Source of the DNA: Candidatus Nanohalarchaeota archaeon
GTDB lineage: Archaea > Nanohalarchaeota > Nanosalinia > Nanosalinales > JAFCCC01
Direction of reading: 5' to 3'
Assembly: GCA_017610385.1 (NCBI GenBank)
Contig: JAFCCC010000001.1
Location: 32,001-96,000 of the forward strand
DNA length: 64,000 bases
Made by a program: the position numbers and the translations under genes. The notes below the pieces were generated by a model. It was not told the origin of the DNA. It saw only the letters and a list, made by a program, of their open reading frames with translations, and ran no database searches. Shown here one piece after another: positions 1 through 64,000 of this stretch. How positions within the stretch are numbered: position 1 is the first letter of the stretch; each line of letters opens with the position of its first letter.

Positions 1-8
1 ATAATAAT

Positions 9-515
9 ATGCAGCTAATACTGATTCCGGAAAAAAGGGCATCTATACTCCTTAAAAATAGAAAAAAGAACGTTGAGAAGATTGAGAATTTACTTCATGC
101 GAAGATTAAGGCCACAAAAACCGGTGAAGTAGAAGTCTCATGCACAGATGCTATTGAAGAACTAATTACTTGCGATATCATCAAAGCTATCGGCAGGGGA
201 TTTTCAGTAGAAGACTCGTTAAAATTGTTAGAAGATAATTCCGGATTTCAAGTCATATCCATAACAGATTTTGTAAACACAAAGGCTGCGGAAATACGAC
301 TAAAGGGGCGTATAATTGGAAGGGAAGGAAAAATCAAATCCTTTCTTGAAAAAGAATTAGATATAAATATGTGCATTTACGGAAAAACAGTATCAGTTAT
401 TGGCAACTACAATAATATTGAAGTTGCAAAACAAATTATTGAACTTCTTTTGAAGGGCGGATCTTACGCGTCAATGCGTAAAATAATCCAAAAGAATTCA
501 GAAAATATTCGGTGA
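9..515 (+). CDS. KH-domain pre-rRNA processing protein (Dim2/Pno1/Krr1 family)
   Basis: IIKAIGRGFS and RLKGRIIGREGK KH motifs; directly upstream of top6B, a common archaeal arrangement. Confidence 0.9.
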   Translation: MQLILIPEKRASILLKNRKKNVEKIENLLHAKIKATKTGEVEVSCTDAIEELITCDIIKAIGRGFSVEDSLKLLEDNSGFQVISITDFVNTKAAEIRLKGRIIGREGKIKSFLEKELDINMCIYGKTVSVIGNYNNIEVAKQIIELLLKGGSYASMRKIIQKNSENIR

Positions 516-2149
516 AATTAATGGACGAGCATAGAGAGATTAGCATTGCAGAGTTTTTTGAAAAAAATAGACATCTATTAGGATTTAGCAATTTCCAAAA
601 AGCAATAGTTACTTGTGTAAAAGAAGCAGTTGATAATTCATTAGATGCAGCAGAAGAGGAGGACATACTTCCTGAAGTGCACGTAATAATAGAAGATTTA
701 GGAAAAGATAGATTAAGACTAACTTTTAAAGATAATGCGTCGGGTATTGCTAAAAAACATATTCCAAAAGTCTTTGGAAAATTATTGTATGGAAGTAAAT
801 TTCATAAATTGATGCAGAGCAGAGGACAGCAAGGCATAGGAATTTCTGCTGCCGCATTATACGCACAACTAACTACAGGAAATCCAATACAGATTATTTC
901 AAAATTAAAAGGATCTACAAAAGTTCATGCGTTTACTTTACATTTGGATACTAGAAAAAACGAACCAGAAATTATTAAAGAAGAACTACTAGACACATAT
1001 GAATTCCCTCATGGAACATCTATTCAAATGGATATAGAAGCAAAATATACTCGAGGGACTCATTCTGTATTTCAGTATTTAAAAAGTGTAGCAATTGTAA
1101 ATCCGTCAGCAAAGCTCATACTACAAGAACCTGACGGAAAAATTTATGAATTCCCAAGAGTAACTAAAGACTTGCCGAAAAAAGCTAAAGAAATTAAACC
1201 ACACCCATATGGAGTCGAGCTCGGAATTTTAATGAGAATGCTAAAAGAAACTAAAGCTAGAACTATAGGTTCATTCTTGATGTCGGAATTTACTCGAGTT
1301 GGCAAGACCACTGCACAACAAATCTGTAAAGCTGCTGAGATTGATGTTGTAAATGGCATACGGTTTGTTACGGGATGGGAAAGACGCCCGAATACACTTT
1401 CTAAAGACGATATTGAAAGAATTTTAAGAGCAATGCAAACGACTAACATTCAGAATCCTCCAACAGATTGCCTAGCACCAATCGGAGAAGAATTACTGAA
1501 TAAAGGACTAATAAAAGAACTCAATCCAGAATTCTCCGCAGTAGTTACCAGAAATCCCTCTGTATATAGAGGAATGCCATTTCAGATAGAAACTGCAATA
1601 GCATATGGTGGTGGGATTACTGAAGGACGTTTGATGAGATTTGCCAATAAAGTTCCATTACTATATCAACAAAGTGCAGGAGTAACTATGAAAGCTTTAA
1701 AAAGCACGGATTGGCCAAGATATGGTTTAAAACAATCTGGAGATCTTCCACAGGGTCCTGTACTAGTATTAATGCATATGTGTTCTGTGTGGGTTCCATT
1801 TACATCTGAGGGTAAACAAGCAATTGCAGATTACCCAGAAATACTAAAAGAAATGAAACTTGCTCTTCAAGAAGTTGGAAGAAAACTGAGAACATATATA
1901 AGTAAAAAAAGAAAAGGCCAAATAGAAGAGAAAAAGTTTAAAACGCTTACCGCATATGCTAAAGAAATGGTTGAACCACTTGCTTATTTGGTGGAAACAA
2001 CAACAAAAGAAGACATATCTATGTATTTTGAAGCACTTTTAAAGTCTAAATATACGATGATTGGTGGTGTCGCAATAGATAATGAAACATTAAAAGAATT
2101 GCAAAAAGAGGTATCACAACAGGAGGAAGAAAATGCCAGCACTGAGTGA
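512..2149 (+). CDS. top6B: DNA topoisomerase VI subunit B
   Basis: EISIAEFFEKNRHLLGF, KEAVDNSLDA GHKL motif, QSRGQQGIGIS, RFANKVPLLY. Confidence 0.98.
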   Translation: MKLMDEHREISIAEFFEKNRHLLGFSNFQKAIVTCVKEAVDNSLDAAEEEDILPEVHVIIEDLGKDRLRLTFKDNASGIAKKHIPKVFGKLLYGSKFHKLMQSRGQQGIGISAAALYAQLTTGNPIQIISKLKGSTKVHAFTLHLDTRKNEPEIIKEELLDTYEFPHGTSIQMDIEAKYTRGTHSVFQYLKSVAIVNPSAKLILQEPDGKIYEFPRVTKDLPKKAKEIKPHPYGVELGILMRMLKETKARTIGSFLMSEFTRVGKTTAQQICKAAEIDVVNGIRFVTGWERRPNTLSKDDIERILRAMQTTNIQNPPTDCLAPIGEELLNKGLIKELNPEFSAVVTRNPSVYRGMPFQIETAIAYGGGITEGRLMRFANKVPLLYQQSAGVTMKALKSTDWPRYGLKQSGDLPQGPVLVLMHMCSVWVPFTSEGKQAIADYPEILKEMKLALQEVGRKLRTYISKKRKGQIEEKKFKTLTAYAKEMVEPLAYLVETTTKEDISMYFEALLKSKYTMIGGVAIDNETLKELQKEVSQQEEENASTE

Positions 2150-3254
2150 AGATAAAAATACAATTGAAAAATTAACGAATCTGGGTAAAAAATTACTTAG
2201 TGAATTAAAACAAAAGGAAAGTCCTTATTTTGATCGGCCAGTTAGGTCTCTTTCTAATGTCATATTTGATGAGAAGGCAGGAACCTTAAAATTAGGAGAT
2301 AGAACATCTAGAAGAACTTTTTTGAATATCGGACACGCACGAACTTTTATGCAATCGGTTATGATTGCGGCAAAATGTAAAGAATTAGTCAAAAATGAAA
2401 GATCTGCATCTATCAGAGAATTATATTATCAATTAAAACATACTATTCCGGGCCTTACTGACAATACTTTGGAAGGACAAGAAGAAAGCAATCCAGTAAT
2501 CGTAGATTTAGAAACTGCATTAGATGCATTAAGAGAATATTTACACTTAACAGCAGATCGAAGTGGTCAATTATTTGGACCATTAACAATAGAAGATCAG
2601 GGAGATAAAATAGATTGTTTGAGGTTAGGAAAATCAGGATTATCTATTCCATCCATTGTTGATGATTATAAATTCTTAGATCATGATGCTGAGTTTATTT
2701 TAGTCGTTGAAACAGGCGCTATGGGAGATAGATTAGTTGAAGAAAAATTTCATATAAAAAACAAAGCTATATTAGTATCAAGCGGGGGTCAGCCTTCTAG
2801 AGGAGTTAGGAGATTAACTCATTTACTGCATCAAAAGTTAGAATTACCAGTATACGTATTTACAGATGGGGATCCGTGGGGATTCTATATATATTCTGTT
2901 CTGAAAACAGGTTCAATGAACTTAGCTTTTGAATCTAAAAGATTAGCGACACCGTCTTCTAAATTCATTGGAATGACCATTGAAGATATTGAAAAATATG
3001 GTTTGAAAAAAGTTACAGAAAAATTAAAGGGCATTCCAGCCAAAAAAGCAGGAGGTCCTACAGAAGATTATAAAAGAGCTATTGAATTGAAAAATTATGC
3101 GTGGTTCAAACACGAACTATGGCAAAAAGAATTAGATAAAATGTTAGCAACGGGTATGAGAATAGAGCAACAGGCTTTGGCATCTAAAAAATTAGAGTTC
3201 GTGTCTGATACGTATCTTCCTGAAAAAATCAAAAATCACGAATTCCTCCCATAA
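2133..3254 (+). CDS. top6A: DNA topoisomerase VI subunit A (Spo11 family)
   Basis: SIRELYY with catalytic Tyr, TOPRIM FTDGDPWG; overlaps top6B. Confidence 0.98.
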   Translation: MPALSEDKNTIEKLTNLGKKLLSELKQKESPYFDRPVRSLSNVIFDEKAGTLKLGDRTSRRTFLNIGHARTFMQSVMIAAKCKELVKNERSASIRELYYQLKHTIPGLTDNTLEGQEESNPVIVDLETALDALREYLHLTADRSGQLFGPLTIEDQGDKIDCLRLGKSGLSIPSIVDDYKFLDHDAEFILVVETGAMGDRLVEEKFHIKNKAILVSSGGQPSRGVRRLTHLLHQKLELPVYVFTDGDPWGFYIYSVLKTGSMNLAFESKRLATPSSKFIGMTIEDIEKYGLKKVTEKLKGIPAKKAGGPTEDYKRAIELKNYAWFKHELWQKELDKMLATGMRIEQQALASKKLEFVSDTYLPEKIKNHEFLP

Positions 3255-3298
3255 GTTGGTTCAGCTTTTTATTTGTTTCCACAGAATACTTTATAGAC

Positions 3299-3372
3299 GG
3301 GACAATAGCTCAGCCTGGGAGAGCGCTCGGCTGAAGACCGAGGTGTCGTGGGTTCAAATCCCACTTGTCCCA
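3299..3372 (+). tRNA. tRNA-Phe(GAA), no intron
   Basis: Acceptor GGGACAA/TTGTCCC, anticodon arm CTCGG-CTGAAGA-CCGAG, T-loop TTCAAAT. Confidence 0.97.
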
Positions 3373-3479
3373 CACATAAATAATATATTACATACTCAAG
3401 TTCTGAATAATATTTGTAGTTAATTAACAAATTGATTTTACTATATATTTTTATATTAGCACACAATAAATGCTTAATT

Positions 3480-4226
3480 ATGCGCGCACTTAAAGGAACC
3501 TTTCATATTTATGGCCGGCAACCAGTAGTAGAAGCATTAAAATCTAATTATCTAGTCGAACAAGTTTGGCTTGCTAAAGACATTCAAGAAAAAATAATCG
3601 ATGAAGTAAGATATCTCGCAGGAAAAAAAGGTGTTCCTATAAAATTTGTAGATAAAAATGAAATTCAAAAAATAAGTGGTGCGGTTGTACATCAAGGAAT
3701 TGCTGCGGTCATGGATCACATTAAAATACAGTCTTTTGATAATCTAGGATCATTTTTAAAAAGGAAAAAAAATCCATTTTTAATAATTTTAGATCAGGTT
3801 CAGGATCCACATAATGTGGGAGCTATTCTAAGGACTGCCGAAAGCTGTGGAGCAGATGGAATTATCATCCCAGAAAAAGGCTCTGCACCATTAAATGATA
3901 CTGTTGCTAAAACAAGTGTTGGTGCGATATTTCATCTGAATATATTTAAAGTAAATAAATTAGAAAAAGTAATTGAATTTTTAAATGATCAACAAATAAA
4001 AACATGTGCACTCATGCCAAATTCTGAAACATCTATGTATAAAATTAATTTAAAATCTGGGGTGGCAATTCTTGTGGGTAGCGAAGGAGCAGGTGTACGT
4101 AAAAACATAAGGAAATTATGCTCAAATAAAATCACAATTCCTCAATTCGGTAAAATTGATTCGTTAAATGCGTCTGTAGCAACCGCAGTTGTTTTGTATG
4201 AAGTAGTACGTCAGAGACATTCTTAA
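3480..4226 (+). CDS. rlmB: TrmH/SpoU-family RNA 2'-O-methyltransferase, RlmB-like (23S Gm2251)
   Basis: IYGRQPVVEAL, HQGIAA, LDQVQDPHNVGAILRTA, GSEGAG, SLNASVA; ATG at 3480 preferred over the ORF-track start at 3432. Confidence 0.85.
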   Translation: MRALKGTFHIYGRQPVVEALKSNYLVEQVWLAKDIQEKIIDEVRYLAGKKGVPIKFVDKNEIQKISGAVVHQGIAAVMDHIKIQSFDNLGSFLKRKKNPFLIILDQVQDPHNVGAILRTAESCGADGIIIPEKGSAPLNDTVAKTSVGAIFHLNIFKVNKLEKVIEFLNDQQIKTCALMPNSETSMYKINLKSGVAILVGSEGAGVRKNIRKLCSNKITIPQFGKIDSLNASVATAVVLYEVVRQRHS

Positions 4227-4371
4227 AACGAGTTAAAACACATTAATTCTTTGATTTGAGATAAAAAGTAATTATGAAAATTCAAACTATTTCGATTTGA
4301 AATAAAAAAGAAAAGAAATTTGGAAGAGTATTTAGCTCTTCACGAATTTAACTTGACTATTCATCCAACAA

Positions 4372-7011
4372 TTAACTTGGATATTCTGCGCTTGTCAAAG
4401 TAATTTCACTTACACCTGTTGCTGCTTTGTCGCTAAATGGTGCTACATCATATGTAGCAACTGCTTTGCTTGCAGATCTGGTATCGTCGGCGCTGTGACC
4501 AGCTACGACTAATGCTACTTTTCCTGAGACAAATGCGTCTTCAACCAAGACAACTTGAGCCATACCATCGTGTGCTCCATCTCTCCAGGTATCTAAATCC
4601 CAGACAGTAGAACCTTCTTGTGCAGATAAATCAGCTACCAAAGTATTGATTGCTGGTCCACCTATCAAGATTAAGTTGTTATCGCTCTTAATTGATGGTG
4701 TTACTTCAGTGTCTAACCATGCAGCGTTAGCTAATAAGTCACCTTGTGTGCTTTCTGTGTAGGTAACATCAGTTGAACCGCCACCAATAGTTATAACTGG
4801 TTCTTCTCCTACTGCAACAGCTGCAATGGATTGCTCATCTGGATAATAGATGGTAATTGTTCCTTGTTCGTATGTGTACTGTTTTACGAAAGCACCATAT
4901 CGATCAACTGTTTTGTAGGTGTATGTGTCACCAATCATATTGTCTTTGTAGTTTGTTGCAGGTGCAGATGCATCTGTATAAACTACAGTTGAACTCCATC
5001 CCATTTTCATAGGCGCTGTTCCAGACGTTCCACCAATTGCAATGATTGCATCTCTTACTTCAGATCCACCACTATTCTTGCCTTTTTCTTCTAATAACAA
5101 GACCATTGGATGTAACAAAGGAAGGACTCCACCGATTGTAGTTATATTGGAGGTAGACATACCATTTGTCAAGGCGTATGTAATTCTTCCTGCACTAACA
5201 GACGTTGTTGCATTGGTAATCCCGACAATAGTTGTTCCTGCACTGCCACCGGGTACTTCATAATACGTTGTAGTGAGATTGCCATTAGCCAATCCTTGTG
5301 TTGAAACGTTGTTTAGGAAAGTTAGAAACTCTCCATTTGCTCCCTTGATTAAGGGGAATAGAGTGGTTATATTTCCTGTACTACCGAAGGTTGCTGTGTC
5401 AGTTGAATCTGCGTTCCAGGTAAATTTAGCTACAGCAGATGTTGCGTTGACAAAGTATGTCAATCCATCAATATATGCGGTTGCATTTGTATATCCTGGT
5501 GCTTCCAGATAGATTGTCGTTTTGTCGCCAGACATCATATCTGTTAACTCAACTTGTGGTGTTCCAGATGAATCTCCTACATCATCAATGTTTGATACTT
5601 GGAAGATGTGTGAGAAGTCTCCTTGAGATAGCAACACATATTCGTATTCAGGTACTGCTTCTCCTTCTATTACATGATACACCCTTGCGCTTGTATCTGT
5701 TAGGGTAGGAGTAACTGTTCCTGTGACTGTGTCGTTATCATAACCAATTGACAAAGTCTTTTCATATCCTCTGTAATCAGTGAACTTTAAGGTTTGTGCG
5801 TTATCCCCAGAGGTAGCTAAGTAGGTTTGTGATCTGCCAGCGTCTTCTAAGTCAGGACTTACACCACCGAAAGCCACTTTGAAAGATCCAAAAACTGGGT
5901 CTACAAATGAATTTCCTTTTGCGATGTAATCTCCGGTTGCGTCTGGTGCTGCAACAGCAACTTCTAATTTAGAGATACCAGAATACTGTGTACCTGTATT
6001 AGTTGTATAAGTTCCATCAACAGAAGTTAAACTTGTTCCGGTTTTTACTTTATTTGCATTGTCTAAGCTAATTTTTTCAGAACCTAAGCTCAACGTTGCG
6101 TAGTTCTGTGTTAGGTCTGTACTACTTGCGTAAAATACGCTTTTAATGTAGATATTTAGACCTTCCAAGGTTGTACTTTCTCCTTGTGCGTAAGTTGAAC
6201 CGTCACTTACTCCATTAACTGTAAATGCAACATTGGAACTCGTGTCTACGACAGCCTTAACTACATAGTCTGTTCCACCAACAGTAACTGTTTGTTCTAC
6301 TCCGTGTGTAAATTGATCAGTTACACCATATCCATAAAGAATTAGTGTATTGTAATCTGATCCACTACCAATAGTGTAATCTTTGTTGAACAAAGTTAAT
6401 GTCTTACCTTGTACTCTGGAATTAGATATATTCAATAATTTATTGAACACAACTCTTGCAGTATATAATGGTGCTGCAACATTAGTTCCACCAGTACCTG
6501 AATCTACATACATTACGGGATCTATACTTTCGCCAGATTTTCCAAACGTAACTGTTCGGCTTCCCATGACCAAGTATTGATCATAGGTGTAATCTACACC
6601 TGAAACACTAAGGGTACCAGATGCAAGAAGATTTGGTAATTCGTTTTTAGTTATTGTCGTTTTCGCGCTGTTTATGGCGTCGCCTAAATATAGTTTTGTA
6701 TTTGCAGTGTCTAAGGATTCACCACCTGTTACTGAAACAGATGCTGAGCCTGTTGCTGCAGTTGCGGTTTTTTCTTCGCTTGTTATAGCCAAGTTACCTA
6801 ATCGCTCTGCGATCTGGATACCACCAACTACGTCGGCAGTCATAGCCCCACTCCCAACTACAATTTGTGATGCAATATTTCCATTGCTCACAAAAGGACT
6901 TGGAAAGTCAGCTAGATCAAATGCGGAAACCATACCTAATGTGGCCCCCATCATTAATGCTCCAGATGCTAGTGCGCCAATCTTTCTGATCGTCGCTTTT
7001 AAATTTTGCAT
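4372..7011 (-). CDS. S-layer protein
   Basis: Signal peptide (IRKIGALASGALMMGATLG), DLADFPSPFV N-terminal and NLILIGGPAIN C-terminal S-layer motifs, Thr/Gly/Ser-rich with many N-x-S/T sequons. Confidence 0.93.
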   Translation of the reverse strand: MQNLKATIRKIGALASGALMMGATLGMVSAFDLADFPSPFVSNGNIASQIVVGSGAMTADVVGGIQIAERLGNLAITSEEKTATAATGSASVSVTGGESLDTANTKLYLGDAINSAKTTITKNELPNLLASGTLSVSGVDYTYDQYLVMGSRTVTFGKSGESIDPVMYVDSGTGGTNVAAPLYTARVVFNKLLNISNSRVQGKTLTLFNKDYTIGSGSDYNTLILYGYGVTDQFTHGVEQTVTVGGTDYVVKAVVDTSSNVAFTVNGVSDGSTYAQGESTTLEGLNIYIKSVFYASSTDLTQNYATLSLGSEKISLDNANKVKTGTSLTSVDGTYTTNTGTQYSGISKLEVAVAAPDATGDYIAKGNSFVDPVFGSFKVAFGGVSPDLEDAGRSQTYLATSGDNAQTLKFTDYRGYEKTLSIGYDNDTVTGTVTPTLTDTSARVYHVIEGEAVPEYEYVLLSQGDFSHIFQVSNIDDVGDSSGTPQVELTDMMSGDKTTIYLEAPGYTNATAYIDGLTYFVNATSAVAKFTWNADSTDTATFGSTGNITTLFPLIKGANGEFLTFLNNVSTQGLANGNLTTTYYEVPGGSAGTTIVGITNATTSVSAGRITYALTNGMSTSNITTIGGVLPLLHPMVLLLEEKGKNSGGSEVRDAIIAIGGTSGTAPMKMGWSSTVVYTDASAPATNYKDNMIGDTYTYKTVDRYGAFVKQYTYEQGTITIYYPDEQSIAAVAVGEEPVITIGGGSTDVTYTESTQGDLLANAAWLDTEVTPSIKSDNNLILIGGPAINTLVADLSAQEGSTVWDLDTWRDGAHDGMAQVVLVEDAFVSGKVALVVAGHSADDTRSASKAVATYDVAPFSDKAATGVSEITLTSAEYPS

Positions 7012-7589
7012 TATTTTTTCACCTTTCTCAAATCAATTTTTGTTTTTCTCATTTTTCTCTGAACTAAGATTATCATCTATAAAACAATAGAGATAATTGT
7101 AAGTATCAAAGATGTTCTAAGAAGTATATTCTATAGATTCACATATATAACTGACTTGAAACCTTTGTGAAACCATTTTTAATCTGAATAAACATGCGCT
7201 TTATATGTTATTCTAGTATCACTTACTCCGTTCAATTGTTCCAATAGGCCCAAAAGACGGTAAAACTTGAAAGTAAGAGTATATAGCAGTTTTCGAATAT
7301 GTGAGTTTATTTTATTAATCTATTCTTTTAAATCCCTTCATATCCCTAAAAAGAAGTTATTATAACTTAAAGAACCTTATCGACAGCTTATCTATAAATA
7401 AGCTATGAGAAATAGTGATTTTTTGCATACAATCTAAAAAGTTATGATATTTTTAATAATTTTTCTTCATATTATTGTCGGTTTTGTTTGTTTTAGAAAT
7501 GTTTTAGAAGTATACTCTTAATAATTTTGTGACAATATATTAAAGTATTAATAACTGTTGAATAAACATATTACAAGTTATTCAAATTT

Positions 7590-7675
7590 GCCTTGGTAGC
7601 TTAGCTGGTAGAGCGCGTGGCTGTTAAAATTTTGCAGTAACCACGAGGTCGCAGGTTCAAGTCCTGCCCAAGGCG
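7590..7675 (+). tRNA. tRNA-Asn(GTT) with 13-nt intron at 37/38 (7627-7639)
   Basis: Acceptor GCCTTGG/CCAAGGC; stem CGTGG/CCACG; central helix CTGT/GCAG with TA|A bulges. Confidence 0.95.
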
Positions 7676-7732
7676 CACTGTTCTTAAAAATAAAACTATT
7701 ACATTTTTATCTCATTGATTTCAATTAGATGT

Positions 7733-8074
7733 ATGGAAATTAAACAAGTTATTCTTCTAAGAACGGATTTAAAAATGAGTATAGGAAAGAGTGTAGCTCA
7801 GGCATGTCATGCGTCTTTAGAATCATATAAATTAGCAGATAAAAAATCAGTGAAGTCGTGGGAAAGGCAAGGCATGAAAAAGGTTATACTTAAAGTAGAT
7901 CAAGAAACAATATTAGACACATACAAAAAAGTGAAAGGGGAAAAGCTGCCTTGTTATCTCGTAAAAGATGCTGGTAGAACAGAATTAGCTTCGGGAACTA
8001 TAACTGCTTTGGGTATTGGACCCACAGAAGAAGACAAAATAAATAAATTTACAAAAGATCTAAAACTATTATGA
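7733..8074 (+). CDS. pth2: Peptidyl-tRNA hydrolase Pth2
   Basis: KQVILLRTDLKMSIGKSVAQACHA, DAGRTE, GIGP. Confidence 0.96.
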   Translation: MEIKQVILLRTDLKMSIGKSVAQACHASLESYKLADKKSVKSWERQGMKKVILKVDQETILDTYKKVKGEKLPCYLVKDAGRTELASGTITALGIGPTEEDKINKFTKDLKLL

Positions 8075-8081
8075 GGTAAAA

Positions 8082-9227
8082 ATGAGTGAAAATTTTAATT
8101 GGGGTTATTATTCAAGGACCTCCGGGGTACGTGGAACAATTAAAGAACAAATAGACGATTTTATAGTTAGAGAAAGAGCTACACACGATTTAGAAAAAGG
8201 AAATCATCTTATTCTCAAAATGACTAAATATAATTTAACTACTTTGGAAGCATTAAGAGAACTTTCAAATATTCTTCATGTGCCACTGGAAATTTTTGGA
8301 TATGCAGGAAATAAAGATAAAAGAGCGATAACAACACAACACATCTCTGCAAAAAACATGGACAGGGAACAATTTAAGAGGGTTTTTATTCCAAATATAG
8401 AATTAGAACCTTTGGGCTATGGTAAACATATTTCTTTGGGTCAGTTAGAAAGCAATAGTTTTGATATAACCATTAGAAAGATTAATGTAGATAGTGAAGA
8501 TATAATTGCAAGACTAAATGAAATCTGGAAGGAACTTAACGGAAGAATACCAAATTATTTTGGAGATCAACGATTTGGCACTGTTAGACCCATAACGCAC
8601 ATTATTGGTAAACACATTCTACAAGGAGATTATGATGCAGCAGTTTGGACATATATTGGAAAATCAGTTGAGACAGAACCAGAAAGAATTAGAAAAGTAA
8701 GAAAAGAGCTTTGGGAATCTCGAGACGCATCCAGGGCCGCAGAAAAATTCCCGAAACAGTTTGTTTATGAGAAAGTTTTATTATACTACCTTGCAAAAAG
8801 ACCCAAGGATTCTGTAGGTGCTATAAAACAATTGCCGTTAGGTTTACAAAAGTTATTTGTCCACGGATATCAATCGTATTTATTTAATATTGTTCTTTCA
8901 GAACTAATCAAAAAAGGCTTTGATAAAGAGTATGAGTTACCTTTGGTGGGATATAAAACTACATTTAAAAATTCAGAACCAGATCAGAAACTCAAAGAAC
9001 TATTAGAAAAAGAAAAAATGGATATAAGTTCTTTCAAGTTGTATGATCTTCCGTATTTAAAATTAGAAGGTTCTTATAGATCGTGTTTTGCCAAAGTAAA
9101 AAATTTCCGTATCATAAAAGCAGGAGAAGATGAATTAAATATGGGCAAAAACAAAGCAAAAATTAGTTTCGAACTAGGAAAAGGCTGTTATGCTACATCT
9201 GTTCTTAGAGAATTTATGAAGAAATAA
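8082..9227 (+). CDS. truD: tRNA pseudouridine(13) synthase TruD
   Basis: DFIVRE, GYAGNKDKRAIT, PNYFGDQRFG, GCYATSVLRE. Confidence 0.96.
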   Translation: MSENFNWGYYSRTSGVRGTIKEQIDDFIVRERATHDLEKGNHLILKMTKYNLTTLEALRELSNILHVPLEIFGYAGNKDKRAITTQHISAKNMDREQFKRVFIPNIELEPLGYGKHISLGQLESNSFDITIRKINVDSEDIIARLNEIWKELNGRIPNYFGDQRFGTVRPITHIIGKHILQGDYDAAVWTYIGKSVETEPERIRKVRKELWESRDASRAAEKFPKQFVYEKVLLYYLAKRPKDSVGAIKQLPLGLQKLFVHGYQSYLFNIVLSELIKKGFDKEYELPLVGYKTTFKNSEPDQKLKELLEKEKMDISSFKLYDLPYLKLEGSYRSCFAKVKNFRIIKAGEDELNMGKNKAKISFELGKGCYATSVLREFMKK

Positions 9228-9253
9228 AAACCTTGACTATCCTATAATACTGT

Positions 9254-10501
9254 ATGGCATTTTCACCAATAGACGGAATATATCTTACATATTCAACAAT
9301 CGGGATATTTATTTTTAGTGTGTTTGTTTTATTACATCTTCAAAATAAATCTAAATTTTATGATCAACCTAAACTAAAATACACGCCATTAGTAAGCATC
9401 ATTGTTCCTGCATGGAATGAAGAAAACGTTTTATCCGGTACTTTGGATTCTATAAATAAATTGAATTGGCCTAGAGACAAACTAGAAGTTATTGTAGTAA
9501 ATGATGGAAGTACAGATAAGACTTCAGAAGTAGCTAAAAGGTATGGTTGGGTAAAATTAATTGAAAAAGAAAATGGAGGAAAAGCTAGTGCATTGAATGC
9601 GGGTATAAAAAAAGCTCAGGGGGGCTTTATTGCATGCATAGATTCTGATTCTTATCCAGAACCAGATGCATTAAAATATCTAATGCCTCATTTTGAGGAA
9701 GATGGGGTTGGTGCGGTAGTTGCAACCATATTGCCAAAATCTCCCAAAACGTTTATTCAAAAATTGCAAGCCATAGAATATACTGTTATAGCATGGAATA
9801 GAAAACTCCTGCAATTTATTGATGCGATTTATGTTACACCCGGTGCCTTGGCAATTTATAGAAAAGACGCTCTTGAAAAAATCGGTAATTTTGATGAAAA
9901 ATGCATCACAGAAGACATTGAAATAACCTGGAGACTTCAAAGAGCTAGATACAAGGTACGAGCAAGTTTAAATGCAAGAGTATATACAGATGTGCCAAAA
10001 ACACTACGAGTGTGGTGGAAACAAAGACTAAGATGGCATCTTGGAGGCGAACAAACTATTCTAAAACATAGAGGCGCATTTTTTGACAAAAATAAAAATA
10101 AAGTAAAAACATTTATTGCACCCTATCAAATTTCATCGTATATAGTAAGCATTTTAGGGATAAGTACTGGATTTTACATCTTCGCTCGTTTGATGTATAG
10201 ATTGATCTTGTTTGGCTCATTAGCCAGTAAAGTTGGGCTTACATTCAAAGAACAGACTAAGCTATTTGCACCAGTTTTTCTACCAAATATTTTCCTGATT
10301 TTTGGACTTTTAATTTTCACAACATCTATTATATTTACAAAGTTAGCAACCAGTAGCGTTAAATACGAGCAGGTAAGTACATTCTCCAGCATAAAATATG
10401 CAATTAGACTGCTAATCTATGTATCTTTATATGTTATGATATTCCCATTTGTACTTATACACTCCTTATGGAGGTTAGCAATTAGGAGGATTGATTGGTA
10501 A
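9254..10501 (+). CDS. Processive GT2 glycosyltransferase (PgaC/cellulose-synthase-like), membrane
   Basis: VPAWNEE, DGSTD, DSD, TED and QRLRW (D,D,D,QxxRW) motifs plus transmembrane segments. Confidence 0.9.
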   Translation: MAFSPIDGIYLTYSTIGIFIFSVFVLLHLQNKSKFYDQPKLKYTPLVSIIVPAWNEENVLSGTLDSINKLNWPRDKLEVIVVNDGSTDKTSEVAKRYGWVKLIEKENGGKASALNAGIKKAQGGFIACIDSDSYPEPDALKYLMPHFEEDGVGAVVATILPKSPKTFIQKLQAIEYTVIAWNRKLLQFIDAIYVTPGALAIYRKDALEKIGNFDEKCITEDIEITWRLQRARYKVRASLNARVYTDVPKTLRVWWKQRLRWHLGGEQTILKHRGAFFDKNKNKVKTFIAPYQISSYIVSILGISTGFYIFARLMYRLILFGSLASKVGLTFKEQTKLFAPVFLPNIFLIFGLLIFTTSIIFTKLATSSVKYEQVSTFSSIKYAIRLLIYVSLYVMIFPFVLIHSLWRLAIRRIDW

Positions 10502-10502
10502 A

Positions 10503-11174
10503 ATGAAAAAATTGATTTTAACTGCGGCCACAATAACTGCAACGGTTGTTCTTTTGGGTCTATTGATGGGTTATTGGATGGAAAATCGCAGGGTCTCTTC
10601 TATCAGTAAAGAAATCGAAGATCTAAGTATTCAAAACAATGATGCACTTCTTCAAATGGCTTATTTTGAAACGTTTCAGACTAAAGAAAATTTCTGCGAA
10701 TCTGTGGTACCAACAACAATAGACTTGCTGCGAAACGCCATTGATAAAGGAATGAAATTGGAAAGATATGAAACAATTAATCGGCTTGCACCGGGGTATA
10801 TTTTAGAAAAGAAAAAATATGCCACTATCTTGTTAAGATTGTGGTTTAATGTAATCCAATTAAGAGAAATTTGTGACGAAAACTATTCTACGATTATTTA
10901 TTTGTACAATCATGATCCAATTAATGGAGCAGAAAAAACAAGACAGGATATTCAAAGTAGAGCATTATTAGAATTAGAGCACGTATGTGGAAAAGAAAAA
11001 ATACTGTTGTTTGCATTACCTTCAGATTTAGAACTCACTACGATAACACTACTCAAAAAACAATATAATATCACTCAAGTACCAAGCATAATCATTAATG
11101 AAAAATACGTTTTTAAAGGTATAACAAATTATAATGAAATAATTCCGTATACGAATTGTGATTTAAATGGCTGA
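10503..11174 (+). CDS. Membrane-anchored hypothetical protein with thioredoxin-like C-terminus
   Basis: N-terminal TM helix; YNITQVPSIIIN resembles the thioredoxin-fold cis-Pro loop; in an operon with the GT2. Confidence 0.6.
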   Translation: MKKLILTAATITATVVLLGLLMGYWMENRRVSSISKEIEDLSIQNNDALLQMAYFETFQTKENFCESVVPTTIDLLRNAIDKGMKLERYETINRLAPGYILEKKKYATILLRLWFNVIQLREICDENYSTIIYLYNHDPINGAEKTRQDIQSRALLELEHVCGKEKILLFALPSDLELTTITLLKKQYNITQVPSIIINEKYVFKGITNYNEIIPYTNCDLNG

Positions 11175-11499
11175 AAAAAAATCAACTAAAGAAATGTCTT
11201 TTAGATCAAAAATCTATTTCTTGATTCTGTTAGCCGTAATTATTTTTGCGGTAATTTTACTTTATAAATATTTTGATAATCAGGCAGTATTACGAGAATG
11301 TGCAGAAATAGAACAAGAAATTTTAATGAATCCAGAACTTCAAAAATTGAATTCAACATGCATTTGTCAGCCAGGACGATTATATAAAAATAAAATTAAC
11401 TATAGTGCGGAACTCGATAGCAAAGCAGAACTAAGATATATGGTAATTTGCCAGTCAAATAATCAAACAAGGCTTTATCCTATTTGGAAGTCTAAGTAA
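11167..11499 (+). CDS. Hypothetical membrane-anchored protein
   Basis: Single TM helix, Cys-containing external domain; overlaps the previous gene. Confidence 0.65.
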   Translation: MAEKKSTKEMSFRSKIYFLILLAVIIFAVILLYKYFDNQAVLRECAEIEQEILMNPELQKLNSTCICQPGRLYKNKINYSAELDSKAELRYMVICQSNNQTRLYPIWKSK

Positions 11500-11536
11500 A
11501 AATTAAGAGGCGTTATTGTCTAAGTAAAAATTAAGA
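11490..11536. repeat. 19-bp direct repeat (GTCTAAGTAAAAATTAAGA) at a convergent gene junction
   Basis: Exact copies at 11490-11508 and 11518-11536. Confidence 0.85.
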
Positions 11537-12475
11537 TGTGCTGTCTAATTTACCAATTTCTCGTTCAATCACAATCAAATTTGTTCTTCCGCGTTTTGTT
11601 TTTTTGATCAAATCTCTTTTTTCTAGATTATGAATCAGTCTAGATGCCTTTGCCTTTGATAGATTTAATTCTCGCACAATATTTCGTTGAGTGCTTTTCT
11701 TATCTTTTTTGATTAGAAATTCAAGAATCTGTTTTTCATCATCTGTTAAAGCAGGCATTAGGGACGCAATACTACCTGAGTTTTTCCTTAAAGTTCTTTT
11801 ATTATTAATTATAAAGAATACAATGACAATTGCAAAAATCACCCCAAGAGGTATAAAAACAAATATGGGGAAGTTACCGAAAAAGCCGATTTTTTCATAA
11901 TATGCTCTAAAATGCAAAGTTGTGCCTAAAACTACTTTGGCATCTGTCCAATCTATAGTTATCTGACGTCCAGTACTACCGATAATTCCTGTTGGTGGAT
12001 CTATTGGAATTACAGAACTATCATTTTCTTTAAAAATAACATATCCTTCAGGAAGAATCAATTTAACCGCATATAATTTAGTAGGATCTACAATACTGTG
12101 TTGATATTCAAATCGCTCTATTTTATCTTTTTGTGATACTAAATCTTTTGTCTGAAATGATAATTTAACACTATAATTCTCTTTAAATGTGGGAATACAA
12201 ATAAACTCTGTACCAATATTTAGGATTCTTATTTCACAATTAAGTCTTCCAAATGAATCGGAAGCAATAAATTTTTGAACATTATATGGAACCAAATACG
12301 AAAGCTTATCTGATGTTAGTTCTCGGTAGAATAACGTAATATCTACCGATGTAGACTTCCCCAGAGAAATACTTACTTCTTCGCGCGATATTTCTGTTCC
12401 GTGCACCACAAACACCAAAAACTGGGCTAATACCAATAATGAAACTATTTGGAACAGTCTACGAAGGATTCTCAT
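11531..12475 (-). CDS. Membrane protein with extracellular domain and C-terminal winged HTH (COG2512-like)
   Basis: Signal/TM, second TM, then LTDDEKQIL...TQRNIVRELNLSKAKASRLIHNLEKRDLI...GRTN wHTH. Confidence 0.85.
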   Translation of the reverse strand: MRILRRLFQIVSLLVLAQFLVFVVHGTEISREEVSISLGKSTSVDITLFYRELTSDKLSYLVPYNVQKFIASDSFGRLNCEIRILNIGTEFICIPTFKENYSVKLSFQTKDLVSQKDKIERFEYQHSIVDPTKLYAVKLILPEGYVIFKENDSSVIPIDPPTGIIGSTGRQITIDWTDAKVVLGTTLHFRAYYEKIGFFGNFPIFVFIPLGVIFAIVIVFFIINNKRTLRKNSGSIASLMPALTDDEKQILEFLIKKDKKSTQRNIVRELNLSKAKASRLIHNLEKRDLIKKTKRGRTNLIVIEREIGKLDSTS

Positions 12476-12580
12476 AATGAAAATTTGGTGTAATGATAAT
12501 ATAAAACTATGTAAAATTTCCCAAAAACAGACTAATCTTTAAAAAGCGCCAAAGATATATACTGTAATAGGTGAAATTAA

Positions 12581-12784
12581 ATGACTGAACTACCAAAAGC
12601 ACCAGTTAAAAGAATACTTGCTAATGCGGGAGCCAGAAGGGTTTCAAATAATGCTGTAGATGCGTTTGTTAAGGCATTAGAAAAATTTACTGCTGAACTT
12701 ACAAAAGACGCAGTAAAAATGGCAAAAAGAACTGGTCGCAAAACAATCCAAAAGAAAGATGTTCTTGCAGCAAGAAGAGCATAG
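12581..12784 (+). CDS. Archaeal histone (HMf-like)
   Basis: ELPKAPVKRI...AGARRVS...GRKTIQKKDV histone fold, 67 aa, GGTGA RBS upstream. Confidence 0.95.
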   Translation: MTELPKAPVKRILANAGARRVSNNAVDAFVKALEKFTAELTKDAVKMAKRTGRKTIQKKDVLAARRA

Positions 12785-12826
12785 AAAAATGGGGACTTTT
12801 TAATTTATTTTTACTCCCTTTTATTT

Positions 12827-13255
12827 TTATTCTCGATCTAAAATAACTAAGCCACCAAGACCAGATTCTAAGAATTTGTGCATCATTCCGGCAACAGAAT
12901 TAACACCATCTTGAAGTTCCCCTAGATTAATTTCGATCTTTTTCGGTTCTAGAATTTCAATCATTGTAGGTCCATAATTTAAAGTAATATTAATTAAACT
13001 AGAAAAGCCATTAACAACGAATTCAATTTCACAAATTTGAGAATAACCTTTTTCTACTTTGGGGTGTGGTTTATCTATCTCCTGAACTTCTTCAAATGTT
13101 TCTTTGGTAAAACTAACTGTTTTCTCGTCTTTCAAGGATTTAATATGGTCTTTTAATGATTTTTCAGCTAGGGTTTTATCTGTAGCTAAAATTTCAAACA
13201 AGGCCCACACCATAATCTGCCCCTTTTTAAGTTCCATAAAATCAAATTTGAACAA
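12827..13255 (-). CDS. Hypothetical protein
   Basis: Plausible ORF with YSQICEIEF and NYGPTMIEILEP; function not recognised. Confidence 0.7.
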   Translation of the reverse strand: MFKFDFMELKKGQIMVWALFEILATDKTLAEKSLKDHIKSLKDEKTVSFTKETFEEVQEIDKPHPKVEKGYSQICEIEFVVNGFSSLINITLNYGPTMIEILEPKKIEINLGELQDGVNSVAGMMHKFLESGLGGLVILDRE

Positions 13256-13370
13256 ACTCTTAAGTAAGTTACGATTTTATTACCAAATATAAATCTTTAC
13301 ATTCACAGTTTGCATAAGTAGTAGATAAGCTTTTCAAATAAAAGCGAATAAACTGACGGGCATTTTAGCT

Positions 13371-13508
13371 GCCACAGTGGCTCAATTGGCAGAGCAGCTG
13401 CTTCGTATTGTAATGAGGAGGACACTTATTCCGATAAAATATGAGGACGTGAACACCCCCCGAACAAGAATCAGCAGCAGGTTGTGGGTTCAACTCCCAT
13501 CTGTGGCT
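13371..13508 (+). tRNA. tRNA-Thr(CGT) with 65-nt intron at 37/38 (13408-13472)
   Basis: Acceptor GCCACAG/CTGTGGC + U73; stem GCTGC/GCAGC; loop TT-CGT-A|...|A; relaxed BHB (TTCG/AGAA with one mismatch, TGT/ACA outer helix). Confidence 0.92.
13408..13472 (+). ncRNA. Intron-encoded box C/D guide sRNA
   Basis: C ATGAGGA 13413-19; guide GGACACTTATT; D' CCGA 13431-34; C' ATGAGGA 13441-47; guide CGTGAACACCCC; D CCGA 13460-63; terminal stem TTGT/ACAA. Confidence 0.8.
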
Positions 13509-13519
13509 ATAGTAAATAA

Positions 13520-13790
13520 AATAACAATAGAAAAATACATCAAAACATTTTGAAAATAGAAAGTGTATCATAATACGTTTTGAGGTGAGATTAACTGATT
13601 TTAACTATAAAGTATACGGGATATTGGTATTAAACAATAGAAAAATGCAACAAAAGAATTAACAGGATGATAACCTTGATTTGAAGTATCATTTAAATTT
13701 AATGCAAAAGATAGGGAAAATGTTTCACACAAAGGAAGAATTAGAAAATAGAGGCATAGTTATTTTAGGTATAAGAAACAAATATAGGTA
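13520..13790 (+). pseudogene. Degraded paralog of the downstream DUF3850/ASCH gene
   Basis: Broken frames give RFEVRLTDFNYKV (vs KFDVRMADFKCRV) and FHTKEELENRGIVILGI (vs FWSKDQSSKYGFQIIGF); boundaries approximate. Confidence 0.6.
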
Positions 13791-13792
13791 TA

Positions 13793-14098
13793 ATGATAAT
13801 AGAGAAAAAAACATGGCCTGAACTTTTTCAGGATATATCTGATGGGAAGAAAAAATTCGATGTCAGAATGGCTGACTTTAAATGTCGGGTAGGGGATACA
13901 CTAATTCTAAAAGAATGGCTTCCAGATAAAGAAGATTATACGGGAAGAGAATTAGAAAAAGAAGTAAGTTATGTTTTAAAAACGAAATATCATCCCTTTT
14001 GGAGTAAAGATCAATCGAGCAAATATGGATTCCAAATAATAGGATTTAAACAAGAGGAAGAGAAAAAACCAGAAGAAATTATTAAAAGTGAAAACTAA
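13793..14098 (+). CDS. DUF3850/ASCH (PUA-like) domain protein
   Basis: KKTWPELFQDI..GKKKFDVR..DF..GDTLILKEW..YTGRE. Confidence 0.8.
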   Translation: MIIEKKTWPELFQDISDGKKKFDVRMADFKCRVGDTLILKEWLPDKEDYTGRELEKEVSYVLKTKYHPFWSKDQSSKYGFQIIGFKQEEEKKPEEIIKSEN

Positions 14099-15093
14099 GA
14101 TTTTCCATTAAGAATTTCCTCATAAACGTGAATGTATTTGTTTGCAGTTTTATCTAAAGAGCGTGCTTTAGCTGCATTTCTTCCGTTTTTGATAAACCTT
14201 TCCCTAATTTTTGGATGTTCTATTAGTTTAGATAATTTTTCTTTAAGATCTAATGTGTCTTGGCATAAAAAACAATTTTTTCTATCTTTCAATAATCCAT
14301 GATATGCAGGAATATCGCGCGCAACAATAGCGGTGCCACAACCCAATGCCTCCAAAACAACTAAACCCTCTGTTTCAAATTTAGAACATTGTAAAAATAC
14401 TTTAGCGGAATTATACGCACCAATCATCTCAGTTTGAGATAAATAACCCAAAAAATTAAAGTTTGGTGGAGCTTTAATGTGATTAAATAGCCGTTTAGCA
14501 AAAGACGTTGGGAAGATAGGTAAAATCTCTCCGGCATGCGCAAACTCGTATTCAGTTTCGCTAGCTATCTTTATTGCTGTTTTTAAATCTTTTCTTGGAT
14601 CATTTATTCTTCCAATTACAAAAACAAAGTCTTTTAATCCGAAATTATCTTCAAAGTGCTTTTTTAAGTCATTATTTCGACGCATAGTTCTTAAATCAAT
14701 TCCATTAGAAATTGTAATTACTTTTTCGAAATTTTGCGTTCTCATTGCAGATTCAACATGTTTTGTAGGTGTAATTAGTAAATCGAACTTAGAATAGAAT
14801 TTTTTGTAAAAATCCCAACTTAATTTGTTCACAAACTCAAACGGCACATATGCATTTTTGAAATCATTTGGATTCGCGTGAATCGTTCCAACAAATTTCT
14901 TATCAGGATACTTATTCAATACATAATGCGCAATATGCAATGGAGAGTGAGCATGAATTATATCTGCATCTTTAAATCCATTATTCCTATAAACTGTGAT
15001 TCCTTTTTCTTCTAACCTTTGTATAATACGATTAACAGCATATGTTCTTCCATAACCAATCGTTTCAAATTCCGAAATAAAGGAAACTTTCAT
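14095..15093 (-). CDS. GT4 family glycosyltransferase
   Basis: DIIHAH, ISNGID, ETEGLVVLEALGCG. Confidence 0.92.
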   Translation of the reverse strand: MKVSFISEFETIGYGRTYAVNRIIQRLEEKGITVYRNNGFKDADIIHAHSPLHIAHYVLNKYPDKKFVGTIHANPNDFKNAYVPFEFVNKLSWDFYKKFYSKFDLLITPTKHVESAMRTQNFEKVITISNGIDLRTMRRNNDLKKHFEDNFGLKDFVFVIGRINDPRKDLKTAIKIASETEYEFAHAGEILPIFPTSFAKRLFNHIKAPPNFNFLGYLSQTEMIGAYNSAKVFLQCSKFETEGLVVLEALGCGTAIVARDIPAYHGLLKDRKNCFLCQDTLDLKEKLSKLIEHPKIRERFIKNGRNAAKARSLDKTANKYIHVYEEILNGKS

Positions 15094-15148
15094 CTTTTAT
15101 TTAATTAATCTTGGCAAAGTTTTTAATATTCTTTTCGCACATAATAAA

Positions 15149-15514
15149 GTGATAAATATGGAAGAACTACAAAAAAAAGCGGATTCTATTTTTGTAAAGG
15201 TTGATGGATACAGAATTATTCTTCAAGATTTAGAAGGTACAAAACAGATTATTGAGAATTTGAAGGAAGCAATCTCTGTGTTAAATCGGGTTACAGAAGT
15301 AAAAGAAAAAAGTGTGTCTGCGGTTATAGATAACATTGCCAGATTAAATGAAAAACTAATTTCAATTTCTTCACAATTACCCGATGTAAGAGAACCAATT
15401 TTAAATCCAATAATGTCTCAGCAAATGCCGTCGCAAGGAATCATTAAAGATACGGTAAATGATCTCAGAGGAGAACTTGAAACACTAAAGAATGATCTCT
15501 CTAAAATCAGATAA
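15149..15514 (+). CDS. Hypothetical coiled-coil protein
   Basis: IFVKVD motif followed by heptad-rich helices. Confidence 0.65.
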   Translation: MINMEELQKKADSIFVKVDGYRIILQDLEGTKQIIENLKEAISVLNRVTEVKEKSVSAVIDNIARLNEKLISISSQLPDVREPILNPIMSQQMPSQGIIKDTVNDLRGELETLKNDLSKIR

Positions 15515-15533
15515 TTTTGTCTTTAGACAGATA

Positions 15534-15540
15534 TTTAAAT
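15534..15540 (+). promoter_or_regulatory. Probable TATA box for tRNA-Leu
   Basis: TTTAAAT preceded by a purine-rich BRE-like stretch, about 70 nt upstream of the mature tRNA. Confidence 0.45.
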
Positions 15541-15607
15541 TTGTTCTCAGAATGAAAGGGTAGTGGGTTGCTTGCAACTCGCAGGTGTGTTAACTGGCAT
15601 TTCAGTT

Positions 15608-15721
15608 GCGGGGGTAGCCAAGTGGTCAACGGCGATAGGCTCAAGTACTGAATTTGAGATCTGATTTAATGAAGAAACCTATTCCCATAGGGGTTCGTCG
15701 GTTCGAATCCGGCCTCCCGCA
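15608..15721 (+). tRNA. tRNA-Leu(CAA) with 31-nt intron at 37/38 (15646-15676)
   Basis: Acceptor GCGGGGG/CTCCCGC; stem ATAGG/CCTAT; long variable arm; T-loop TTCGAAT. Confidence 0.93.
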
Positions 15722-15847
15722 CAATCCCAAAATCTTGATTTAATTCTAATTGGCGCCGAAAAAGTGAACGAACTATCAAATAGATTAAGAAAAGATGGCT
15801 TTAGTGTTATTCAAAAAGAAATACTGGGATGGCTTGTGAATTTATTC

Positions 15848-16171
15848 TCATTTCTTTGGTTCTAATATTTGAAATTCAAATCCGTTTGTCAATTTTGCAT
15901 TTCTGTTGCAGATTGGACAGCGAGCATTACTCATTCCTTTATGTGTAATTCCTTCTCCTTCATAACCACATTCGCATTTAATCAGAGAGCGGGTTGTTAC
16001 AATATCTAATGTGGTATGAGTCAGTTGTGTATTTTTGGTCATTAAATCAAAAATCATTCTAAACGTGGTGGGGTCCGCTAGAACAGAACCTAATCTCAAT
16101 ACAATTGATCCATTATATTTTCTATTTAGAACCTCTAAAATAGTATTCATTACCAAATCTGCTTCCTTCAT
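15848..16171 (-). CDS. HypA-like zinc-finger protein
   Basis: HypA pattern LRLG...FRMIFDL..KNT.L...KCECG...CPIC...LTNG.E; N-terminus MKE instead of MHE. Confidence 0.75.
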   Translation of the reverse strand: MKEADLVMNTILEVLNRKYNGSIVLRLGSVLADPTTFRMIFDLMTKNTQLTHTTLDIVTTRSLIKCECGYEGEGITHKGMSNARCPICNRNAKLTNGFEFQILEPKK

Positions 16172-16176
16172 TTTCT

Positions 16177-16602
16177 TCACTTAATTTTTTGAATCTGTGA
16201 ACAGTAGGTGTATATTTCGTATTCGTCTTTATATTTCTGAAATTTTCCTTCAACACTCACACGATCTCCTATAGTTAGATCGCTTTTACCTTTATAGGCA
16301 CTACAAAAAATCAGAATTTCATTTGATCCATCAGAAACCTTAAGTCGTTGATAAACGTAACCTTTTTTAGAAGTATAATCCTTCAAAACAGCAGAAATAT
16401 TGCCTGCTACTTTAATATTTTGATCTAAAGGACGCTTAGACAACAACTGGGTTATTGTATATGTTCCACTATTCTTGGTTGAATCAAATTGTGTTGAATT
16501 GGACATAGAAGAAGCTGTTGTATCAGAAAATATTAAAGAAATCAAAACAGTTCCAATAATTAAAATTGTGACGTAAATGAATCTTTTTAACTCTTTATCC
16601 AT
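16177..16602 (-). CDS. Membrane-anchored OB-fold protein
   Basis: N-terminal TM; VSDGSNEILIF..GDRVSVEGKFQKYKDEYEI OB-fold pattern. Confidence 0.75.
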   Translation of the reverse strand: MDKELKRFIYVTILIIGTVLISLIFSDTTASSMSNSTQFDSTKNSGTYTITQLLSKRPLDQNIKVAGNISAVLKDYTSKKGYVYQRLKVSDGSNEILIFCSAYKGKSDLTIGDRVSVEGKFQKYKDEYEIYTYCSQIQKIK

Positions 16603-17015
16603 ACAATCAACCTCTGATGATATTTCCATAAAACAAAAATTAAAAGTGAAAATAAAATAATCATTAAGTTTCCTAGTAGACTACTAGAATAAACTAAATT
16701 TAAAGAGTAGTATTTTTCATACGGAAAAAGCCACATAATTCCCATAGGCGTTAATGAATCTAAAAATAAATGAGTTAAAAAACCAATGGCAAAAGCCAAA
16801 GTCGAACTTTTATTTTGGGTTATTAAATAGAACAGAGTCGTTAGAACAATTAGCGCAATAGGCGTGTGCAGAATTCCTCTATGTACTAAAGGAAAAGCGA
16901 AGGTAAAGGTTAAATCCAAATCAGGGAGAATAGAGCTAATTATTCCTGCGACAATAGGCAATCTTAGAATATAAATTAGTGAAAATGCGAAAATCACATG
17001 AGTTAATCCGATCAT
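16587..17015 (-). CDS. YdjM-family membrane metal-dependent hydrolase
   Basis: THVIF, LPDLD, HRGILH, THLFLDSLTPMG. Confidence 0.88.
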   Translation of the reverse strand: MIGLTHVIFAFSLIYILRLPIVAGIISSILPDLDLTFTFAFPLVHRGILHTPIALIVLTTLFYLITQNKSSTLAFAIGFLTHLFLDSLTPMGIMWLFPYEKYYSLNLVYSSSLLGNLMIILFSLLIFVLWKYHQRLIVWIKS

Positions 17016-17112
17016 TGAATTATAATTAAATTCTTGGCCATAAATTTATAACGGAACAAGAGGAATGGCGCTTAAAGCGAGTTTAAACGTGCTTAAGACA
17101 AATAAAAAGAAA

Positions 17113-17218
17113 TAGCGAGAGATGGATTTGAATTCGACAGATTTGGCCATGACCAATAATCTTCCATCGACCTTCGGGTTATGAGCCCGACGAGCACTCC
17201 TGACTGCTCCATCTCGCT
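17113..17218 (-). tRNA. Initiator tRNA-Met(CAT) with 31-nt non-canonical intron at 53/54 (17133-17163)
   Basis: A1-U72 acceptor AGCGAGA/TCTCGCT, GGG/CCC anticodon stem; insertion between GATGG and TTCAAAT forms helix CGAT/GTCG with bulges GG|A and AA|T. Confidence 0.93.
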
Positions 17219-17268
17219 ATATAATCTACATTAATTTTATACATAAACCTTATAAACGTGATGCCACC

Positions 17269-17970
17269 ATGTTCAAAACTTCGCCTGCTGTTTTAAATTT
17301 AAGTCCTAATCTTTCACGCTGTGTGGGGTTGTGGTTAGCGGAAGGAGATAATAAAACTAAATCAGAAATAACATTTACTAATTCTTGTGCCGATTTAGTT
17401 GACTTTTTTGCTGAGACAATTATTCAGGAATTTGCGTTCAAAGGAAATCCAAGAATATACTGTTATTCTCATGAAAATCTTATGAAACTAAAGAAAATTG
17501 GAATCGCCGATTTGCATCCTCTAAAGAAAATTGCATTCGAACGAATGGTTGAAACTTACAAAGAAATTCATTATCCTGCCCATTTTTTGAAAAATAGAAT
17601 TTGGAAAGATCTTAAAGTACCTCATACATCTCAACAACTTTCGAAAAAATCTGATCGTTCTATTGCGAGAATACAAGATATAGTGATACAGCTTAAGAAA
17701 GATGGTAAAATTAAAGATTTTAGAGTGGAAAGTACAAACTATTGGATTCGGAGTGATCAGAATATGATAATCATCTCCAACACAAAAAAGAAATATCTGG
17801 ATCTATTGGGAGCTGAAGCTCTGTCAATAAAAAAAATATCTTCTCATTTCGAAGTGAGACTGCGTTCTTCGTACAAAATTCTTAAGAGATTAGAACAATT
17901 GAGATTAATTAAAAAAGATAATCATAAATGGAGAAAAGTTCATACAAATAAGAAGGTGATTGTTTTGTGA
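17269..17970 (+). CDS. Stand-alone LAGLIDADG-like protein with C-terminal wHTH, apparently internally truncated
   Basis: VGLWLAEGD..EITFTNS (one LAGLIDADG motif) followed by two HTH-like segments; no second motif seen. Confidence 0.65.
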   Translation: MFKTSPAVLNLSPNLSRCVGLWLAEGDNKTKSEITFTNSCADLVDFFAETIIQEFAFKGNPRIYCYSHENLMKLKKIGIADLHPLKKIAFERMVETYKEIHYPAHFLKNRIWKDLKVPHTSQQLSKKSDRSIARIQDIVIQLKKDGKIKDFRVESTNYWIRSDQNMIIISNTKKKYLDLLGAEALSIKKISSHFEVRLRSSYKILKRLEQLRLIKKDNHKWRKVHTNKKVIVL

Positions 17971-18674
17971 AAGAAATTAAACTAATATTAGGCATCGATG
18001 AGGCGGGCAGATCTTGAAAGTCTCTTGGTTTTCAGGGGCCCAAAGGGCCTGTAATCGGTAGCATGTTCGTAGCAGGGGCAGTCATAGAAGAAAACCGAGA
18101 ATCTGAATTAAAAAAACTGGGAGTAAAAGACTCTAAAATGCTCAAAGAAAAAGATAGAGAAAGAATGGCTGCGGAATTACCCGGAATTCTTAATAAATAC
18201 GCAGTTAAAGAAGTTACAGCTATGCAAATCGATGAATTAATGAAAACAATTAATTTGAATGTTATTGAAATGCAAATGTTCGCTAAAATAATTCAAGAAT
18301 TAAAGCCAGATAAAGTAATAATAGACCTTCCGGAAAATAATGCTGAAAAATTCATCTTGAAAGTAAAAAAATTCATGGATCCAAAACAGTATAAAAATCT
18401 TGAGTTTGTTGCAGAACACAAAGCAGATGAAAATTATCCGATTGTAAGTGCAGCTTCAATTTTAGCGAAGAGTGCAAGAGAAAAACATGTAAAAGATCTT
18501 TATGGGGAATATGGTTATTTCCGAACAGGTTATCCTCATGATGAAGACACAATAAATATGCTTGAAAGGTATGTTAAAGCAAACAAAAAGCTTCCAGAAA
18601 TAGCCAGACATTCATGGAGTACATCTAAACGAATTTTAAAGAAGTTCGCCCAGAAAAAATTAGGGCAATTTTGA
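17967..18674 (+). CDS. rnhB: Ribonuclease HII, split by a 33-nt BHB intron (exon 1 17967-18010, exon 2 18044-18674; 224 aa spliced)
   Basis: Exon 1 MKEIKLILGIDEAG-AG joins A-GGG-CCT to restore DEAGRGPVIG; downstream GVKDSK, EHKAD, VSAASILAK, TGYPHD. Confidence 0.92.
18011..18043 (+). other. Putative pre-mRNA intron with BHB motif
   Basis: Central helix GGGC/GCCC, bulges AG|A and AA|A, 9-bp intron stem TCTTGAAAG/TTTTCAGGG, in-frame TGA at 18015-18017. Confidence 0.85.
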
Positions 18675-18708
18675 AATTTATTTATATAATCTAAACCTTA
18701 TTAAAACT

Positions 18709-18849
18709 ATGCTTGGTCATATAAAAAAATTAAGTAAAAAGCAATTAATTTCTACATTTGCGATTGTTCTACTTATTTTGGTGTTTGGTATATTGATATT
18801 CAATGGAACAATAACAGGAAGCGTAATTAGAAATGCACTTTTAAGATAA
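18709..18849 (+). CDS. Small membrane protein (46 aa), not in the ORF track
   Basis: MLGHIKKLSKKQLISTFAIVLLILVFGILIFNGTITGSVIRNALLR: basic N-terminus, TM helix, ITGSVI motif. Confidence 0.55.
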   Translation: MLGHIKKLSKKQLISTFAIVLLILVFGILIFNGTITGSVIRNALLR

Positions 18850-18903
18850 TTCATCTCGCAAAGAATAAAAAGATTTTAAAAGAACTTATTGAAAAGAGTT
18901 ATT

Positions 18904-20214
18904 ATGAACTTAAAAGATCGAATCACAATTTCTGAGGCATTAAAAACAAAAGAAGGATCTAAAGTAAGTGTTGCTGGTTGGCTAGAAAATCTAAATGTTT
19001 TGGGCAAGATTGCCTTTCTGAAACTAAGAGATGGAACAAGCATAATGCAACTGGTTGTTTCTAACAAAAAATTATTAGAAGAATTAAAATTAATCCACCC
19101 AGAAACAGTTGTTTTAGTCGAAGGACTTATACAAAAAGGCCAACAAAAGTCAGGTGATAGGGAATTAGTCGCTGAAAAATTTGAATATTTGGGCTTTGCT
19201 GAGGCACCATTACCTATTGATTTTTCTGGAAAGATTGCAACGTCTATGGATAAAAAATTGGATTGGAGGTGCTTAAGCTTAAGAAATAAGAAAGATCACT
19301 CAATTTTCAAAGTTCAAGCCAAATTAATAGAAGGAATTCAGGAATGGCTAAATAAAAATGGATTTTATCAAGTATTTACTCCTTGTATTATGGGTACGCC
19401 GTCAGAATCTGGAAGTGAAGTTTTTGAAATTAAGTATTACAATAAAAAAGCATTTTTGAGACAAGATCCGCAGTTGCATAGACAATTAACAATTGCAGGA
19501 GGACTAACAAAAATTTATGACATTGGGCCTAGTTGGAGAGCTGAAAAGAGTCATACAAGTAGACATTTATGTGAGCATAGAACTTGTGCAGTTGAAATTG
19601 GATTTATTAAATCAGAACAAGATACTATGCGAATTGAAGAACAAGTTATTATTTCAGCATTTAGAAAAGTTAATGAATCCTGCCAAGCAGAATTAAAAGA
19701 ATTACAAATTAAATTAAAAATCCCAAAAGCACCATTTCTAGAACTGAAATTTCCAGAAGTATATTCTATCTTAGAAAAAATGAATAAAAAGAAGCAAATT
19801 GGGGATACATTAGATACAGAAGATGATAAATTATTGTGGGAATACATTCAAAAAGAATATCCTGCATGCGAATTTTACTTTATTAATGGGTTTCCCTTTG
19901 CTCATAAACCATTTTACGTGATGAATAATGAGAATTCAAAATACGCCAGAAGCGTTGATTTATATTATAAAGGAATAGAAATGTCTTCTGGAGGACAAAG
20001 AGAACACAGATACAATAAACTTATAGATGCAATTAAAGAAAAGAAATTGAATCCAAAATCTGTGGAGTGGTTTACAAAATTTTTCAAATATGGGGTTCCA
20101 CCACACGGAGGTTTTGCTTTAGGTATTGAAAGAATCACAATGGCCTTATTGGATTTAGATAACATTCGAAAGGCGGTTTTATTTCCTCGGGATTCAGAAA
20201 GATTCTCACCATAG
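18904..20214 (+). CDS. aspS: Aspartate-tRNA(Asp/Asn) ligase, archaeal type
   Basis: OB-fold N-terminus, FLRQDPQL, WRAEKSHTSRH, SSGGQRE, GVPPHGGFALGIER, LFPRD. Confidence 0.96.
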   Translation: MNLKDRITISEALKTKEGSKVSVAGWLENLNVLGKIAFLKLRDGTSIMQLVVSNKKLLEELKLIHPETVVLVEGLIQKGQQKSGDRELVAEKFEYLGFAEAPLPIDFSGKIATSMDKKLDWRCLSLRNKKDHSIFKVQAKLIEGIQEWLNKNGFYQVFTPCIMGTPSESGSEVFEIKYYNKKAFLRQDPQLHRQLTIAGGLTKIYDIGPSWRAEKSHTSRHLCEHRTCAVEIGFIKSEQDTMRIEEQVIISAFRKVNESCQAELKELQIKLKIPKAPFLELKFPEVYSILEKMNKKKQIGDTLDTEDDKLLWEYIQKEYPACEFYFINGFPFAHKPFYVMNNENSKYARSVDLYYKGIEMSSGGQREHRYNKLIDAIKEKKLNPKSVEWFTKFFKYGVPPHGGFALGIERITMALLDLDNIRKAVLFPRDSERFSP

Positions 20215-20261
20215 TCTTTTCGAGAAAATATTTATAACCTTCTCGAATAAATAAGAAAGAT

Positions 20262-22805
20262 ATGGCAAGGATTAATAAACTTACAATGGAAGGTTTCAAG
20301 TCGTTCCAACGGAAAACCGCCATACCATTCTTTCCCGGTTTAACTGCGATTGTTGGAGAAAATGGCGCAGGTAAAACCAACATTTTAGATGCGTTATTCT
20401 TTGTTATGGGTAATCGTACATCAAAGTTAAGAACAGATAAAATGACTCATCTAATTTTTAATGGTGGAAAAAATCATAAACCAGCGGAATATGCTATGGT
20501 TACCTTGCATATTAATAATAAAGACAAGTTATTTGACGAATATCTGGGTGGTGCTCATGCAGAAGAAATTACAATTGCTAGAAAAGTGACTCGGGCGTCC
20601 TCAACATATAAATTCATGGGGAAAAATTGCCAAAGAAATATTGTTGATGAAATTCTTTCTAAATTAGCGCTAGACTCTTTTGAAAATAGCTTCATAAAAC
20701 AAAATGAAATTACTAGAATAGTAAAAAAGAATGCTCTTGAACGAAGAAAAATTGTGGATGAACTTTCAGGTGTGGCCGCCTTTGAAGAAAAAAAACAAAA
20801 AGCGATGAAAGAGTTAGAAAAAGTTGAATTAAACCTAAGAGAAAAAGATATTATTTTAGAGGAAAGAAAAACATTATTATTAAAATTAAAGTATGAAAAA
20901 GACAGCGCCTTGAAATACAAGAACCTTGACGAGTTGAAAAATAAATTAGAATTTGCAATTCTCATGTTACGAAAGAAAGTACTAATGGCTCAGGTAGAAA
21001 AAAACATTGAAAAAATCAAAGAATTAAAAATCAGAGAAAGTGAATTTACCACAGATTTAAGTGAATTAGATGTATCTTTGGATTCTACGGAAGAAGAAAT
21101 GGGTAGTTTGGATGAAGGAATTGAAAAAAACCAAGAACTATCTATTTTTAGAGAAATAGAGCATTTGAAAAACCAGGTTTTCAGGAGACAAGGCGAAATT
21201 AAAAGTAAATTATCTGAAATACGAACAATAGAACAATCTATTGAAGAAATTAACAATCTACGAAACAGATATCAAGGACGAGGTGAAAACAAGGCAGTTC
21301 GGTCAATTCTTGAATTAAATTGGATGGGGGTACATGGAACTGTAAGAGAATTAATTAGTGTGCCAGAGAGATATTCTATTGCATTAGAAACCGCTGCAGG
21401 AGGACATCTATCCGATTTGGTGGTAAATACTCGAGAAATTTCAATTAAGTGTATAAACTACCTGAAAAAAGAAAATCTAGGGCGAGTTAGGATTTTGCCA
21501 TTAGAAAAACTATCAAATCATGCTAAAAATCCAAGAACCGAGAGAGCATTACAAAATCCGGGAGTTATAGATTATGCAATTAATTTGATAAGTTTTGAAC
21601 CAAATTTCGGAAAAGCAGTAAGATATGTTTTGCAAGATACTTTGGTGGCAGAAAATTTGGAAGCAGTTAAAAATGTCGAAGGAGTACGTGTAGTTACTTT
21701 AGAAGGGGACTCTCTAAGTGCGGGTGGTGCAATGGTTGGCGGGTCAAAAATTCAATCAAGGAAAACAGAAACCAAATCTTTTGATGTATCACACAAAATA
21801 AAACGCGTTGAACTTCTAAAAAAAGAAATTGAAGATTTAAAAAGAGAGATTGGAGATTTAAATGGTGTTTTAGATCAAAAGAGATCTTTAGAAGAAAAAG
21901 AGAGTACAGATTCTAGAAGTCTAATTGATAAAAGGAAAGATATTACCAAAAGATTAGATGATTTAAGAAAATCAAGAGAGAATAGTTATTCTGAGCTATC
22001 TAATACGAAAATGACTTTGAATAAATTAGAAGGAAGTAATTTGCATTTTGAAAATGAATTAACAGAAATTGAACAAATGAGAAAAGAAATTAAAGAGTAT
22101 AAAGACAAAGAAATTGAAGAATTCATGACGTCTACTGTAGAGACTTTAAAATATAAAAGAACCTCTGCGATTAAAAAGCTCAATAACATAGGTATTGTTA
22201 ATTTTAAATCAATAGACGAGTATGACCAGTTCAAAGAAGAATATGACAAGTATAAAAACAAGGTAGAAGGCATACGAATAGAAAAAGAAGAAATTGAACA
22301 GATAATTAAAGAGGCAGAAAATAGAAAGAAAGAAAAATTTATGATTTCTTTCAAAAAACTGACAAATGATTTTGACAAGGTTTTCAAAAAAATATTTGAT
22401 GGAGGAGAAGCTTTTCTGGAGTTGGAAGATTCAGAAAATATTGAAAGTGGATTGATTATCAAAGCGCATCCACCACACAAGAAACCACATGTTATAGATT
22501 CTTTAAGTGGGGGAGAACAGACTTTAACAGCCATAGCGTTTATTTTTGCTGTTCAAGAACAAAAAAAGAGTCCTTTTTACATTTTAGACGAAATTGATGC
22601 TTCATTAGATGCAAGTAATTCTAAAAAAGTGGCGAAACTATTAAAGAAATACGCGGAAAATTTACAATTGATTATGGTTTCACATAACCAAGAAACAGTA
22701 AGATTTGCTGACCGTGTTTATGGGGTTTCCATGGAATCTGGAGTTTCCAAAATAAGATCTATTGATTTAAGTAATATTATGGATACCAAAGAATCAAATA
22801 ATTAA
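20262..22805 (+). CDS. smc: Chromosome segregation protein SMC (short-armed)
   Basis: GFKSF, GENGAGKTN, hinge (GVHGTVRELI...LEGD..GGAMVGG), LSGGE, ILDEIDASLD. Confidence 0.95.
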   Translation: MARINKLTMEGFKSFQRKTAIPFFPGLTAIVGENGAGKTNILDALFFVMGNRTSKLRTDKMTHLIFNGGKNHKPAEYAMVTLHINNKDKLFDEYLGGAHAEEITIARKVTRASSTYKFMGKNCQRNIVDEILSKLALDSFENSFIKQNEITRIVKKNALERRKIVDELSGVAAFEEKKQKAMKELEKVELNLREKDIILEERKTLLLKLKYEKDSALKYKNLDELKNKLEFAILMLRKKVLMAQVEKNIEKIKELKIRESEFTTDLSELDVSLDSTEEEMGSLDEGIEKNQELSIFREIEHLKNQVFRRQGEIKSKLSEIRTIEQSIEEINNLRNRYQGRGENKAVRSILELNWMGVHGTVRELISVPERYSIALETAAGGHLSDLVVNTREISIKCINYLKKENLGRVRILPLEKLSNHAKNPRTERALQNPGVIDYAINLISFEPNFGKAVRYVLQDTLVAENLEAVKNVEGVRVVTLEGDSLSAGGAMVGGSKIQSRKTETKSFDVSHKIKRVELLKKEIEDLKREIGDLNGVLDQKRSLEEKESTDSRSLIDKRKDITKRLDDLRKSRENSYSELSNTKMTLNKLEGSNLHFENELTEIEQMRKEIKEYKDKEIEEFMTSTVETLKYKRTSAIKKLNNIGIVNFKSIDEYDQFKEEYDKYKNKVEGIRIEKEEIEQIIKEAENRKKEKFMISFKKLTNDFDKVFKKIFDGGEAFLELEDSENIESGLIIKAHPPHKKPHVIDSLSGGEQTLTAIAFIFAVQEQKKSPFYILDEIDASLDASNSKKVAKLLKKYAENLQLIMVSHNQETVRFADRVYGVSMESGVSKIRSIDLSNIMDTKESNN

Positions 22806-22883
22806 TATTAAACAAATGAAAGAAAGCTTTTAATACTATAGAGAGGTATATGTTTGAAAAGGGGGGCGGGCAAAGGAATTTAT

Positions 22884-23618
22884 ATGCTCGACTTAGAACT
22901 GCCAGAAACAGAGATTGCAAAGGAAGAACTTAGTATGGAGTTTATTCTAAAAAATAACTGGAATTTGGTATTAGATACACTTTCTAGAGGTCTGGATCCA
23001 TGGAATGTGGATATAACTAAACTTGCATCAAGATACAAAAAATACATTCAATCGATGGAAGATTATAACCTTAAAGTACCTGCAAGATTTATTCTTGTTT
23101 GTTCGATTCTTCTACGAATGAAAGCAGATATTTTATTTGGAAAGCGGGTTATCCATTCTGAATTACCAATAGAAGAATTTAATGAAGATTTCTTTGATAA
23201 CGACCCGCAAAAAGAGCAGTATATCCCAAATATAAGTTTTCCTGTAAGGCGTGCTCCAGTAAGAAGAGTAACTTTGGAGGACTTGAAATCTGAACTCGCA
23301 AAGGCGATGAATATTGAATACTCCCGTAAAAAAAGATGGTCTGAAAGAAAAACAGATTTTGGAATTCATTTGAAAAAATCAAATATAGAAGAAAAACTCA
23401 ATGGAATGATGGAAATACTAAGAAACGTTTTAGTAGGTCATAAAACAATTTCATTTGAAGAATTATTACAGGATAAAAATAAAAAAGAAGTGGTGGAAAA
23501 ATTCGTAAATATTTTACGATTGGAAAATAAAGATCAAATAAAATGTAGCCAAAAAGAATTTTTAGGAAAGATTCTAATAAAATTAAAAAAAGAAATGCAG
23601 GCAAGAGAAAATGAATGA
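22884..23618 (+). CDS. scpA: Kleisin ScpA
   Basis: LDPWNVDITKLA, SILLRMKA, RRVTLEDL, C-terminal wHTH; follows smc. Confidence 0.9.
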   Translation: MLDLELPETEIAKEELSMEFILKNNWNLVLDTLSRGLDPWNVDITKLASRYKKYIQSMEDYNLKVPARFILVCSILLRMKADILFGKRVIHSELPIEEFNEDFFDNDPQKEQYIPNISFPVRRAPVRRVTLEDLKSELAKAMNIEYSRKKRWSERKTDFGIHLKKSNIEEKLNGMMEILRNVLVGHKTISFEELLQDKNKKEVVEKFVNILRLENKDQIKCSQKEFLGKILIKLKKEMQARENE

Positions 23619-24108
23619 TAAATTGGCATTGTTAGAAGCTGCGTTGTTTTTGTCAGCGAAAGCACTTAGTGTTAATAACCTTGCAGATATTTTGGGTTTT
23701 GGTTCTCCAGGATATGTACAAAAAATAATAGATGAATTGAAAGAAGAACTAAAAAAAGATTATAGAGGCATTGAATTAATTGAAAGTAATGGAAAATATG
23801 AATTAAAGGTTAAATCGAGTTTAATTAATAAAGTTGCATATCTTGCTCCAGATCAAGATATTTCCTCGGGAACTCTTAGAACACTATCTCTAATAGCCTA
23901 TGAAACACCAGTTCAACAAAGCAAAATAATTGAAATTAGGGGAAATCGAGGATATTATCAAATTCAAGAATTAAAGGAAAGGGGTTTTGTAACTTCTGAA
24001 AGAAAGGGAAGGACCAATGTTTTAAGTATCACCAAAAGCTTCTTGGATTATTTTGGATTAGAAACTCCCGAAGAATTTAGAATGAATTTTTCAGCTGATT
24101 CTCAGTAA
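23611..24108 (+). CDS. scpB: SMC-Scp complex subunit ScpB
   Basis: LEAALF, LRTLSLIAY..PVQQS.I.EIRG, FLDYFGL. Confidence 0.93.
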   Translation: MNDKLALLEAALFLSAKALSVNNLADILGFGSPGYVQKIIDELKEELKKDYRGIELIESNGKYELKVKSSLINKVAYLAPDQDISSGTLRTLSLIAYETPVQQSKIIEIRGNRGYYQIQELKERGFVTSERKGRTNVLSITKSFLDYFGLETPEEFRMNFSADSQ

Positions 24109-24153
24109 ACGCAATAGTACAGAATTATAAACTTTCAAATAGTAGAGTTTCTT

Positions 24154-26124
24154 ATGGTTTATGAAATTTCATCTATTGATTTATTGGCATTGCTTCCTGA
24201 GTTGCAACAATTAGAAGGAAGTAGAATAAGTAAAATTTATCAAAGAGATAATGAAATAATCTTGGATGTGTATAAAAGTGGGGATAAAAAATATTCCTTG
24301 TTCTTGGCTGCCGGAAAGGCATTTCTAACAAATTATAAAAGAAAAGTTCCAGAGATTCCTCCAAATTTTTGCATGTTTCTTAGGAAATATTTGTTAGGAA
24401 AATATATTACAAAAATAAAACAAAGGAGTTTTGATAGGATTTTAGAAATTCAGATAGAACATTATATTTTAATTTGTGAGGTATTCGGTTCAGGCAACTT
24501 CATTCTAGTGAGTCATGAAAAAATTTTGGCGGCTATGCATCCAAAAAAATGGAAAGACCGTTCTATTTTTAGAGGTGAGTTATACAAAGCCCCGCCTTCG
24601 TCTTTAGACCCCCGACTAATAAAACCAGAATCATTTGCAAATATAAGAAATTTTGACAAACCAATTGTTTCTGCACTTTCTACTATATTTGGAATTGGTG
24701 GGAATTACGCAGAAGAGGTATTATACAGAACTGGGGTAGATAAGAATACCTCATGTAAAACTCTAGAAATAAAACAACTAAACCTGATCTTACACACACT
24801 AATAAAACTAATTTTAGGAGTAAATACTCTTTTTAAACCGAATATTGTGTATAAGGATGGTGAACCTTTGCTAGTTCTTCCAATAGACTTTTTTAAATAC
24901 AAAAATTTTGAAAAAACATATTTTGAAACTTTTTCCAGAGCATTAGACGAATATTATACCTCCCTTGAAAAAAAAGAATCTATAGAAGAATTTATTGCGC
25001 CACAACAGAATAAAGTAGAGGAATTAGAAAGAATTAAAAAACAACAAATTGAAACACTTTCTAAATTGGAAAATGAGCATGAAAAAAGTAAGGAAAAAGC
25101 AGATTTGATATATCGTAATTATTCTCTAGTCGAAACAATTATCAGTGCTCTAAATTCTGCAAGAGGAAAATATGATCAAAAAGAAATAGAAGAAAAACTA
25201 TCACAAGAAAAAGCGCGGGGCGGTATTGAAGCAGGAGCAGTTATTTCAATTAATTTTGCAACCAAGATGGTTCTATTGGATTTGGAACAAGAAATTGAAG
25301 TTGATTTTTCGTTGGGTGTAGAAAAAAATGCTGAGCGATATTATGAACAATCGAAACAAGCCAATAGAAAAATGGGTGGCCTAAGAAAGGCCTTAGAAGA
25401 AACCAAATTAAAATTGAATAAACTTGAGAGTAAGGAAATTCCAATACAATCTGAATCATTTCGACCAATTTATAGTAATCGAAAAAAATATTGGTATGAG
25501 ACATTTCGATGGTATTTTACTAAAGAAAATATCTTGGTCATTGGTGGAAAAGATGCTATGACCAATGAAATTTTAATTAAAAAATACACAGAAAGCACAG
25601 ATATTGTAATGCACGCCGAGCTACCTGGTGCACCGTTTGTAGTAATTAAATCAAACGGAGGCAATATTTCTGAAGAAGTACTCAAAGAAGCTGCGATATT
25701 TGGTATATCTTATTCTTCTTCATGGAGCAAAGGAATAGGAAATGCAGATATTTATTATATTAAACCAGAACAGGTTGTTAAAGTTCCTGGGTTATCAAAG
25801 GGAGCGTTTCAAATACAAGGTAAGCGAAATTATATCTATCATGCACCACTAGAACTGGCTATAGGCCTTCTTGAAAAAGATTCGGATCTTCGAATCATGG
25901 GTGGCCCAATAAACTCTGTAAAAGACGTATGTAAAACATACGTGATAATTAAATATGGCGTGGATAAAAAATCAGATATTGCAAAGAAAATCAAATTCTA
26001 TTTCGAAAAAAACATTAAAGAAAAAATAGACTTAGATGAAATAATTCGAGCATTGCCTCCTGGAAATTGTAAAATTGAGAGATATTCTGAACAAATAAAT
26101 AGAACTACGAGCACTCGTAGTTAA
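24154..26124 (+). CDS. rqcH: Ribosome rescue factor RqcH/Rqc2 (NFACT/FbpA family)
   Basis: PPNFCMFLRKYL, FDRI, WYETFRWY, GGKDAMTNE, HAELPGAP. Confidence 0.93.
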   Translation: MVYEISSIDLLALLPELQQLEGSRISKIYQRDNEIILDVYKSGDKKYSLFLAAGKAFLTNYKRKVPEIPPNFCMFLRKYLLGKYITKIKQRSFDRILEIQIEHYILICEVFGSGNFILVSHEKILAAMHPKKWKDRSIFRGELYKAPPSSLDPRLIKPESFANIRNFDKPIVSALSTIFGIGGNYAEEVLYRTGVDKNTSCKTLEIKQLNLILHTLIKLILGVNTLFKPNIVYKDGEPLLVLPIDFFKYKNFEKTYFETFSRALDEYYTSLEKKESIEEFIAPQQNKVEELERIKKQQIETLSKLENEHEKSKEKADLIYRNYSLVETIISALNSARGKYDQKEIEEKLSQEKARGGIEAGAVISINFATKMVLLDLEQEIEVDFSLGVEKNAERYYEQSKQANRKMGGLRKALEETKLKLNKLESKEIPIQSESFRPIYSNRKKYWYETFRWYFTKENILVIGGKDAMTNEILIKKYTESTDIVMHAELPGAPFVVIKSNGGNISEEVLKEAAIFGISYSSSWSKGIGNADIYYIKPEQVVKVPGLSKGAFQIQGKRNYIYHAPLELAIGLLEKDSDLRIMGGPINSVKDVCKTYVIIKYGVDKKSDIAKKIKFYFEKNIKEKIDLDEIIRALPPGNCKIERYSEQINRTTSTRS

Positions 26125-26133
26125 ACCTTTTTT
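26103..26133 (+). terminator. Palindrome AACTACGAG-CA-CTCGTAGTT followed by a T-run at the rqcH 3' end
   Basis: 9-bp inverted repeat overlapping the last codons, followed by CCTTTTTTT. Confidence 0.4.
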
Positions 26134-26275
26134 AGTGGAATACTGGAACGCAGGTAACTACTAAGTTATGTAAAATCTTTAATAAATAAAGATAGTGTCT
26201 TAAAAAGCTTATGTGAATTAAAAATTCAGTAATAAAACGCATTTGAATTTAAGATGCAACTGGTCTGTGTTAGAA

Positions 26276-28540
26276 ATGAAAATCGAATCCTTATTAGGTA
26301 TGAATTTACCAAAATACGTTATTGATAACTTAAAGAAAAACAACATAGTTGAATTAAATCCACCACAAGAAAAAGCAATATCTTTGGGTGTGTTAACTGG
26401 TCAAAGCTTAATTGTGTCCACTCCAACCGCGTCAGGAAAAACTTTAATTGCGACTTTGGCTATTTCAAAACTCTTTACTGATTCTAAAGGAAAAGCCATT
26501 TACATAGTTCCATTAAAAGCCCTGGCTAATGAAAAATATAACTACTTCAAAGAGTTTTTTAACTCTCAAAAGATAAATGTTGGAATTTCAACAGGAGATT
26601 TTGATTCAAAAAGCCCACAGTTAGCAGATAAAGACCTAATTATTGCTACTGTAGAACGTGTTGATTCTTTGTTAAGACATAATGTTCCTTGGTTGTCTCA
26701 GGTCAAACTAGTAATAGCTGATGAGATACACCTTTTAAATGACCGTTCCCGAGGCCCAACATTAGAAGTTGCTTTAACCCGTTTAAAAGAAATTATAGAT
26801 TTTCAATTTTTAGGATTAAGCGCCACCATTAAAAATTCAGAGGAGCTTGCCGCTTGGCTAAATTGCAAAGTAATTAACAGCGAATATCGTCCAGTGGAAT
26901 TAGAAGAAGGTATTTTATATAATAATGAAATAGAGTTTTATTCTACTAAAAAAGATAAATCAGAATTTCAAAGAGGTAGTAATTTTTTGAAAGAGGGATG
27001 TAGGTCACAAAAAATCATCAAAGAATTTAACAGCGGCTTATTTGACTTAATAAAAGATACTTTAAAAAAAGATAAACAGGCATTGGTTTTTGTAAGAAGT
27101 AGAAGAAGTGGGGAAAGTACTGCTAAGAAATCAACTAAGATTTCACAATCGTTTTTGAATAAAAAGGAATCTGAAAAACTAATGCAAATGTCACTCAAAG
27201 CAGAAAATGTGCTTTCTACCCCTACTGCTCAGTGTAAAAATTTATCATACTGTTTAAAATCTGGTGTGGCATTTCATCATGCGGGTTTATTAAACGAACA
27301 AAAAAGAATAATTGAGACTGCGTTTAGAGAAGGATTAATTAAAATAATTTTTGCGACTCCGACACTTGCAATGGGTGTTTCTTTACCAGCTTATCGCGTA
27401 ATAATACAGGATTTACGTCGATATAGCAATTATGGCTTGAATTTTATCCCTGTTTTAGAATATAAACAATTTGCGGGGCGAGCGGGGCGACCAGAGCACC
27501 ATATGACAGGAGAATCGATTTGTATTGCAAAAGATCTTAAAATGAAAGAAGAAATTAAAAAAAGATATATTTTTGGCGATGTTGAAAATATTTATTCTAA
27601 ATTGGCTGTGGAACCAATTCTCAGAACGCATATTCTAAGTCTAATTGCTACGCATTCTGTTTCAAGTCAAGCAGAATTGCTGGATTTTTTTTCTAAAACC
27701 TTTTACGCATATCAGTATCGCAATTTAAGCAAAATAGAGACTCATTTAGAAAATATTATCAATAACCTAACAGAATATGGATTTATAAAACAAGGGAAAG
27801 AATTAGAAGCAGATTTTTTAGGTAAACGTGTCTCTGAATTATATATAGATCCATACACTGCCCAGTACCTCTTGAGTAATTTAGAGCCACATAAAGACCA
27901 TCAAATTCATGAAATTGGTCTTTTAAAGCTCCTTTGTGATTCAATAGAAATGAAACCGCTCTTATCCCTAAAAAAAGCAGATTACGCATACTTAGAAGGA
28001 TTATTAGAAGGAAGTGAACAAGTCCTGCTGGGAACCATTCCAAAAGAATGGGATTATAATTATGAGCAGTTTTTAAGATCATTCAAAACCGCATTGGCAA
28101 TACATGAATGGATAAATGAACAAGGAGAGGATAAATTAATGCAAACTTACGGAGTATCTCCCGGCAGCCTAAGAGTTAAATCAGAAATACTAAATTGGCT
28201 ATTATACGCGTGTAAGGAATTTTGTTCTATTAAAAAGTGGAATAATCTCTATTCACAAATTGAGTTATTAAGAATAAGATTAAAATACGGTGTAAAAGCA
28301 GAATTGCTTCCATTATTGAAATTTAGAGGGATTGGACGAGTGCGGGCGCGAAAATTATTTGATAAAAACATTAAAAACTCTCAGGATTTACTCAATTGCT
28401 CATTTGAGCGTTTAAAAACAATTGTTGGTAAACAGACTGCAATAAATATTAAAAACGAACTTGGTCAACGTCATTTTGATAGAGAAAATGTATTAGATTA
28501 CTTTAAAAATACTTCGGTGGACGATAAAATGCCGCTCTAA
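26276..28540 (+). CDS. hel308: Ski2-like SF2 helicase Hel308/Hjm
   Basis: PTASGKT, DEIH, LSATI, AFHHAGL, ATPTLAMGV, QFAGRAGRP, GIGRVRARKL. Confidence 0.95.
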   Translation: MKIESLLGMNLPKYVIDNLKKNNIVELNPPQEKAISLGVLTGQSLIVSTPTASGKTLIATLAISKLFTDSKGKAIYIVPLKALANEKYNYFKEFFNSQKINVGISTGDFDSKSPQLADKDLIIATVERVDSLLRHNVPWLSQVKLVIADEIHLLNDRSRGPTLEVALTRLKEIIDFQFLGLSATIKNSEELAAWLNCKVINSEYRPVELEEGILYNNEIEFYSTKKDKSEFQRGSNFLKEGCRSQKIIKEFNSGLFDLIKDTLKKDKQALVFVRSRRSGESTAKKSTKISQSFLNKKESEKLMQMSLKAENVLSTPTAQCKNLSYCLKSGVAFHHAGLLNEQKRIIETAFREGLIKIIFATPTLAMGVSLPAYRVIIQDLRRYSNYGLNFIPVLEYKQFAGRAGRPEHHMTGESICIAKDLKMKEEIKKRYIFGDVENIYSKLAVEPILRTHILSLIATHSVSSQAELLDFFSKTFYAYQYRNLSKIETHLENIINNLTEYGFIKQGKELEADFLGKRVSELYIDPYTAQYLLSNLEPHKDHQIHEIGLLKLLCDSIEMKPLLSLKKADYAYLEGLLEGSEQVLLGTIPKEWDYNYEQFLRSFKTALAIHEWINEQGEDKLMQTYGVSPGSLRVKSEILNWLLYACKEFCSIKKWNNLYSQIELLRIRLKYGVKAELLPLLKFRGIGRVRARKLFDKNIKNSQDLLNCSFERLKTIVGKQTAINIKNELGQRHFDRENVLDYFKNTSVDDKMPL

Positions 28541-29261
28541 TTCTATTTTTAAGTGATTTTTCTTTTGGTTCTACACCTAAAAGCCTATATGCAGTATTCA
28601 TAAATTGTCGAGAAACTTTGGATTTAGGAGAATAAGTAACAACAGGTATTCTTAATGCAATTGCTTCTCTAACACGTTTATGATCTGTTATTTCTCCTAA
28701 AAGTCGCTGATTTAATGTCTCTTCAATGTTCTGTGCAGTTAATTGACTTTTTTCATTTCTTTTCTTATTAATTACTACACCCGAAATTGGGCGGTTATAT
28801 TTTTCAGCAAGTTTGATAATTCCAATCGCGTTAGTTATAGAAGGCATTTCTGGCTCAGTAACTATAATTATCTCGTCAGATGCCTGAATGACGCCTTCTG
28901 CTACTTTTCCAGATCCAGAAGGACCGTCTATTAAAATTACATCTCGATCTCCTGTAAAATCTAATAGAATATTTTTTAATCTTGTAATATCCTCACTATA
29001 ATCCAAAATAGATGCGGGAATAATTGCTACGCCGTTAATTTTATAAAAAGCTTCTGTAATAAATGCGCGACCGGCCATAACGTCATTTAACGTAGTCAGA
29101 GGCTCTATTCCAAAATGTTGAATCAAATTTGCACCACTTAAATCCGCATCAACAATTAAAACACTTTTACTAAGGTTAGAAAGTGCTGAACCCAGGTTTG
29201 CAACTAAAGTCGTTTTACCAACGCCTCCTTTTCCAGAAAGAACACCAATAGTTCTAGTCAT
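28503..29261 (-). CDS. MinD/ParA-family ATPase (archaeal MinD-like)
   Basis: SGKGGVGKTT, VDADL, IDGP. Confidence 0.9.
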   Translation of the reverse strand: MTRTIGVLSGKGGVGKTTLVANLGSALSNLSKSVLIVDADLSGANLIQHFGIEPLTTLNDVMAGRAFITEAFYKINGVAIIPASILDYSEDITRLKNILLDFTGDRDVILIDGPSGSGKVAEGVIQASDEIIIVTEPEMPSITNAIGIIKLAEKYNRPISGVVINKKRNEKSQLTAQNIEETLNQRLLGEITDHKRVREAIALRIPVVTYSPKSKVSRQFMNTAYRLLGVEPKEKSLKNRIRAAFYRPPKYF

Positions 29262-29351
29262 ACTTACCTTTTGTTAAATTTCCTTAATAAATGTAGTTGA
29301 AATTAAAAAACAGATATAAAGTTATGTTCTTGCAATAACTAACAGATAAAA

Positions 29352-29897
29352 ATGTCAATTACAGGGACGCTCGCACAAAATAAAGTTAGAGTTACAAAAG
29401 AAATAGATCAGATTCACTCAGAAAAATATTATGGAAAAATAATTTCTGATTCTGGAAAAGATGTATTAGAATTATCTCTAACAGAAACGATGCATCTAGT
29501 CAATAAAGGAGAATTAACATTAAAGGACGGTAGAAAAAAATTAAATAATGAAGTAGTTTACGAGCGATTCTGCGAAATCGATGCAGAATTTCCACAGAAA
29601 TACACAGTTTATGCGGATTTGCGGGAACGAGGATATATTGTAAAAAGTGGTTTCAAATTTGGTACACACTTTAGAGTTTATTCCAGAGGAGTAAACCCTT
29701 ACAAAGAAGGCCAAAAAGAACAAAAAGAACATACTAAATGGGTTGTACATGCAGTTCCTGAAAATTATACATTATCTTATCAAGAAATGTCAAGATCTGT
29801 CCGTTTGGCTCAAAACATTAGAACTAAAATGCTTTGGGCGGTTGTAGATTCGGAAAATGAAGTCACGTACTATGAGATATATCGTTTAAGACCATAG
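29352..29897 (+). CDS. endA: tRNA-intron (splicing) endonuclease
   Basis: LSLTE, VYADLRERGYIVKSGFKFGTHFRVY, catalytic His, C-terminal VVD..VTYY..RP. Confidence 0.95.
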   Translation: MSITGTLAQNKVRVTKEIDQIHSEKYYGKIISDSGKDVLELSLTETMHLVNKGELTLKDGRKKLNNEVVYERFCEIDAEFPQKYTVYADLRERGYIVKSGFKFGTHFRVYSRGVNPYKEGQKEQKEHTKWVVHAVPENYTLSYQEMSRSVRLAQNIRTKMLWAVVDSENEVTYYEIYRLRP

Positions 29898-30042
29898 AAC
29901 TATGAAAGAAATCTTTACTGGCATCGATCTAAATAAAGTAGAATTAAGCACAATTAGAAGATTCTAATATAATTCTCATAATGGTTCTAAGATACTACTG
30001 ATAATAGCTAACTTGAAATAAAGAGATTCATAAATATATGGT

Positions 30043-30774
30043 ATGCAAAAGAAAGGGCAAAGTGTGGGGATTGATTTTAGTGTGGGCCTCTTTGTAATGT
30101 TACTAATTATTGGAATTTCAATAAATTATATCTCAAACTCAGTTTCTACAAAAAGTTCTTTTTCCGAACCAATTAAAAATGCAGCGTATTCTACAATAAA
30201 TAAATTAACGCGGAACTTACAATGGATTGTTTATCAAATGCCAATTTTAGTAGAAACAAATCACAGTTTAACAAATCAAAAATTAGGATTTTATTTTAAT
30301 TTTTCTAAAGTTGATGTTAATTCAGTTATATTGCTTCAAAATGGAGAAATGATTCCTTACTTACGAATAGACAATTCAGTATTATTTGAAGCGAATTTAA
30401 GTTCTGGAAAAAATCTAATTCAACTTACCTACACGAAAGACACAAATTTGGATTATATTAGTCCTATTTCATCTTTTAATAGCTCACAGCCAGAAAGCTT
30501 CTTTACATATCCTCTTAAAATTCTTTCAGAAACAGAAATAGTTGGACTATCTGAAGAGAAAATACAAGAGTATTTTCTAAAAACAAATGATCAGATCGGC
30601 GAGATTTTAAATCTTGGATCTTTTGAATTTAATATAACAATTCCAGGAGAAATAAGTGTGGGGGGAGTTTTGCCTGAATCCCAAGAAACTTATGTGCTTT
30701 CTACACCAAGGCACATTCTATATCGATTTGGAAATCAAAGCACAAAAAGAATGGAGGTAGCAATATGGGCTTAG
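30043..30774 (+). CDS. Class III signal-peptide (type IV pilin-like) protein
   Basis: MQKKG|QSVGIDF followed by a hydrophobic helix. Confidence 0.7.
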   Translation: MQKKGQSVGIDFSVGLFVMLLIIGISINYISNSVSTKSSFSEPIKNAAYSTINKLTRNLQWIVYQMPILVETNHSLTNQKLGFYFNFSKVDVNSVILLQNGEMIPYLRIDNSVLFEANLSSGKNLIQLTYTKDTNLDYISPISSFNSSQPESFFTYPLKILSETEIVGLSEEKIQEYFLKTNDQIGEILNLGSFEFNITIPGEISVGGVLPESQETYVLSTPRHILYRFGNQSTKRMEVAIWA

Positions 30775-31406
30775 AGTCTAAGGGATTTATTAAGTCTTTA
30801 GAAGCAGTTATGTCCGCTTCATTAATTTTAATTTTCGTTATTGGAATTTTTCCAACCATGCAGTCACATTCTGAAATCAAAAACAATGTTTTTAATCTTT
30901 TATCTTTCGTAAAAAATGCAGACGATCCAGAATTTAGAATTGCGATAATAAATAAGGATAATAATAGTATTTCAGAAAAATTAAAACAAGAATTCCCAAC
31001 AAAACAGATTAACGTGGGTTTTTTAGATTTGCGTTCTACAAAAGAAACACTTACAAAGGCCAATACCCTTGTGTTTTCACTCGAAAAAGCTAAGTCCACC
31101 AAAGAAATTCTTTATATTTTTCTAGTCAATCTTGAAAATATAACCATTAAATTAAATAATGAGGAAATTTATTCTAAAAATCAATTAGAAGATAAGTTAA
31201 GCTTAGAATTTGATTTAACGAATAAAACAAATGAGGGCAATAACCAATTAGATTTATTAGGTACGTTTGAAAAATTAGATTATATTTTGGATTTTTATTA
31301 TTATGAAATTAATGCCCCAGATAAAGATACAGTTGAAAGCATCAGTTACTTTATATCTGGAAACCAAACAATATTACAACCGAGCACATTGGTGCTAATG
31401 AGGTAA
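30765..31406 (+). CDS. Class III signal-peptide (pilin-like) protein
   Basis: SKG|FIKSLEAV followed by a hydrophobic helix. Confidence 0.7.
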   Translation: MGLESKGFIKSLEAVMSASLILIFVIGIFPTMQSHSEIKNNVFNLLSFVKNADDPEFRIAIINKDNNSISEKLKQEFPTKQINVGFLDLRSTKETLTKANTLVFSLEKAKSTKEILYIFLVNLENITIKLNNEEIYSKNQLEDKLSLEFDLTNKTNEGNNQLDLLGTFEKLDYILDFYYYEINAPDKDTVESISYFISGNQTILQPSTLVLMR

Positions 31407-31407
31407 A

Positions 31408-31905
31408 ATGAAAAAAGGAATTTCTCCATTAATATCCTTTGTACTTTATACGGCAATAGCTATAATGGCTATTTCAATGATAATTAGCGTTGGTTTTCCA
31501 TATTTAGAAAAAATTAGAGATTCTGTTGCAATTAAACAAGCCCAGGATTTTTTAGGTGTATTTGATTCTGTTGTTTCAGAAGTGGCGTTTTCTGGGCAAA
31601 ATTCAAAGGTTCCAATAACCTTAAGATTTGAAAGAGGTAAATATATTTTCTCAGACGATCAAAATGAATTGAGATTTAAAATAGAAACTGACTCAAATAT
31701 AGTTTCGCCAGGTGCCTCTGCGAGACTTGGTCCATTGAGTTTGGAAGCAGACGAAAATGCAACATATGTAATTTTAAAATATAATACAACAGAACTCATT
31801 TTAGCAGGATATAATAAAACACTATTTTCAGGAACACATAAACTTATTGTTCGGAACCTGGGCGTAGAAAATAATCAACTTATTATTGAGGTAAACTCCC
31901 AATGA
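31408..31905 (+). CDS. Archaeal type IV pilin-like protein
   Basis: MKKG|ISPLISFVL, typical archaeal pilin N-terminus. Confidence 0.8.
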   Translation: MKKGISPLISFVLYTAIAIMAISMIISVGFPYLEKIRDSVAIKQAQDFLGVFDSVVSEVAFSGQNSKVPITLRFERGKYIFSDDQNELRFKIETDSNIVSPGASARLGPLSLEADENATYVILKYNTTELILAGYNKTLFSGTHKLIVRNLGVENNQLIIEVNSQ

Positions 31906-32468
31906 GAAAGGGACAATATTTTTTAATTAGTACAATAATGTTCATTGGCATTTTAACAGCGTTAACGTTCTCGCGCGGTCACTATGTTGTATCTAATTTG
32001 GAATTAGTTCCAGAAATTTTAAAGAATTCTATTGGAGAATTTTCTACAGCATTAAACTCTATATTATACGATAAATACAGTTCAGAAAATTTAGAACAGT
32101 CTTTGAGATCTTATACAAATTTTCAGAGGTTTTATTTTAAGAAACATGGTTTAAATCACAAAACATATTTTTTGGTAGGCGTACCAGACGGCAATAAAGT
32201 AAATGTTACGTTTGGAAACTTCTATGGCAATTTAGAAAATTTAGAAATTTCTATAAATTCAGAGAAGAAATATTTGTGGGTTAATGATACAGAAATAAGA
32301 ACTGTGGTATTTGATAACGTCCCAGAATTTTTTAGTGTCAATCTAATGCTTTCAGAGGATGGAACTCCCGTAAATTACACCATAAACACAGAAAAGAGAA
32401 CGTTTTATATTGTGAAACTTGTAGCGGACTTTAAAGAAAATCATTTTGAAGAAGTAAGAAATAGTTAA
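31902..32468 (+). CDS. Class III signal-peptide (pilin-like) protein
   Basis: MRKG|QYFLIS followed by a hydrophobic helix. Confidence 0.7.
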   Translation: MRKGQYFLISTIMFIGILTALTFSRGHYVVSNLELVPEILKNSIGEFSTALNSILYDKYSSENLEQSLRSYTNFQRFYFKKHGLNHKTYFLVGVPDGNKVNVTFGNFYGNLENLEISINSEKKYLWVNDTEIRTVVFDNVPEFFSVNLMLSEDGTPVNYTINTEKRTFYIVKLVADFKENHFEEVRNS

Positions 32469-33289
32469 AGTAAACCACGAATTGCCAGTTTCTTCCTTAA
32501 AAAATACCCATAAAGCAACCCAACGAGTAATCCTGCTAAATGTGCTGTATTTGCAATTGGTGCACCAGCAAGTCTTAAAACGAGATCCAAGACAATAAAA
32601 ATAATCAAGGCGCGACTTAATTTTACGGGAATTGGAATAAACATTATAAAAACCCGAATTTCTGGTGCTAAAAATACTAATGCTCCCAATATTCCATAAA
32701 TTGCTCCAGAAGCTCCAACTGCGATTGCTGGAAGAGTGTATAGTGCAAATATGCTATACCCCACACTTGCAATTATTCCTGCAACAAAGTAGAGTATTAA
32801 AAACCTTAATTTGCCAATTTTTTTCTCTAAATAACGACCAAACATAAATAATACAAACATATTCAAGAAAAGGTGCCAAAGACCAGCATGTAAAAACATG
32901 CTAGTAACCAACCGCCAAGGCTGAGCCAATATTTTGGCTGGATCTAATGCAAACAAATTGAAAAAGCTTATATTGGATAACCCGATTAATGAAATAAGAA
33001 TAGTAACACCCACCAAAAAATTAGTAATTTTTTTTGGCAAATAATTTTGAAGGCTGAATTTTTGTTTTTTAGACGCTTCGTGGGCATAATGCCGAAAGGG
33101 TTCGTAGATCACATTTACTTCCTTTTTAGCTCGTTGTTTATGTTCTATTAGACCAGAACATTCGTGATTCTCAGGAAGTCTGTGTTCTGCACAAAAATAT
33201 TTTCCACAAAACTTACATTTAAATGGCATAGAAATTTTTTTCTTGCAATAATAACATTCCGACATAGTAAAATCTTCTCTCTCAAACAT
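32465..33289 (-). CDS. Rhomboid intramembrane protease with N-terminal AN1 zinc finger
   Basis: CYYC..FKCKFC..FCAEHRLPENHEC; WRLVTSMFLH, HLFLNM, GASGA, AHLAG. Confidence 0.95.
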   Translation of the reverse strand: MFEREDFTMSECYYCKKKISMPFKCKFCGKYFCAEHRLPENHECSGLIEHKQRAKKEVNVIYEPFRHYAHEASKKQKFSLQNYLPKKITNFLVGVTILISLIGLSNISFFNLFALDPAKILAQPWRLVTSMFLHAGLWHLFLNMFVLFMFGRYLEKKIGKLRFLILYFVAGIIASVGYSIFALYTLPAIAVGASGAIYGILGALVFLAPEIRVFIMFIPIPVKLSRALIIFIVLDLVLRLAGAPIANTAHLAGLLVGLLYGYFLRKKLAIRGLL

Positions 33290-33301
33290 ATATTCTTATT
33301 T

Positions 33302-34795
33302 TTAATGTTTATTTATCTGAGAAAATTTAAGTGCTCCAGAAATAAGCTCATTTACTGTTTTCTCTATATCTGAAATTTTAATTCTGATTTGTTTCATAGA
33401 ATCTTTATCTCTTAGAGTTACTGTTTGATCCTCTTTTGTTTGGTAATCAATAGTAATTACAAAGGGGATTCCTTTTTCGTCGACACGCCTATATCGTCTA
33501 CCGATAGACGCAACTTCGTCATAATAAACTTCTAATTTTGCTTTTTTCAGAGTTTGGTAAATTTTATTAGCTAATTCTGCAATTCCATCTTTTTTAACCA
33601 GGGGGAATACCGCCAATTTGATTGGAGTCAATTGTTTCGGTAATTTTAGAACTGCTCGAGATTCTCCATTAACTGTTTCTACCTTGTAAAAAATATCTAA
33701 TAAACAATAAATTGGTCTATCAACGCCAAATGCTATTTCTAAAATTTGCGGATGAACATTATTCCCATTTTCATCTAAAATCACTAAATTTTCATTTGAA
33801 TATTTTGAGTGTCGCTTTAGATCATAATCTCCTCGATCATGTACACCACAGCACTCAATCCAACCTAAAGAGGTTTTTACTTCAAAATCCCACGCATCAA
33901 CTGCATAGTGCGCTCTTTCATCATCTTTATGTTGTCTTATTCTTAATTTATCCTGAGGAAAACCCAAACGCTCAAACAATTTATATGTTAAAAATAAGTA
34001 ATAGACATAAGCCGGCTTTTCAGTATATTTTGAAACTTCTTGGTAGTTCATTAATTTTTCTTTTTGGGCCTTTTCCTGGAATTCTGCTGGCCAAAAAACA
34101 CCTTTAACAGACTTAAACTCCTTCAATTTACTTTTAAACCGTTCCGAATATTCTAATTCTTTTGTTATGAAAATCTGACCTTCCGCCTGTGTAAATTCTC
34201 TCCCTCGAAGTACATTTTGCCGTGGAGAGATTTCATTTCTATAAGCGCGACCAATCTGAAAAACCTTAATTGGGAGTTTTTTTCTGAAGAAATCATAATA
34301 TCTTTTAAAAGGCAAATAGGTCATTGTAGCTGTTTCAGGACGATTAAATGCCTCTCTTCCACCCACCTCTGTTTTAATCATTAAATTAAAGGATTCAACT
34401 TTAGATCCGAGAGCCCCGTTGCAATTAGGACACTTAACTTTATTTTCCTTTATTCTCTTCAGAAGCTCTTTTACTGAGATTCCTTTTTCTTCTGCTAATT
34501 TATCAATTCTAAAAGACCTTTTACATTTTTTACAAATTACTACTTTATCAACAAAACCCAATAAATGACCAGAACCCTCCCAAACTTCTTTTGGTGCAAT
34601 AAAAGGCGATTCTATTTCGAAGAAATCTTGAACTTTGAATTCATTTCGAATTGTGTTTTCTACATTTCGTTTTAATAAGGTGCCCAGTGGTCCATAAGTA
34701 TAAAAACCAGCTAATCCTCCATAAATTTCAGGCTCGGGCCCCCAAATAAATCCGTTTTTAATTAAAAAAGATTCAAAATCATTTGTTCTTGCCAT
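33302..34795 (-). CDS. glyS: Glycine-tRNA ligase (alpha2 type)
   Basis: YTYGPLG, RPETA, QIGRAYRNEISPR, REFTQAE, AHYA, SIGRRYRR. Confidence 0.97.
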   Translation of the reverse strand: MARTNDFESFLIKNGFIWGPEPEIYGGLAGFYTYGPLGTLLKRNVENTIRNEFKVQDFFEIESPFIAPKEVWEGSGHLLGFVDKVVICKKCKRSFRIDKLAEEKGISVKELLKRIKENKVKCPNCNGALGSKVESFNLMIKTEVGGREAFNRPETATMTYLPFKRYYDFFRKKLPIKVFQIGRAYRNEISPRQNVLRGREFTQAEGQIFITKELEYSERFKSKLKEFKSVKGVFWPAEFQEKAQKEKLMNYQEVSKYTEKPAYVYYLFLTYKLFERLGFPQDKLRIRQHKDDERAHYAVDAWDFEVKTSLGWIECCGVHDRGDYDLKRHSKYSNENLVILDENGNNVHPQILEIAFGVDRPIYCLLDIFYKVETVNGESRAVLKLPKQLTPIKLAVFPLVKKDGIAELANKIYQTLKKAKLEVYYDEVASIGRRYRRVDEKGIPFVITIDYQTKEDQTVTLRDKDSMKQIRIKISDIEKTVNELISGALKFSQINKH

Positions 34796-35126
34796 TTTCT
34801 TCTCTTAAAAATAAAGTCTTTTATAGTTATAAAATTATACTCAATTTATGAGAGCAATAGATTATCGGTGGCTCTGAAAACCGAAACGATTTCTTTAGTT
34901 GTATCTCTAATTTATTGTGGCGTAGTTATATTTAATTTATAAGCTCGGCATCAGCTTTGTAACTCAATCAGCGTAAGCTCTACGGTTCATTTCAAATTTT
35001 GAACCGTAAGATATTTAAATAAGATAGAATAAGAAATATTATGTTTAAAATGAAACTAAGTGAGTATCTTTGGCTTTGAATTCTTAAATGCACTTAGTTT
35101 AAACATTTTTTCTAAAGAAAATTTAA

Positions 35127-35376
35127 GGGGTTGTAGTTTAATCCGGCAGAATATTCGGCTCCAGATAACAGCTAGCTTAGTTAACATGCTCAACGAGTTG
35201 CGGGCAACTCACTTCACTTCGACGTTTAATTTTGCTTGAATTGGGAATGCATTAATTTCCGATTTAGGAAACTTAACAAGTTTCCGTGAGCTTTTATTTG
35301 AAAAGCTCATCCGAGCGCTCGGACTTTCTGGTTTTGGAGAAACCGAAGGATCTGGGTTCAAATCCCAGCGACCCCA
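35127..35376 (+). tRNA. tRNA-Trp(CCA) with 177-nt intron at 37/38 (35165-35341)
   Basis: Acceptor GGGGTTG/CGACCCC; stem TTCGG/CCGAA; BHB CTCC/GGAG with AG|A and AA|A bulges; T-arm CTGGG-TTCAAAT-CCCAG. Confidence 0.92.
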
Positions 35377-35418
35377 TCAAAACAAATTATTAAATGTCAG
35401 AGGAGGTAATTAATTAAA

Positions 35419-36534
35419 ATGACAAAAATGATCGTCACGCCATGGACTGTTGAAGGAGACATAAACTATGAACGGTTGATTAAAGAGTTTGGAATTCAAC
35501 CACTTAGAAAATTACCAGATGTTTTTGAAAAAAATGTTTTGTATAGAAGACGTGTCGTTTTTGCACACAGAGATTTTGACAAAATTATAAGGGCGATTGA
35601 TCAAAAGAAAAAGGTCGTAATGATGACTGGTCTAATGCCTTCTGGAAAATTTCATTTGGGACATATGTTGCTTGCACAGCAATTTGTTTTTTATCAGAAA
35701 CTAGGAGTTAAATTGTATATTGCAGTGGCAGATCTTGAGGCATATAATGCCCGCCAAAAAACAACAGAAGAATTAAGGGAGATTGCAATTGATCAGTATT
35801 TATTAAATTATATTGCATTGGGATTAAAACCAGAAAATGTCGATTTTTATTTTCAAAGTGAAAGAAGTAAGGACGCAAAAAAATCAAATGCATTTTATTC
35901 TTTAGCAGGCAAATTTGCGCGTTATGCTACGTTTAATGAATTTAAAGGAGTTTATGGAGAAATTACGCCAGGAAAGATGTCTTCATCTCTTTTACAAGCA
36001 GCAGATATGTATCATCCACAATTAAAAGAGTTTGAGGGTCCAAATACTTTCACTTTTATTCCTGTTGGAATCGATCAAGACCCACACATAAGATTAGCGA
36101 GAGGAATGGCAAATAGAATGAAAGATTACACTTTTACTTCAATTGCTTCAACATATCATACTTTTCTTCCTGCACTAAATGGGAAAGGAAAAATGTCCAG
36201 TTCAAAGGAATCCTCTTTTATTGCGATGACAGATGATGAAAAAACTGTTGAAAACAAAATCAAAAAATACGCATTTTCTGGAGGCAGAACCACTGTGAAA
36301 GAACACAGAGAAAAAGGCGGTAATCCAGATAAAGATGTTTCCTTTCAATATTTGAAAATGTTCTTTGAACCAAATGATAAAAAATTAGAAAATATTTATA
36401 ACTCGTATAGCTCCGGAGAAATGTTGAGTGGAGAATTAAAACAGATCCTAATTGAAAAAATAAATGCGTTTTTGAAGGCGCACCAAAAAAACAGAGAAAA
36501 AAGCAAAAAGCTACTTGATAAGTTTATTTATTAG
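35419..36534 (+). CDS. trpS: Tryptophan-tRNA ligase
   Basis: VTPW, GLMPSGKFHLGH, GIDQDPH, KMSSS, AFSGGR. Confidence 0.97.
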   Translation: MTKMIVTPWTVEGDINYERLIKEFGIQPLRKLPDVFEKNVLYRRRVVFAHRDFDKIIRAIDQKKKVVMMTGLMPSGKFHLGHMLLAQQFVFYQKLGVKLYIAVADLEAYNARQKTTEELREIAIDQYLLNYIALGLKPENVDFYFQSERSKDAKKSNAFYSLAGKFARYATFNEFKGVYGEITPGKMSSSLLQAADMYHPQLKEFEGPNTFTFIPVGIDQDPHIRLARGMANRMKDYTFTSIASTYHTFLPALNGKGKMSSSKESSFIAMTDDEKTVENKIKKYAFSGGRTTVKEHREKGGNPDKDVSFQYLKMFFEPNDKKLENIYNSYSSGEMLSGELKQILIEKINAFLKAHQKNREKSKKLLDKFIY

Positions 36535-37121
36535 TTCTTTTTAATACTTCTTTTTTTCCACTTGATCCAAATTATATAGAATAAAACCAATAGAATAGAC
36601 ACAACAAAGGTAGTTAGACCCCAGTAAATCTTTAAAAATTCTACAATTTGCTGACCAAACAACATAATGATAAATGCTTCTGTGAAAAAACGTGCACCGC
36701 GAGAAATAAAGGAAACTAAAATAAATCTTTTCAAATTATGATTAAAGACACCCGAAGTAATAGTAAAAACTTTGTAAGGAATCGGAGAAAATCCAGAAAT
36801 TCCTAATGCCCAGTCACCATATTTTTTATAATACAAGTCAATCTTGTTTGCTCTATCTTTTGAAATGATTTTTCTTAACAACGGTCTGCCACCTTTTTTA
36901 CCTATAAAATAGCCAAATAAAGCTCCAGAAGTAGATCCTAAAGTGCAAACTAAAGCGTAAAGCCACCATAAATTTGGGGCTAATAAGGTTAAAGGAATTA
37001 AAAAGACATCTGGTGGTATCGGAAAAAAAGATGCCTCAATAAACGCTAAAATGAACAATCCAAAAATCCCCATATTTTCTAGAGCAGTTTGGACAGCAAT
37101 AAAAAAAGAAGTGATGGTCAT
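36531..37121 (-). CDS. DedA/YqaA-family membrane protein
   Basis: FIEASFFPIPPD, SPIPYKVF, SRGARF. Confidence 0.92.
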   Translation of the reverse strand: MTITSFFIAVQTALENMGIFGLFILAFIEASFFPIPPDVFLIPLTLLAPNLWWLYALVCTLGSTSGALFGYFIGKKGGRPLLRKIISKDRANKIDLYYKKYGDWALGISGFSPIPYKVFTITSGVFNHNLKRFILVSFISRGARFFTEAFIIMLFGQQIVEFLKIYWGLTTFVVSILLVLFYIIWIKWKKRSIKKN

Positions 37122-37289
37122 TTTTCTAAAGTAGTTTTATATATTTTTAATCCTTTGTTCTTTTTAGAAAGTGGGTATCATTTCAATTTATAAAATAATT
37201 TGTATCATGAAATGCTTTCTGCTTAGTTTCAATTATTTATTCTACAAATTCTATTTTATTAACAGAAGAAAATAATTTTGGTGATTTAT

Positions 37290-38789
37290 ATGAGTGAAGC
37301 CCCACTAAAAGCAATTGAAGTTTTAGAGCATTTAGAGAAATTGGGGGGAATCGCTTTTGTAAAACAAATAGAAGAAAAGGGCCTAGCGCACTCTGCAATT
37401 ATGCGTTCTATTTTATTTTTAGAGGAAAATAACCACATTAAAAAATACGAAAGCAAAAAGGATTTATTTATTTTGACAAAAAGGGGTAAAGAGGCCGTAA
37501 AAGACGGATTACCAGAAAGAAATTTAATTCGGGGCTTTAATGGAAAAAATAAAATGTCTTTCTCAGAACTGAAAATAAAAAATGTTGGTGTGGCCTTGGC
37601 CCAAGCTAAAAAATTAAATTTGATTTCTATTGGTTCTAATAAGACTTTTGAATTAACAAAGAGTGGGAAAAATTTAATCAATAATAAATCTGCAGAGGAG
37701 ATCGCATTAAAAAACATTGAAAATGGGAAAATAAGGAAAGATGTGTTGAAAAACCTTTTAGAAAGGGGGCTTATTGAAAATAAAGTTCAAAAAACAATTA
37801 AAATTTCTATTTTACCTGCTGGAAAAGAATTATTAAAAAAAGGAATAATTAAAACCATAACCTCGTTGGATTCAAAATTAATACGATCCAGAGACTGGAA
37901 AAAAGTGAAATTTAGAGCATATAATGTCAAAGATCCAGTTAAAATACCCATAATCGGAAAGAAACATGTTATTTCAGATGCTATAGAATATGTACGAAAC
38001 ATTTGGTTGGAAATGGGATTTAAAGAAATGACCGGCCCAATGTTAGATACAAACTTCTGGGTTTTCGACGCACTTTATCAACCTCAAGATCACCCTGCAC
38101 GAGATATGCAAGATACACTTTTTATGAAAATTCCAAGCAAAGGGAGACTTCCTTCAAAAGAATTAGTTAATGCTGTAAAAAACGCACATGAAACCGGTGG
38201 CGATACTCAATCTACTGGATGGGGATATAAATGGAATTTAGAATTTGCTAAGAAATGTATTTTAAGAACTCATACCACATCTCTCTCAGCAAGAACTCTT
38301 GCGCAATTAAGAAAAGATGTAAAAGAAAATAATCTTCCTGCAAAATATTTTTCAGTTGGACGAACTTTTAGAAATGAAACTCTAGATTGGAAGCATTTAA
38401 TAGAGTTCCATCAAACAGATGGAATTGTTGTGGGTGAATCTGTAAACTTCAGGCAATTTTTATTCTATCTAAGAAGATACTTCCAAAAATTAGGCTTTCA
38501 GAAAGTAAGATTTAGGCCAGCTTATTTTCCTTATACAGAAATGTCTACAGAGATAGAGGTATTTCATCCCGTCCATAAAAAATGGTTAGAATTGGGTGGC
38601 GCAGGTATGTTTAGACCAGAAGTAGTTAAGCCATTATTAGGAAAAGATATTCCTGTTTTAGCTTGGGGTCCTGGTTTCGAAAGAATTTTGATGGTACAAT
38701 ATGAACTAAATGATATTCGAAAATTGTATAATAATGATTTAAAAGAATCACGAGAAAGGGTTTTGTGGGGTGCAAAATGCCTACGATAA
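37290..38789 (+). CDS. pheS: Phenylalanine-tRNA ligase alpha subunit
   Basis: QDHPARDMQDT, LRTHTT, FRNE, EFHQ, YFPYTE, GAGMFRPE. Confidence 0.97.
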   Translation: MSEAPLKAIEVLEHLEKLGGIAFVKQIEEKGLAHSAIMRSILFLEENNHIKKYESKKDLFILTKRGKEAVKDGLPERNLIRGFNGKNKMSFSELKIKNVGVALAQAKKLNLISIGSNKTFELTKSGKNLINNKSAEEIALKNIENGKIRKDVLKNLLERGLIENKVQKTIKISILPAGKELLKKGIIKTITSLDSKLIRSRDWKKVKFRAYNVKDPVKIPIIGKKHVISDAIEYVRNIWLEMGFKEMTGPMLDTNFWVFDALYQPQDHPARDMQDTLFMKIPSKGRLPSKELVNAVKNAHETGGDTQSTGWGYKWNLEFAKKCILRTHTTSLSARTLAQLRKDVKENNLPAKYFSVGRTFRNETLDWKHLIEFHQTDGIVVGESVNFRQFLFYLRRYFQKLGFQKVRFRPAYFPYTEMSTEIEVFHPVHKKWLELGGAGMFRPEVVKPLLGKDIPVLAWGPGFERILMVQYELNDIRKLYNNDLKESRERVLWGAKCLR

Positions 38790-40450
38790 CAATAACTCTT
38801 GACGATTTAAATCAATTAAGTGGAGCGGACTTTACGTTAAACGAATTAAAAGAGCATCTTCCCATGATAGGTTCTTGTTGGGAAAGTGAAGTCGGAAACG
38901 AGTTTGTTTTGGAATTATTTCCAAATAGACCAGATATGTTATCCTTGGAGGGTTTAGCGCGGGCTTTTTCCTCGTTTATGAATATTAAAACCGGTTTAAG
39001 AAAATATATTGCAAAAGACTCTAAATTCGAGATTAATGTAGATCCAAAAGTAAAAAAAATCAGACCGTATATTGTTTCCTGTGTTGTTAAAAATGTAGAA
39101 TTTAATGACAGATTAATTAGATCTATAATGCAATTACAAGAAAAACTTCATATGACGCATTGCAGAAAAAGAAGAAAATGTGCAATAGGTGTTTATGATT
39201 TGGATCAAATAAAATTTCCTTTAAAATATACAACAAAATCGAAAAATACTAAATTTATTCCTTTAGATGAAAACAAAGAATTTACTTTTGAAAATACGTT
39301 GAAAAAAACCCAGAAGGGGAAAGACTATGCAGGAATTTTAGAAAATTTAAAAGAATATCCTTGTTTAATTGATTCAAAAAATAAAATTCTTTCACTAATT
39401 CCTATTTTAAATTCAAATAACACAAAAATTACTGAAAACACGCAAAATATTCTAATTGAGGCGACAGCGACAGATGAAAAAACCGCACTTCAGGCATTGA
39501 ATATTATTGCAACTTCTTTTGCAGATCATTATTCTGATTTATATAAAGTAAAAATTAATTATGGAAATAAAAAAATCACAACTCCAAATCTAGAAGTTAG
39601 TAAAATTAAAGTCAAATTAGAATATATAAATAAATTATTGGGAATGAATTTTTCTAAAGAAGAAATTAAAATTCTTTTGAATAAAATGGGTTTGGGAATT
39701 TCTAAAAAATCAATAGCAAATGAATTAGAAGTTTTAATTCCGTGTTATAGAACTGATATTATGCATTCGATGGATGTTGTGGAAGATATTGCTATAGCAT
39801 ACAGGTATAATAACTTTGAATCAGAGCCGCCTGAGATTGCCACTATTGGCGAAGAAAACCCCTTAGAAGTATTTACTAGAAATGTTCGTCATTTAATGAT
39901 AGGTCAGGGTTTGCAAGAAGTAGTAACCTTTATTTTGAGCAATAAAGAAAAATTATTTAAGAAATTAAATTCGAATGAAGAAAAACTTGCTGAAATTGAG
40001 AACCCAAAAACCAGAGAATATTGTGTTGTCAGAAATAAATTATTGCCAAGTTTGCTGGAAGTATTGTCAAATAATACTCATAATGAGTATCCACAAAATA
40101 TTTTTGAAATTGGAGATATTATTGAATTAGATTCTAAAGAGGAAACAATGTCTAAGACGGTTAGAAAACTGGCGGTTTGTTTAAGCCACAAAGATACAAA
40201 TTTCTCTGAAATTAAGGGAATTTTAGAATCGCTTTTTTTGAATTTGGGTCTTTCAAAGTATTCTATTAAACAATTAGAAAGAACCCATTATATTCCGGGC
40301 AGGTCCGCTAAACTGGAAATAAATGGAAAAGTAATTGGGGAGTTTGGGGAAATTCATCCACAGGTTCTAAATAATTGGAATATTGAAATGCCAGTTTCTA
40401 GTTTGGAAATTAATTTCTCAGAATTGTTTAAAATTCTAAACAAGGATTAA
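38777..40450 (+). CDS. pheT: Phenylalanine-tRNA ligase beta subunit
   Basis: MPTITI, PNRPDMLS.EG, QEKLH, R.DIMH..DVVEDIAIAY, GEIHP. Confidence 0.97.
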   Translation: MPTITITLDDLNQLSGADFTLNELKEHLPMIGSCWESEVGNEFVLELFPNRPDMLSLEGLARAFSSFMNIKTGLRKYIAKDSKFEINVDPKVKKIRPYIVSCVVKNVEFNDRLIRSIMQLQEKLHMTHCRKRRKCAIGVYDLDQIKFPLKYTTKSKNTKFIPLDENKEFTFENTLKKTQKGKDYAGILENLKEYPCLIDSKNKILSLIPILNSNNTKITENTQNILIEATATDEKTALQALNIIATSFADHYSDLYKVKINYGNKKITTPNLEVSKIKVKLEYINKLLGMNFSKEEIKILLNKMGLGISKKSIANELEVLIPCYRTDIMHSMDVVEDIAIAYRYNNFESEPPEIATIGEENPLEVFTRNVRHLMIGQGLQEVVTFILSNKEKLFKKLNSNEEKLAEIENPKTREYCVVRNKLLPSLLEVLSNNTHNEYPQNIFEIGDIIELDSKEETMSKTVRKLAVCLSHKDTNFSEIKGILESLFLNLGLSKYSIKQLERTHYIPGRSAKLEINGKVIGEFGEIHPQVLNNWNIEMPVSSLEINFSELFKILNKD

Positions 40451-41214
40451 TTCAAGAATCCAAAAATTCGTGTAATCCAATTTCTTTTTTTCGCTTTTGG
40501 AACATAATCCGATCCACTTAAATGTGCTGCTAATTTCTTTAATTCAGTTGCAGCAGAGGAATCTGGTCTATGATGAACAACCGGGCTCTTCATTGCTAGA
40601 CTTTCGGCAACCTTTTTATCTTCTGGAATTGTTGCAATGACTGGGTGTCCAATCATAGCCTCAACTTCTTCTACACTTAATTCGCTTGGAGATTTTCTTA
40701 TTCTATTTAAAACAACACCCAAAACCTTGGTTCCACATTCTTCAGCAATATTTGCTGTTTTTAATGCGTCTGTAACCGCAGGCAAATTTGGATTTGTAAC
40801 AAGAAGTAATTCATCTGAGCTCTCAATTGCTTTAATTGCTTCTCTACCAAGTCCAGCAGCACTATCAATTAAAACAACGTCTGGTTCTCCAACTAAATCT
40901 AATAAAACACCGCCTAGTTTATTCGGAGAGGTACTTTTCAAATCTTCTATAGAAAGTCCTGCAGGAATAACTTTTAAGCCAGAATTATGCAGATATGTGG
41001 CCTCACTAATATGTGCTTCTCCTCTTAAAACATCATGAAGAGTTTTAGGATATAATGGAACACCTAAATGAAATCCTAAATTAGGATTAGTTAAATTCGC
41101 ATCAACCACAACAGTATCTTTACCAAATTGAGTTAGTGCAGCCCCCAAATTTGCGGTGACTGTTGTTTTACCTACTCCTCCTTTCCCAGAACTTACACAT
41201 ATTAATCTTGTCAT
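40447..41214 (-). CDS. minD: Cell division ATPase MinD (archaeal)
   Basis: SGKGGVGKTT, DANLTNPNLG, IDSAAGLG. Confidence 0.92.
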   Translation of the reverse strand: MTRLICVSSGKGGVGKTTVTANLGAALTQFGKDTVVVDANLTNPNLGFHLGVPLYPKTLHDVLRGEAHISEATYLHNSGLKVIPAGLSIEDLKSTSPNKLGGVLLDLVGEPDVVLIDSAAGLGREAIKAIESSDELLLVTNPNLPAVTDALKTANIAEECGTKVLGVVLNRIRKSPSELSVEEVEAMIGHPVIATIPEDKKVAESLAMKSPVVHHRPDSSAATELKKLAAHLSGSDYVPKAKKRNWITRIFGFLN

Positions 41215-41281
41215 TTTTATACGTTACAATTTGGGCAGTGCAAATATTAAAAGGTTAGCTCCAAAATTGTCAGATTAAAGA

Positions 41282-41353
41282 AAGTAATTTGGTGGGATTA
41301 TTTGCATAGAATATCAGCTAGTTGTGATGAATGGGCTTTTTACTGAATTACTT
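41282..41353 (+). ncRNA. Possible box C/D-like sRNA
   Basis: GTGATGA (41324-30), 12-nt guide, CTGA (41343-46), terminal stem AAGTAAT/ATTACTT; 5' boxes degenerate. Confidence 0.3.
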
Positions 41354-41465
41354 ATCCCAAAATTGAACATACGGCCACCCAAATCACAATTAAAATTGAA
41401 TCTTCTTAAAATAAAACATCAAAACTATCAATAAAGATAGTTTTAAATACTAATTATAAGAAAGT

Positions 41466-42158
41466 ATGGTTATGAATGCCATTACACTTCTGAAATTGTT
41501 GGAAGATAAATCAGTTTTCAGAATGGAAGATATACAAAGAATTAAGAAATGTAGCCAAGGGTATGCTTGGCAAGTTCTTGCTAGACTTCGTAAAAAAGGT
41601 ATTATCAAAAAAGTAAGTGAAAATAGTTACACCACAAAAAGCGACATAAACGTAGTAGCCACTAATTTGTTATATCCTTCTTATATCTCATTTTTGTATG
41701 CTTCATATTATTATGGATATACAGAACAAATAGTGAGGATTGTACAACTTGCTACCACTACAAGGAAAAAAGAAATAGACTTTGAAAAATATACAATCAA
41801 ATTTATTCCTATAAAGCATTTTTTTGGCTACAAGAAAATAAGAATATCAGAAGGTGAAATCTTCATAGCAGAAAATGAAAAGTTGTGTATAGATGCCCTA
41901 TTGAGACCAAAAGAGTGTGGAAATTTCAATGAAATCGAAAAAATGTTTGAAAATGCCAAAATTTCAAAAAAGAAGATAATAGAATACTTAAAAAGAACTA
42001 AAATGCAATCATTGATAAAACGAGCAGGTTTTCTTCTAGAAAAACACCAAAACATAGATGTTAGAAGACATTTTGAGCTTGATAAAAATTATACAATCCT
42101 TAATCCCTTTCAAGATAAATGCACAGTGTTAAACAGTAAGTGGCGAGTAAAAACATGA
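41466..42158 (+). CDS. Type IV toxin-antitoxin AbiEi-family antitoxin
   Basis: N-terminal wHTH, PSYISFLYA..YYG.TEQ, FFGY, EKLCIDAL. Confidence 0.85.
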   Translation: MVMNAITLLKLLEDKSVFRMEDIQRIKKCSQGYAWQVLARLRKKGIIKKVSENSYTTKSDINVVATNLLYPSYISFLYASYYYGYTEQIVRIVQLATTTRKKEIDFEKYTIKFIPIKHFFGYKKIRISEGEIFIAENEKLCIDALLRPKECGNFNEIEKMFENAKISKKKIIEYLKRTKMQSLIKRAGFLLEKHQNIDVRRHFELDKNYTILNPFQDKCTVLNSKWRVKT

Positions 42159-42907
42159 TAACAAAAAAAGAGCTAAGGGATTACGCAAAAATAACCGGAC
42201 TTAACTTAGGGGAAGCAGAAAAGGATTACTTTCAGAACATCTTGCTTTTTATTATTTATCAGTTTCATGACGTGGGAATAATTTTCAAGGGAGGTACAGC
42301 ACTAAAAAAGTGTTATGGTCTTAATAGATTCTCAGAAGATTTGGATTTTACATGTATTAAAAAATTCAATATTCAGTCACTCAAAAAGGGTATGAACAGA
42401 TTTAGAATAGACTTTGAAATAAAAATGAAAAGTTATGAGAGAAGTCAAAAAATAATGCTAAAAATTAAAGGTCCGTTATACATGGGAAATCCTCAAAGCG
42501 TTTGTGGCATTGCCCTTGATTTGAGCTTCAGGGAAAAGATTATTCTTCCTCCAAAGCTAAAAACTATTGGAAGGTTCTTAGAAGAATTGCCTGCCTTTGA
42601 TGTTATTGTAATGCAGGAAAAAGAAATATTGGCAGAAAAGATAAGAGCTATGCTCTCGAGAAATGCTGCAAGGGACTTATATGATATTTGGTTTCTTCTT
42701 AATAAGGATGTAGAACTTGAACCGAAACTACTCAATGAAAAATTTAAATATTACAATCGGGTCTGGAACCTGAAGGATTTTGAATCACAAATAAATAATT
42801 TAAAACATATTTGGAAGTCAGAATTATCTCTTCTGATAAAAAACGTTCCAGATTTTAACGTAGTAAAGAATTTGGTTATGTGTCATGCTCAAAAGTGGAA
42901 AAGGTAA
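42155..42907 (+). CDS. Type IV toxin-antitoxin AbiEii-family nucleotidyltransferase toxin
   Basis: EKDY, FKGGTALKK.YGLNRFSEDLDF, EILAEKIRA, RDLYD. Confidence 0.92.
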   Translation: MITKKELRDYAKITGLNLGEAEKDYFQNILLFIIYQFHDVGIIFKGGTALKKCYGLNRFSEDLDFTCIKKFNIQSLKKGMNRFRIDFEIKMKSYERSQKIMLKIKGPLYMGNPQSVCGIALDLSFREKIILPPKLKTIGRFLEELPAFDVIVMQEKEILAEKIRAMLSRNAARDLYDIWFLLNKDVELEPKLLNEKFKYYNRVWNLKDFESQINNLKHIWKSELSLLIKNVPDFNVVKNLVMCHAQKWKR

Positions 42908-43001
42908 TGCCTAAACAAATAGTCAAAGGTTGTTCTTGCGTATTATCTCTGTAGTACTTCAACTAATTCAAATAGTGGGTCTTCTTCCTCTTTAGTAATG
43001 T

Positions 43002-43865
43002 TCATAAATCAAATTCTGGTGCCTCGCTCCGCTCAGCAACTCTACTGGCAGGGAAAGAACCGAAATAAGGGCTCCTGTAACTCGGCTCAAAGTAGAGGTC
43101 TATACACAAAGGACCGTCGTCCCCGAAAGACCAGGAAAAGATGGCTCTTGTTCCTGAATCTACTCTGTAATTTCGAGATAATTCATATTTTGCCTGTTCT
43201 TCACTTATTCCTAAGCCCTCTGCGATTAGTTTTCTTGCAGTTTCAGAATCTTCCTCTGATTTTAAAAGTGTTCCTGTAACAGAGTGGAACATTCTTCCAT
43301 TTAGAGGAACAATAACGCTTCCATTTCCTCTTGGCAATGGAACTAAAACGCCTCTTGAATGTTCTTCTTCAATAGATGGCTTTACTTTCCAATCTCCTTC
43401 GGTTTGCTCAAATCCTTGAATGTATTGGAAATATCTTGCTAAAACATAATCTTGTTCTAAAAGTGGCTGGAATCTTTTGAAAATTTGTGGGTGTCTTTTC
43501 GTAAGTTCTTCTGTATCAAAAATAACTGCTCCGTCTCTGTGCCATGTTCCTTGGTATGATTGCCAGGGTTTGTACTATTCATTTCTTCTTGCTCTGCTCT
43601 GGCAGTCTGCATAAACTAACTTCATGGCTTCTTGAACTTCTTCTGGAAGTTTTCCTGCATTTCCTACTCCGTATGCTAAATCAAAACCGCCTCTATAAAG
43701 AACTTCTTTAAATAATAGAATATCTGATCTTGGTGCTAAAACTTGTGCTTGTTCTCCTGAACCAATATCTGCATACAAACCTCTGCCTAATTCTCTTGCT
43801 TCTATTTGAGAACCCAAATATTCAAAATCTGGTGCTTTTATGGTTTCGGTTGTCATTTTTATCAT
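43002..43865 (-). pseudogene. DGR target-like gene B, one reading frame interrupted by an in-frame TAG at 43575-43577
   Basis: ORF 43575-43865 continues in frame past TAG (YKPWQSYQGTWHRDG...LARYFQYIQGFEQ...) into ORF 43002-43337; paralogous to 43872-44777. Confidence 0.75.
43017..43145 (-). repeat. Putative DGR variable region, copy B
   Basis: 129-nt ungapped match to 43980-44108, 27 mismatches by hand alignment. Confidence 0.75.
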
Positions 43866-43871
43866 AAACCT

Positions 43872-44777
43872 CTATTTTGCTCTACGCTCAAGGAACTCTT
43901 GAAATCTGTCCAACATCTCGCGATCTGCTTCCAGAGCTTCCAGTTCTTCTCTTCTTCTTAAAACGTAGTCTGGATTTGCTGGTGCCTCACTCCGATCAGC
44001 AACTCTACTAGCAGGGAAAGAACCGATATCGAAGTTCCTGTCCCTAGGCTCATTGCTGAGGCTTATACTCAAAGGGCCGTCGTGCACATAAGACCAGGAA
44101 CCGACGGCTTTAACTCTTTCTGTTCCTCTGAAAAATTTTGAAAGTTCTTTTTCTGCTTCTTCATCTGTTAAATTTCCGGCTTGTTTCCATATTCCAATTG
44201 CATTGTCTTTATCTGTTGTATATGTTGGCGTTCCAAATCTTGGGTCAAAAACAAATCCGTTTTGAGGGTTTGGCGCAATAAATTTGCCTCCTCCTTGTGG
44301 AAGCAAAACTAAACCTGTAACAGTATTCTCATCTGTCGTTGGTCTCCATACACCCTCCTTTACTTCTTCAAAACCTAAAATGTCTTGGTAATATCTTGCC
44401 CACTGGTAGGTTTCTGGAGCAGGCATAACGCCCAAAGGCAGTTGGTCATTTGGCAAAAATTCGACAGCATCTTTATGCCACCCTCCTCGTACTTTTCTCT
44501 CTTGAGCATCATTGTAAACTAAAAGACCTAATTCTTTTACCTCTGTTGGAAGTACTTTTAATTCAAAAGAAGGTTCTCTTTCTCTTGTTTGATATAATGT
44601 TAAATCTCTTCCGATTTGATATAAACAAACTCTCCAAGATAGAGGACTTGACAAAGGAGTTAATTCATACACGGATTTGCTTGTTCCTAAATTTTCAATT
44701 AATTTCGTTGGGGTTTCAATTGCTGGAACATGAATTCCACGGTAAATAAATCCTGGAGTTTGAATGGTGTTGGGCAT
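43872..44777 (-). CDS. Putative DGR target protein A
   Basis: C-terminal SWS..DGPL.I.L.NEP.DRN.DIGSFPASR block shared with the paralog; resembles CLec-type DGR variable-region termini. Confidence 0.75.
   Translation of the reverse strand: MPNTIQTPGFIYRGIHVPAIETPTKLIENLGTSKSVYELTPLSSPLSWRVCLYQIGRDLTLYQTREREPSFELKVLPTEVKELGLLVYNDAQERKVRGGWHKDAVEFLPNDQLPLGVMPAPETYQWARYYQDILGFEEVKEGVWRPTTDENTVTGLVLLPQGGGKFIAPNPQNGFVFDPRFGTPTYTTDKDNAIGIWKQAGNLTDEEAEKELSKFFRGTERVKAVGSWSYVHDGPLSISLSNEPRDRNFDIGSFPASRVADRSEAPANPDYVLRRREELEALEADREMLDRFQEFLERRAK
43980..44108 (-). repeat. Putative DGR variable region, copy A
   Basis: Matches copy B; differences concentrated at codon positions 1-2 of NNC/NNT codons. Confidence 0.75.
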
Positions 44778-44972
44778 ATAAAAATACTTTGATCAAAGAG
44801 TTATAAAGTTATTGCATTTTACTACTTGGCGTGAGTTATAATAATTATAATTTATTATATAAAATAGATTATAAATGCAATATCCACTATATATATTACA
44901 GCATACGAGTTAGCGGGTTATTTCAGTAGATATAGAATATATTAAAAGCTTTTGAATCCCTAACTTGTTATT

Positions 44973-47597
44973 ATGGATGATTCTATAAACTTTCAGAAAA
45001 TTGAACGTAAATGGCAGAAAAGATGGAAAGAAAGTAAGATTTTTCAGGTAAAAGAAAACTCAAAGAAAAAAAAGTTCTACAATTTAGAAATGTTGCCGTA
45101 CACTAGCGGATTAGGCTTGCATATGGGCCATGTAAGAAATTATTCGATTGGGGATTCTTTCGCACGTTTTAAAAGAATGAATGGTTTTAATGTTCTTTAT
45201 CCTATGGGTTTTGACGCTTTTGGACTTCCTGCAGAGAATGCAGCTATAAAGAACAATATTCATCCAAAAAAGTATACAGACAAAGCAATTACACTATACA
45301 AAAATGCAATGGAAAGAATAGGTTTGAGTTATGATTGGAGTCGAGAACTTGCAACTTGTAATCCAGATTATTATAAATGGAATCAATATTTCTTTTTGAA
45401 ATTTTTGGAAAATGGATTAATTTACAGAAAAAAAGCGCCGGTGAACTGGTGTCCGAAGTGCAATACGGTTTTGGCAAACGAACAAGTCATAAACGGTAAA
45501 TGCTGGAGACATGAAGACACAGAGGTCAAAACGAAATATCTAGAACAATGGTTTATTAGAACCACAAAATATACAGAAGAATTATTAGAATATATTGATA
45601 AACTAGATTGGCCTGAAAAAATAAAGTCCATGCAGAAAAATTGGATTGGAAAAAGCGAGGGAACAGAAATATTATTTGAAATTAATCAGAAAAAGTGGCC
45701 TGTTTTTACAACGCGGCCAGATACGATTTATGGAGTAACCTTTATGGTTATTTCTGCTCAGCATCAAAAATTAGATGAATTAGTTACAAAAAAGCAGAAA
45801 AAGAATGTTGAAAAATTCCTGAAAAAAATAAGGGCGACAACTGAAAAAGATGCAGATATTCTAGAAAAAGAAGGTGTTTTTACAGGAAGTTATGCTATTA
45901 ATCCAATCAATAAAGAAAAAATTCCAGTTTATGCTGGTAATTTTGTTTTGGCAGAATATGGCTCTGGAATGGTCATGGCAGTTCCAGCGCACGATCAAAG
46001 AGATTTTGAATTCGCAAAAAAGTATAAAATACCGATTAGAACTGTAATTAAACCAAAAAAAAGTGATGCGAATGCTCAAAAATTGAAGAAAGCATACACC
46101 CAAAATGGGCGTTTAGTTAATTCTGAAAAATTTGACGGTTTAGAAAATTCAAAGGCCATTAAAGAGATTTCAAAATATTTAGAGAGAAAAAAGCTCGGAA
46201 AAAGAATTGTGCAATATAAATTAAGAGATTGGTTGATATCTAGACAAAGATATTGGGGAACACCAATACCGATAATCTGGTGCGGACACTGTGGTTTTGT
46301 GCCAAGTCCCGAGGAAGATCTACCAATTCTACTTCCAAAAAATGTAAAATTCGGTGAAAAAAATCCGTTAGAAACCAATGCTAATTTTATCAAAACAACC
46401 TGTCCAAAATGTGGTCGGCCTGCTAGAAGAGAAACAGATACAATGGATACCTTTTTTGACAGCTCTTGGTATTATTTGAGGTATTGCGATCCTAAAAACA
46501 ACAAAGAACCATTTAGTACAGAAAAAATAAATCATTGGATGCCCGTAGATCGTTATATTGGAGGAGCGGAACATGCTGTACTTCATTTACTATATGCAAG
46601 ATTTTTTACAAAAGCATTACGAGATTTAGGATATTTGAAATTTGATGAACCTTTTACTAGTTTGTTTAATCAAGGAATTGTACACAAAAACGGTTTGAGA
46701 ATGAGTAAAAGTAAGGGGAATGTGGTCACGCAGGAAGAAATAGAAAAAAAATATGGTATAGACACAGGAAGAATTTATGTTTTATCTGTGGCGGCACCAG
46801 GAAAAGATATTGAATGGGATGATAAAGATATTGGTGGTTCTTTTAGATTTATTAATAAATCTATGGCACTCTTAGAACGGAGTAAAAACATAAAAATGGA
46901 AGAAAAAGTCGAATCAAAAACGAATTTAGTTATAAAACGCGTTACAGAAGAAATGGAATATTTTGGGATGAATAAAGCTATTCGAATACTTATGGAATAT
47001 GTAGATTATTTATATTCTATAGAAATAATACCAAAAAAGGCTCTAGAGAGTTTTTCACTATTACTAAATCCTTTCGCACCACACATTTCAGAAGAAATGT
47101 GGGAAAGATTAGGAAATAATACGTTTGCTTCAATTCAAAAATGGCCCAGGTTTGACGAAAAGAAAATTAATATGGATTATGAAATTGAAGAACAATATCT
47201 TCAGGATATTTTTTCTGATTTGAGAGATGTTTCTAAATTTGTGAAATCATTTAAAGAAATCAAAATAATTGTGGCTTCAGAATGGAAAAACACACTTTTT
47301 AAAAAAATAAGTGTGATTGGCAGAAAAAAAGAATTAATTTCAGAGTTAATGAAAACTGCTGGATTTAAAAAACAAAGTCGATTTACAATAGATTCTGCTC
47401 AAAAATACATGAAAAATCCTGGAAATATTCCAGAACGCTTGTTGGGTATGCAAAAAGAGTTTGAAATTCTGGTTCAGAATCAGAAAGATTTTGAAAAGGA
47501 ATTCAAAGCGAAAGTAAATGTGGTTCTTGAAGAAAATTCAAAAGACCAAAAAGCAAATAAAGCTGCACCAGGCAAACCTGCAATTATCTTGAAATGA
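44973..47597 (+). CDS. leuS: Leucine-tRNA ligase (bacterial-type core, archaeal-type C-terminus)
   Basis: LEMLPY..LHMGH, GFDAFGLPAENAA, DWLISRQRYWGTPIP, RETDTMDTF, RMSKS; ends KAAPGKPAIIL. Confidence 0.97.
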   Translation: MDDSINFQKIERKWQKRWKESKIFQVKENSKKKKFYNLEMLPYTSGLGLHMGHVRNYSIGDSFARFKRMNGFNVLYPMGFDAFGLPAENAAIKNNIHPKKYTDKAITLYKNAMERIGLSYDWSRELATCNPDYYKWNQYFFLKFLENGLIYRKKAPVNWCPKCNTVLANEQVINGKCWRHEDTEVKTKYLEQWFIRTTKYTEELLEYIDKLDWPEKIKSMQKNWIGKSEGTEILFEINQKKWPVFTTRPDTIYGVTFMVISAQHQKLDELVTKKQKKNVEKFLKKIRATTEKDADILEKEGVFTGSYAINPINKEKIPVYAGNFVLAEYGSGMVMAVPAHDQRDFEFAKKYKIPIRTVIKPKKSDANAQKLKKAYTQNGRLVNSEKFDGLENSKAIKEISKYLERKKLGKRIVQYKLRDWLISRQRYWGTPIPIIWCGHCGFVPSPEEDLPILLPKNVKFGEKNPLETNANFIKTTCPKCGRPARRETDTMDTFFDSSWYYLRYCDPKNNKEPFSTEKINHWMPVDRYIGGAEHAVLHLLYARFFTKALRDLGYLKFDEPFTSLFNQGIVHKNGLRMSKSKGNVVTQEEIEKKYGIDTGRIYVLSVAAPGKDIEWDDKDIGGSFRFINKSMALLERSKNIKMEEKVESKTNLVIKRVTEEMEYFGMNKAIRILMEYVDYLYSIEIIPKKALESFSLLLNPFAPHISEEMWERLGNNTFASIQKWPRFDEKKINMDYEIEEQYLQDIFSDLRDVSKFVKSFKEIKIIVASEWKNTLFKKISVIGRKKELISELMKTAGFKKQSRFTIDSAQKYMKNPGNIPERLLGMQKEFEILVQNQKDFEKEFKAKVNVVLEENSKDQKANKAAPGKPAIILK

Positions 47598-47867
47598 TCA
47601 ATATTCCTCTAAACTTTTTCTTAGAACTGGATTTAAAGTGACGCGGGGTTTAATATGCGTTCTTTCTATTATTTGTTCTATATCTCCCAGTCTCTGATCT
47701 AATTGATCTAATTTATTTTGTAGTTCCGCTATACCCACCCAAATCTGTGCTATAGTTGGATTTTTACAATAGTAATATGCATTTTGATGCATTTTAACGC
47801 GTTTTAAAATTTTATTCAGTTTAAATTCTATATCAGAACTTAATTTATTTCGCCAATCAGTCAACAT
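47598..47867 (-). CDS. Hypothetical protein
   Basis: 89-aa ORF with DWR...AY...AQIWVGIAEL pattern and a coiled coil. Confidence 0.7.
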   Translation of the reverse strand: MLTDWRNKLSSDIEFKLNKILKRVKMHQNAYYYCKNPTIAQIWVGIAELQNKLDQLDQRLGDIEQIIERTHIKPRVTLNPVLRKSLEEY

Positions 47868-47921
47868 ATTTTAAAAATAGACTCAAATTTTTAAATAGTA
47901 TGCTTCTATAAAAAGAATAAG

Positions 47922-48563
47922 ATGAAAAAAGGAGATGTAATTGAAATAGAGTATGTTGGAAAAATCAAAGAAACTGGAAAGGTTTTTGATTTAACTTCAG
48001 AAGATGTGGCAAAAGAAAATGGGGTTTATATTTCACAAGGAGAATATGGTCCAAGAAAGATTGTTCTTGGTGCAGATTACATTCTAAAAGGATTAGATGA
48101 AAAGTTAAAAAAAATGAATGTCGGAGAAAAAAAAGAAATTGAACTTTCACCAGATTTAGCTTTTGGGAAGCGAAATCCAAACTTAGTAAAATTAGTTTCT
48201 GAAAAAAGATTTAAATCAGACGGCGTAAAAGCGGAAATTGGTACCCTCGTTTCCTTAGGTACCTCTATTGGAAAAGTCATTAGTAAGGGTGCGGGAAGAG
48301 TTAAAGTGGATTTAAATCACCCGTTAGCAGGAAAAAAACTTGTTTACACAATTAAAATTAACAAGCAAATTACAGAAAATGAAGAAAAACTTTCTACAAT
48401 CTTAAAGCATCGATTAGGAGTAAATACGAAAAATTTCGCGTTAGATTTAGAAAAAAAGACATTAGAGATAAAGGTGAAGGACATTACAGATGTAATGCAA
48501 AAGAAAATCGTTTCTGACATTAAGTTGTGCTTCTCTGACATTGAGAAGGTTAATTTTAAATAA
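47922..48563 (+). CDS. FKBP-type peptidyl-prolyl isomerase (SlyD-like, archaeal long form)
   Basis: GDVIEIEYVGK..GKVFD, AFGKR, VDLNHPLAGK. Confidence 0.93.
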   Translation: MKKGDVIEIEYVGKIKETGKVFDLTSEDVAKENGVYISQGEYGPRKIVLGADYILKGLDEKLKKMNVGEKKEIELSPDLAFGKRNPNLVKLVSEKRFKSDGVKAEIGTLVSLGTSIGKVISKGAGRVKVDLNHPLAGKKLVYTIKINKQITENEEKLSTILKHRLGVNTKNFALDLEKKTLEIKVKDITDVMQKKIVSDIKLCFSDIEKVNFK

Positions 48564-48612
48564 CTACTACTTAGAAACGCAAAATAACATATTTATTTAA
48601 AAATTCCTGATA

Positions 48613-49740
48613 ATGTATGTTTCACAGGGTTGGGAGATATATATGAATAACATAAATGATTCGGATATTATGAATATTTCTAGATCACAAACTGATCATA
48701 GTATTGATGAAGATTTAAAAAAGATTCTTGAAGAACGACAGGCTCAAATTGTTGTTGTTGGTACTGGTGGAGCAGGAAATAACACTGTTACAAGATTAAC
48801 TACTGTTGGGATCATAGGAGCAGAAACAGTTGCAATTAATACTGACGCTCAAGATTTACTTTATGCTGACGCAGATAAAAAAATTTTAATAGGCAAAGAT
48901 TTGACTAATGGATTAGGTGCTGGTGCAGATCCAAATGTAGGACAAGAATCTGCAAGAGAAAGCAAAGATCAAATTAAAAAAGCGCTTCATGGCGCAGATA
49001 TGGTATTTATTACGTGTGGTCTTGGTGGAGGAACTGGAACAGGAAGTGCGCCAATTATTGCAGAAGTTGCTAAAAAAATGGGTGCATTAACAGTTGGAAT
49101 TGTGACTCTTCCTTTTAGAATGGAAGGAATGCAAAGATCTGAAAACGCGAGAAGAGGATTAGAACAAATGGAAGCGGGGGTTGACACACTAATTGTTATT
49201 CCTAATGATAAATTATTAGAAATCGTACCTGATGTTTCTTTAAATACTGCATTTAAAATTGCAGATGAAATTTTGGTTAATGCAGTAAAAGGCGTAACAG
49301 AACTAGTTACAAAACCAGGATTGATTAATTTGGATTTTGCAGATATAAGAGCAGTCATGGGCCAAGGAGGAATAGCGATGATTGGAATGGGACAATCAGA
49401 TACAGAGAATAGAGCAAGAGAGGCTGTTGGTAAAGCATTAACAAATCCTTTATTAGATGTCGAAATAAACGGCGGAAATGGTGCTTTAATTAATGTTTCT
49501 GGTGGAACGGATATGACTTTAAAAGAAGCGCAAGAAGTCGTAACAGCTGTTTCTGAAAAATTAGATCCTTCTGCGAAAGTAATCTGGGGAGCACAAGTTC
49601 AAAAGGATTTGGAAAACACTTTAAGAGCCATGATTATTGTAACTGGAGTTCAATCACCACAAATATTTGGACCAGATCAATCCTTTAAAGTGGAATATAC
49701 AAAAGAAATTGAAAAAGAACTTGGAATTGAATTTGTATAG
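48613..49740 (+). CDS. ftsZ: Cell division protein FtsZ
   Basis: GGAGNN, GLGAG, GLGGGTGTG, INLDFAD. Confidence 0.98.
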   Translation: MYVSQGWEIYMNNINDSDIMNISRSQTDHSIDEDLKKILEERQAQIVVVGTGGAGNNTVTRLTTVGIIGAETVAINTDAQDLLYADADKKILIGKDLTNGLGAGADPNVGQESARESKDQIKKALHGADMVFITCGLGGGTGTGSAPIIAEVAKKMGALTVGIVTLPFRMEGMQRSENARRGLEQMEAGVDTLIVIPNDKLLEIVPDVSLNTAFKIADEILVNAVKGVTELVTKPGLINLDFADIRAVMGQGGIAMIGMGQSDTENRAREAVGKALTNPLLDVEINGGNGALINVSGGTDMTLKEAQEVVTAVSEKLDPSAKVIWGAQVQKDLENTLRAMIIVTGVQSPQIFGPDQSFKVEYTKEIEKELGIEFV

Positions 49741-49805
49741 GCATCATTTGTAACAAACAAGTTCTCTAAGACACAGAAATTCATCACAGCAAAGGTACAT
49801 TGGTT

Positions 49806-51149
49806 CTAATTAAAATCAAAAGAATTTAAAACATTTTTTAACTCTAAAAATCGCTTTTCAATAAGCTTTTCCTTTTCAGAATTTCTCTTTTTTAGTTGTT
49901 CTACTTCCTGAAATTCTGTTTCAATATTGCTTTTGATTTGTTCAATCTCTTTTTCTAGGGCGGTTTGTTTTTCTCTGTGCGAAGTAATCTTTGATTTCTC
50001 TAATTCAACAAATTCAGATTGAATATTCTTGTATTTTAAAATTAATTTTTCAAAAAGATTTTGATTTAATATTTCGTTTAATTTTCTGGTAATTTTTCCT
50101 TTGTTTTTTAATTCAATTTTATTTTCTAAAATACTATCCCTAAACCTATTCAAAATTAGATTTAAAGAAATAATATTGTCCTTTTCTGTTAAAACACCCA
50201 GGGGATCCTCAAGAAATTTGTTTGTCAATAATATTTTGTCTTTTGTTATTTTTCCGGATTTTTGAGAAAAATAAATAAATTTCTTTAATGGGTGTTCTAT
50301 AGATGACACTTGTGCATGAATTTTGCTTTTAGTAAGTAAAAGATCTTGATATAGTTTTTTATGCAATTCTCTGTTTTTAAGATACTCTGAATTTTCTCTT
50401 AGAAGGTTAATTTGTTTTTCCAGATCCTTTTCCTTAGTTCTTTGATTTTTCAGTTTAGTACTGAATCTAATGATCTCTTTTTTATTATTGCTTATATTTT
50501 CTTTTTCTAATTTTATTTTAGATGAGAAATCCTGTGCAGAGTTTATTTGTGCGGTCTGCGTATTTTGTTCCCAAACAGACACACTAAACTCACGTATTTT
50601 AGAACTTAGTTCTTTGAATGAATCTAAAGTGTTTTTGCTCTCTGGGATTAAAAGATTCCTGAAAAACAGGAAATCGCGCATGGATTTTTTGTTAAAGTCG
50701 ATTAATAGGTGATTTACTCGTTCATTATACTCTACAATGGAATTAGTATCAGAAAGTGATTTTCTTAGCTGTTTCAATAAATTCTGGCCTTTCTCTGTGA
50801 AATTTTTTCTATGAATCTTTAGTAAATTCAAATGAGCTTTATCGCTTTTTGTTAGTGTGCTTCCAAAATTCCTTTTAAAGTTTGCTTTGTTTAATTTTTT
50901 TAGATAATCTTCAAATAACTGCGCGTTTTTTTGTATTTCATTGTATTTGATATGTGAGGTGATTTTAAATTCTCTTACTTGTTTTTGACGTGTCTCTTTT
51001 AAAAAAGAATCAATATGCTCTAAATCAAAATCTTTTAGAGACGCTTTATTTCTTGCGGTTATCTTAGGAGTTTTTTCAGTTTCTTTTCTTATTATTTTGC
51101 TACTTTTTGTGTTTCCAAATATTTTTCCAAGTTTTGAGAACAAATTCAT
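49806..51149 (-). CDS. Hypothetical coiled-coil protein inserted between ftsZ and secE
   Basis: Long Lys/Glu-rich heptad ORF, no recognisable catalytic motif. Confidence 0.7.
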   Translation of the reverse strand: MNLFSKLGKIFGNTKSSKIIRKETEKTPKITARNKASLKDFDLEHIDSFLKETRQKQVREFKITSHIKYNEIQKNAQLFEDYLKKLNKANFKRNFGSTLTKSDKAHLNLLKIHRKNFTEKGQNLLKQLRKSLSDTNSIVEYNERVNHLLIDFNKKSMRDFLFFRNLLIPESKNTLDSFKELSSKIREFSVSVWEQNTQTAQINSAQDFSSKIKLEKENISNNKKEIIRFSTKLKNQRTKEKDLEKQINLLRENSEYLKNRELHKKLYQDLLLTKSKIHAQVSSIEHPLKKFIYFSQKSGKITKDKILLTNKFLEDPLGVLTEKDNIISLNLILNRFRDSILENKIELKNKGKITRKLNEILNQNLFEKLILKYKNIQSEFVELEKSKITSHREKQTALEKEIEQIKSNIETEFQEVEQLKKRNSEKEKLIEKRFLELKNVLNSFDFN

Positions 51150-51336
51150 TTTAGATTAATTATTGATTTTTATTCTATAAATGCATGGTGGCAGCGAGTT
51201 TTCGAGAATAAATTTATAAAGGTTGTTGTAAAAACCTAATTAAACTCGCTTAACTGCTTTGGCAGGAGAGATAAAAAATGAAGTTCGGAATGCGAACTTA
51301 AACTTGAATTAATTCTTTCTTGTCTTTGGTGAAAAA

Positions 51337-51507
51337 ATGAGTTTTAAGAAAAAAATTAAAAATTATATTCGGGTATTAAAAATAACAAAAAAGCCCAATA
51401 AAAAGGAGTTTTGGGGAAGTGCTAAAATTACGGCCCTTGGAATCGCAATAATTGGCTTCATAGGTTTTTTAATTTACATAATAGCAACTATGATACAAAA
51501 CATTTAG
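51337..51507 (+). CDS. secE: Protein translocase SecE/Sec61-gamma, not in the ORF track
   Basis: YIRVLKITKKPNKKEF...ALGIAIIGFIGFLIY; GGTGA RBS; upstream of spt5. Confidence 0.93.
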   Translation: MSFKKKIKNYIRVLKITKKPNKKEFWGSAKITALGIAIIGFIGFLIYIIATMIQNI

Positions 51508-51517
51508 AAGGGAAAAA

Positions 51518-51949
51518 ATGATCTTAACTGTAAGGACAACAAGAGGTAGAGAGAAAACTGTCGTAGATTCTCTTGAAGCACGAATGAGTCAAGAGAATAT
51601 TGAAGTTCAGTCAATATTTTACCCACAAGAGTTAAAGGGTTATATTTTTGTTGAAGGGGACGAGAGTGCGGTCGAACAATTGGTTCGTAATTTAAGGCAC
51701 GTTCGAGGTGTAATAAAAAAGCCTGTTCCAATGGAAGAACTTGAGAAGTTCTTGTCAGAAAAACCCAAGGAAATCGAATTAGAAAAAGGGGATGTTGTTG
51801 AAGTCATTGGAGGACCATTTAAAGATGAATTAGCTAAAGTAGACCGTATTGATAAGGTTAATAGAGAAGCAACAATTGAACTGTTAGATTCGCCAGTACC
51901 AATCCCATTAACAATTGATGTAGAACAATTAAGAAAAAAGAGAGATTAA
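51518..51949 (+). CDS. spt5: Transcription elongation factor Spt5/NusG
   Basis: RTTRGRE, KGYIFVE, GDVVEVIGGPFK KOW motif. Confidence 0.96.
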   Translation: MILTVRTTRGREKTVVDSLEARMSQENIEVQSIFYPQELKGYIFVEGDESAVEQLVRNLRHVRGVIKKPVPMEELEKFLSEKPKEIELEKGDVVEVIGGPFKDELAKVDRIDKVNREATIELLDSPVPIPLTIDVEQLRKKRD

Positions 51950-51950
51950 A

Positions 51951-52433
51951 ATGGCAAAAAATATGATTTCAGCATTAGTAGAAGGCGGAAAAGCCTCTGC
52001 AGGGGCTCCTTTAGGTCCTGCTTTAGGCCCCTTAGGAGTAAATATTGGTAAGGTTGTATCTAAGATTAATGAAAAAACTGCGGCGTTCGCTGGAATGAAA
52101 GTACCTGTAACTGTGGTTGTAGAACTGCGCGATAAATCTTTTGAGATTGAGGTGGGTTCACCGCCAATTTCCGCATTATTAAAAAAACAAATTTCATTAG
52201 AAAAAGGATCTGGGCAAGCAGGAAAAGAAATTGTAAAAGATGCGGCTTTAGATGATATTATTGCAGTAGCAAAAATGAAAATGGATGGCTTATTTTCAAA
52301 GACATTAAAATCAGCAACAAAAGAGGTTTTAGGAAGCTGTCTAACAATGGGTATCTCAATTGAAGGAAAAGATCCGCGAGAGATTCAAAAAGCAATAACA
52401 GAAGGAGAATTTGATTCAAAATTAGAGGAATAA
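51951..52433 (+). CDS. rpl11: 50S ribosomal protein L11
   Basis: LVEGGKASAGAPLGPALGPLG, GMKVPV. Confidence 0.97.
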   Translation: MAKNMISALVEGGKASAGAPLGPALGPLGVNIGKVVSKINEKTAAFAGMKVPVTVVVELRDKSFEIEVGSPPISALLKKQISLEKGSGQAGKEIVKDAALDDIIAVAKMKMDGLFSKTLKSATKEVLGSCLTMGISIEGKDPREIQKAITEGEFDSKLEE

Positions 52434-52434
52434 A

Positions 52435-53055
52435 ATGAGTGTACTTGATACAATTAAAAAAGTGAAAGAACAATCAAAAAAAAGAAAATTCAATCAGTCA
52501 ATGGATATTGTAATTAATTTGAAAAATGTGGATTTGAAAAAACAAGAAAATAAATTTACAGCAGATTTTCAATTTCCTTATGCAGTTTCTAATAAAAGAA
52601 TAGGAGTTATAGGAGAAGTAATTACTAAAAAAGCAAAAGATGCTGATGAACTTATTAATAAAAGCAAATTACAGGAATTAATTAAAGATAAGAAAAAAGC
52701 AAAGGAGTTTTTCAATACATTGGATTTCTTAATTGCTGAGGCACCGCTAATGCCTACCATCGCTAAAGAATTCGGTATTATCTTGGGTCCAAGAAATATG
52801 ATGCCGAAACCACTGCCTATTCAAGAAGATCCATCAAATATGATTAATGCCTTAAAAAAGACAATTACTATTAAATTAAAAGATGCTGCGATCATTCAAT
52901 GCAAAATTGGACATGAAAAAATGGAGAATAATCAAATTAAAGAGAATGCTGAAACACTTCTTTCATTTATTCGAGGGAAATTACCAAAAGGAAATAACAA
53001 TATCAAAGATATTCGATTAAAATTAACAATGGGTGCGCCTATAAAGGTGAAATAA
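52435..53055 (+). CDS. rpl1: 50S ribosomal protein L1
   Basis: KRKFNQSMDIVINLK, LGPRNMMP, KLTMG. Confidence 0.96.
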   Translation: MSVLDTIKKVKEQSKKRKFNQSMDIVINLKNVDLKKQENKFTADFQFPYAVSNKRIGVIGEVITKKAKDADELINKSKLQELIKDKKKAKEFFNTLDFLIAEAPLMPTIAKEFGIILGPRNMMPKPLPIQEDPSNMINALKKTITIKLKDAAIIQCKIGHEKMENNQIKENAETLLSFIRGKLPKGNNNIKDIRLKLTMGAPIKVK

Positions 53056-53056
53056 A

Positions 53057-53914
53057 ATGGTTCTATCAAGACAAGGCAAAAAAGAAACAGTAAAGCAATT
53101 TCAAGAGCTAATAACGAATTCTAAAGTTGTTGGATTATTAAATATGGAAATGTTGCCTTGTAAACAATTACAAACAATTAAAAAAGAACTTAGGGGAACC
53201 GCGATCATTAAAATGAGTCGAAAAAGAATTATGAATTTGGCAATTGATGCGTCTAAACGAGGAGACTTGAAGGATCTTAATCTTAATAGCTTAAATCAAC
53301 CAGCATTATTGTTCTCAGATAAAGATTCTTTTAAGTTATTTGCAGAAATTAAGAAGAGAAAGATTCCTACTGGAGCAAAAGAAGGCGCGATCGTTCATAA
53401 AGACGTTTTTATAGAAGAAGGACCTACAGATTTACCACCTGGCCCAGCAATGTCTGAAATTCATAAAATAGGTTTAAAAACAAAAGTAGAGGGTGGCAAA
53501 ATTTCAATAATGGGCAGTAAAAAAGTTCTAAGTTCTGGTGATGAAATAACAAAAGATATTGCAAATGTTTTAAATAAATTAGGAATTGAGCCATTGGAAA
53601 TTGGTTTAGATTTAGTAAGCACTTGTGAAAATGGAAAATTATTCACAAGAGAAGTTTTAGATATTGATCAAGAACAATATATAACAGACCTTATCTCTTG
53701 CTCCCAGAAAGCATTTAATTTAAGTATAAACGCGGGAATACCTACAAAACAGACGATAGTTCCTATGATTCAAAATGCGTTCCAAAAAGCAAAGAATTTG
53801 GGTGTAAATGCAGAAATTATGGACTCTGGAATTGTGGGTGAATTAATAGCGAAAGCAGTAAGTGAAGCAAAATCTTTGGAATCACAAATAGACATAAAGA
53901 CCTTTGAAAAATAA
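53057..53914 (+). CDS. rpl10: 50S ribosomal protein L10/P0
   Basis: QLQTIKKELRG, GPTDLPPGP, LNKLGIEP; lacks the acidic C-terminal tail. Confidence 0.95.
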   Translation: MVLSRQGKKETVKQFQELITNSKVVGLLNMEMLPCKQLQTIKKELRGTAIIKMSRKRIMNLAIDASKRGDLKDLNLNSLNQPALLFSDKDSFKLFAEIKKRKIPTGAKEGAIVHKDVFIEEGPTDLPPGPAMSEIHKIGLKTKVEGGKISIMGSKKVLSSGDEITKDIANVLNKLGIEPLEIGLDLVSTCENGKLFTREVLDIDQEQYITDLISCSQKAFNLSINAGIPTKQTIVPMIQNAFQKAKNLGVNAEIMDSGIVGELIAKAVSEAKSLESQIDIKTFEK

Positions 53915-53917
53915 AGA

Positions 53918-55051
53918 TTACGTTTTTAGTCCGTGCCCTGTTATTATACAGACAATTGTTTTTTCACGTAATTGTTCGCGCGTTTGCTTTTTTTTTGACA
54001 ATTTGATTAATCCTGCCAAAGAGACTGCACCAGATTCTTCTGCATAAATACCTTCTTGCTGAGCTAAAAGTCGTTTGGCTTCTAAAATTTCGCGGTCAGA
54101 AACAGTTATTCCTAACCCATTTGATTCTTGAAGTGATTCTAATGCCTCTTGACCATCTAATGGACTTCCACAGGCAATAGCAGCAGCAACTGTAACTGGA
54201 TCATTAACATACGAAGGAGCACTATTATTTAAAAAAGAGCCAATAACTGTATCACAGTTTTCAGATTGTACGCCAATCATCTTCGGTGTTTTTTCAATTA
54301 AACCAGTTAGCTTTAATTCTTTAACACCTTTCCATATTCCTTTTAGCAAAGTTCCATTACCGATAGGAACTACAATGTAATCTGCATTAAGTTCATCCAT
54401 AATTTCATGACCAACACTCTTTTCACCTTCTCCTCTGTATGGGTAATCTCCTAGAAGATAAATACCTTTTTTATTAAACATTTCCATAGCTTTCTGTGCA
54501 GCTAAAACATAATCTCCGTGAACTTGGATTATTTTCGCTCCATGACTCTTCATTTGTTTTCTTTTTATTCCTGGCGTTTTCTCGGGAATGAAAATATTGG
54601 CTTTAATCTGAGCCTTTGCACAATATGCTGCAATTGATGCGCCCATATTCCCTGTTGATGCCACTACAATTTCTTTAGAATTAAAATCAAGTGCTTTAGA
54701 AAGTTCAATAGATGTTCCACGATCTTTGAAAGATCCAGTAGGATTAGAGCTTTCTAATTTAAAATAAAGCTTAATTTTGGAGTCTTTTAAAAGATTCTCA
54801 CTAAAAATTAATGGAGTTCCGCCAGCACCGAGTTTAATTAGATTCTTATCATTTAAAGTTGGGAAAAATTCTCTGTATCGGTAATGATTAAAGGGACGTT
54901 TTCTGAGTTCCTTCCAGCTTACTTTATCTTTAATCTCGTCATAATCATAAATAACATCTAAGCCACCGCCACATTTTTCACATCTAAACTGAATTTTATC
55001 TTTCGAAACTTTGTTTCCGCATCGGACACATTGCAAATATTTAACATGCAT
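53918..55051 (-). CDS. thrC: Threonine synthase
   Basis: CVRC..CEKC, GGTPL, NPTGSFKDRG, ASTGNMGAS, PIGNG, ITGHGLK. Confidence 0.92.
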   Translation of the reverse strand: MHVKYLQCVRCGNKVSKDKIQFRCEKCGGGLDVIYDYDEIKDKVSWKELRKRPFNHYRYREFFPTLNDKNLIKLGAGGTPLIFSENLLKDSKIKLYFKLESSNPTGSFKDRGTSIELSKALDFNSKEIVVASTGNMGASIAAYCAKAQIKANIFIPEKTPGIKRKQMKSHGAKIIQVHGDYVLAAQKAMEMFNKKGIYLLGDYPYRGEGEKSVGHEIMDELNADYIVVPIGNGTLLKGIWKGVKELKLTGLIEKTPKMIGVQSENCDTVIGSFLNNSAPSYVNDPVTVAAAIACGSPLDGQEALESLQESNGLGITVSDREILEAKRLLAQQEGIYAEESGAVSLAGLIKLSKKKQTREQLREKTIVCIITGHGLKT

Positions 55052-55057
55052 TTTAAC

Positions 55058-55522
55058 CTATAACTCCCAAAAAAGCAACCCAAACAAAAACAATGCCATA
55101 ATACTATCCCACAAGGCATTATTTAGAACCAAACTTATTAGTAAACAGGTGATGAAGAGTATTGAAAAAATATAAAAAAAGATTTTGGAAGATAACTTCA
55201 GTTTTTTAGGTTTTTTGATTGCTTTAAAATATAATTTATAAGAAAATCCTAATGAAATAACAAGTAGAATTAAAGAAATCCAAATATTCTGAATAAAATA
55301 ATTTAAAATTCCTGAAAGAATCACACCAAGTACCAAAAGCGGACCAATTATCAACAACACTTTCTTAATAGAGTATTGTAAAAATAATTCCAAATCGAAT
55401 TTTTTCTTCTTTGTTTTAAAATAATAAATTGATCCCAAAATAAATAAAATAAGTAAAATATATTTACTAGTAACAGAAGCAACGTCCCAAATAGCACCCA
55501 ACAAATTAAAAATCCAGCTCAC
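55058..55522 (-). CDS. Hypothetical integral membrane protein
   Basis: Four to five hydrophobic segments. Confidence 0.65.
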   Translation of the reverse strand: MSWIFNLLGAIWDVASVTSKYILLILFILGSIYYFKTKKKKFDLELFLQYSIKKVLLIIGPLLVLGVILSGILNYFIQNIWISLILLVISLGFSYKLYFKAIKKPKKLKLSSKIFFYIFSILFITCLLISLVLNNALWDSIMALFLFGLLFWEL

Positions 55523-55526
55523 ATTA

Positions 55527-56825
55527 TCACCTAATTATTGCATTTAAAGAATTTACAATTCTCTCTGATATTTCTCTTTTTATGTTAAGTGGCAGTAAAA
55601 ACCTAATACTCGGATTAAATAAATCATTCCCACACCCATAAGTTAAAATTCCTTGTTTAATCAAAAGATCATTTAAAATCTTGTCTCTCATTTTTGGATC
55701 AGGTTTGCCTTTTTTATTTTGAATTTCAATTCCAAACATTAATCCCATTCCACGAACTTCTTTAACAATCTTTTTGTTTTCTAAATTCTTAATTCCTTTT
55801 AAAATAAAATCTCCTTCTTTTTTTGCATTTTTTAGATAATTATTCTTTTCAATAAGCTCAATCGTATTAAGTACTAAAAAACAGTCCTTGGGAGAACCAC
55901 CAAAAGTATTGCTCATGTGTCCTTCTTCATTCGGAGAGTATTTAGAATCAATTAAAGCAGCACCAAATGCCGAAAATCCTCCGGAAAAGGCTTTTGCTAC
56001 AGAAATCATATCTGGTTTAACTTTAAAATTCTCAATAGCAAACCAATGACCGGTTCTTAAGGAACTTTGGATTTCATCAGCGATTAAAGGAATATCATAT
56101 TTATCACAAACTTCTCGCAACATTGGGAAAAAATCTTTATGAGGAACAATATATCCCCCCTCCCCTTGAATTGGTTCAATAATCACGGAATTAATATTAG
56201 AAGGACTTTCCCGTAGAATTACTTGATTTAAATACGAAATTACCTCTTTTGCTAAATCTTCTTCTGCGATATTAAATGGAAAAGAAGACTTTGCAGGGTA
56301 TGGGATTGGTAACGTTCTAGCTAAGAAATTATAACCTTGCTTATGTACTCCCTTTGAAAAGTTCATTGAAAGTGCTAAAGAAGTTCTTCCGTGAAATGCA
56401 TTTAAAAATGAAATATAACTCCCACCGCCACGATACAATTGAGCAGCTTTTAGGCATCCTCTTTCAACAGCCTCACTACCAGAATTGCAATAAAACACTT
56501 TCAAATCTCCCATTTTCATGTTTCCTGGAAATATTTCTGTGAATTTTTTAGCAAGTTCTAATTGATACGGATGATAATGTTCTTGACCAGCAGTCATAAT
56601 TGGACGAGAATCATTATCTGAATAATATTGTCTCATTAATTCTAATAATTCGGGAGGTCTATGACCTAACGGAGCAGTCCCAACTTGAGAGCTAGCATCA
56701 ATAACTTCTTTTAATGTTTTTTTTGCAGTTCTAACTGTAAGGTATGCTCCTTTAGCTTCTAAAATTTCAAATTCTTGTCGGGTGGTTGGCCACAAAACTT
56801 TTTTGTATTCTTTAAAATTACTCAT
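55527..56825 (-). CDS. Class III PLP aminotransferase (ornithine/lysine/4-aminobutyrate type)
   Basis: NSGSEAVE, FHGRT, EPIQGEGG, DEIQ, AKAFSGG, VRGMGLM; ATG at 56825. Confidence 0.9.
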   Translation of the reverse strand: MSNFKEYKKVLWPTTRQEFEILEAKGAYLTVRTAKKTLKEVIDASSQVGTAPLGHRPPELLELMRQYYSDNDSRPIMTAGQEHYHPYQLELAKKFTEIFPGNMKMGDLKVFYCNSGSEAVERGCLKAAQLYRGGGSYISFLNAFHGRTSLALSMNFSKGVHKQGYNFLARTLPIPYPAKSSFPFNIAEEDLAKEVISYLNQVILRESPSNINSVIIEPIQGEGGYIVPHKDFFPMLREVCDKYDIPLIADEIQSSLRTGHWFAIENFKVKPDMISVAKAFSGGFSAFGAALIDSKYSPNEEGHMSNTFGGSPKDCFLVLNTIELIEKNNYLKNAKKEGDFILKGIKNLENKKIVKEVRGMGLMFGIEIQNKKGKPDPKMRDKILNDLLIKQGILTYGCGNDLFNPSIRFLLPLNIKREISERIVNSLNAIIR

Positions 56826-56826
56826 T

Positions 56827-58305
56827 TTAGTCGATCCCCTGTGCTTTTTGTAATTTGCCTGAATAATCAATATAAATTGTTTTTTCCTCAGAAAATTCAT
56901 TCAAACACGACCAACCAGCTTCTCGGGTTCCATTACCAGTGTGTTTTGTTCCTCCAAACGGTAAATGAACCTCGGATCCAATAGTACTAGAATTCACATA
57001 CGTTAATCCGGTATTAATCTTTTCGATTGCTTTGAAAGCAGACGTAATATTGGTTGTATAAATTGCAGAAGATAAACCATATTCTATAGAATTACAAATT
57101 TCAATAGCGTCATCTAAATCTTTTGCTTTCATTAAACATAAGACGGGACCAAAGATTTCTTCTTTTGCAATGGTCATTTCCTTTGTAACATTAGAAAAAA
57201 TGGTAGGTTTATAAAAAAATCCATCATAAGCTCGGGGAGTATATTTACAACCACCGATTAATAATTTGGCTTTATCTTTCATTTTACCTAAAATTACATA
57301 TCCATTAATTCGCTCTAACTGCTTTTCATTAACTATAGGACCAACATCGATGCTTTTATCCAATGGGTCTCCCAATCTTAAAGCTTTTGTGCGCTTAAGC
57401 AACATTTTCTCAAATTTCGAATATATTTTTTCATGAACAATTACCCTAGATGTTGCAGTGCAACGTTGACCTGCGGTTCCAAATGCACCCCAAATCACTC
57501 CCTCTAGTGCAGAATCTAAATTAGCATCATCCATAACAATTATAGCATTTTTTCCGCCAAGTTCTAACCCAGTTCTTTTCATTAACGCTGCGCACGTACT
57601 CGCAATAAACTTTCCGGTTTTTAAAGATCCAGTAAATGATATCATCTTAACATCAGGATGCTCAACAAGAGGTACACCTACTTCTGTACCAGAACCAGTT
57701 ACTAAATTTAAAACACCTTTGGGGAGACCGGCTTTCTCTAAAACCTCAACAAATCTTACCGCACAAAGAGGAGTATCTGATGCAGGCTTAAAAACAACAG
57801 TATTTCCACATACTAATGCGGGAGCGATTTTCCAAGCAGGAATTGCAATCGGAAAATTCCATGGAGGAATGATTCCACAAACACCGATTGGAATATGAAA
57901 AGTCATTGCAAATTTATCTGGAAGTTCAGAAGGGGTGGTACGACCAAATAGTCGTCTGCCCTCTCCTGCAATATATTCAAAAAAATCAATGGCCTCCTGA
58001 ACATCTCCTAGTCCCTCTTTTAAAACTTTACCCATTTCTCTAGAAACCAACGTTCCTATTTCCTTTTTTCGTTCTTTTAAGATTTGTGCTGCTTTTAGTA
58101 AAATATCTGCTCTTCTTGGTGCCGGAGTATTTTTCCAAGAGTCAAATGCGTCTTTAGCTGCTCTAACTGCTTTTTCTACATCTTGCTTATTGGATCGCTG
58201 GAACTTTCCAATTATTTTTTTATTAGTGGGATTAAGACTTACAAAAGTTTTTTTAGATAGTGATTTGACCCATTTTCCATTTATATAATTAAAATATTCT
58301 GTCAT
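56827..58305 (-). CDS. NAD(P)-dependent aldehyde dehydrogenase
   Basis: PWNFP, FKPA, SFTGS, LELGGKN, AGQRCT, EEIFGP. Confidence 0.95.
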   Translation of the reverse strand: MTEYFNYINGKWVKSLSKKTFVSLNPTNKKIIGKFQRSNKQDVEKAVRAAKDAFDSWKNTPAPRRADILLKAAQILKERKKEIGTLVSREMGKVLKEGLGDVQEAIDFFEYIAGEGRRLFGRTTPSELPDKFAMTFHIPIGVCGIIPPWNFPIAIPAWKIAPALVCGNTVVFKPASDTPLCAVRFVEVLEKAGLPKGVLNLVTGSGTEVGVPLVEHPDVKMISFTGSLKTGKFIASTCAALMKRTGLELGGKNAIIVMDDANLDSALEGVIWGAFGTAGQRCTATSRVIVHEKIYSKFEKMLLKRTKALRLGDPLDKSIDVGPIVNEKQLERINGYVILGKMKDKAKLLIGGCKYTPRAYDGFFYKPTIFSNVTKEMTIAKEEIFGPVLCLMKAKDLDDAIEICNSIEYGLSSAIYTTNITSAFKAIEKINTGLTYVNSSTIGSEVHLPFGGTKHTGNGTREAGWSCLNEFSEEKTIYIDYSGKLQKAQGID

Positions 58306-58367
58306 ACAATAATTATATCTTAGGTACTTAAAATAATTATTTTAACTCTCTAAGGTAATCTTATACT

Positions 58368-59273
58368 ATGAAAACAGCAGTTCTTGCGTTGGGTGGAAAT
58401 GCGCTGATTCAGCCTGGAGAAAATGCGGAGTTAAAAGTAGAGTTAAAACATTTGAATAGAACTTTAAAGAGCGTCCTATCATTATTCAAAAAATATAAAG
58501 TAATTATAACACATGGAAATGGTCCGCAAGTGGGAAATCTAATTTTACAGCAAAAAAATTCTGAAAAGATTGGGGTATCTAAAGTGCCACTATATGTTAA
58601 TGTTGCGCGGACTCAGGGAGAAATTGGAATCCTTATACAGGAAATGTTGCAAGAACTCTTAGCAAAAGAAAAAATAAAGCTTCCAATTGTTAATATATTA
58701 ACAAGGATAATTGTGGATTCAAAAGACCCAAATTTTAAAAACCCCAGCAAACCTGTTGGACCATTTTATACTAAAAAAGTTAAAGAGTTAGGAAAAACAT
58801 TTATTAAAACAGAAAAAGGTTATCGAAAAATTGTGCCGTCTCCAAATCCTTTAGAAATCGTTGAATTAAATCAAATTAAAACCTTATCAAAAAAAAACAT
58901 AATAATCTGTTGTGGTGGTGGAGGAATACCTGTAAATTCAGAATTAAAAGGAGTAAATGCGGTAATTGACAAAGATTTGACCTCACAAAAACTAGCCACG
59001 AGCGTAAAAGCGGATTTGTTTGTAATTTTAACTAATGTAGAAAACGTTTATCTTAATTTTAATGCGAAAAATCAAGAAAAACTCTCAAAAATTTCCATTA
59101 ATAAACTAAAAAAATATTATGAAGAAGGCCAATTTATGAAAGGAAGTATGAGACCAAAAATTTTATCAGCAATAAACTTCATTAAAGAGGGTGGCAATAA
59201 AGTTATAATTGCGTCACCAAAAAATGTACAGAAGGCTCTGGAAGGAACATCTGGAACAATAATAACAAAGTGA
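58368..59273 (+). CDS. arcC: Carbamate kinase
   Basis: ALGGNAL, THGNGPQVG, PSKPVGPFY, VPSP, GGGGIPV, AVIDKD, GSMRPK. Confidence 0.96.
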   Translation: MKTAVLALGGNALIQPGENAELKVELKHLNRTLKSVLSLFKKYKVIITHGNGPQVGNLILQQKNSEKIGVSKVPLYVNVARTQGEIGILIQEMLQELLAKEKIKLPIVNILTRIIVDSKDPNFKNPSKPVGPFYTKKVKELGKTFIKTEKGYRKIVPSPNPLEIVELNQIKTLSKKNIIICCGGGGIPVNSELKGVNAVIDKDLTSQKLATSVKADLFVILTNVENVYLNFNAKNQEKLSKISINKLKKYYEEGQFMKGSMRPKILSAINFIKEGGNKVIIASPKNVQKALEGTSGTIITK

Positions 59274-59277
59274 TATC

Positions 59278-60168
59278 ATGAAAGACTTTTTAGACTTAAG
59301 GGATTTTTCAAAAGCAGAATTAATTAATTTATTATCTCTAACAAAAAAATTAGCCACATCTGATAAAAAGTACTTAGAAGGCAAGATCCTAGGTTTGATT
59401 TTTGAAAAGCCATCTACTCGAACTTCTTTATCTTTTATGGTTGCTATGAAAAAACTCGGTGGGGATTCAATTTATTTTAAACAAAATGACTTGCAATTAA
59501 GCCGTGGAGAACCAATAAAAGATATTGCGCGTGTCTTCACAAGGCAGGTAGATGGAATTGCTGCAAGAGTTTATAAACACAAAAGTTTGGAAGAATTATC
59601 AGAAAATGCAGACATACCAATAATAAATGCATTATCTGATCTAATTCATCCCTGTCAAATTTTAGCAGATTTTTATGTGCTAAAAGAACGTTTTGAGAAA
59701 CTTAGAAACCTGACGTTAACATATGTGGGGGATGGAAATAATGTTTGCAATTCCTTAATCACAATGTGTTCTAAATTTGGCATAAATATGAATGTTTCTT
59801 GCCCAGAAGGATATGATCCAAATAAAAAAATCTTGCGGGATGCTAAAAAACAACCAGGCAAAATCACCATTGAACGAGATCCTAAAAAAGCAGTGGAAAA
59901 TGCAGATATAGTTTATACTGATGTGTGGATTTCTATGGGAGAAGAATCAGAAAAAGAAAAACGGTTGAAAGTGTTCAAAAAATATAAAGTGAATTCAAAG
60001 CTTTTATCAAATGTAAAATCAGATTATATTGTAATGCACTGTTTGCCAGCACACAGGGGCCTCGAAATTACAGAAAAAGTAATAGAAAGTTCTAATTCTG
60101 TTGTTTGGGATCAGGCGTACAGTAGAATGCTAACCTCCAAAGCGCTTTTATATCATTTTTTAAAGTAA
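59278..60168 (+). CDS. argF: Ornithine carbamoyltransferase
   Basis: FEKPSTRT, HPCQILAD, TDVWISMG, MHCLP. Confidence 0.96.
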   Translation: MKDFLDLRDFSKAELINLLSLTKKLATSDKKYLEGKILGLIFEKPSTRTSLSFMVAMKKLGGDSIYFKQNDLQLSRGEPIKDIARVFTRQVDGIAARVYKHKSLEELSENADIPIINALSDLIHPCQILADFYVLKERFEKLRNLTLTYVGDGNNVCNSLITMCSKFGINMNVSCPEGYDPNKKILRDAKKQPGKITIERDPKKAVENADIVYTDVWISMGEESEKEKRLKVFKKYKVNSKLLSNVKSDYIVMHCLPAHRGLEITEKVIESSNSVVWDQAYSRMLTSKALLYHFLK

Positions 60169-60196
60169 CATCTTATTTTCTAAAATAATCAAGAAA

Positions 60197-60248
60197 TTTG
60201 TTCTAAAAGAAGTAACTACCGCTTTGTTCTAAAAGAATTAACTACAGC
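60197..60248. repeat. 26-bp tandem duplication overlapping the stop codon of the 60238-62028 gene
   Basis: TTTGTTCTAAAAGAAGTAACTACCGC / TTTGTTCTAAAAGAATTAACTACAGC (24/26). Confidence 0.85.
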
Positions 60249-62028
60249 TACCAGAAACATTAGAGGTAGTATTTAGAACATTATCACAACCAACCAAACC
60301 CGAATTATGCCTACACATCTGAGATCTGACGGTTTCTGAATCAATTCCTGAAAAAGTATATTTATTGTTTGCTAACCAGGTTGGACTTGCGCCAATTCCT
60401 AGTTCTTGAGCAAGCTTAATATCTGTTCTCAATAGTTCTTTACCTTCTTCTCCCTGAGAACAAGTCTCAACAGCAGAGATATTAACATTTGCAGAGGTAG
60501 CACAGGTTTTCCAGTCAATATTCTTCACACCATTTACACTTCTACAATAAATATAATCAAGCCATTCATCTGGAGAGTAGTTCTTTACACACAGTTGAAC
60601 AATATCTTCATTAACTTCGTATGCCCCATGCAAACTTGAGAATTCGCCTCCCTGTTCGCTTGCAATATAGTGAACTTCATAAGTAATTGCATTCCCAAAA
60701 TTGTCTACAACACCCTTCAATGCTTTGATTGCTTCTTTACCATAAGGACAATCACTCATCACAAAGACTTGAACATCATTTTTAATTTCTGGTTTACATT
60801 CCATGGTTCCCACACAATCTGAATCATTACAATCAATTAGACCATTTCCTGTATCATCAATTCCATTATCACAAATTTCACTAGCTGGATTAAAATCAGC
60901 ACCAATTCTTAAAGATAAATAAGAGCCAACAGGCACTAAATAAGATTTAATTTGATCATACGACGAAGAATTAACTACATTTGCTTCAAAAAGCAGTGCA
61001 GGAAGATATTCAATTCCAATAGAATCATAAAGGGATTTCCCGTCTGTAGTAGAATAATCTAATTCCTCGATTTTAAGTCCGGGAAATAAAGATCTTAATT
61101 GTCCGTATAATCCAGTAATAGAAGCGCATGCGTCGCATCTTTTATCATTTAAAACAATCATTTTAATGGTTTTTGGTTTTGGGATTGATTCACATGGTTT
61201 AATATTATAATCGTATGCGGCACAGATTGCTGATGTAAACGCCTGAGCGGTTCTACCACCAGAATATTGTTTATTATTTAAATAAATCGTGGGGCTTCCT
61301 GTTGCATTCCTTTCGTTAGCTTTTAGGGAGCTTTCTTGCAATAATTGGACTCCCTCATCTGAATTATAACAGCTTTTAATTTTATCAACGTTTAAATTAT
61401 TCTGTTGTGCGCAAATCTCCCAGTTATTCGGAATACTACTTGCGTTTTGATTCATGCAATAAATCATATTTAAATAAGAATCGGGATTGTATTTTGCGGC
61501 ACAAAGTTCAACAATGTTTCCTTTAACTTCATTTACTCCATGCATTCCACAAAAGTCCCCAAGACACATCTGAGCTTCACGACCTGCATAGTATTGTGGA
61601 GAATATGAAATATATTCGATATCCAAATCCAAATACTTTCCAAATTGCTCTTTAACTGGTTTTATAGCATCCATAACCTGTGTTCCATACGGACATTGAC
61701 TCATTACATACATTTCTAATTTGGCGGCATTTTTTACACCCGTTTGATCTGTTGAAGTGGGATTAATCAAAAAAGTAACAAGAATAACTGCTACAAATAA
61801 TAATACAATCCCGCCTAGAAAATAATGTTCTTTCTTTAATGATAATTTTTTTACTTTCTTTTTTACGTTCTTTTCTGATACGTCATTTTCTTTCTTCGGT
61901 AACTCTTTTTTTACGTTCTTTAAGGACGAGTCAGTTTCTTTCTTTGATGATACTTTTTTTATTTTCTTCGCTGCTAAGTCTTTTATTTTGTTTAATGATA
62001 ATTTTTTTATGGCAGCCAAAGGTATCAC
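60238..62028 (-). CDS. Membrane-anchored Cys-rich protein with tandem thioredoxin/GILT-like domains
   Basis: Lys-rich N-terminus, TM, two MSxCPYG...HG..E...GxSPT repeats, EICDNGIDD.GNGLIDC motif. Confidence 0.75.
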   Translation of the reverse strand: MIPLAAIKKLSLNKIKDLAAKKIKKVSSKKETDSSLKNVKKELPKKENDVSEKNVKKKVKKLSLKKEHYFLGGIVLLFVAVILVTFLINPTSTDQTGVKNAAKLEMYVMSQCPYGTQVMDAIKPVKEQFGKYLDLDIEYISYSPQYYAGREAQMCLGDFCGMHGVNEVKGNIVELCAAKYNPDSYLNMIYCMNQNASSIPNNWEICAQQNNLNVDKIKSCYNSDEGVQLLQESSLKANERNATGSPTIYLNNKQYSGGRTAQAFTSAICAAYDYNIKPCESIPKPKTIKMIVLNDKRCDACASITGLYGQLRSLFPGLKIEELDYSTTDGKSLYDSIGIEYLPALLFEANVVNSSSYDQIKSYLVPVGSYLSLRIGADFNPASEICDNGIDDTGNGLIDCNDSDCVGTMECKPEIKNDVQVFVMSDCPYGKEAIKALKGVVDNFGNAITYEVHYIASEQGGEFSSLHGAYEVNEDIVQLCVKNYSPDEWLDYIYCRSVNGVKNIDWKTCATSANVNISAVETCSQGEEGKELLRTDIKLAQELGIGASPTWLANNKYTFSGIDSETVRSQMCRHNSGLVGCDNVLNTTSNVSGSCS

Positions 62029-62083
62029 TTAGTTTTTATAATATATTCATTAATTTAAATGTTTTGGTTTTGTTCTTCTGGTA

Positions 62084-62599
62084 TTAACTTACTATTATGT
62101 CTTTTAAATTGTTTAAGTCCACATTAACATAGTATTTGCCACCAACCTTGAATACTTCATGAGTTGTGTATTTATAACCTTCAATAGTAGCATTTAAAGG
62201 AATTCCAAATATGCTCGTACTCCCTGCGGCAGTTAAAGGAATTTTTACATTTAATTTATACGCTGCTGTTAAATTTCCTTTGTAAACAGAATTATATTTA
62301 GATATATCTAGTTCTTCTTTAGATTCTGTTGTTACGCTACCAATACTTAGCCGCTCTCCGTTTTTACCAAATAAGGTTTCTGCGACCAATACAAAAGCAG
62401 AAGTCTTGGCATCATCACCAAAAATAAAATCCTTATCAATGGGTATTGTTGTTTTTACTGCAGCGTCTTTGTAATTTCCTGCATTTAAACTAGAATAAAA
62501 AGAATTCACAGCACCTTCTGGTCCAAATCCAAAATTTTCAATACATCCCGAAGCCAAAAATATACTTATGAGTAAGACAACAAGAATAACTTTTTTCAT
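62084..62599 (-). CDS. Hypothetical lipoprotein-like protein
   Basis: MKK, hydrophobic stretch, LASGC lipobox-like motif. Confidence 0.7.
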   Translation of the reverse strand: MKKVILVVLLISIFLASGCIENFGFGPEGAVNSFYSSLNAGNYKDAAVKTTIPIDKDFIFGDDAKTSAFVLVAETLFGKNGERLSIGSVTTESKEELDISKYNSVYKGNLTAAYKLNVKIPLTAAGSTSIFGIPLNATIEGYKYTTHEVFKVGGKYYVNVDLNNLKDIIVS

Positions 62600-62668
62600 A
62601 TTATGTTATTTGTAACGTAGTTTTTATTATTTCTGATTAGCCTAAATGTTTTTAGAATGTCTTTTTTA

Positions 62669-63502
62669 TTATTTTTGAGAATTATAGAAAGTCTTTAGAA
62701 GTATTGCATCTTGTTCATTGTTTGGGCTCTCACAAACCACAATCCCCTTAATTTTAAAATCTTTCCAAACGCGCAGAAGCTCCTTAAAATTAAGATCTGA
62801 ATCTAATAAATTAAGGTGATTTAGCTCTCCTTTATCAGAATAATTTATTCCAGACAGATGTATATGCATATTATCCAATGCAAACCTTCCTAAATCTTGT
62901 TCGATTTTATCTAAAACACCAGTCCACTCTTCAGACGTATTAAATTTACCGTTACTTCGTGCATGCAAGTGAGCGAAATCAATACACGGAAGAACTTGCT
63001 CTACATCCTGACTAAGCTTAATAACTTCATTTATATCCCCAAATTGAGTTCTTTTGCCTGTTGATTCTGGTCTTACCCAAATAGAAATACTTTGATCTTT
63101 TAGCCTAGAAACAATATCTTTAAGCTCTCGTTTAACTTTCTGGTAAACAAGTTCCTTCTCCTGCTTTAAATAGTATGCGGGGTGAAAACAAATGCTCCAT
63201 GCACCACACAACGCACTTATTTTAGCAGTTTTAATGATTCTTTGTTTACTTGCGATCACTTTCTCATTCTCTTGAGCATTTAAATTAATATAATATGGTG
63301 CATGAGCAGTCAATTCAACACCGTGTTTTTCCTTTGCCTGTTTAACCTGCGCTGCAAGATTTTCAGAAATATTAACTGAATGTACAAATTCAAGTTCCAT
63401 TGAATCTAAACCCAAGGATTTAACGTGAGGAATAGCGTTTAAAGTACTTCTGTCTAAAGTACTTCGTGGAATTCCCGCTGTTCCAAAAAAAAGTTTATTC
63501 AT
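62669..63502 (-). CDS. nfo: Endonuclease IV (AP endonuclease 2 family)
   Basis: FGTAG.P, HAPYYINL, FHPAYY, PESTGK..QFG, CIDFAH.HAR, HIH. Confidence 0.92.
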   Translation of the reverse strand: MNKLFFGTAGIPRSTLDRSTLNAIPHVKSLGLDSMELEFVHSVNISENLAAQVKQAKEKHGVELTAHAPYYINLNAQENEKVIASKQRIIKTAKISALCGAWSICFHPAYYLKQEKELVYQKVKRELKDIVSRLKDQSISIWVRPESTGKRTQFGDINEVIKLSQDVEQVLPCIDFAHLHARSNGKFNTSEEWTGVLDKIEQDLGRFALDNMHIHLSGINYSDKGELNHLNLLDSDLNFKELLRVWKDFKIKGIVVCESPNNEQDAILLKTFYNSQK

Positions 63503-63968
63503 TTTGATTTTGAAATTTTTCTTTCATTAGTTCATTCATTTTTGTGATTCGTTCGTGTTTTAGAGTTATTATTTTAGGAATCTCTGTCTTATTTTTAGTA
63601 AAATAATCATAAATAGCTTCATTTAACGCATCTGCCGCTAAAATAGAACAATGGATTTTTATTTGCGGTAGTCCACCCAGAGCATCAATAATCTCCTTAT
63701 TTGAAAATTCCATTGCAGCATTCAAGGTTTTCCCTTTTACTAAATCCGTAATTATGCTGGACGTAGCTAGGGCTGCTGCACAGCCATATGTTTGAAATTT
63801 AATATCCTTGATAATTTTTTCACCTTTTTCATTTTCAGAAATTTTAATATATAGTTTCATTAAATCTCCACAAACTATATTTCCAACTTCTCCAACACCA
63901 TCTGGATCTTCTATTTCTCCAAAATTATGTGGATGTCTAAAGTGTTCAATTACTTTTTCATTGTACAT
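63495..63968 (-). CDS. iscU: Fe-S cluster scaffold IscU/NifU
   Basis: HFRHPHN, GNIVCGD, FQTYGCAAA, KIHCS. Confidence 0.95.
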   Translation of the reverse strand: MYNEKVIEHFRHPHNFGEIEDPDGVGEVGNIVCGDLMKLYIKISENEKGEKIIKDIKFQTYGCAAALATSSIITDLVKGKTLNAAMEFSNKEIIDALGGLPQIKIHCSILAADALNEAIYDYFTKNKTEIPKIITLKHERITKMNELMKEKFQNQNE

Positions 63969-64000
63969 TTTTTCACCTTTAATTCATTTACCTCAATGGA

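What the first reader, a model, noticed from the sequence alone, without database searches (positions are those of the whole stretch)
13408..13472. tRNA-Thr(CGU) intron is a complete double-guide box C/D sRNA
Seen: the 65-nt intron reads stem TTGT - C (ATGAGGA) - 11-nt guide GGACACTTATT - D' (CCGA) - C' (ATGAGGA) - 12-nt guide CGTGAACACCCC - D (CCGA) - stem ACAA. The C and D variants co-vary (UGAGGA with CCGA), keeping the K-turn pairing. Established: intron-encoded C/D guides are known from euryarchaeal tRNA-Trp, where they act on the tRNA itself. Here the guides do not match this tRNA, so they would act in trans, like eukaryotic intronic snoRNAs. Inference: the D guide target (GGGGU*GUUCRCG, D+5 = U) resembles the 23S A-loop around U2552, although a typical A-loop sequence would mismatch at D+4.
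Basis: partly seen in the sequence, partly recalled or inferred. Interest (0 to 1): 0.75.

Follow-up and report, generated by a model that had tools for sequence, protein, structure and literature searches.

The report
tRNA intron carrying a ribosome-methylation guide
The intron of a threonine tRNA gene in this tiny archaeal genome is itself a small guide RNA that most likely directs methylation of a universally modified nucleotide at the ribosome's catalytic centre, much as intron-borne snoRNAs do in eukaryotes.

Summary
Observation confirmed. Window 13371-13508 is tRNA-Thr(CGU) (Rfam 52.6 bits). Its 65-nt intron at 37/38 (13408-13472) reads exactly as described: stem UUGU/ACAA, C AUGAGGA, 11-nt guide, D' CCGA, C' AUGAGGA, 12-nt guide, D CCGA.

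The D guide pairs by 11 contiguous Watson-Crick bp with this genome's own 23S A-loop. The nucleotide opposite D+5 is the equivalent of E. coli U2552; 7 of 2000 shuffled guides match as well.

The same guide unit occurs in 18 of 70 genomes of the phylum. In 7, from three families, it lies inside the tRNA-Thr(CGU) intron. In 11, from a fourth family, it is a free-standing canonical C/D sRNA, and the one tRNA-Thr(CGU) read there (G015) has no intron.

Fibrillarin, Nop5, L7Ae, EndA and RtcB are all encoded. No convincing RlmE was found.

The D' guide has no credible target, and neither guide matches the host tRNA. There are no RNA data.

Verdict: a trans-acting, intron-hosted Um2552 guide. It is a new variant of known kinds: tRNA-Trp and tRNA-Met intron sRNAs, and free-standing U2552 guides.

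The parts
13371..13407 (+). tRNA-Thr(CGU) 5' exon (acceptor, D arm, 5' anticodon stem, loop UUCGUA up to position 37)
   Evidence: Rfam RF00005 52.6 bits over 13371-13508; sequence read
13408..13472 (+). 65-nt intron at canonical position 37/38 = the box C/D sRNA
   Evidence: It is the only match to a loose full C/D regex in the whole genome
13408..13411 (+). 5' half of the terminal stem UUGU. It pairs with ACAA 13464-67 and serves both as the inner helix of the splice-site motif and as the C-stem of the k-turn
   Evidence: fold. Compensatory changes at all 4 stem pairs in A1, whose rows that form the stem are mainly the intronic ones
13413..13419 (+). box C variant AUGAGGA
   Evidence: Aligned with AUGAUGA or AUGCGGA in the relatives
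13420..13430 (+). D' guide GGACACUUAUU (11 nt), orphan
   Evidence: No rRNA match above 8 of 11. Longest Watson-Crick run 7 bp, reached by 1296 of 2000 shuffles
13431..13434 (+). box D' variant CCGA
13441..13447 (+). box C' variant AUGAGGA
   Evidence: aligned column block in A1
13448..13459 (+). D guide CGUGAACACCCC. Nucleotides 2-12 pair with own 23S positions 2607-2617. The nucleotide at D+5 (A13455) lies opposite U2611 = E. coli U2552
   Evidence: The core G.GAACACC is conserved in 18 of 70 genomes
13460..13463 (+). box D variant CCGA
   Evidence: column 92 co-varies with column 13
13464..13467 (+). 3' half of the terminal stem ACAA
13468..13472 (+). Intron 3' tail GAAUC. GAA can pair with U32 U33 C34 of the anticodon loop (central helix of a relaxed bulge-helix-bulge); UC plus A38 form the 3' bulge
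   Evidence: Read from the sequence. In relative G010 the equivalent helix is a perfect CUCG/CGAG. This is inference, not a computed result
13473..13508 (+). tRNA-Thr(CGU) 3' exon (A38, 3' anticodon stem, variable loop, T arm, acceptor, discriminator U)
29589..29870 (+). tRNA-splicing endonuclease (EndA) catalytic domain, the enzyme expected to excise the intron. It acts in trans and lies elsewhere in the same window
   Evidence: PF01974, 97.7 bits, at G000:C13:61589-61870, inside a 184-aa open frame

Best explanation
The intron of tRNA-Thr(CGU) is a functional box C/D guide RNA that acts in trans on the large-subunit rRNA.

Proposed sequence of events:
1. The pre-tRNA is transcribed.
2. The splicing endonuclease EndA cuts at a relaxed bulge-helix-bulge. 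Its inner helix, UUGU/ACAA, is also the terminal stem of the sRNA.
3. RtcB joins the exons and probably circularises the 65-nt intron.
4. L7Ae binds the two k-turn or k-loop motifs (UGAGGA with CCGA, a G-C instead of U.U at position 3b.3n).
5. Nop5 and fibrillarin assemble on them.
6. The 12-nt D guide pairs with 23S nucleotides 2607-2617 and places fibrillarin on the ribose of U2611, the equivalent of E. coli U2552 in the A-loop (helix 92).

The D' guide has no recognisable target in this genome and probably serves only as the second, structural half of the RNP.

What is shown: the anatomy, the 11-bp complementarity with D+5 on U2552, conservation of the guide in 18 genomes, the intronic versus free-standing locations, and the presence of all the protein parts. 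What is inferred: excision, circularisation, RNP assembly on the variant boxes, and the methylation itself.
For: - Anatomy at exact canonical spacing. It is the only such site in the genome, with 0 in the reversed and shuffled controls.
- The D guide forms 11 contiguous Watson-Crick bp with the genome's own 23S at 2607-2617. D+5 lies opposite U2611, which a MAFFT alignment to E. coli rrlH maps to U2552. 7 of 2000 shuffled guides reach 11 bp anywhere in 23S plus 16S. The only other genome-wide hits are its own antisense strand and two interrupted matches.
- The pattern GANGACGTGAACACCNNCYRA (up to 1 mismatch) is present in 18 of 70 genomes of the phylum, with 0 control hits. In all 18 the residue at D+5 is the A that pairs with U2552.
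- The A-loop is identical in the 5 genomes whose 23S region was assembled and aligned: the window's own plus 4 of the 18 relatives queried (a fifth match, G014, starts 3' of the A-loop).
- In 3 free-standing copies (G032, G044, G033) the D' guide targets the neighbouring G2553. This shows the family is an A-loop guide.
- The flanks, spacer and D' guide diverge freely while the D guide core is fixed.
- The terminal stem shows changes on both sides at 4 of 4 pairs. 3b.3n is G-C in the 6 intronic rows and U.U in the 10 free-standing rows.
- Protein parts encoded: fibrillarin 266 bits, Nop5 121 bits, L7Ae 99.8 bits, EndA 97.7 bits, RtcB 531 bits.
- The best RlmE/rrmJ match is 24-26 bits against a 300-bit cut-off and covers only the SAM-binding part.
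- Literature: U2552 is a predicted C/D sRNA target in five archaeal species (PMC4644070, passage seen). Yeast uses snR52 for the same site (PMC11542601 and PMC2584109, passages seen).
Against: - There are no expression, circularisation or methylation data. No listed sequencing run is on record as RNA.
- Both box pairs depart from the RUGAUGA/CUGA consensus. Whether Nop5-fibrillarin assembles on a G-C 3b.3n k-turn was not tested.
- Two relatives (G004, G022) carry UGCGGA/CCAA, which replaces the second sheared A.G pair by C.A. That would be unusual for a working k-turn.
- The D' guide is an orphan.
- The central helix of the splice motif has only 3 bp plus a G.A. The plain MFE fold (z = -1.43) does not itself draw a bulge-helix-bulge.
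- A weak FtsJ-like ORF exists (31.9 bits in Pfam) and the genome is 93.5% complete, so a protein route to Um2552 is not excluded.
- With G.U pairs allowed, 3 of 100 shuffled D guides also reach 11 bp.
Confidence: 0.8

Rival explanations
1. The intron is a decaying relic of a C/D sRNA. The boxes have drifted (UGAGGA/CCGA), the D' guide is already dead, and the RNA no longer guides methylation. It survives only because the intron is spliced out harmlessly.
For: Both box pairs are non-consensus. The D' guide has no target. Relative G001 has a 19-nt tRNA-Thr(CGU) intron with similar ends but no C/D core, so the core can be absent from an intron at this position.
Against: The D guide still makes 11 perfect bp with D+5 on U2552, and its core is fixed across 18 genomes while everything around it varies. 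The C and D changes are paired (G-C), not random. The box spacings of 11 and 12 nt are intact. Fibrillarin, Nop5 and L7Ae are kept in a 0.79-Mb genome in which no other convincing guide was found.
Confidence: 0.08
2. [quoted passage not shown] In either case it does not catalyse methylation.
For: The literature discusses a chaperone role for archaeal sRNAs (PMC6009581, section heading and passage seen). The sRNA's terminal stem is also the inner helix of the splice motif.
Against: D+5 falls exactly on the one A-loop nucleotide that is 2'-O-methylated across domains, in all 18 homologues. Free-standing homologues need no splicing help. In three genomes the second guide is offset by one to hit G2553, the other known methylated A-loop nucleotide. 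That precision is what a methylation guide requires and a chaperone does not.
Confidence: 0.07
3. Like the euryarchaeal tRNA-Trp intron, the guides act on the host pre-tRNA or tRNA-Thr itself.
For: This is the only experimentally characterised precedent for a tRNA-intron C/D sRNA (PMC7994747, passages seen).
Against: The longest Watson-Crick helix between either guide and the spliced or unspliced tRNA-Thr is 4-5 bp.
Confidence: 0.02

Closest known systems
Pre-tRNA-Trp intron box C/D sRNA of Euryarchaeota (Haloferax volcanii; Pyrococcus sR50)
   Same: It is a complete C/D sRNA lying in a tRNA intron at 37/38 and released by the splicing endonuclease. The RNP acts in trans on precursors (PMC7994747, passages seen).
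   Different: That intron guides Cm34 and Um39 of its own host tRNA. Here neither guide matches the host and the D guide targets 23S rRNA U2552. The host tRNA also differs (Thr CGU, not Trp), and the boxes are UGAGGA/CCGA.
Nanoarchaeum equitans elongator tRNA-Met intron (66 nt), a stable RNA with C/D features
   Same: It comes from a small-genome archaeon, is a tRNA intron of nearly the same length, and has a box C with a T-to-G change (PMC3491384, passage and figure legend seen).
   Different: In the passages read, no target is given for it and no C'/D' pair is mentioned. Here the unit is a full double box with a precise rRNA target and 17 homologues.
Free-standing archaeal C/D sRNAs predicted to methylate the first A-loop nucleotide (E. 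coli U2552), and yeast snR52
   Same: The target nucleotide and the mechanism are the same (PMC4644070, passage seen; PMC11542601 and PMC2584109). The 11 free-standing copies in family f4 are of this ordinary kind.
   Different: Here the gene has no promoter or terminator of its own and is carried inside a tRNA intron.
Eukaryotic intron-encoded box C/D snoRNAs
   Same: The guide RNA is produced from the intron of a host gene with an unrelated function and acts in trans on rRNA.
   Different: The host is a tRNA, not an mRNA. Release is by the BHB endonuclease, probably as a circle, rather than by spliceosomal splicing, debranching and exonuclease trimming. The eukaryotic processing route is recalled and summarised from PMC7994747.
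RlmE/RrmJ/FtsJ, the stand-alone protein Um2552 methyltransferase
   Same: The product is the same (Um2552).
   Different: It is a protein-only enzyme. In this genome the best match is 24-26 bits against a 300-bit cut-off, so the guide RNA may replace it.

Membership tests
Archaeal box C/D sRNA (2'-O-methylation guide) | Terminal box C (RUGAUGA) and box D (CUGA) able to form a k-turn next to a short terminal stem | tested here: met
   AUGAGGA with CCGA, a 3-nt bulge AAU and the stem UUGU/ACAA. Both tandem G.A/A.G positions are kept. U.U is replaced by G-C, and the change is paired across 6 intronic homologues. It is a variant of the consensus, not the consensus itself.
Archaeal box C/D sRNA (2'-O-methylation guide) | Internal D' and C' boxes (k-loop) with a short spacer | tested here: met
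   CCGA, UAAAAU, AUGAGGA at 13431-13447
Archaeal box C/D sRNA (2'-O-methylation guide) | Guide spacers of about 12 nt between C and D' and between C' and D | tested here: met
   11 nt and 12 nt. That about 12 nt is the required length is recalled knowledge.
Archaeal box C/D sRNA (2'-O-methylation guide) | Guide complementary (9 bp or more) to rRNA or tRNA, with the target nucleotide opposite the fifth residue upstream of D or D' | tested here: met
   D guide: 11 Watson-Crick bp with D+5 on U2611 = E. coli U2552. D' guide: not met.
Archaeal box C/D sRNA (2'-O-methylation guide) | Genome encodes L7Ae, Nop5 and fibrillarin | tested here: met
   99.8, 121.5 and 266.5 bits, all above the Pfam cut-offs
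Archaeal box C/D sRNA (2'-O-methylation guide) | A stable RNA is made and the target is methylated | not testable with these tools
   No listed run is on record as RNA. No modification data.
Archaeal box C/D sRNA (2'-O-methylation guide) | Match to a curated Rfam C/D family | tested here: not met
   Nothing reaches a gathering score. The best match is snoU54, 14.1 bits against 35, E = 1.1. Archaeal sRNAs are mostly not in Rfam, so this says only that it belongs to no curated family.
Archaeal tRNA intron spliced by EndA (bulge-helix-bulge) | Intron at canonical position 37/38 whose removal restores a 7-nt anticodon loop with U33 and a purine at 37 | tested here: met
   Removing 13408-13472 gives the loop UUCGUAA between GCUGC and GCAGC
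Archaeal tRNA intron spliced by EndA (bulge-helix-bulge) | Two 3-nt bulges separated by a 4-bp helix and flanked by helices | tested here: inconclusive
   By hand: U32-A, U33-A, C34-G, then G35.A (3 bp plus a mismatch), with bulges UA|U and UC|A, flanked by the anticodon stem and UUGU/ACAA. RNAfold draws a 5x5 internal loop instead. In relative G010 the helix is a perfect CUCG/CGAG.
Archaeal tRNA intron spliced by EndA (bulge-helix-bulge) | Genome encodes EndA and the RtcB ligase | tested here: met
   PF01974 97.7 bits (in the window, 29589-29870) and PF01139 531.6 bits
tRNA-Trp-intron type guide (modifies its own host tRNA) | Guides complementary to the host tRNA exons around positions 34 and 39 | tested here: not met
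   Longest Watson-Crick helix is 4-5 bp

The most novel reading that the evidence does not exclude
This tRNA-Thr intron may be the only methylation guide left in the 0.79-Mb genome. In that case the whole fibrillarin-Nop5-L7Ae machinery is kept to methylate one nucleotide, U2552, in place of a lost RlmE. The guide has no gene of its own, so supply of this ribosome-maturation factor would be tied to transcription and splicing of one tRNA. On a weak single-gene tree the intronic position looks ancestral for the phylum, with later release to a free-standing gene next to tRNA-His in one family. That would make this a prokaryotic case of a guide RNA moving between an intron and an independent gene.
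Probability: 0.2. Interest if true: 0.75.

Novelty: new variant of a known kind. Interest (0 to 1): 0.62.

Why it matters
tRNA-intron C/D sRNAs have been described as guides for their own host tRNA (tRNA-Trp) or without a known target (N. equitans tRNA-Met). This one is a clear trans-acting rRNA guide housed in a tRNA intron, the closest prokaryotic parallel to eukaryotic intronic snoRNAs. It is conserved across three families, and a fourth family carries the same guide as an ordinary gene.

Three questions become testable:
- How do guide RNAs move into or out of introns?
- Can a U4-like k-turn (G-C at 3b.3n) nucleate a methylating RNP?
- Can a reduced genome keep the C/D machinery for a single essential ribosomal methylation instead of RlmE?

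There is also a practical point. Standard tRNA and sRNA annotation misses it: ARAGORN's default mode did not call the gene, and no Rfam C/D family matches.

Tried and rejected
- D' guide target. No rRNA match above 8 of 11. The one exact 11-mer elsewhere (C13 minus strand, 13903) lies antisense to a 506-codon open frame (stop to stop) and is at chance expectation, about 0.5 by my own arithmetic. A 10-of-11 match lies between a tRNA and the 16S 5' end (C9 minus strand, 2997) and was not pursued. An apparent shared LSU site at 2048-2066 for several D' guides dissolved when the relatives' own 23S was read. An 8-bp helix with 3 G.U pairs to the A-loop is matched by 100 of 100 shuffles.
- Other C/D sRNAs in G000. 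Twelve further loci where an rRNA-complementary 9-mer sits between box-like words. Seven were read and looked like coding sequence; the four checked for open frames all lie inside long ones. Four more half-units in the 93 kb without long ORFs have matches of only 8-9 nt. None is convincing.
- Searching for the relatives' D' target as a contiguous genomic word gave only noise and the guides' own antisense strands.
- Class-level and phylum-level searches returned the same 70 genomes as the order-level search and added nothing.
- RNA evidence: no RNA holder listed.
- Literature. The slash in 'C/D' cannot be searched, and the term 'box c d' found no occurrences even in C/D reviews. A statement that the tRNA-Thr case is not in print therefore rests only on searches and on the passages read. 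Supplementary sRNA tables, which I could not open, might list such cases.
- The fibrillarin tree is too weak to settle whether the intronic location is ancestral. The window's own sequence is unresolved among the outgroups, and the f5 | (f3, f4) split has 83/61 support.
Full report
**1. The observation**

Window 13371-13508 (+) is a tRNA: Rfam RF00005, 52.6 bits, all 71 model positions, with a 67-nt insertion in the anticodon loop. ARAGORN as run by find_trnas did not call it.

Read directly, the gene is as follows:
- acceptor GCCACAG/CUGUGGC
- D arm GCUC..GAGC
- anticodon stem GCUGC/GCAGC
- loop UU-CGU-A, then the intron, then A
- T arm GUGGG/CCCAU
- discriminator U

Removing 13408-13472 (65 nt) restores a 7-nt loop UUCGUAA, so this is tRNA-Thr(CGU) with an intron at the canonical 37/38 position.

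The intron reads UUGU A AUGAGGA GGACACUUAUU CCGA UAAAAU AUGAGGA CGUGAACACCCC CCGA ACAA GAAUC.

A loose regular expression for a full C, guide, D', spacer, C', guide, D unit finds only this site on both strands of the 788,277-base genome. It finds none in the reversed genome and none in five shuffles.

**2. The organism and its machinery**

The window is G000:C13:32001-96000. G000 has 18 contigs, 0.79 Mb, 31-35% G+C by contig and 93.5% estimated completeness. It has one 23S gene (C6:248-3192) and one 16S gene (C9:281-1748, minus strand).

Its fibrillarin is about 50-54% identical to those of Aenigmatarchaeota, Iainarchaeum and Woesearchaeota MAGs. It is therefore a small-genome archaeon of the DPANN type. 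Its phylum, class and order hold the same 70 species genomes in the collection.

The genome encodes every protein the proposed pathway needs:

| Protein | Score | Place |
|---|---|---|
| Fibrillarin | 266.5 bits | C11 |
| Nop5 | 121.5 bits | C11 |
| L7Ae | 99.8 bits | C18 |
| EndA (splicing endonuclease) | 97.7 bits | window 29589-29870 |
| RtcB | 531.6 bits | C9 |

The stand-alone Um2552 methyltransferase was not convincingly found. The best match to the rrmJ equivalog model is 24-26 bits against a 300-bit cut-off, and it covers only profile positions 20-81 of a 169-aa ORF. The same ORF reaches 31.9 bits on the broad Pfam FtsJ model. Only 2 of the 14 control genomes exceed the rrmJ cut-off, so this is 'no convincing RlmE', not proof of absence.

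**3. The D guide target**

The reverse complement of the D guide was scanned against the genome's own rRNAs. 23S positions 2607-2618 read GGGGUGUUCACC. Eleven of twelve positions match, contiguously and all Watson-Crick, and only the 5'-most guide residue is unpaired.

[quoted passage not shown] Counting from box D, guide residues C, C, C, C, A pair with G2607, G2608, G2609, G2610 and U2611. The residue opposite D+5 is therefore exactly U2552.

This organism has G there, so the mismatch does not exist.

Shuffled guides reach 11 Watson-Crick bp anywhere in 23S plus 16S in 7 of 2000 trials. With G.U pairs allowed, and tRNAs added to the targets, 3 of 100 do. Genome-wide, the only other matches of 11 or more of 12 (G.U counted) are the guide's own antisense strand and two interrupted ones.

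**4. Comparative evidence**

A BLAST search with the pre-tRNA already showed relatives whose match begins inside the intron, at box C'. The pattern GANGACGTGAACACCNNCYRA with up to 1 mismatch then hit 18 of 70 genomes, once each, with no hit of the reversed control pattern. The contexts were read.

*Intronic copies.* In seven genomes the unit lies in the 37/38 intron of tRNA-Thr(CGU):
- the window's own genome (family f1)
- G010, G004, G022 and G007 (family f5)
- G014 and G008 (family f3)

In f5 the introns are about 90 nt and longer, with an insertion between D' and C'. In f3 they are about 225-260 nt.

*Free-standing copies.* In eleven genomes of family f4 the unit is a free-standing, fully canonical sRNA (AUGAUGA .. 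CUGA .. AUGAUGA, guide, CUGA). In 8 of those 11 loci it lies 49-903 nt upstream of, and on the same strand as, a tRNA whose 5' word is that of the G015 tRNA with anticodon GUG. The complete genome G015 has an intron-less tRNA-Thr(CGU).

*A short intron.* G001 (family f2, 61% complete) has a 19-nt tRNA-Thr(CGU) intron, UUGUCAUAAGACAGGAAAU. Its ends resemble those of the window's intron, but it has no C/D core.

*The guide across the family.* In all 18 copies the D+5 residue is the A that pairs with U2552. The residues at D+1 and D+2 vary (C, U, A, G). Of the 18 relatives queried for the 23S region, 5 returned a match. The A-loop could be read in 4 of them (G041, G015, G008, G032), and it is identical to the window's own.

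In G032, G044 and G033 the D' guide is a second A-loop guide shifted by one, which puts D'+5 on G2553. The family is therefore an A-loop guide, and in some lineages a dual Um2552/Gm2553 guide. These are the two positions reported as methylated in Haloarcula and yeast (PMC11542601 and PMC2584109, passages seen).

**5. The boxes and the stem**

I aligned 16 of the 18 copies (A1). G007 was left out for its 120-nt insert and G033 because it is identical to G044.

- Box C position 5 pairs with box D position 2 (k-turn position 3b.3n). It is G-C in all 6 intronic rows and U.U in all 10 free-standing rows.
- The adjacent G-C (4b.4n) is invariant in 16 of 16 rows.
- G007 reads GUGAUGAGGA .. CUGA. Its flanking stem fits the canonical GUGAUGA register.
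- G004 and G022 share UGCGGA with CCAA. This is a paired change at the second sheared pair (A.G becomes C.A) that I cannot explain.
- The terminal stem shows changes on both sides at 4 of 4 pairs: UUGU/ACAA, CCUG/CAGG, CGC/GCG and CGU/GCG. No shuffle of 500 reached the observed covariation score. The tool's caveat applies: related sequences can exceed shuffles without any structure.

From memory, not from a call: the resulting motif AAU-GAGG/CCGA is the arrangement of the U4 snRNA 5' stem-loop k-turn. [quoted passage not shown]

**6. The D' guide**

GGACACUUAUU has no rRNA match better than 8 of 11. Its longest Watson-Crick run is 7 bp, which 1296 of 2000 shuffles equal. It has no tRNA match among the 35 tRNA genes or candidates tested. 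The one exact genomic 11-mer lies antisense to an open reading frame.

In the intronic relatives the D' guide is different and is conserved: GGAUYNUUGAGUG, and in G008 ..UUAAGUG. It fits the anticodon arm of tRNA-Leu(CAA), which I read in G014 and G008. The fit is ACUCAA plus GAUCC with one bulged guide residue, and D'+5 falls on C34. That is a target class known from Pyrococcus (PMC7994747, passage seen). This is a lead, not a result:
- The bulge is atypical.
- G008's own version would need a tRNA-Leu(UAA), which I did not find.
- The window's guide does not fit its own tRNA-Leu genes.

I conclude that in this genome the D' half is an orphan and probably only structural.

**7. How it most likely works**

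*Shown.* The anatomy, the precise complementarity, conservation of the guide, the paired box changes, and the presence of all the protein parts.

*Inferred.*
1. EndA cuts between 13407 and 13408 and between 13472 and 13473. By hand, U32 U33 C34 pair with G61 A62 A63 of the intron, and G35 faces A60. The bulges are U36 A37 | U1 and U64 C65 | A38. The motif is flanked by the anticodon stem and by UUGU/ACAA. That is a relaxed bulge-helix-bulge. RNAfold alone draws a 5x5 internal loop there, while G010 has a perfect CUCG/CGAG helix.
2. RtcB ligates the exons and probably circularises the intron, as described for archaeal tRNA introns and C/D sRNAs (PMC7994747, passage seen).
3. L7Ae, Nop5 and fibrillarin assemble, and the D guide directs 2'-O-methylation of U2611.

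Neither guide can act on the host tRNA: the longest helices are 4-5 bp. The RNP therefore acts in trans.

**8. Is it the only guide?**

Scans looked for rRNA-complementary words flanked by box-like motifs:
- 9-mers over the whole genome
- 8-mers in the 93 kb without long ORFs

They gave no other convincing sRNA. Of the twelve other 9-mer loci, seven were read and looked like coding sequence, and the four checked for open frames lie inside long ones. The rest match by only 8-9 nt.

These scans are crude and would miss degenerate boxes or tRNA targets. The idea that the C/D machinery is kept for this one guide is therefore offered only as the novel case.

**9. Direction of evolution**

The tree is of fibrillarin: 29 rows from this phylum and 8 outgroup rows from other phyla. 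G001 was left out because its match is partial, and G025 because no match was found.
- f5 is placed outside a group of f3 plus f4 (support 83/61).
- The window's own f1 sequence is left unresolved among the outgroups.

If that order is right, the intronic state in f1, f5 and f3 brackets the free-standing state in f4. The intronic position would then be ancestral, and f4 released the sRNA and lost the intron. One protein with weak support cannot settle this.

**10. Comparison with what is known**

Intron-encoded C/D sRNAs in archaeal tRNAs are known for two cases:
- tRNA-Trp, where the targets are the host tRNA's own C34 and U39.
- N. equitans tRNA-Met, where no target is named in the passages I read.

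Sources: PMC7994747 and PMC3491384, passages seen.

C/D guides for U2552 are known as predictions in five archaeal species and as snR52 in yeast (PMC4644070, PMC11542601 and PMC2584109, passages seen).

I found no description of a tRNA-intron sRNA that targets rRNA, or of a tRNA-Thr host, in searches or in the passages read. Those searches cannot use the string 'C/D', and supplementary tables were closed. The absence from print is provisional.

No Rfam family matches. The best is snoU54 at 14.1 bits against a gathering score of 35.

**11. Verdict**

I class it as a new variant of a known kind: a trans-acting rRNA guide for Um2552 hosted in a tRNA-Thr intron, conserved in three families, with a free-standing orthologue in a fourth. 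Interest 0.62. Confidence in the functional reading is 0.8. What is missing is any RNA or modification data.

Noticed in passing
window 35127-35376 (G000:C13:67127-67376) and G000:C17:23520-23757: ARAGORN with introns calls two tRNA-Trp(CCA) genes with 177-nt and 167-nt introns. Neither intron shows the classic tRNA-Trp C/D boxes. The two introns share a motif in opposite orientation (GAGTTG..CAACTCACTTCAC versus GTGAAGTGAGTTG..CAACTC). Rfam's tRNA model did not report either gene.
   Followed up: partly
G000:C12:15892-16114 and G000:C9:7021-7373; also window 13325-13346: The introns that ARAGORN predicts in tRNA-Pro(CGG) and tRNA-Pro(GGG) (151 and 276 nt) consist of repeated short hairpins of the type AAGCTTTTCAAATAAAAGCTT followed by AAGCAAAATAA. 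A nearly identical hairpin word (AAGCTTTTCAAATAAAAGCG) lies just upstream of the tRNA-Thr gene studied here.
   Followed up: no
window 15645-15674 (intron of tRNA-Leu(CAA), gene 15608-15721): The 30-nt intron UACUGAAUUUGAGAUCUGAUUUAAUGAAGA contains CUGA, UUUA, AUGAAGA (a D'/C'-like k-loop arrangement) preceded by UUGAG, which is complementary to the tRNA's own CUCAA. That complementarity is expected of a BHB helix, so it may mean nothing.
   Followed up: no
G000:C9:9377-9498 (tRNA-Leu(UAA) intron): The intron contains UAUUGAGUG, the core of the D' guide that relatives carry in their tRNA-Thr introns (G014: GGAUUAUUGAGUGC). It also has a canonical AUGAUGA near its 3' end.
   Followed up: no
G015 loci L194, L196, L210, L211 (tRNA-Met, Lys, Gly(UCC), Leu(UAA)): Other long tRNA introns in this complete f4 genome carry box-like words: GAUGAGG..CCGAUGA in Met, GAUGAUGA-CCUCAAGAU-CAGA in Lys, and CCGA-UAAAGAGG-AUGAGGA in Gly. 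Three of them (Lys, Gly, Leu) share the word CCUCAAG. tRNA introns may be a common home for guide-like RNAs in this phylum.
   Followed up: no
L025 (G008:C1) about 1560-1800: The 3' end of tRNA-Thr(CGU), GGGTTCAAATCCCGGTCGGGGCTTC, is repeated three times within about 250 nt downstream of the gene. This is the kind of pattern integrative elements leave at a tRNA attachment site.
   Followed up: no
L026 and L027 (G004, G022): The terminal boxes are UGCGGA with CCAA. This is a paired change at the second sheared G.A/A.G position of the k-turn (A.G becomes C.A), shared by two genera. It is unexplained.
   Followed up: partly
window 41325-41346: An isolated GUGAUGA, 12 nt (AUGGGCUUUUUA), CUGA half-unit lies in a stretch without a long ORF. 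It has only 8-nt matches to 23S and no second box pair or terminal stem.
   Followed up: partly
window 7590-7676: In its default mode ARAGORN calls this tRNA as 'tRNA-???' with a 4-base anticodon (aaaa). With introns allowed it is tRNA-Asn(GUU) with a 13-nt intron.
   Followed up: partly

Follow-up and report, generated by a model that had tools for sequence, protein, structure and literature searches.

Is the message for RNase HII in a nanohaloarchaeon interrupted by an intron that the tRNA splicing machinery removes? The question is raised by a stretch of 64,000 nucleotides from a Candidatus Nanohalarchaeota archaeon (hereafter, the window), in which the open reading frame recognized as RNase HII (rnhB) lacks the catalytic motif. 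An initial annotation, made from the sequence alone, attributed this defect to a 33-nt insertion folding into a bulge-helix-bulge (BHB) structure that would be cut by the splicing endonuclease EndA, and offered either a regulatory or a parasitic role for it.

The interrupted rnhB gene and the splicing machinery

The gene and its insertion comprise the following features:

17967-18674, + strand: rnhB, RNase HII, interrupted (sequence)
17967..18010, + strand: rnhB exon 1, with a GTG start, 14 codons plus 2 bases and, within the DEAG motif, the first catalytic acidic residues (sequence; PF01351)
18011..18043, + strand: predicted BHB-type intron of 33 nt that holds an in-frame stop (TGA, 18015-18017), the inner stem (18012-18037) and the 3' strand of the central helix (18038-18041) (sequence, fold)
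18005..18044, + strand: bulge-helix-bulge motif, GGGC/GCCC, with bulges at 18009-18011 and 18042-18044 and predicted cuts after 18010 and 18043 (fold, covariation)
18044..18674, + strand: rnhB exon 2, the rest of RNase HII, intact to its TGA stop (sequence, profile match)
17955..17959, + strand: Shine-Dalgarno-like GGTGA with a presumed role, in the last codons of the endonuclease remnant described below, 7 nt before the rnhB GTG (sequence)

Read from GTG 17967, the gene encodes GIDEAG, continues with 33 extra bases and resumes with GPVIG; the unspliced reading meets a stop two codons into the insert, and both the insert (18011-18043) and its TGA (18015-18017) are as initially described. Gene callers choose ATG 18063 as the start of rnhB. 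The downstream ORF alone matches PF01351 only from model position 15, whereas the read-through protein matches from model position 1. Among 35 sliding deletions of 33 nt, DEAGRGPVIG was obtained only with cuts after 18010 or 18011, and only the former obeys the bulge rule (the EndA register), in agreement with the claim that a cut by this rule restores DEAGR-GPVIG.

The central helix pairs GGGC (18005-18008) with GCCC (18038-18041) at 4/4 positions, and its bulges, AG/A and AA/A (the slash marks the predicted cut), are, as had been noted, those of the tRNA-Trp intron in the same window. The intron-side stem is longer than the 9 bp first given, with 11 contiguous pairs when G-U is counted. The exon-side helix, in the strict register, is a single C-G pair, shorter than a strict BHB demands, and the minimum-energy fold prefers a slipped 4-bp exon-side helix with a 5-nt bulge. 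The motif is a relaxed (HBh'-like) BHB, not the strict form; because relaxed forms are recognised members of the class (PMC5829648), only its designation as a strict BHB is weakened. The fold alone barely beats chance (z -1.8; 10/200 shuffles fold as well), and the case for an rnhB intron rests on the restored motif and on comparisons, not on the fold alone. No further copy of the 33-nt intron was found in this genome. A scan for sigma-70 promoters, a model inapplicable to archaea, stayed at chance level.

The window also holds EndA and several intron-bearing tRNA genes:

29352..29897, + strand: EndA splicing endonuclease, a single 181-aa unit with Thr158 at the catalytic Lys position and a 7-residue C-terminal loop insert (only match in the genome)
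17113..17218, - strand: tRNA-Met(CAT), probably the initiator tRNA, whose T arm is interrupted by a 31-nt intron at 17133-17163 (4/4 central pairs, no exon-side pair)
7590-7676, 13371-13508, 15608-15721, 35127-35376: four further tRNA genes with introns (Asn, Thr, Leu, Trp)

The genome carries one intact copy of RtcB, and endA is likewise uninterrupted. Thr158 aligns with the catalytic Lys282 of the ARMAN-2 enzyme, in which alanine at this position abolished cleavage (PMC12397907); the position is occupied by Thr or Ala in 29/29 own-phylum sequences read (Thr here, Ala in the 28 others). Nevertheless, the many tRNA introns in the genome would imply a working EndA despite the Lys replacement. 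The C-terminal loop insert is conserved in EndA of this phylum and appears to be the L3 loop of PMC5829648, which is linked there to disrupted tRNA genes by association only. The tRNA-Met intron, adjacent to the rnhB locus, is an equally relaxed substrate; its gene was missed by ARAGORN and Rfam. In many relatives of family f4 (L100, L102, L104, L113-L115), endA lies directly 3' of rnhB; in this window, rnhB is followed by aspS, and endA is 11 kb away.

No intact second rnhB, which the initial annotation had set against its own reading, was found: the genome, 93.5% complete, gave no RNase HII match besides the interrupted copy and none at all to RNase HI. Elsewhere, a genome with an interrupted rnhB (G072) has a second, uninterrupted RNase HII-family match (G072:C4:278203-278796).

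We also searched the genome for other split genes. A bare BHB scan gave 15,336 matches and was discarded as a finder of mRNA introns, being swamped by chance matches. Requiring a suitable reading frame left 23 candidates; in rnhB alone the downstream frame is closed inside the intron, and the other 22 were rejected with a downstream frame open through the supposed intron. In a tblastn comparison, 1,520 ORFs from 800 of the 957 kb of a relative (G015) were run against the genome, and 433 had a match. Of five places inspected among the matches listed, two were genes with a frameshift and three were normal starts or ends of genes; none had an insert. The frameshifted genes, nuclease-like (G000:C14:28147-28831) and DEAD-box helicase-like (C14:31071-32119) as labelled from reading, reflect decay or assembly error. 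Both cbf5 and rtcB of this genome are uninterrupted. Thus, within the partial coverage of tblastn and the BHB-plus-frame filter, no second split protein gene was found here. The prediction of further mis-annotated split genes held in another respect, namely for truncated rnhB in databases: the 203-aa truncated ORF of the window is on a database record, and ribonuclease HII is the name given to a 204-aa sequence that clusters with the truncated ORF of a relative.

Introns at the same site in other archaea

To the own-phylum comparison, 70 genomes contributed, 67 of them informative (one without a match and two ending before the motif were left out). An insert of 29-33 nt was present exactly at AG/A in 6/67 informative genomes from four families (G000, 33 nt; G026, 30 nt; G049, 33 nt; G019, 29 nt; G042, 32 nt; G066, 32 nt); 48 of the 61 intron-less alleles were read directly, and 13 were judged from the match table. 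A tree built from 54 exon-2 proteins shows the intron alleles dispersed between the intron-less ones. A constraint that united five intron alleles cost 279 log units (AU p ~2e-7, with a program warning that 2,000 replicates do not suffice), and the intron alleles apparently do not form a single clade. Intron-less alleles with an altered motif at the same site (DEAAR, DEARR) were noted at L115 (G015) and L178.

The second phylum, that of a Woesearchaeota record, was represented by an even sample of 150 genomes, 144 of them informative; excluded were the centre genome, two genomes without a match, three with unlisted weak matches and one with a contig end. The intron was present in 15/144 informative genomes, all 15 of which were read; the 129 intron-less ones were read (43) or taken from the table (86). 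A DNA pattern search in metagenome contigs returned at least 120 matches, 80 of which were fetched; 57 were real rnhB introns, and 23 were dropped because they were not rnhB. Altogether, 108 introns, dereplicated at 85%, were used for the sequence tests. Records with the endonuclease locus described below come from several DPANN groups and Thaumarchaeota and, under unchecked labels, also from Thermoplasmata and Methanosarcinales. The cut is not always at the same base: of 65 endonuclease-adjacent introns, 54 are at AG/A (site 0), six one base earlier and five two bases later; in the two shifted registers (-1 and +2), the 4-bp helix is displaced together with the cut. With differing inserts at the same spot in >100 independent records, and with 4 contigs from two sources (possibly one sample) that carry an identical truncated call of 203 aa, the probability of an assembly artefact is negligible.

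Covariation was assessed on 50 dereplicated site-0 introns (the endonuclease-anchored ones plus two loci), a set unconstrained by the DNA pattern. The outer pair of the central helix was formed in 47/50 introns, compared to a shuffle mean of 20.8 and maximum of 33, and the inner pair in 50/50 (mean 25.2, maximum 37). Pairing entered into the choice of register, which is mildly circular; most introns already had 4/4 pairs when the cut was placed by rule. The compensatory changes that the initial annotation had suggested seeking in relatives do occur. The inner hairpin had a z below -2 in 99/108 introns.

The introns are also uniformly hostile to translation. The frame is shifted by 63/108, and all in-frame introns contain a stop (45/45, a count that still includes related clusters), compared to 27.5 expected from base shuffling and to 24/45 and 19/45 in the other two frames; every one of the 108 blocks translation within 24 codons. 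Short eukaryotic introns follow a stop-codon rule, of which the stop in every in-frame rnhB intron would be an archaeal parallel. Between intron-bearing genes, dN/dS ranged from 0.04 to 0.20 (median 0.10, maximum 0.20; 27 non-independent pairs), showing that interrupted rnhB genes are under purifying selection. The DSK motif in exon 2 is present in 78/78 loci, and introns without an endonuclease persist over long distances (dS near 1).

Could ribosomes pass the insert instead? Ribosomal bypass of the T4 gene 60 or byp type needs matching take-off and landing codons. A stop close behind an Arg codon, together with a hairpin, resembles bypass signals, but the two codons match in only 8/98 site-0 introns, the window intron not among them. 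Read-through of the stop would add 11 residues to the active-site motif, and it offers no remedy for the 63 frameshifting cases. Moreover, the covarying exon-intron helix fits the EndA geometry in three registers, so that either process in place of splicing is very improbable. Equally hard to credit is a dead gene, in which the hairpin insertion inactivated a dispensable rnhB. Strains with rnhB deleted exist in Haloferax and Thermococcus (PMC12639248), and therefore the need for the enzyme is by itself no proof of splicing; however, exon 2 is intact with DSK throughout, dN/dS is ~0.1 between interrupted alleles, exon-intron pairs covary, and there is no second rnhB copy here.

Given the inserts at the same site, the covarying helix, the universal block to translation, the purifying selection and the matches to EndA and RtcB, the 33-nt insert is very probably an ORF-less BHB intron in rnhB pre-mRNA that is spliced by EndA and RtcB. 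In this respect, comparison supports the original interpretation.

The LAGLIDADG endonuclease gene upstream of rnhB

Immediately upstream of rnhB lies a feature that the initial annotation did not mention:

17269..17970, + strand: remnant of a free-standing LAGLIDADG endonuclease gene, 233 aa (homologues, profile, model)

The end of this ORF and the start of rnhB share four bases (GTGA). Full-length members of this family (~338 aa) have two LAGLIDADG motifs and two winged helices; 323 homologues were found, and no member was found in viral contigs. PF14528 scores above the cut-off in 3/4 relatives' copies, the glutamates of both motifs are invariant in 52 sequences, and the full-length model (pLDDT 92.6) matches I-DmoI, bI3 maturase, WhiA and I-Tsp061I. 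The full-length relatives thus have the two motifs, the acidic residues and the fold of a LAGLIDADG nuclease, whereas the window copy lacks an intact nuclease domain: it keeps the first motif and both winged helices and has lost ~110-115 aa, including the second motif, in frame. In its model the N-terminal part has no strands (pLDDT 41-66 per block), and the winged helices are confident. Activity as a single-motif dimeric nuclease is disfavoured, the nuclease part modelling poorly, and the window copy is most likely a dead nuclease.

Decay is frequent, with 14/75 endonuclease loci with enough flank failing the full-length, two-motif test. Decayed copies next to rnhB often keep the C-terminal winged-helix part (L334, L338, L228, L273 and 17269-17970 of the window); the copy in G066 lost its last winged helix instead. 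Other LAGLIDADG-like ORFs, several of them decayed, flank tRNA-Met with or without an rnhB intron (L100, L102, L105, L112, L113, L115), and tRNA-Met looks interrupted in some relatives.

The homologues in G019, G042, G049 and G066 each lie directly before an interrupted rnhB. In the own phylum, the endonuclease gene is beside rnhB in 5/6 intron genomes and in 0/61 intron-less ones (Fisher p 6e-7, overstated because kin are not independent); G026 has an intron without the endonuclease, and G031 a single weak endonuclease match, on another contig. The corresponding values for the second phylum, counting adjacent endonucleases or C-terminal remnants, are 4/15 and 0/129 (Fisher p 8e-5, overstated for the same reason). 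Among the endonuclease-anchored loci from GTDB, rnhB is directly downstream in 78/79 (the remaining locus ends before rnhB), 65 with an intron and 13 without; the introns at four of these loci are the ones found in own-phylum relatives, so that the sets overlap. The endonuclease is full-length at 11 of the 13/78 intron-less loci. Where a pattern-found intron was preceded by at least 500 nt of sequence, the endonuclease was there in only 9/43 cases, and therefore introns may predate it. The presence of the endonuclease is patchy within genera. The association of gene and intron is strong yet not obligate.

There was no indication of immunity by codon change: AGA occurs in 4/13 intron-less endonuclease loci and in 18/43 controls, which is no difference. 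Non-canonical motifs were seen in 11/13 of these loci, compared to 12/65 and 11/43, a contrast that is suggestive and confounded by lineage.

Between G049 and its congener G009, similarity ends at tRNA-Met and restarts at exon 2, and therefore the foreign unit would consist of the endonuclease, exon 1 and the intron; in relatives, too, the endonuclease cassette has its left boundary at tRNA-Met. The scattered alleles and the cassette edges fit horizontal co-transfer. The identities of endonuclease and RNase HII correlate with a rho of 0.43, and thus much of the inheritance is vertical.

Alternatively, the intron might be spliced while the LAGLIDADG-winged-helix neighbour is a domesticated, WhiA-like regulator or cuts elsewhere, the pairing reflecting hitch-hiking at a busy locus beside tRNA-Met. 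WhiA is indeed among the top fold matches, and winged helices are kept in the remnants here and in G107 and G143; invariant motif glutamates, patchiness within genera and frequent decay speak against this alternative. It would agree with the other LAGLIDADG ORFs crowding the region in intron-less relatives, with the 13/78 loci without an intron and with the 34/43 introns without the endonuclease gene. However, the intron rate beside the gene (65/78) is far above the background of 15/144, and introns in three separate registers adjoin the same endonuclease family. We consider this alternative unlikely, although it carries more weight than any other rival.

Proposed spread of the intron and comparison with known systems

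The arrangement matches that of collaborative homing: the nuclease gene stands free, next to an intron that has no ORF, and the two tend to occur together. In the pathway that we propose, the LAGLIDADG endonuclease gene at the rnhB start would travel with the intron. Its product would make a break within the conserved DEAGR-GP codons of alleles that lack the intron, a target placed inside rnhB because the upstream genes differ among hosts and rnhB is constant. Repair from the donor by gene conversion would copy endonuclease, exon 1 and intron together, and the carrier would be protected, its cut site being split by the intron. Later, the endonuclease would decay and the intron would stay, because only exact deletion restores rnhB; the window would represent such a late stage, with the nuclease domain deleted and the intron intact. 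At the RNA level, EndA would cut after 18010 and 18043 and RtcB would join the exons, giving full RNase HII, and any unspliced rnhB message would abort two codons into the intron.

That the intron spread by collaborative homing with the endonuclease and is orphaned here is, in our judgement, fairly likely. With good confidence, we regard EndA/RtcB splicing of an intron spread in this way, and here orphaned, as the best explanation as a whole. Of the two roles initially offered for the intron, the adjacent homing-endonuclease-like gene favours the parasitic one, and the regulatory one is rated lower. A regulatory switch tying the supply of RNase HII to the tRNA-splicing capacity would agree with the block imposed within 24 codons by every intron and with persistence without the endonuclease at dS near 1. 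Yet the intron is missing from 61/67 relatives, congeners included, its sequence and length vary freely, and selection against an inactive enzyme of full length would account for the stop rule just as well. Retention for this purpose is improbable, although a switch can be compatible with splicing and homing as proposed here.

More tentatively, the endonuclease break may have been the birthplace of these introns. On this suggestion, which we hold to be possible but somewhat doubtful, BHB introns had at least three independent origins, all within three bases of a single cut site (registers -1, 0 and +2), were favoured as antidotes to the selfish nuclease, rode with it across archaeal phyla and outlived it as orphans, all of them selected to stop unspliced translation. 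If so, there would be a testable mechanism for the entry of protein-spliced introns into protein-coding genes. In any case, the link to a specific nuclease family makes intron origin and spread testable in vitro. With a second gene family interrupted in about a tenth of the genomes of two DPANN phylum samples, mRNA splicing in archaea would have to be counted as common and not as a curiosity, and the catalytic N-terminus would be missing from many RNase HII records. A search of the openly accessible literature found no description of an rnhB intron or of this endonuclease family; a prior prediction in subscription journals or supplements is possible.

In the sources cited here, cbf5 is the only archaeal coding sequence named with a confirmed BHB intron. 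Its pre-mRNA introns of 16-44 bp occur in Desulfurococcales and Sulfolobales, their splicing has been shown (Yokobori 2009, PMC2738675), and they are traced to one ancient gain followed by losses; the same paper cites a book chapter for predicted introns in other genes. The introns of cbf5 and rnhB (20-73 nt) are alike in being short and ORF-less, with a BHB fold, in a catalytic motif, in some cases in frame, and mis-annotated. In contrast to those of cbf5, the rnhB introns, whose splicing is predicted, are in another gene and other lineages, have a scattered distribution, fall into three registers and are linked to a neighbouring endonuclease gene. The cbf5 introns were guessed to be deletion derivatives of ORF-bearing introns (PMC2738675), whereas the rnhB-associated nuclease lies outside the intron.

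Collaborative homing has been described in phages, where a free-standing endonuclease gene is found beside an ORF-less group I intron, in T3/T7-like phages and in cyanophage psbA (PMC10448857, PMC2988022). As in phages, the nuclease gene is outside, adjoining an intron-bearing conserved gene, the intron is proposed to be at the cut site, and the two are co-inherited. The rnhB system differs in residing on a cellular chromosome, in a BHB intron that is protein-spliced and not a ribozyme, and in a LAGLIDADG nuclease with two winged helices, whose cleavage is predicted.

I-DmoI and I-Tsp061I are encoded inside rRNA introns. The rnhB-associated family shares with them the double-motif LAGLIDADG fold and the association with BHB-type introns, but differs in being free-standing, in its two C-terminal winged helices and in its location at a protein gene. 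More generally, rRNA introns carry LAGLIDADG-type ORFs (PMC2738675). Finally, a BHB intron has been shown experimentally in the 5' UTR of the HVO_1309 mRNA of Haloferax volcanii (PMC7714728). Like HVO_1309, rnhB would be an mRNA substrate of the splicing endonuclease, but the HVO_1309 intron is in an untranslated region and breaks no reading frame.

Follow-up and report, generated by a model that had tools for sequence, protein, structure and literature searches.

Tandem variable-protein genes of a Nanohalarchaeota archaeon, probably orphaned targets of a diversity-generating retroelement, and split templates in the cassettes of their relatives

Two tandem paralogous genes, A and B, lie on the minus strand of the window, the 64,000-nt stretch of DNA from a Candidatus Nanohalarchaeota archaeon that was analysed as a whole (Table 1). 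Their designation as target genes of a diversity-generating retroelement (DGR) is well supported, since each carries a 3′ variable repeat (VR) and the differences between the two repeats are adenine-linked as judged via the template repeats (TRs) of relatives. We suggest that A and B are probably horizontally acquired DGR targets of an Aenigmatarchaeota-type lineage, orphaned by loss of the cassette that once served them.

Table 1. Features of the two-gene locus, in window positions
Feature	Position	Strand	Description and basis
Gene A	44777-43872	minus	Intact gene for a 301-aa DGR-family variable protein; ORF listing, predicted structure
VR of gene A	44005..44108	minus	Ends in IMH-type AGTAG; colinear with the templates of relatives in their predicted spliced form
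GC-rich cis element of gene A	43980..44004	minus	12-nt core at 43997-43986, with 2 substitutions
Gene B	43865-43002	minus	Paralogous variable-protein gene of 287 codons, broken by an in-frame TAG
In-frame TAG, gene B codon 97	43577-43575	minus	ORF listing; truncated product on record
VR of gene B	43042..43145	minus	Ends in AGTAG; colinear with the templates of relatives
GC-rich cis element of gene B	43017..43041	minus	Core intact

The proteins of A and B are only 35% identical over 290 columns, and about 35% also upstream of an ungapped 3′ block (44108-43980 and 43145-43017, minus strand) in which 102 of 129 nucleotides are identical (blastn of the block against the 788-kb genome, E 5e-27). 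The 27 differences are distributed 11/8/8 over codon positions 1/2/3, and the hand counts of the first-pass annotation, 102/129 identical positions and 19/27 differences at codon positions 1-2, were reproduced exactly. Third-position identity between the genes is 0.48 upstream and 0.82 inside the VR, indicating that the 3′ ends became alike long after the genes had diverged. A profile of the relatives' TRs matched the VRs of gene A (E 7.7e-16) and gene B (E 2e-9), and the AAY-rich template that had been back-inferred from the window letters agreed nearly codon for codon with the real templates of relatives. When a template-adenine site was defined as A in at least half of eight colinear templates of relatives (14 were tried, of which 6 fell below the colinearity cut-off), the VRs differed at 15/27 such sites and at 10/77 other sites (Fisher p = 3e-5, the "non-A" sites being defined from relatives' templates and not from the cognate one), so that the bias is adenine-linked. 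Six differences between the VRs are at third positions, where the eight colinear templates carry 0-2 adenines each; as far as these sequences can tell, a single template like those of the relatives cannot have given rise to the VRs of A and B by recent copying in both cases.

The AlphaFold2 model of gene A, built on 55 homologue sequences (mean pLDDT 94.5), comprises a CLec-fold domain (residues 1-262), a flexible linker and a C-terminal helix (residues 276-300). In a comparison with 48,161 chains, its best structural match was the DGR variable protein TaqVP (5vf4; Z 9.1, rmsd 3.6 over 187 residues), followed by the DGR protein AvpA (5ioo; Z 6.2, rmsd 4.2 over 148 residues) and then by C-type lectin domains, and the structure prediction that had been proposed as a check thus yields a gene A protein of modelled CLec fold. 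Foldseek with the same model returned a best E of 0.17 and nothing at E ≤ 0.001, Pfam held no family matching gene A, and relatives in the Atlas occurred only in unnamed archaeal clusters; the 90% collection contained four further homologues and the 50% collection 63. Hydropathy averaged over 19 residues peaks at 0.62 in A and 0.87 in B, showing that neither protein has a hydrophobic leader or a membrane segment, which agrees with the earlier remark that signal peptides are missing. The product of gene A is recorded on three contigs, possibly from non-independent assemblies. A 99%-identical variant differs only by T40A and S257I, with no change at the internal variable codons; S257I is at a template adenine, though this is the fixed IMH/IMH* position. 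The protein is most likely still made, as a putative soluble ligand-binding protein of fixed specificity in which the C-terminal helix could be an oligomerisation element.

The first-pass annotation had treated both genes as whole, but gene B is interrupted by the TAG, which divides it into listed ORFs of 96 and 111 aa and lies inside its match to the family profile (E 3e-69, 1 TAG). A truncated 93-aa product of gene B is recorded on as many contigs as the gene A product, three, again possibly from non-independent assemblies, and no full-length version without the TAG was found in the records searched. Read-through was considered and rejected because TAG is a normal stop in this genome, ending 74/451 long ORFs, and also terminates gene A. 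A Pfam match of the front part of gene B to MCH (E 0.03) was dismissed as chance.

Members of the family were found in 47/371 genomes of the phylum to which an Aenigmatarchaeota genome belongs; in the window's own phylum, 0/69 further genomes had one. Twenty homologous loci were scanned, 19 from these 47 genomes plus L003. In 14 of them a TR lies 417-713 nt downstream, its mismatches to the VR almost only at template A, and in most of the 14 the Avd and RT genes come next; six loci have no local TR, and for one of these the TR is on an overlapping contig. These A-specific TR/VR pairs, with Avd and RT beside them, indicate that the family consists of genuine DGR targets, in cassettes arranged as target-TR-Avd-RT. 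Among the homologue-bearing genomes, counted whatever their completeness, an RT match is absent in 26/47 and present in 21; the RT-less ones include a single 742-kb contig (G340) whose family copy carries a stop.

The arrangement is not always compact. In G383 (L045, L141 and L142, on contigs C4, C3 and C1), one intron-less mid-contig TR matches its cis VR and two VRs elsewhere; 14/16 and 13/15 mismatches of the VRs on other contigs are at A, and each pair among the three VRs under this one TR shows only 2 non-A sites and 1 third-position difference. On this sequence evidence, non-adjacent targets do occur in the family. Another genome (G355) has two cassettes. Candidate remote target/TR pairs in G286 and G282 were rejected, because both targets are at contig ends and the two G286 contigs overlap; we read them as cis cassettes cut by assembly.

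Several relatives showed further peculiarities. At L003:7169-9764 there is a decaying cassette, in which the RT has a stop and a deletion, Avd is partial and TR and VR have 9 non-A mismatches, and which is likely to be an intermediate on the way to an orphan. In G286, the related VR pair L139/L140 (contigs C4 and C30) shows 5 third-position differences, with one member beside an RT fragment, and resembles the window pair. Avd and RT share a single open frame at L043:3809-5254 and L045:4051-5475, a possible Avd-RT fusion. The contig with the decaying cassette also holds, at 2607-7118, a 1503-aa ORF that is isoleucyl-tRNA synthetase-like and has, by eye, a large intein-like insertion. A metagenome pattern scan, from which records very close to the source genome may be omitted, gave one match (L006), to a 1.5-kb contig that encodes a distant homologue and whose ORFs include no RT.

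In the relatives, TR homology ends at AGTA in the VR versus AATA in the TR in 13/18 family cassettes, and the GC-rich tail lies beyond this point; both window VRs likewise terminate in AGTAG, a putative IMH by sequence. The tail had been proposed to be IMH-like, which does not hold, as the TR homology of the relatives stops before it, and the tail appears to be a separate downstream element rather than the IMH itself. Of the 18 family cis cassettes, 13 contain its 12-nt core without change, one contains it with 2 changes and 4 lack it; the core is translated in two different frames, which implies that it is conserved as DNA. Hairpins downstream of VRs A and B were no better than in shuffled sequences (z -0.74 and 0.37); a hairpin or cruciform downstream of the IMH is present in only 34% of DGRs (PMC5758913).

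The source assembly (G000) measures 788 kb in 18 contigs and is 93.5% complete. Neither RVT_1 (PF00078) nor the RT and Avd proteins of relatives used as queries (tblastn, phmmer) found a match in it. Blastn and an adenine-wildcard scan of the assembly detected no TR and only the two VRs, which were also the only matches of an nhmmer profile of the relatives' TRs; in a split-tolerant TR scan the top score outside the VRs was 17, compared with 28-83 for true pairs. The first-pass remark that no RT or template lies nearby can accordingly be extended from the locus to the whole assembly, and the non-coding copy of the block beside RT/Avd that a whole-genome blastn had been expected to reveal is not in the source assembly. 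Within the window's own phylum, RT matches occur in 7/70 genomes, all from another family; their identity to the query does not exceed 44%, and in the two of these genomes with a detectable TR/VR pair the 112-nt template is uninterrupted and of a different class.

The GC content of genes A (0.40) and B (0.39) stands out against that of their neighbours, an AbiEi/AbiEii pair (0.31) on one side and, on the other, a gene that we take to be leuS (0.32). From this contrast, the absence of the family from 69 same-phylum genomes and its presence in another phylum, we infer that A and B were acquired horizontally. The AbiEi/AbiEii genes (41466-42907) are a type IV toxin-antitoxin pair and converge on gene B, only 94 nt separating gene B from the next, convergent gene; together with A and B they could constitute a small island of acquired genes next to leuS. 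At several contig ends of the genome (C3, C6, C9, C11, C12 and C13), a repeat family of about 60-200 nt common to many contigs was observed, which probably causes assembly breaks.

These observations could be combined in the following history. A and B would have been received by horizontal transfer from a cassette with the order target-TR-Avd-RT. Their 3′ ends would have become alike through a common or closely related template and through copying of the block of VR and tail from one gene to the other, and mutagenic retrohoming would then have rewritten the AAY codons lining the binding site. After loss of the TR, Avd and RT, the two variants would have frozen and drifted, and gene B would have gained its nonsense mutation. 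The loss is supported by the six third-position differences between the VRs, compared with one per pair under a single TR in G383, by the TAG in gene B, the decayed core downstream of gene A and the 99% variant without internal VR change, and by the frequency of orphans among homologue-bearing genomes. The first-pass annotation had proposed that a DGR elsewhere diversifies, or once diversified, the genes in trans: adenine-linked VRs and membership in a true target family favour the past tense of this claim, and the missing TR, RT and Avd, the broken gene B and the drift of the VRs disfavour the present one. Diversification of A and B in trans at present is less likely than orphaning. Nevertheless, some observations count against orphaning: the assembly lacks part of the genome and consists of 18 contigs, and repeats often fail to assemble; gene A has no break, neither VR has lost its IMH-type end, and the core downstream of gene B is exact; and two different templates could account for the non-A differences, a situation for which the two cassettes of G355 offer a parallel.

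A TR-Avd-RT set in an unassembled part of the chromosome might thus still rewrite gene A, and perhaps gene B, in trans. About 6.5% of marker genes are missing, the G383 TR serves VRs on other contigs, and in the archaeon GW2011_AR20 three targets are separated from the RT by 114-554 kb (PMC5758913 supplement); the retained IMH-type ends and the integrity of gene A would also fit. We nevertheless regard such continuing service as unlikely, because TR, RT and Avd are all without trace in the assembly, the VRs of A and B have drifted at non-A and third positions, gene B has a nonsense codon and the core downstream of gene A two substitutions, the 99% variant lacks internal VR variation, and the RT matches of the phylum are confined to another family. 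Intermittent service by a DGR that comes and goes with a virus or mobile element outside the assembly is conceivable, given that archaeal viruses bear DGRs (PMC4372165) and that A and B look foreign and adjoin the AbiEi/AbiEii pair. It is very improbable, however, as the viral contigs yielded 0 VR/TR pattern matches and 0 relatives of the family, every cassette seen is on a contig of a cellular genome, and the drift speaks against recent rewriting. The locus might finally owe nothing to a DGR, a single gene conversion having homogenised the 3′ ends before positive selection acted on surface residues. The identity of A and B does extend 25 nt beyond the end of the relatives' template (23/25 identical), which makes it likely that DNA was to some extent copied from one gene to the other, but the differences sit on the adenine sites of real templates, the homologues are DGR targets and the fold is that of DGR variable proteins; the template alignment appears already to have largely refuted this explanation, to which we give the least credence of all.

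If orphaning is accepted as the preferred reading, the nature of the lost template can be approached through the intact cassettes of relatives. To the 14 TR/VR pairs found earlier and the G286 pair were added pairs from further RT loci, of which 40 were taken among the 95 RT matches listed; five had no TR/VR pair and four were dropped (one VR-VR pair, two unrelated duplications and one opposite-strand pair), leaving 31 and giving 46 pairs in all, from loci that are related and not independent. In 38/46 pairs the template is interrupted by inserts of 15-69 nt (76 in total) that are precisely absent from the VR, with one insert in 12 templates, two in 14, three in 12 and none in 8. The split-template loci are L039, L040, L041, L043, L044, L046-L048, L052, L056-L058, L098-L107, L110-L112, L115-L119, L121, L123, L124, L126-L128, L130 and L133. 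Of the 76 inserts, 60 have a length divisible by 3, even though the TR is regarded as non-coding. One locus (L130, G095:C46) combines a distant RT (44% to the query) and another VR class with three inserts of 60, 36 and 69 nt, which suggests that inserts of this kind arose in two or more lineages or have spread widely.

All 76 inserts can be drawn as a bulge-helix-bulge intron, and the predicted product matches the VR register in 76/76. The central 4-bp helix at the junction is perfect in 57/76 and has one mismatch in 19/76, with 36 different helix pairs. When insert interiors were shuffled 2000 times with the same best-junction choice, a perfect central helix was found in a mean of 9 and a maximum of 18 inserts, and the joint bulge-helix-bulge criterion in a mean of 6.3 and a maximum of 16, compared with 72 of the real inserts. 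With a 3-nt bulge the inner helix is at least 3 bp in 62/76 inserts, whereas bulges of 0-2 or 4-7 nt give this in 0-7/76. The exon-side helix of the full canonical motif reaches only 0-2 bp in 73/76 inserts (bulges disallowed), and the motif is thus relaxed. The archaeal splicing endonuclease cuts after the second bulge base, and its gene is present in 5/5 cassette genomes tested and in the source genome. The match to the VR register and the shape of the inserts suggest that the tRNA endonuclease splices the template RNA ahead of reverse transcription, and the templates of intact relatives are, on sequence grounds, very probably spliced. The insert junctions have microhomology of 2-3 nt, and the polymerase may instead jump there; a jump of the RT across the hairpin base is less likely than splicing, since the resulting deletion would be 4 nt longer or 7 nt shorter than the one seen. 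The VR codon CTC opposite the 3′ bulge AT/C in L041 and L044 was set aside as non-discriminating, AAC-to-CTC being recurrent in these VRs.

In the target family of A and B, 14/18 cassettes have 1-3 introns (one further unsplit template was also seen), and in 12 of these 14 an intron occupies the position that corresponds to CAGG-AAC and CAGG-AGC of the window VRs. The nearest cassette-borne relatives by path have one intron (L056) and two (L039), in a quick tree in which the placement of A and B is unresolved. No split template is present within the window; the VRs there suit the spliced register and equally an intron-less template, and it is from the relatives that we infer the link to introns. 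On this comparison the lost template of A and B is likely to have carried bulge-helix-bulge introns, and it is somewhat less firmly expected both to have had them and to have had them removed by the host tRNA-splicing endonuclease and ligase. In that event the window VRs would have been copied from a split template after removal of its introns, and splicing would give the host a gate on hypermutation. Spliced templates would constitute a new substrate class for the tRNA-splicing endonuclease and a retroelement dependent on host RNA splicing. An engineered-intron test of retrohoming has reportedly been done in Bordetella phage, of which they would be the natural counterpart. Split templates would also cause standard TR/VR searches to miss or truncate elements, and the statement that a genome has no template needs a gap-tolerant search, such as the one used here.

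Partial DGRs in DPANN archaea have already been described, and the same choice between fossil and remote target was posed for them (PMC4372165). The partial DGRs of DUSEL4 Nanoarchaeota described by Paul et al. 2015 (PMC4372165) are like A and B in having a target, a VR and cis elements and no RT gene, in a G versus A difference between IMH and IMH* that resembles AGTA/AATA, and in a coding sequence that runs on beyond the VR. They differ in protein family and IMH sequence and in the full cassettes elsewhere in the same genome, none of which was found in the source genome of A and B; the latter are also without a detected short-loop hairpin after the VR. Targets far from the RT, including some in a DPANN genome, were documented by Wu et al. 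2018 (PMC5758913), but those rest on a TR in the same genome, and A and B have none. At the protein level, gene A is like TaqVP and AvpA (PMC5006420) in its CLec fold, its VR near the C-terminus and the helical extension that follows, although sequence identity is only 5-6% and the last strand reads GSFP in the window proteins versus RFxGV in AvpA (PMC5006420); AvpA-like proteins without a DGR have also been reported in the same paper.

For the templates, length differences between TR and VR were noted in 25/372 DGRs and attributed to slippage at AAC (Wu et al. 2018, PMC5758913). The known archaeal bulge-helix-bulge substrates given in PMC7714728 are tRNA, rRNA and two mRNAs (cbf5 mRNA and the HVO_1309 5′ UTR). 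The inserts of the relatives resemble these introns in the 4-bp central helix and the 3-nt bulges, and are unlike them in that the host RNA is a retroelement template and the exon-side helix has 0-2 bp in 73/76. No paper joining a DGR with bulge-helix-bulge was found in the literature covered, which was without the main DPANN/CPR survey (Paul et al. 2017, Nat Microbiol 2:17045). Beside these systems, the locus adds a CLec-fold target family outside Pfam and suggests that such target genes cross phyla and outlive their machinery. An orphaned pair of DGR targets would be ordinary for DPANN archaea, and it is the spliced templates, in the relatives, that would be the novel element.
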